NCBI GenBank assembly: GCA_046757025.1 | Contig: JBHHXN010000148.1 | Location: 1 to 13,063, forward strand | Length of the DNA stretch: 13,063 nucleotides | Direction: 5' to 3' | DNA from: a bacterium | GTDB lineage: Bacteria; Zhuqueibacterota; Zhuqueibacteria; Oceanimicrobiales; Oceanimicrobiaceae | Translations under genes and position numbers: made by a program | The notes under the pieces: generated by a model | What the model saw: the letters and a program-made list of their open reading frames with translations, nothing else | Told to the model about the DNA's origin: nothing | Database searches by the model: none | In this document: positions 1 through 13,063 of the stretch, piece after piece | Numbering within the stretch: the first letter of the stretch is position 1 | Layout: each line of letters opens with the position of its first letter

Positions 1-67
1 CATCAGCTTGACCTTATTTGTTTTTGTTTAAATTATCTAAGTGCGAAACTTGAGTCATTTATTATCC

Positions 68-958
68 ATGTCTGTTTTATTCATTTTCATCGACGGTATC
101 GGAATCGGCGAATTCAACCAAACGAAAAATCCTTTTGCACGATTTTTTACGCCGTATCTTTCCATTTTCAGCAATCATACTGAGACTTCCGTGCCCCTGA
201 ATGGCATTGTTGTGCAAACGGATCCGGCAATGGGTGTGAAAGGCCTGCCGCAGAGTGCAACCGGTCAAACAGCGCTTTTGACGGGTATCAACGCTTCAAA
301 AATTCTGGGACGGCATGCTTCCGGATTCCCATCTCCTACTTTAAGAAATATTTTGGCCAAAGAAAGCATTTTTCTGAAATTGCAGAAAATGGGCAAAACC
401 GCCACCTTTGCCAACGCCTTTACTCCTGAATATTTCCAGCGCTCTAATCGGCAAATTTCGGCAACCACCTGGTCGGTTAGAGCGTCGCATTTTCCTTTCC
501 GCATGTTGAACGAGGATTTACTGCACGACCGGGCCATATCTCACGATCTCACCAATGAATTTCTCGCCAGACTTGGATATGCGGTGCCCATTCGCAGTGC
601 AGAACAATCCGCAGAAATCCTGGCAAACATCAGTGAAACAATTGATTTTTGTTTATTCGAGTACATTCTCACGGATTTTATCGGCCATCAACAGGATATG
701 GCCTGGGCGAAATCGGAATTGCAAAAACTCACGACCTTTTTAAAAACCGTCCTAAATCGAATCGATTTGAGCGAGCATTTGGTTTTAATAAGCAGCGACC
801 ACGGCAATTTCGAGGATTTAAGTGTGGCCACACACACCCACAATTTTGTTCCCACCGTTCTTTGGGGGAAAGGTCGAATGCGGGCAGCTAAACAGATTAC
901 GCGCATTGAAGACGTTTCCGGCGCTATTCTGGATTTTTTCGAGAATGAGTCTGAGTAG
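68..958 (+). CDS. Metalloenzyme-superfamily protein (alkaline phosphatase / iPGM / phosphopentomutase-like fold)
   Basis: Motifs: N-terminal LFIFIDGIG (first metal Asp), PQSATGQTAL (putative Ser/Thr nucleophile loop), TDFIGH, SSDHGN and HTHNFVP metal ligands. ATG at 68 is preferred over GTG at 41 because this family usually starts just before the hydrophobic strand preceding DG. Substrate cannot be assigned. Confidence 0.8.
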   Translation: MSVLFIFIDGIGIGEFNQTKNPFARFFTPYLSIFSNHTETSVPLNGIVVQTDPAMGVKGLPQSATGQTALLTGINASKILGRHASGFPSPTLRNILAKESIFLKLQKMGKTATFANAFTPEYFQRSNRQISATTWSVRASHFPFRMLNEDLLHDRAISHDLTNEFLARLGYAVPIRSAEQSAEILANISETIDFCLFEYILTDFIGHQQDMAWAKSELQKLTTFLKTVLNRIDLSEHLVLISSDHGNFEDLSVATHTHNFVPTVLWGKGRMRAAKQITRIEDVSGAILDFFENESE

Positions 959-1058
959 GTGTTTTGACTGGTCCGATGCAGTTGCCGGAATGAAGCGTTT
1001 CCTTTTTTTTCTTGATTTTATGCGGTCTTAGGTCTGTGACACCCTGAACAAATTTTTC

Positions 1059-1086
1059 TTGACATAAGCGATAATTTTATTAAATT
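1059..1086 (+). promoter_or_regulatory. Candidate sigma-70 promoter for amrB-amrA
   Basis: TTGACA (1059-1064), 16-nt spacer, TAAATT (1081-1086), about 35 nt before the amrB start. Confidence 0.5.
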
Positions 1087-1119
1087 CATTTTGGAACCAC
1101 TTAATTACTGGGATAAATC

Positions 1120-1962
1120 ATGATGTTAATTCAAAGGGAAGATGTGCGTCTTCCTGCCGTAGCAGATTTGTTTTATCCAGGCGATCCGTCTGTTTTGAGC
1201 GATGAGATTGAGCATTTAATGGAGCAGTCCGAAACAGTAGAGGTCCGCGGTGAGATCAAAGCCCTGATTTGTCCGCATGCCGGTTACATCTATTCGGGAC
1301 GGGTTGCTGCCACCGCATACAAATTGTTAAAAGATAGCACCTGTTCCGTGGTTGCCATTATTTCACCGAGTCACCATGAATATTTCAAAGGCGTTTCGGT
1401 GTTTAATGGAAGGTGCTACAAAACTCCGCTGGGAGAAATTCCAATTTCTGAAGAATACGCAGAAAACTTGATCTCCCAGGATGAACGGATCGTTTCATCG
1501 TGGGCCGGCCACCGAAATGAACACGCGCTGGAAGTGCAGCTGCCATTCCTGCAGAAAGTCTTACCGCATATTTCCATCATCCCCATCGTCATGGGTGACC
1601 AGACTTTTGAGAATTGTCAACTGTTGGGCAAAGCGCTCGCAGAAGTACTTAAAAACGTTCCTTCTATCATCGTGGCCAGTTCCGATTTATCGCATCATCA
1701 TCCCTATTCGGAGGCGAAAGAGTTGGATGAACGCACCTGTGATCTCCTCAATTCGTACGATGAAATACGCTTTAAACAAGCGCTGGATGATGGCACCATT
1801 GAAGCCTGCGGCGGCGGCCCCATCCTCGCGGCCATGATTGCGAGCAAACAATCGGGCGCACGGTCTTCAAAAGTTTTGATCTACAAAAATTCCGGGGATG
1901 TTACTGGCGAACATGGCGCAGTGGTAGGATATTTGGCGGCCGTATTTGGAAATCTAAACTAA
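1120..1962 (+). CDS. amrB: AmmeMemoRadiSam system protein B (MEMO1 family)
   Basis: MEMO1 motifs RLPAVADLFYP, CPHAGYIYSG, SPSHH, EHALEVQLPFLQ, ASSDLSH, CGGGP and NSGDVTG...VVGY; adjacent to an AMMECR1 gene. Confidence 0.92.
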   Translation: MMLIQREDVRLPAVADLFYPGDPSVLSDEIEHLMEQSETVEVRGEIKALICPHAGYIYSGRVAATAYKLLKDSTCSVVAIISPSHHEYFKGVSVFNGRCYKTPLGEIPISEEYAENLISQDERIVSSWAGHRNEHALEVQLPFLQKVLPHISIIPIVMGDQTFENCQLLGKALAEVLKNVPSIIVASSDLSHHHPYSEAKELDERTCDLLNSYDEIRFKQALDDGTIEACGGGPILAAMIASKQSGARSSKVLIYKNSGDVTGEHGAVVGYLAAVFGNLN

Positions 1963-1982
1963 TTGAAATGTCTGGCCATGTC

Positions 1983-2017
1983 AACAAAGTTACCTCCGGG
2001 AGGTGGTAAGCTTTGTT
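1983..2017 (+). promoter_or_regulatory. Hairpin covering the Shine-Dalgarno sequence and TTG start of amrA
   Basis: AACAAAG (1983-1989) pairs with CTTTGTT (2011-2017, containing the TTG start). TTACC (1990-1994) pairs with GGTAA (2005-2009). An anti-SD ACCTCC (1992-1997) lies directly beside the SD GGAGGT (1999-2004). Confidence 0.5.
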
Positions 2018-2588
2018 AAAAAAATTTTATTCTCATTATCTTTCAAAAGCTGAACAAAAAACGCTATTAAAATTTGCACGAGAATCCATCGCGGCAAATT
2101 TGCGCGGGGAAGATCCTGCTGCTTTTGAAAATCAATCGCCGCGTTTGAGCGAAGAACGCGGGGCCTTTGTGACGCTGCTCAAAAACAATTCGCTCCGCGG
2201 CTGTATCGGATTCGTGCAGAGTTACAAACCACTCTATGAAACCATTAAAGAGGTGGCGGTGGCAGCCGCTTTCCGCGATCCCCGGTTTCCTCCCTTGAGC
2301 GAGAACGAACTTCCCGAAATCATCATTGAAATTTCAGTCATTTCTCCCATGCAAAAAATCCAGTCGATCAAAAAAATCAAAATCAAACGGCATGGATTAT
2401 TTATTTCACATGGCAAATCGCAGGGGTTACTTTTGCCACAGGTGGCGGTGAACAATAAGTGGGATCGCCAGACTTTTTTAGAACACGTATGTTTGAAGGC
2501 TGGTTTAAAAAAAAATGACTGGAAAAATCCAGAGGCAGAAATCATGATTTTCCAGGCACAAGTCTTTAAGGAAGATTCAAAACGGTGA
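2013..2588 (+). CDS. amrA: AmmeMemoRadiSam system protein A (AMMECR1 domain)
   Basis: Motifs GAFVTL, LRGCIG, AAFRDPRFPP, EISVIS, GLLLPQVA and LKAGL. TTG start with GGAGGT 8 nt upstream. Confidence 0.93.
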   Translation: MLKKFYSHYLSKAEQKTLLKFARESIAANLRGEDPAAFENQSPRLSEERGAFVTLLKNNSLRGCIGFVQSYKPLYETIKEVAVAAAFRDPRFPPLSENELPEIIIEISVISPMQKIQSIKKIKIKRHGLFISHGKSQGLLLPQVAVNNKWDRQTFLEHVCLKAGLKKNDWKNPEAEIMIFQAQVFKEDSKR

Positions 2589-2748
2589 TCGGCTGTGTCA
2601 TAAGGGACGGCGGTATTTGATCCAAGGAGCTCGGAGATTGGTTGTCGGATTCTTTTTTTTACATTCCTCCAACAACTCAGCAATTGTCATCTATCATCCA
2701 AAAATAGAAACGAATTAATTACAAAGCTGAATATATTTCACTTAATTT

Positions 2749-2927
2749 GTGTCTGAACGAAAACTCGAAAAATGGACGCTTTAATAACCACTTCGCGAAG
2801 GCGTCCCTTCGACAAGGCTCAGGACAGGCCCTTCTACAAGGCTCAGGACAGGCCCCGCCAAGCCAGGCAGGAATACCCCCTCGGCCAGGAGGGCTTCGGG
2901 AAGACAAGGTCGTTTTCGTTCAGGCAT
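2749..2927. mobile_element. MITE copy 1 (179 bp, non-autonomous)
   Basis: TIRs GTGTCTGAACGAAAAC (2749-2764) and GTTTTCGTTCAGGCAT (2912-2927), 2 mismatches. Flanked by the 6-bp direct repeat TAATTT (2743-2748 and 2928-2933). Colinear and gap-free with the copy at 6805-6983 (23 mismatches by hand count, about 87% identity). Confidence 0.88.
2805..2852 (+). repeat. Tandem 2 x 24-bp REP-like unit CCCTTCGACAAGGCTCAGGACAGG inside MITE copy 1
   Basis: Units at 2805-2828 and 2829-2852 differ at one position. Confidence 0.85.
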
Positions 2928-2981
2928 TAATTTAGATTGGATGTTGCTAATTCAAGGTGAGATATTATACACGGGAGATAA

Positions 2982-4343
2982 TTGCAATTGCAGCCGGCAC
3001 ATGAATATGAGATTTACGATCGTACTAAATTAGAAGCCCTGGAAGATCGCGTGCTGTCGCCGTATGCCAGACGAAGCGCGGGCAAGCATGCTACCCGATT
3101 GCATGCGGAACCGGAACACGACTACCGAACCGCCTTTCAGCGCGACCGCGACCGCATCATTCATTCGCGTGCCTTCCGGCGTTTGAAACACAAGCGCCAG
3201 GTTTTTCTTACCACGGAAAGCGATCACTATCGAACCCGCATTACCCATACCCTGGAAGTAGCCCAACTTTCCCGCACCATCGCCAGAGCCCTGGGATTAA
3301 ATGAAGACCTGGTTGAAGCCATTGCTCTGGGGCATGATCTCGGGCACACACCTTTCGGTCATCTGGGTGAAGTCACTCTGAATCAAATTCTTTCCGGACA
3401 ATTGAAGTTTTCGGGACAAAAAACCTCGAGAAATTTTGGCGGATTTAAACACAATTACCAAAGCATTCGAATCGTGGACTGGTTAGAACAGAAATACGAT
3501 TTTCAGGGGTTGAATTTGACCGCGTCTGTTCGAGAGGGAATTCTTAAACATACACGCCTGAAACGCGGTCATTTTGATTACCCCGATTTCAATTTGACGG
3601 GTTTGTGCTTTGAACGCGACGTCGCCTCTTCTCTGGAAGGGCAGGTGGTGGCCATTTGCGATGAAATCGCCCAAAGGACCCACGACCTGGAAGACGGCTT
3701 GCGCGCGGGTCTGGTTGAACTTCAAAAAGTCAAGCGCCTGAAAGTCATTCAACTCATTGAAAAAAAAATGAATATATTTACACTGGAGCAGCGTGACCGG
3801 CAGGTTTATCAGGGATTGCTTATCCGCGGATTGATCAACTATCTGGTGGATGATGTGATTCGCACAACCCTGGTGAATTTATCGGAATACGCTCAGCAGC
3901 ATGGAGATATGACCGAGTTTGACCGGGAGCTGGTGCAGTTCAGCCCGGAAACCGACCCCCTGCAAAAAGAGCTCAACAAATTCATTTATAAAGAAATCAT
4001 CGATTTTTCCCGAGTGAAATGGTCGGATGAATTGGGAAGGAAACTGCTGTTTAGATTATTTGAAGCGTATTTTTTGGAACCAACGCTCTTGCCAGAATAT
4101 GTGCTGGCAAAATATTTTCAGGATAAGCGAGAGGCCTTTTCAGTTAAAAACCGACTGGTGGAGCAGCAGCTTCAAAGGATGCAAAATGATCGACAGTTTT
4201 TTAGATTGATATGCGACCACATCGCCGGAATGACCGATAATTTTGCCATCCGCGAAGCACAAATTCTGGCCAGTTTGAACAAGCTTAACGCCGAAGATCT
4301 GCATCTGGAACTGGCGCAGGGCAAAGTGCTGTCCAATGCTTGA
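2982..4343 (+). CDS. dgt: Deoxyguanosinetriphosphate triphosphohydrolase-like HD-domain protein (dNTPase)
   Basis: Motifs RTAFQRDRDRIIHSRAFRRL, RTRITHTLEVAQ, GHDLGHTPFGHLGE, GFKHNYQS, SLEGQVV...HDLEDG and DHIAGMTD. GGGAG RBS at 2973-2977. Start is TTG at 2982 or 2988. Confidence 0.92.
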   Translation: MQLQPAHEYEIYDRTKLEALEDRVLSPYARRSAGKHATRLHAEPEHDYRTAFQRDRDRIIHSRAFRRLKHKRQVFLTTESDHYRTRITHTLEVAQLSRTIARALGLNEDLVEAIALGHDLGHTPFGHLGEVTLNQILSGQLKFSGQKTSRNFGGFKHNYQSIRIVDWLEQKYDFQGLNLTASVREGILKHTRLKRGHFDYPDFNLTGLCFERDVASSLEGQVVAICDEIAQRTHDLEDGLRAGLVELQKVKRLKVIQLIEKKMNIFTLEQRDRQVYQGLLIRGLINYLVDDVIRTTLVNLSEYAQQHGDMTEFDRELVQFSPETDPLQKELNKFIYKEIIDFSRVKWSDELGRKLLFRLFEAYFLEPTLLPEYVLAKYFQDKREAFSVKNRLVEQQLQRMQNDRQFFRLICDHIAGMTDNFAIREAQILASLNKLNAEDLHLELAQGKVLSNA

Positions 4344-4396
4344 TGCCATGATTTTCGCTCTCAACTCTGTCACCTCTATGCGGCCCTTTTCGTCTG

Positions 4397-5287
4397 ATGA
4401 AATTCAAGATTGAAAATTTGTCGTTCACTTATAAATCGTTTGGCGCTTCCACAAAATGTGCTTTGAAGGAGATAAATGTCCAAATTCAATCGGGAGAATT
4501 TGTCTGTTTGATCGGGCCTTCGGGCTCCGGCAAAACAACCCTTATGCAGCACTTCACCGGCCTGTTAAAGCCGGACCACGGCCGAGTTGTGTTTGAAGGA
4601 AAAGATATCTGGGGGAAGGAATGCAACCTAACTTCCCTGCGACGCAAAGTTGGGCTGGTATTTCAATTTCCAGAAAAGCAATTATTTGCTGAGACTGTTT
4701 ATGAGGATATCGCCTTTGGCCCTAAAAATTTAAGTTTAGATGAATCGGAGATCCGAGAAAGGGTTCGGTCTGCCATGGAGAGGGTTCAGCTCGAATTTGA
4801 GACCTTTGCGGAGCGTTCACCGTTTTCATTGAGCGAAGGCGAAAAAAGGCGGGCGGCGCTGGCCGGAGTTCTGGTCATGCAGCCCGAAATGCTGATCTTG
4901 GATGAGCCCACTGCCGGCCTGGATCACAAAGGTGTGAACGTCATGCTCGACATCCTGCACGATTTTCACAGCCGGGGTAAAACCCTCCTGCTGATTTCCC
5001 ACAATTTGGACCTGGTCGGCATACTGGCATCGCGCGTGCTGGTACTCAACGAAGGTCAAATGCGGTTCGATGGCTCGATTCGCGATTTGTTCAAGGATAG
5101 CGAATTGTTGCAATCTCTCGGCTTGGAGCGGCCGCGGTTGCAAGTGATCGTTCAAAAACTCAAGCAGAATGGCTGGCTCAAAACAGAGGCGATTTATTCC
5201 GTCGAACACTTGAAAAAAGAGTTGGTTAAACATCCCCGGTTCAGGAAATCTACACGGCAGAAACTACCCGTAATTGACAAGCTATAA
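4397..5287 (+). CDS. ecfA2: Energy-coupling factor (ECF) transporter ATPase, EcfA2/CbiO-like
   Basis: Walker A GPSGSGKT, ECF-type Q-loop/Q-helix LVFQFPEKQLF, DIAFGPKNL, signature SPFSLSEGEKRR, Walker B LILDEPTAGLD and H-loop ISHN. Confidence 0.85.
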   Translation: MKFKIENLSFTYKSFGASTKCALKEINVQIQSGEFVCLIGPSGSGKTTLMQHFTGLLKPDHGRVVFEGKDIWGKECNLTSLRRKVGLVFQFPEKQLFAETVYEDIAFGPKNLSLDESEIRERVRSAMERVQLEFETFAERSPFSLSEGEKRRAALAGVLVMQPEMLILDEPTAGLDHKGVNVMLDILHDFHSRGKTLLLISHNLDLVGILASRVLVLNEGQMRFDGSIRDLFKDSELLQSLGLERPRLQVIVQKLKQNGWLKTEAIYSVEHLKKELVKHPRFRKSTRQKLPVIDKL

Positions 5288-5517
5288 ATGGAAACCTGTG
5301 TAAATTTAAACCACGTGATCGAAAAGTAACCGATTTTACTGAATGTGAAATGAGAATCAGGGTAAAAAAAATAATGCCGTAATATCTAAATACTCATTTT
5401 AACAAAAATTTCAGAATTGTTAATAACTGAATTAATAGACAGTTAAAAAAATTCCTTCCTCAAATTTTATTCCTAAGCGATTCCGCGAAAATTTACGAAA
5501 TTACCCATTTTGGGCGG

Positions 5518-5533
5518 TGGCATAGTCTTTGCA
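5518..5533 (+). promoter_or_regulatory. Sigma-54 (RpoN) -24/-12 promoter upstream of the bEBP gene
   Basis: TGGCATAGTCTTTGCA: GG (5519-5520), 10-nt spacer, GC (5531-5532). Close match to the TGGCAC-N5-TTGCW consensus, preceded by an AT-rich tract. Confidence 0.8.
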
Positions 5534-5671
5534 AATACCCTGCTCAATTCAACTAACAATTTGGTCAGTTCATTCTGATTGCCGAGTTAGATGCAGGTGA
5601 AGTGCTCAATTCGATTCTGGCTCAGTACACGTAAATTACGGTTTATAAAAAATTGAGAGGATAATTTCAAG

Positions 5672-6805
5672 ATGTCAGTTGCTGTGGTCGATAAATACTT
5701 AGACAAAGCTCATAACATGCGGTTATTTGAGGAGATTAAGCGGCATTCGATAATGAAAGAAACCGATTACGCAAATATCGAAAAATCTGAATGGGGAAAG
5801 AATTACGGCTTTGATTTCCATTATCCTTTGGTCAGTAGCAGTCCAGAGATCAAAGACATTTTAAATCTGGTTAAAAAGGTAGCCAAAAGCAACGCCACTA
5901 TTTTGATCCACGGCGAGACCGGCACTGGCAAGGAGCTGATTGCCAGTCTTATACAATTTATCAGCCTGCGAGCGGATAAGCCTTTTATCAAGGTCAACTG
6001 TGCGGCGCTGCCGGAAAACTTATTGGAAAGCGAGCTCTTTGGACACGAAAAGGGGGCTTTCACCGGGGCGTATCAAACTCGCATTGGTAAATTTGAACAA
6101 GCCGATGGCGGCACGCTGTTTTTGGATGAAATCGGCGATATGCATTTGACCACCCAGGCGAAAATCCTGCGGGTTTTGCAGGATCAAACTTTCAATCGGC
6201 TGGGCGGCAACCGCACCATCAAAGTCGATGTGCGCGTAATTGCCGCCACCAACAAAGAGCTGATGGAGGAAATCGAGGCCGGGAACTTTCGCGCAGATTT
6301 GTACTACCGCCTGAATGTGGTCACCCTGCAGGTACCGCCGCTTCGTCAGAGGCGGGAAGATATTCTGATTATTGCAGATTATTTTCGTAGAAAGTTTTCA
6401 CAGGAAATCAGAAAAAATGTGCCGGGATTTACCCCTGAAACCACCGCGTTGTTGAAAAACCACTCCTGGCCGGGAAATATTCGCGAGCTGAAAAATTTGA
6501 TCGAGCGCGCGGTTCTAGTGGCCGAAGATGGCAATATGATCACCCCGGTGGATTTGGCCATGCCGGGCAAGGATTATTTCGCGGCGGGTGGACGCGACCG
6601 ACGCCGGCACAGCGATGGCGAACTCATCAGCTTCGATACCTTGAATCTGGCTGAAATTGAAAAGGAAACCATTTTGCGGGCGCTGCAGGTGAGCAATTGG
6701 ATTCAAAAAGACGCTGCCATCTTGTTAGGAGTTTCGCCTCGCGCCCTCAATTACAAAATCAATCAGTACGACATCACCCATCCCTCCTGGAAAAAGAATA
6801 CATAG
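5672..6805 (+). CDS. Sigma-54-dependent transcriptional activator (bEBP: AAA+ plus Fis-type HTH) lacking an N-terminal sensory domain
   Basis: Walker A GETGTGKE, ESELFGHEKGAFTGA, Walker B LFLDEIG, FRADLYYRLNV, WPGNIREL and C-terminal HTH QKDAAILLGVSPRALNYK. Only about 50 aa precede the AAA+ domain. GAGAGGA RBS at 5655-5661. Confidence 0.93.
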   Translation: MSVAVVDKYLDKAHNMRLFEEIKRHSIMKETDYANIEKSEWGKNYGFDFHYPLVSSSPEIKDILNLVKKVAKSNATILIHGETGTGKELIASLIQFISLRADKPFIKVNCAALPENLLESELFGHEKGAFTGAYQTRIGKFEQADGGTLFLDEIGDMHLTTQAKILRVLQDQTFNRLGGNRTIKVDVRVIAATNKELMEEIEAGNFRADLYYRLNVVTLQVPPLRQRREDILIIADYFRRKFSQEIRKNVPGFTPETTALLKNHSWPGNIRELKNLIERAVLVAEDGNMITPVDLAMPGKDYFAAGGRDRRRHSDGELISFDTLNLAEIEKETILRALQVSNWIQKDAAILLGVSPRALNYKINQYDITHPSWKKNT

Positions 6806-6983
6806 TGTCTGAACGAAAACTCGAAAAATGCACGATTTCTAAACCTCTTCGCGAAGGCGTCCCTTCGACAAGGTTCAGGACAGGCCCTTCGACAAGGCTC
6901 AGGACAGGCCCCGCCGAGCTGAGCAGGAATTCACCCTCGGCCAGGAGGCCTTCAGGAGGAGGGGGTAGTTTTCGTTCAGACAC
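6805..6983. mobile_element. MITE copy 2 (179 bp, non-autonomous)
   Basis: Perfect 16-bp TIRs GTGTCTGAACGAAAAC (6805-6820) and GTTTTCGTTCAGACAC (6968-6983). 6-bp direct repeat TACATA at 6799-6804 and 6984-6989. Confidence 0.9.
6861..6908 (+). repeat. Tandem 2 x 24-bp REP-like unit inside MITE copy 2
   Basis: CCCTTCGACAAGGTTCAGGACAGG (6861-6884) followed by CCCTTCGACAAGGCTCAGGACAGG (6885-6908). Confidence 0.85.
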
Positions 6984-7029
6984 TACATAATTTTCCAATT
7001 ATTGGTAAATAGATGCTCCATCGTTCACC

Positions 7030-7062
7030 AGAGGAATCAGTTGTTTGATTCCTCTTTTTTTT
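7030..7062 (+). terminator. Intrinsic terminator of the bEBP transcript
   Basis: Perfect 10-bp stem AGAGGAATCA / TGATTCCTCT, 6-nt loop, followed by a T run to 7062. Confidence 0.82.
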
Positions 7063-7168
7063 GCAATTCCTTCCATCTCCAGTCATAATTTCCTCATATT
7101 TGTTGATCGAACCCCTAAAAATGGAGATCACAGATCTGTTCAAAAAAGTCTCGAAATTCAATTTTCTG

Positions 7169-7328
7169 CAGGCTGAGTCCTGCGAAGGAGTTCAGAGCCT
7201 GCTCTGAACCTGGCGATGGGATAAACACTGCGGCTGAAGAATCTCTGACTTACATCGTTTTTTTATTTTATCGCACTTTGTAGCACGGGATTTTTCGTTT
7301 CTTCCGCTGCGAGGAATCGTTCAGAATG
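7169..7328. repeat. Degenerate REP/BIME-like palindromic cluster
   Basis: Minus-strand relatives of the 24-bp unit at 7169-7188 (CCTTCGCAGGACTCAGCCTG) and 7198-7220 (CCCATCGCCAGGTTCAGAGCAGG). Perfect inverted repeat GTTCAGAGC-CT-GCTCTGAAC (7190-7209). GAAGAATCTC (7236-7245) can pair with GGGATTTTTC (7287-7296). Confidence 0.5.
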
Positions 7329-7589
7329 CGCATTTTGGAAGATAGCTGAGCGAAATGGATACTTTACAATTTTGCAAAGAAAAAGATTTGACAGCAGAGA
7401 ATTAATTGAGAGAGAATTCAATTTTGAAGCCACATCCCATCAGGGAACCGGTTTCCCAATTTCATTTTTCAGATATTACATTATCGTATTACCGGGCTGT
7501 AATTATATTAAGTAATTTTAAAATAAACCCGAAACCAGACTCAGTATAAATTCAAATATTACAATGAAATAGGATGGATATTAAATACG

Positions 7590-7605
7590 TGGCATATCCT
7601 TTGCC
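7590..7605 (+). promoter_or_regulatory. Sigma-54 -24/-12 promoter of the surface-protein gene
   Basis: TGGCATATCCTTTGCC: GG (7591-7592), 10-nt spacer, GC (7603-7604). Shares GTGGCATAnnCTTTGC with the promoter at 5518. Confidence 0.8.
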
Positions 7606-7651
7606 AGTAGCTAACCACAATGTTGAATACGAATTGAAAGGAGCTGTTAGG

Positions 7652-9226
7652 ATGATGATTACTACAAAGGACAGACTAACCATTTTCGGAATCATTCTGT
7701 TTATTTCGGTAATGGCTTCTTCCATGGCCTTCGCAGGCAGCGCCACCGTAACCTGGGATGCTAACACGGAAAGCGATTTAGCCGGCTACAAAATTTATTA
7801 CGGAACCGTCAGCCAAAATTACAGCCAGATCATCGATGTGGGTAATTTAACTTCACACCAAATTTCAAATCTGCAAGGTGGACAGACCTATTACTTCGCG
7901 GTAAAGGCTTACGATGTCGCCGGCAATGAGAGCGCCTTTTCGAACGAAGTCAGCGCCTTCATTAATTCTGCTAATACCGACACCAACGCACCGGAGCTGG
8001 TGGCTGTGGTGCCGAGAGGCGAAACGCAAATCGACGTCATGTTTTCTGAATCCGTGAGCAAGGCTTCCGCAGAAAACGCTTCAAATTATTCCATCAGCAA
8101 CGGCGTGCAAGTTTTGGGCGCCATTTTGGATGCCGATGAAAAAACGGTGCATTTGATAACAAGCGCCTACAACCGGGGCCAGGAATATACGCTCTCCATC
8201 AGCCATGTTGAGGACCTCAGTGGAAACGTGATTGCCGCCGGCACAGCCCAGAATTTTAGTTTACCGAATCCCAACAGCGACAGCACCCCGCCAAGTATCA
8301 TTTACGCCGTCGCCGTGGATGAAAGTCATGTAGATGTGGTATTTAACGAAGCCCTGGATCCCAATTCGGCAAACCGTGCCAGCAATTACTCCATCAACAA
8401 TTCTGTGCGGGTTACCGGAGCGCAACTAAAGGACAATCAATCTATCGTGCAATTGACCACCTCGGCTCACAGTGCGAATACATCGCATACGTTGACCGTC
8501 AGCGGCGTGAAGGATGTCGCTGGCAACGCCATTCAAAACAACAACACCTACACCTACAAATGGGAATCGGGCAACAACAACAGTGATACCACACCGCCAC
8601 AATTGATTTCGGTTTCCAAAAAAGGCCTCACTCAGATCGATATCAATTTTAGCGAACCGGTGGAAAAATCATCCTCTGAAAACATCAACAACTATTCCAT
8701 CACAAACAACATCGAGATCATCGGGGCGGTGCGAGACGCAAATTTAACCACCGTACATTTGCTTACTTCCACCCACCAAAACGGCGTAGATTACACAGTC
8801 ACCGTAATCAATGTGGAGGATTTTTCCGGTAATAAAATCACCTCGAACAATCAGCTGAGCTACAAATTCACAACGAATGATCCACCGCCCGGTGACGGTC
8901 CCCTGCCAGAATCGTTCTCGTTGTTTCAAAATTACCCGAATCCGTTCAATCCGGAAACAGAAATTCGCTTTTTCCTGGATGAAAAGCGCAAAGTCGAGTT
9001 GAATATCTACAATCCTCTGGGGCAGTTGGTGCGCTCGCTGGTAAATGACGAGCTGAATAGAGGGCTGCATTCATTTATCTGGGACGGCACCAATAAACAT
9101 GGCAAGCAAGTGCCCACCGGGGTGTATATTTACAGCTTAGAAGTGAGTCAGAACATCGTGAACGGCAACATTTTGGTCAACCTTTCGCGTGAACGCCGGG
9201 TGCGTAAGATGACTCTCATTCGATAG
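7652..9226 (+). CDS. Secreted surface protein: Sec signal + FN3 domain + three Ig-like (Big_5/SbsA-type) repeats + FlgD-Ig / T9SS-like C-terminal tail
   Basis: Start moved from 7574 to ATG 7652: AAAGGAG RBS at 7637-7643, then signal peptide MMITTKDRLTIFGIILFISVMASSMAFA. FN3 motif TWDAN..SDLAGYKIYYG...TYYFAVKAYDVAGNES. Three ~100-aa repeats (DxxxP...FxE...NYSI...VxDxxGNxI) start near 7979, 8279 and 8585. Tail: FSLFQNYPNPFNPET...WDG...GVY...KMTLIR. Confidence 0.85.
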   Translation: MMITTKDRLTIFGIILFISVMASSMAFAGSATVTWDANTESDLAGYKIYYGTVSQNYSQIIDVGNLTSHQISNLQGGQTYYFAVKAYDVAGNESAFSNEVSAFINSANTDTNAPELVAVVPRGETQIDVMFSESVSKASAENASNYSISNGVQVLGAILDADEKTVHLITSAYNRGQEYTLSISHVEDLSGNVIAAGTAQNFSLPNPNSDSTPPSIIYAVAVDESHVDVVFNEALDPNSANRASNYSINNSVRVTGAQLKDNQSIVQLTTSAHSANTSHTLTVSGVKDVAGNAIQNNNTYTYKWESGNNNSDTTPPQLISVSKKGLTQIDINFSEPVEKSSSENINNYSITNNIEIIGAVRDANLTTVHLLTSTHQNGVDYTVTVINVEDFSGNKITSNNQLSYKFTTNDPPPGDGPLPESFSLFQNYPNPFNPETEIRFFLDEKRKVELNIYNPLGQLVRSLVNDELNRGLHSFIWDGTNKHGKQVPTGVYIYSLEVSQNIVNGNILVNLSRERRVRKMTLIR

Positions 9227-9250
9227 AATTTTTCTTCCTCCCTCGTAGAT

Positions 9251-9292
9251 AGGCCGGGTAGTCCTGATGAAACTACCTGGCCTTATTTATTT
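9251..9292 (+). terminator. Probable intrinsic terminator after the surface-protein gene
   Basis: 12-bp stem AGGCCGGGTAGT / ACTACCTGGCCT (one G-U pair), 9-nt loop, followed by TATTTATTT. Confidence 0.65.
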
Positions 9293-9309
9293 AAATTCTG
9301 AAATTAATG

Positions 9310-9338
9310 TTGACTGTGATGATTATATTTAGTATATT
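9310..9338 (+). promoter_or_regulatory. Candidate sigma-70 promoter for the polysaccharide export genes
   Basis: TTGACT (9310-9315), 17-nt spacer, TATATT (9333-9338), about 40 nt before ATG 9380. Confidence 0.6.
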
Positions 9339-9379
9339 TTTTCTTGCTAAAGGATTATATGTATTAAACTTGGATTATA

Positions 9380-11359
9380 ATGAACAGGAAGTTTTTCGGT
9401 TCAATTCTGATATTATTCATCTTCATTTTCTCCCAATCGAGCCCATCCCAAATTCACCTTAATTCTGTGTCAGATACCTCTAAGGTACAACCGCAATCCA
9501 ATCTCGATTATCGAACTATTTTCAACCGCACAATCACCGCTCCGCAATCGGAGCAGGTTCAAAACAAACCGCTTTCGATTTTTGGAGTGGAGCTGTTCAA
9601 AAAAGACCTGAGCAATCTGGCCGGTGAAGGCTCCGAAATCTTTATCCTGCCGCCTGAATACAAATTGGGACCCGGGGACAAAATAGGGGTATTTCTTCTG
9701 GGGAAAGTGCAGGAAAATCTCGAAGTCACGGTGAATGTGGAAGGCAAGATATTCATTCCGCCGGTTGGCGTCATCTATGTCTGGGGCTTAACCATGGACG
9801 AATTGAATGCGCTGCTGTTGAGAAAGCTCTCTAAATACTACGACAATTTCAAACTCGATCTGATGCTGCTGCAGCCGAAAAACGTCATGGTGGCGGTGGT
9901 GGGCGAAGTTCTGCGACCTGGCAAGTACGTATTGAATGCGGTGAACACTGTGCTGGACGCCATCATCACCGCCGGTGGACCGACGCTAAATGGCTCCATT
10001 CGCGACATTCGGCTGATTCGCGATTCCAGGGAGTTCGTTTCCGTGGATTTGTATCGGTTTTTGATGAGCGGTGACAACAAATACGACGAATTTCTTCAAG
10101 CCGGCGATCGCATCTTTGTTCCGCTGGTGCAGAATCAGGTTTCCATCGAAGGCGAAATCAAACGGCCATCCATCTTTGAGCTGAAATCGGGACTGCAGGA
10201 GCGTTTAACGGATCTAATCGATTTAGGCGGCGGTTTTACCGAATACGCCTTTCTCGATAAAATTGAAATCAGCCGGCTGCAGCCGGACGGCTCTCGAACA
10301 CTGCACTATGTCGATTTCAGAAAAATTATGGCTGGCGACAGCACGGACAACCTTTTACTTAAAAACGACGACAAAGTGCAAGTGTATTCAAAATTGGATC
10401 AAATACACGAACGCAAGGTGGCCATTTTTGGTGAAATCCGCAAGCCCGGTTTGTATGATCTGGAGGACAACATGCATTTGAGCGATCTCATTTTAAAGGC
10501 CGGCAATCTGACGCGCAAGGCGTACACCCTGCAAGCCGAGGTCGCGAAAATCGATCCGGGCAAGGCAACCAAATATCTTAAAGTCAACCTGCAGGATTTG
10601 AACAATCCTACCAACGGACACACCGACATCATTTTAGAAGAAGACGATCAGGTGTTTATTCGGCAGATTCCGGAATGGGAGTTCGGGCAGACCGTGGAAG
10701 TCAGAGGCGAGGTTCGGTTTCCCGGCCGCTATTCCATCATTGAAGACCGTACTTATTTGAGTGAAATATTAAAAAAGGCCGGCGGTTTTACGGACGAAGC
10801 TTTTTTGCAGGATGCCACGGTTGTCCGGCGATTCAATCGCAGCAATTTAGACAAGGAGTTTGAGCGTCTCAAAGAGATGCGTCGCGAAGAAATGAGCGAC
10901 CTGGAGTATCAATATCTGGTCATGCGGCAAAACACCAACGAGGTCAACCGACTGGTAGTGGATTTCGAGAAACTCATGCTGCAAAACGACCAGACGCAGG
11001 ATGTCATTTTACAGAACGGCGATGTCGTCGTGATTCCGAAGGCGCCCACGGTGGTCATGGTCACCGGCCGCGTGGCTCACGAAGGCGGGGTGACGTATTC
11101 GCCGGGAGCGCCTTTGAAATATTATCTGGCCAGAGCCGGCGGCGCCTCCTGGGATGCCGACCTCAAAAAAACCAAAGTCATCAAAGTGTCGGGCGAAGTG
11201 CTGGACGACGAAGATATAAACGAATTTCATCCAGGGGACGTCATCTGGGTACCGCGTAAATCCGACAAAAAATTCTGGCCAGTCCTTCTGCAAAGTATTA
11301 CCGTGATGGCGCAATTAGCTTCCATTTACTTAATCATCGATACCGCGAGTAAGCGCTGA
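9380..11359 (+). CDS. Outer-membrane polysaccharide export (OPX) protein with multiple SLBB domains (Wza/KpsD-like)
   Basis: Signal peptide without lipobox Cys. Poly_export motif LPPEYKLGPGDKI...VEGKIFIPPVG. Repeated SLBB units (VxGEVxxPGxY...xAGG...LxxGDxIxVP). C-terminal hydrophobic/amphipathic helix FWPVLLQSITVMAQLASIYLII. Confidence 0.9.
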   Translation: MNRKFFGSILILFIFIFSQSSPSQIHLNSVSDTSKVQPQSNLDYRTIFNRTITAPQSEQVQNKPLSIFGVELFKKDLSNLAGEGSEIFILPPEYKLGPGDKIGVFLLGKVQENLEVTVNVEGKIFIPPVGVIYVWGLTMDELNALLLRKLSKYYDNFKLDLMLLQPKNVMVAVVGEVLRPGKYVLNAVNTVLDAIITAGGPTLNGSIRDIRLIRDSREFVSVDLYRFLMSGDNKYDEFLQAGDRIFVPLVQNQVSIEGEIKRPSIFELKSGLQERLTDLIDLGGGFTEYAFLDKIEISRLQPDGSRTLHYVDFRKIMAGDSTDNLLLKNDDKVQVYSKLDQIHERKVAIFGEIRKPGLYDLEDNMHLSDLILKAGNLTRKAYTLQAEVAKIDPGKATKYLKVNLQDLNNPTNGHTDIILEEDDQVFIRQIPEWEFGQTVEVRGEVRFPGRYSIIEDRTYLSEILKKAGGFTDEAFLQDATVVRRFNRSNLDKEFERLKEMRREEMSDLEYQYLVMRQNTNEVNRLVVDFEKLMLQNDQTQDVILQNGDVVVIPKAPTVVMVTGRVAHEGGVTYSPGAPLKYYLARAGGASWDADLKKTKVIKVSGEVLDDEDINEFHPGDVIWVPRKSDKKFWPVLLQSITVMAQLASIYLIIDTASKR

Positions 11360-11365
11360 AAATTT

Positions 11366-12646
11366 ATGAACCCACCACAGCAAAACCTGAACCATTCAGT
11401 GGATGAAATCAATTTGCTGGATTACGTGAATATCCTTGTAGAGCACCGCCGCATGATCTTGCGCAACACCCTGTTGGTCGCGCTGTTTGTGAGCGTGTTC
11501 AGTTTTTTTCTGCCAAAATATTACAGCGCTACCACCACGCTGCTGCCACCAGACGAGGCCGAACCTTCCGGACTGAAAGGCTTGCTTTCAAATGCCCCGA
11601 TTTCGGTGCTCAATTTGCCCGGCGTGCCGGCTTCCTCATCGGAAATTTTCGTGGAAATCTTAAAAAGCCGTTCGGTAGGGGAAGGAGTGCTGAAACGAAA
11701 ATATGCCTTCGAAGGGGAAAAAAAAGATTTGTACCAGATCTGGGATATAGACAGCAAAGCCAGAGCGCTTAAGAAATTGTCAGAAAATACTCGAATTTCC
11801 TCCAACGAGCAGAGCATCATTGAAATTGCCGTGGAAATGAAAAATCCGCAATTGGCCGCCGAAGTGGCCAATGCGTTCACCGCTGAGCTGGATCGTGTGA
11901 ATAAAGAAAAAAGCTTTTCCAAGGCTAAGAATTCCCGAATCTACATCGAGGAGCAGTTGCAGAAAACCGAATTGCAATTAAAACAGGCCTCGCAAACGCT
12001 GGCGGAATTTCAGTCAAAATACAAAGCGGTGGATTTAGAAGAGCAAACCCGCATCGCCATCGAAAAAGCCGGCGAAATTAAAGGCACCATCATGGCCAAA
12101 GAAGTGGAGCTGCAAGTGACCCTGCAAACCATGAAACGAGATAATCCCATCATTGAGCGGCTGCAAAAAGAGCTGGATGAGTTGAAAAAACAGTTTGAGC
12201 ATTTGCAGTTCGGCAATTCGGTGCTGTCCGAAGATCAGAAAGATTACTTCATTCCATTCGCCGACGTCCCGGCGGTCGGGCTGAGGTTGGCGGAATTGAT
12301 TCGCGAGGTGAAGGTGCAGGAAACCGTCTGGCAGCTTTTAAACCAACAATATTACAGCGCCAAAATTCAGGAGGCGCGCGACACGCCCACGGTTCAGGTT
12401 CTCGATGAGGCGGTACCGCCGGAAAAACGCTCTAAACCAAAACGGAAAATGCTGGTGATGGTGAGCAGCCTGCTAGCCATGATGTTTAGCGTTTTTTGGG
12501 CATTTGTGCTGGAATTTGGCGAGAAAGTCAAACAAAATCCGGAGGATTTCCAGAAACTCAAACACATCGTCCAGGAAATTCGACAGGACTTTGAAACGAT
12601 GAAGAAATTCTTCTCCCGGCTCTTCCAAAAAGTTAAGAAAAATTAA
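11366..12646 (+). CDS. Polysaccharide co-polymerase / chain-length determinant (Wzz/GumC/Wzc-N-like) without a kinase domain
   Basis: N-terminal DEINLLDYVNIL plus TM1 and PKYYSATTTLLPP. Long periplasmic coiled coil. VQVLDEAVPPEKRSKPK before TM2. Short cytoplasmic tail with no Walker A. Starts 6 nt after the OPX stop. Confidence 0.88.
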   Translation: MNPPQQNLNHSVDEINLLDYVNILVEHRRMILRNTLLVALFVSVFSFFLPKYYSATTTLLPPDEAEPSGLKGLLSNAPISVLNLPGVPASSSEIFVEILKSRSVGEGVLKRKYAFEGEKKDLYQIWDIDSKARALKKLSENTRISSNEQSIIEIAVEMKNPQLAAEVANAFTAELDRVNKEKSFSKAKNSRIYIEEQLQKTELQLKQASQTLAEFQSKYKAVDLEEQTRIAIEKAGEIKGTIMAKEVELQVTLQTMKRDNPIIERLQKELDELKKQFEHLQFGNSVLSEDQKDYFIPFADVPAVGLRLAELIREVKVQETVWQLLNQQYYSAKIQEARDTPTVQVLDEAVPPEKRSKPKRKMLVMVSSLLAMMFSVFWAFVLEFGEKVKQNPEDFQKLKHIVQEIRQDFETMKKFFSRLFQKVKKN

Positions 12647-12701
12647 TTGAGATAATTCAGTTGATTATTGTTAAATTCAGGGATGCTTTGATTGGTTTAT
12701 C

Positions 12702-12749
12702 TTCATGGTGAGCGGAGTCGAACCATGAATCCTGCTGATTCGCAGCAGG
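12702..12749. repeat. REP-like hairpin followed by a second GC-rich hairpin
   Basis: TTCATGGT-GAGCGGAGTCGA-ACCATGAA (12702-12729); its core reverse-complements to TTCGACTCCGCTCA, akin to TTCGACAAGGCTCA in the 24-bp unit. Then CCTGCTG-ATTCG-CAGCAGG (12731-12749). Confidence 0.6.
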
Positions 12750-13063
12750 GGAAGATGCTATTTGGAAAAGACACGTCATTGGCAGATTTACATATTTGAT
12801 GAATCGCATCCGAGCATTCGATGAGCCCATTGAACATCGTCGATGTTTCATACACAACTTGCACAAAAAAACGAGGGTAGTCCTTAAGATTCAAAATCAG
12901 GCAAAGGGCTTGGCTTCATAAGTGAAAGCAGTTAGGTACAATCCAGCAACCGCCCTCACGGTTCTCTTCCTGAATCATTCTGATCAATTTTACACTTGAT
13001 GACCATTTTACTTTGTCATGTAAATATTTGTTAACATTTAATCTGATTGCCGGTCGTTGGAAT

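Follow-up and report, generated by a model that had tools for sequence, protein, structure and literature searches.

A predicted two-tier sigma-54 relay from a REC-type activator through a sensorless bEBP to T9SS-tailed surface proteins in the phylum KSB1

The stretch of DNA analysed here (13,063 nt, the window) comes from a bacterium that likely belongs to the uncultured phylum KSB1 and carries, on one strand, the genes of a sensorless bEBP, of a secreted FN3/Ig protein and of two polysaccharide export components, with a sigma-54 box before each of the first two (Table 1). A first-pass annotation had read this arrangement as a candidate self-activating circuit, in which positive feedback by the bEBP could yield a bistable switch linking the surface protein to polysaccharide export. 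The question raised by the locus is whether one activator serves both promoters or whether each answers to a factor of its own. We favor the latter, at a probability of about 0.62, in the form of a two-tier relay predicted from sequence: a REC-type bEBP encoded on contig C15 (the C15 factor) would act through motif B on the gene of the sensorless bEBP, which would in turn act through a second motif, A, on genes for surface proteins. None of the building blocks of such a circuit is new: EBP cascades, sensorless bEBPs and a role of sigma-54 in controlling the cell exterior are all known.

Table 1. Features of the window, in order of position.
Feature	Position	Strand	Description
Motif B	5297-5313, 5316-5332	+	tandem 17-bp TG(T)-N11-(A)CA sites, at -221 relative to the P1 box
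Motif A remnant	5408-5423	+	ATTTC-N6-GTTAA; degenerate, at -110 of P1
P1, sigma-54 -24/-12 box of the bEBP gene	5518-5532	+	TGGCATAGTCTTTGC; TGGCAY-N5-TTGC
Sensorless bEBP, 377 aa	5672..6805	+	Sigma54_activat + lid + HTH_8 (Fis HTH)
MITE	6805-6985		second copy at 2749-2929; outside the proposed circuit
Intrinsic terminator behind the bEBP gene	7030-7063	+	11-bp stem + T-run
Motif A array	7475-7516	+	ATTAC-N6-GTATTAC-N6-GTAAT with a weaker third unit, at -115 relative to the P2 box
P2, sigma-54 -24/-12 box of the FN3/Ig gene	7590-7604	+	TGGCATATCCTTTGC; TGGCAY-N5-TTGC
Secreted FN3/Ig protein, 524 aa	7652..9226	+	fn3 + 3 Big_5 + T9SS type A-like tail from about 8933
3'-UTR word	9232-9248	+	TTCTTCCTCCCTCGTAG; anti-Shine-Dalgarno-like
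Terminator hairpin, FN3 gene to OPX	9251-9292	+	folded at -26.6 kcal/mol
Sigma-70-like promoter of the export operon	9310-9338	+	TTGACT-N17-TATATT; sequence pattern
OPX, 659 aa	9380..11359	+	Poly_export + 5 SLBB; profile matches
Polysaccharide co-polymerase, 426 aa	11366..12646	+	Wzz + GNVR, without a kinase domain; profile matches

The sensorless bEBP and its neighbors

The landmarks of the bEBP include GAFTGA (6026-6070), the linker YFAAGGxxRR and the tail ITHPSWKK, and GAFTGA, Walker A and B, the R-finger and sensor II are all intact. Pfam returned no REC, GAF or PAS match in the protein and nothing ahead of residue 54, and residues 1-47 have a pLDDT below 50 in the predicted model; because the open frame runs to just 382 aa, no domain is concealed upstream. 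Pfam, motif and open-frame evidence agree in this respect with the earlier description of the protein as sensorless. Orthologs are found in 127 of the 167 phylum genomes, almost always in single copy, and the bEBP complement of this genome is about 46. In the tree, its branch falls within bEBPs that do carry REC and have an HTH of WVQKDAA type, which makes its missing receiver look like a loss that occurred independently. The tree comes from a quick search of 78 rows (10 of 88 candidates having been dropped as short or lacking the Walker A pattern), and its outside rows are top matches. A search for related loci gave two orthologs among the 80 matches listed, and none of the other 78 fitted the HTH pattern. 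We also considered a c-di-GMP (FleQ-like) reading of the linker; FleQ is absent from the three alignments listed.

The FN3/Ig gene likely starts at 7652, behind AAGGAG; the start given by the ORF finder, 7574, overlaps the P2 box. Its signal peptide was judged by eye, and its tail scores above the cut-off of TIGR04183 (26.1 bits, cut-off 23) and below that of Pfam Por_Secre_tail (PF18962; 20 bits, cut-off 27). Such a tail is common to 178 of the 179 blastp matches that extend to the end of their ORF. SprA, PorV and PorU all exceed their cut-offs in the genome, and the GldL and GldM profiles found no match in it, the controls being likewise silent; we infer that the protein is secreted and anchored via SprA/PorV/PorU. 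The domain matches and the TIGR04183 score uphold the annotated identity of this gene, as the Poly_export/SLBB and Wzz/GNVR matches do for the two export genes. No Cys was found in the first 35 residues of OPX.

The synteny of bEBP, FN3/Ig and OPX genes had been put forward as a check, and the locus proved to be conserved across KSB1; in family f7 and part of f9 the three lie within about 1 kb. The first-pass annotation had itself cautioned that the export genes might stand outside the regulon, and the terminator and sigma-70-like promoter behind that caveat are confirmed and conserved. A comparable hairpin is present in all 15 same-family loci listed, and the sigma-70-like promoter precedes OPX in 32 of the 46 loci that have it (14/14 same-family), as against a sigma-54 box in 3 of the 46 and in none of the 14. 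The OPX/co-polymerase operon is likely to be transcribed from its own promoter and not to belong directly to the regulon; it may provide a surface glycan that is made constitutively. In relatives, it is followed by genes for a DegT aminotransferase, a Gfo/Idh/MocA dehydrogenase, a hexapeptide acetyltransferase and a 2-epimerase. Between the bEBP and FN3 genes lie a MITE (61 genome matches of at least 120 nt) and an intrinsic terminator, both missed in the first reading. As a separate observation, the 3'-UTR word TTCTTCCTCCCTCGTAG is single-copy in the genome, its core recurring in 13 of 14 same-family loci and in none of 32 others, and an Rfam scan gave two matches only, both sub-threshold.

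Two sigma-54 boxes with different enhancer motifs

Exact matches to TGGCAY-N5-TTGC number two in the window against 0.06 expected, and none of 200 shuffles reached two, in keeping with the RpoN promoters annotated before the bEBP and FN3/Ig genes; rpoN, whose presence had been named as a check, was found in the genome. Both boxes are kept throughout the family, P1 in 17/17 loci having enough upstream DNA and P2 in 17/17 with an adjacent FN3 gene; f5, f17-f19 and some of f9 yielded no P1 box. A search for the IHF consensus found none at either promoter. The near-identity of the two boxes, which the annotation had singled out, proved to be no special likeness: P1 resembles P2 because both fit the general sigma-54 consensus, which has 71 copies genome-wide, and we dropped the argument for a shared activator drawn from it. 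What tells the promoters apart lies further upstream and had escaped the first reading.

At P2, the element is motif A. It is fitted at 15-17 of 17 positions by 20 of 23 P2 regions, the 16 same-family ones at -113 to -117, and the copy at P2 is the top match in the genome even with its own site excluded from training. The exact tandem form occurs in 23 of 41 genomes, against one for the reversed control, and among the boxes downstream of the bEBP gene (101 loci) motif A accompanies 39 and motif B one; B is absent before the FN3 gene here. In genome G032, the FN3 ortholog lies on another contig than the bEBP and retains both A and the box; the ortholog in G003 has a box without motif A. A second target is the unlinked gene of an eight-stranded outer-membrane barrel (C5:57603-58664; Foldseek E 2e-7 to OmpA), preceded by motif A and a box at -113 in this genome and at -112 to -124 in eight relatives. 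In 31 genomes of families without a detected sensorless bEBP, matches to A plus box are at control level (2 versus 4), and in the loci fetched no bEBP gene other than the sensorless one stands beside motif A. Gene neighborhood thus leads us to predict that motif A is the enhancer of the sensorless bEBP.

Only a remnant of motif A can be seen at P1, at 2.8-2.9 bits (shuffle p about 0.1); the scores of motif A at P1 range from 2.8 to 4.0 bits, compared with 16.2 at P2. Over 126 intergenic boxes P2 ranks first for motif A and P1 46th, and within the family the motif is found at P1 in 2/17 genomes versus 17/17 at P2, being absent above background from the P1 of the other 15. The remnant occupies the position of a strong motif A in f2, f8 and f10, and it is possible that it acts as a weak self-input.

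What P1 carries instead is motif B, scoring 19.4 bits with a PWM trained without this genome (0/1000 shuffles), although the sites here are imperfect, the second reading TGA...CCG, and lie as far upstream as -221. The pattern TG-N13-CA-N1-2-TG occurs at -240 to -160 in 33 of 97 P1 regions against 2.2 expected. Motif B is found at 62 of 89 P1 boxes, a count that is partly circular, though this genome and four of five f9 promoters lay outside the training set; phylum-wide, the 89 divide into 44 with B only, 15 with A only, 18 with both and 12 with neither. A reading of the upstream element as the end of an ECF-ATPase gene was rejected, as the element remains at about -220 in f10 without that gene upstream. 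A 36-bp family-specific PWM of P1 returned no other sigma-54 promoter in its top 40 genome matches, whereas a symmetric 17-bp model did recover others. Of the intergenic tandem motifs B in this genome, 11 of 21 stand before a sigma-54 box, compared with 14% of random intergenic places; B plus box was found in 118 of 167 genomes, as against 5 for the reversed control, and 18 of 30 matches fetched precede orthologs of this genome's B targets. Among these targets are two EPS clusters on C1, as well as other genes for envelope and signaling functions, the clusters including Wzc, a WcaJ-type protein (TIGR03025 above cut-off) and members above cut-off of TIGR03019 and TIGR03006, families associated with XrtA/PEP-CTERM.

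As to the binder of motif B, a box with tandem TGT-N11-ACA directly follows the gene of the C15 factor in 16 of 21 loci (7 of 12 among those not preselected). This REC-type bEBP is single-copy in 144 of 167 genomes, and its neighborhood makes it the predicted user of motif B. A C14 NtrC-type factor is disfavored, having not been found in four f9 genomes with a strong B at P1.

A relay and its alternatives

Because P1 and P2 carry different conserved enhancers, a relay is likelier than a self-activating loop. In the relay, the C15 factor would occupy the tandem TGT-N11-ACA sites of P1 and activate transcription of the sensorless bEBP gene, turning on the C1 EPS clusters as well. Having no folded input domain, the sensorless bEBP would presumably be active upon synthesis; from the tandem ATTAC-N6-GTAAT sites of P2 it would direct expression of the T9SS-tailed surface protein, and the outer-membrane barrel gene would be a further target of this second tier. 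If A is its site, feedback of the sensorless bEBP on its own gene would be weak or lost in this genome, and is likely to be real in families with motif A at P1. Several observations tell against the relay: the scarcity of B and box in the families lacking the sensorless bEBP, the f12 operons headed by B, the box without A in G003, the P1 boxes that have neither motif and the families with no P1 box found, the imperfect and distant sites at P1 without an IHF consensus, and the failure to identify a kinase for the C15 factor or to find GldL and GldM.

We regard as improbable, though the best of the alternatives, a swapped assignment in which the sensorless bEBP binds B, activating itself and the C1 EPS clusters as a positive-feedback master switch, while motif A before the FN3 gene serves a different bEBP. 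B is indeed the commonest motif at the bEBP's own promoter, and in f12, where bEBP and FN3 genes form one operon, only B lies ahead (14/14), A following in 1/14 and occurring with a box elsewhere in the genome in 5/14. The pairing of B and box also follows the sensorless bEBP, at 110/135 where it is present against 7/31 in families where it was not found, although 20 of those 31 genomes keep a C15-like factor (with an HTH region just 43-62% identical); phylogenetic profiles therefore do not separate the two factors. Against the swap stand the position of B behind the C15 gene, the lack of any other bEBP gene next to motif A among the loci fetched, the P1 boxes of f2, f4, f7 and f13, which have A (13/13) and no B (0/13), and two f21 genomes without a detected sensorless bEBP that retain B and box before orthologs of the EPS clusters.

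Less probable still is a model in which one factor drives both promoters of this genome through one motif, as a bistable switch that takes in the neighboring export genes. It could call on the remnant at -110, on the 33 of 89 P1 boxes that have motif A (18 alongside B) and on the compact loci of f7 and part of f9, but in this genome the remnant scores at background and P1 carries a tandem B instead, the family keeps A at P2 and hardly ever at P1, and OPX is isolated by its terminator and sigma-70-like promoter in 14/14 same-family loci. The weakest candidate, a bEBP gated by a ligand at YFAAGGxxRR or by an inhibitor of the PspA/HrpV kind, with the motifs read by others of the 46 bEBPs, would suit the linker residues (Y302, F303, G306, G307, R310 and R311, invariant in 31 orthologs yet low-confidence in the model) and a conservation of 60-85% identity that suggests a partner, but is rendered most unlikely by the failure to find PspA/IM30 (PF04012) in the genome (control matched in 9/14), a TIGR02974 (PspF) score of 306.1 bits against a cut-off of 443.55, the lack of a small conserved neighbor gene in the compared loci and an HTH clade without a paralog from this genome.

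Known systems and a possible matrix programme

PspF and HrpR/HrpS consist of AAA+ and HTH alone and are controlled by PspA/HrpV. The bEBP of the relay shares this architecture, such that its abundance or a partner must control it, and differs from PspF in falling below the PspF cut-off and in the absence of a detected PspA. The predicted step from one EBP to the next, with its tandem sites, recalls the cascade of Myxococcus xanthus (Nla28 and others), which controls development and in which one EBP drives the sigma-54 promoter of another EBP's gene, with autoregulation at some nodes, tandem binding sites and kinase partners (PMC9765219). In the present relay, by contrast, the second tier lacks any input domain and the genes controlled would be those of the envelope, and no cognate kinase was identified for the C15 factor.

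Sigma-54 control of a T9SS surface cargo in an FCB bacterium has been described for the remFG-sprCDBF promoter of Flavobacterium psychrophilum, which serves a secreted surface adhesin. That cargo is of the type B gliding kind and the organism has only three bEBPs (here, the tail is type A-like and the bEBPs about 46); the portions of the report bearing on this promoter identify neither activator nor enhancer and describe no cascade (PMC9723704). In Porphyromonas gingivalis, T9SS type A cargo is anchored to a Wbp/Vim glycan (PMC7468200). The type A-like tail, PorU, PorV and SprA, and the Wbp-like gene set behind OPX/co-polymerase in relatives are similar, although the Wbp matches here, the 2-epimerase excepted, lie below HMM cut-offs.

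The first-pass annotation had drawn an analogy with the PEP-CTERM/PrsR system, which holds at the level of the genome, through the unlinked EPS clusters. In that system, as far as the account of Haft et al. (2006, PMC1569441) bears on it, a sigma-54 box follows an upstream 17-nt enhancer whose 3' end is TTTACA; our comparison also draws on Aquincola pepA (PMC9850573). Motif B is likewise 17 nt long and ends in ACA, a likeness of length and 3' end; the sorted surface protein is again in a separate transcription unit, and the EPS genes again belong to TIGR03019 and TIGR03006. In contrast, motif B here precedes the EPS genes and not the sorted FN3 gene, the tail is of T9SS type with SprA/PorV/PorU, and the REC factor would be linked to the surface protein through an additional, sensorless tier that uses a motif of its own. 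The exosortase EpsH/XrtA (PF09721) had no match in the 94.8% complete genome (control matched in 1/14), and TIGR02595 found no PEP-CTERM tails in it, its control being silent too. Neither PrsR (TIGR02915; cut-off 502.6, C15 factor best at 436.7, sensorless bEBP 335.1) nor PrsK (TIGR02916; best 108.3 versus 300) exceeded its cut-off.

We would tentatively suggest, at a confidence well below that given to the relay, that KSB1 runs a PEP-CTERM-like matrix programme on T9SS parts, in which a phylum-wide REC-type bEBP with a PrsR-box-like enhancer would control EPS genes of XrtA-associated families without an exosortase, a sensorless tier would add surface proteins, and P1 would have been rewired among relay (B), self-activation (A) and trigger-plus-latch (A + B) forms. 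In some biofilm communities KSB1 has been reported to account for 3-10% (PMC11683472), and the present analysis provides two enhancer motifs, two candidate activators and target lists for this uncultured phylum. If true, the coupling of EPS to sorted proteins through sigma-54, as known from the proteobacterial PEP-CTERM floc formers, would here be made with T9SS sorting and a sensorless tier, and the phylum would offer a natural promoter series in which feed-forward or relay wiring can be compared with memory or positive-feedback wiring.

The sensorless activator and its locus

G000, the genome to which the window belongs (5.96 Mb, 94.8% complete; the window is its complete contig C148), has an rpoN gene, as a sigma-54 circuit would need, and about 46 bEBPs. 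The two boxes picked out by the first-pass annotation, P1 before the window bEBP gene and P2 before the FN3/Ig gene, are exact pattern matches, more than chance predicts within the window; G000 holds 71 copies of the pattern. The description of this bEBP as sensorless also stands: domain search, structure model and motif inspection find every catalytic motif kept and the input domain absent, with a pre-AAA motif alignable to the ordinary NifA linker. Classes of sensorless bEBPs are known; identity with PspF is ruled out by profile and partner searches. In a quick tree the protein nests among REC-bearing bEBPs of the same HTH type (SH-aLRT 99), which suggests that it has lost a receiver, and no G000 paralog falls within its clade. 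Five more G000 bEBPs have very short N-termini (contigs C3, C11, C24, C32, C41).

Closest homologs are labelled candidate division KSB1, Zhuqueibacterota, Calditrichaeota or Caldithrix, which makes KSB1 the likely phylum of G000. Orthologs occur in 38 of 41 relatives and 127 of 167 phylum genomes, almost always as a single copy (three genomes of family f6 have a second), and were not found in any of the 31 genomes of families f20-f26. The linker YFAAGGxxRR joining AAA+ and HTH (residues about 300-312) is nearly invariant phylum-wide between variable flanks. The start context (T)AAGATGTC is kept throughout f1, the family of G000, and, in contrast to the FN3 gene, has no clear Shine-Dalgarno.

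The 119 loci that we surveyed represent the majority of the 127 bEBP-bearing genomes. The FN3 gene lies downstream of the bEBP in 90 of 105 loci with sufficient DNA, and OPX is present in at least 47 of the 119, many of which are incomplete. FN3 orthologs range from about 200 aa (FN3 and tail only) to 3231 aa, as set by Big_5 repeat number (loci L078, L074, L238 and others). An ECF-type ABC ATPase gene stands directly 5' of the bEBP in most families; within the window it has no transporter partners and is preceded by dGTPase, Memo and AMMECR1 genes. The window also holds two copies, 87% identical, of a MITE 181 nt long that has terminal inverted repeats; genome-wide it gives 128 blastn matches on 86 contigs, 61 of them at least 120 nt long.

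Coordinates of features in the window and on other G000 contigs
Feature	Contig	Position
MITE, first copy	C148	2749-2929
ECF-type ABC ATPase gene	C148	4397-5287
P1 box	C148	5518-5532
bEBP start context	C148	5665-5677
Window bEBP gene	C148	5672-6805
AAA+/HTH linker	C148	6569-6607
MITE, second copy	C148	6805-6985
P2 box	C148	7590-7604
Word between FN3 stop and terminator	C148	9232-9248
389-aa protein	C15	L298:8779-9945
TPR-to-ExbD operon	C15	L299:11998-19999
Tandem motif A, lipoprotein operon	C184	L210:380-575

Two promoters and two predicted enhancers

The element ATTAC-N6-GWAWTAC-N6-GTAAT lies 5' of P2 in 20 of 23 regions (two of G003 and one of G040 lack it), and at -113 to -117 in 16 same-family cases. 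Scored as motif A (tandem ATTAC-N6-GTAAT), with its own site excluded from training, P2 is the best match in G000, ranking first among 126 intergenic boxes, and P1 ranks 46th. At 10 bits or more, motif A marks 17/17 f1 P2 promoters, 15 of which were training data, and 2/17 P1 promoters. P1 has instead a tandem TG-N13-CA element near -220, whose plain pattern occurs in 33 of 97 P1 regions (2.2 expected) and 2 of 44 P2 regions. A symmetric 17-bp model of it, motif B (tandem TGT-N11-ACA), trained on genomes other than G000, scores 19.4 bits at P1 (0/1000 shuffles as good) and -3.3 at P2. Overall, with B counts that are partly circular, 89 P1 boxes divide into 33 with A and 62 with B (18 both, 12 neither), and 101 downstream regions have 39 A and one B. 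Judged by sequence, P1 and P2 carry different enhancers, and the self-activating switch first proposed is not borne out for G000.

Each motif also marks out a predicted regulon. Exact tandem A occurs in 23 of 41 genomes (reversed control, 1). Second matches mostly stand 5' of one unlinked gene, with a box in eight relatives and without a matching one in a ninth; the G000 copy, on contig C5, has A at -113. Its product has no Pfam match, and its model (pLDDT 68) shows an 8-stranded barrel resembling OmpA/OmpX, which a disordered linker joins to a small beta domain at the N-terminus. Four further A matches have no matching box beside them. A strong tandem A (23.7 bits) stands 181 nt 5' of the sigma-54 box of an operon for a small heme-motif lipoprotein, thioredoxin-like, DUF3570 and ApbE proteins.

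At 17 bits or more, tandem B has 37 matches in G000, 21 intergenic, and 11 of these stand before a sigma-54 box (14% of random intergenic places do). Among the predicted targets are two clusters, one a STAS-Wza-Wzc-WcaJ EPS cluster and the other having TIGR03019 and TIGR03006 above cut-off, together with a Ser/Thr kinase, response regulators and barrels. The combination of B and a box recurs in 118 of the 167 phylum genomes (reversed control, 5), and 18 of 30 retrieved matches precede orthologs of G000 B targets. A weaker target (13.3 bits) is a sigma-54 operon of TPR, Ig/FG-GAP (with a type B-like tail), PorP/SprF-family, ExbB and ExbD genes; one may speculate that it supplies an ExbBD-type energiser for the T9SS, given that GldL/GldM were not found in G000, in searches whose controls were likewise silent.

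Assignment of factors to motifs

The simplest reading is that the window bEBP would act through A and the REC-type bEBP of contig C15 through B, because each factor's motif stands at the promoter directly behind its own gene. The C15 factor, which is the best PrsR match though sub-threshold, is encoded once in 144 of the 167 phylum genomes. We propose, with a probability of about 0.62, a two-tier relay in G000: the C15 factor would act through B at P1 and at EPS genes, and the window bEBP through A at P2.

Were the assignment swapped, the sensorless bEBP would bind B and another bEBP would act through A. We consider this unlikely; it keeps some weight because B with a box is also scarce where the sensorless bEBP was not found (7/31), the bEBP-FN3 operon of family f12 has B alone, and no P1 box was found in some families, all of which count against our assignment. 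Against the swap, a box with tandem TGT-N11-ACA lies behind the C15 bEBP gene in 16/21 loci (7/12 among unselected ones), A with a box falls to control level (2 versus 4 of 31) in genomes where the sensorless bEBP was not found, and two such genomes retain B before EPS orthologs. An NtrC-type factor on contig C14 is disfavoured as B binder: the perfect palindrome at its own promoter is of another kind, and searches did not find the factor in four f9 genomes whose P1 has strong B. Directly behind the C15 gene and its motif-B promoter, 17/21 loci encode a 389-aa protein without Pfam or NCBIfam match, then two response regulators.

Export genes and known systems

The suspicion that the export genes fall outside the direct regulon is supported: every same-family locus examined has a hairpin and TTGACT-N17-TATATT between the FN3 gene and these genes, and a sigma-54 box precedes them in 3 of 46 loci overall, so that they appear to be neighbours, not direct targets. 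Between FN3 stop and terminator lies an invariant-looking word with an anti-Shine-Dalgarno-like core, specific to the family (13/14 f1 loci versus 0/32 others), which may act as the seed of a small RNA made from the 3'-UTR and controlled through motif A. G000 has SprA, PorU and 17 PorV-family genes above cut-off, and 178 proteins share the FN3 protein's tail. In relatives the genes that follow in the export operon are Wzi-like (10 loci), DegT (6), 2-epimerase (4), acetyltransferase (3), dehydrogenase, flippase and glycosyltransferase genes. This set resembles the Wbp set that makes the T9SS linking sugar of P. gingivalis (PMC7468200), and, as a lead by analogy, its glycan may anchor T9SS cargo.

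The circuit works like PEP-CTERM/PrsR, yet is not a member, since in G000 exosortase was not found and PrsR and PrsK were not over cut-off. Motif B, 17 nt long and ending in ACA, may resemble the PEP-CTERM enhancer, whose 3' end is given as TTTACA (PMC1569441). Autoregulated EBP cascades have been described in Myxococcus (PMC9765219), and a sigma-54-controlled T9SS adhesin in Flavobacterium (PMC9723704). Our literature search, with subscription journals largely outside it, found no published description of the circuit, although supplements of PMC12316311 could list KSB1 promoters, and no paper on KSB1 and type IX secretion; the word sigma is absent from the text available of two KSB1 papers (PMC9012183, PMC11683472). 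The locus noticed at first pass is real and conserved, and in G000 the self-activating switch likely gives way to a two-tier relay.
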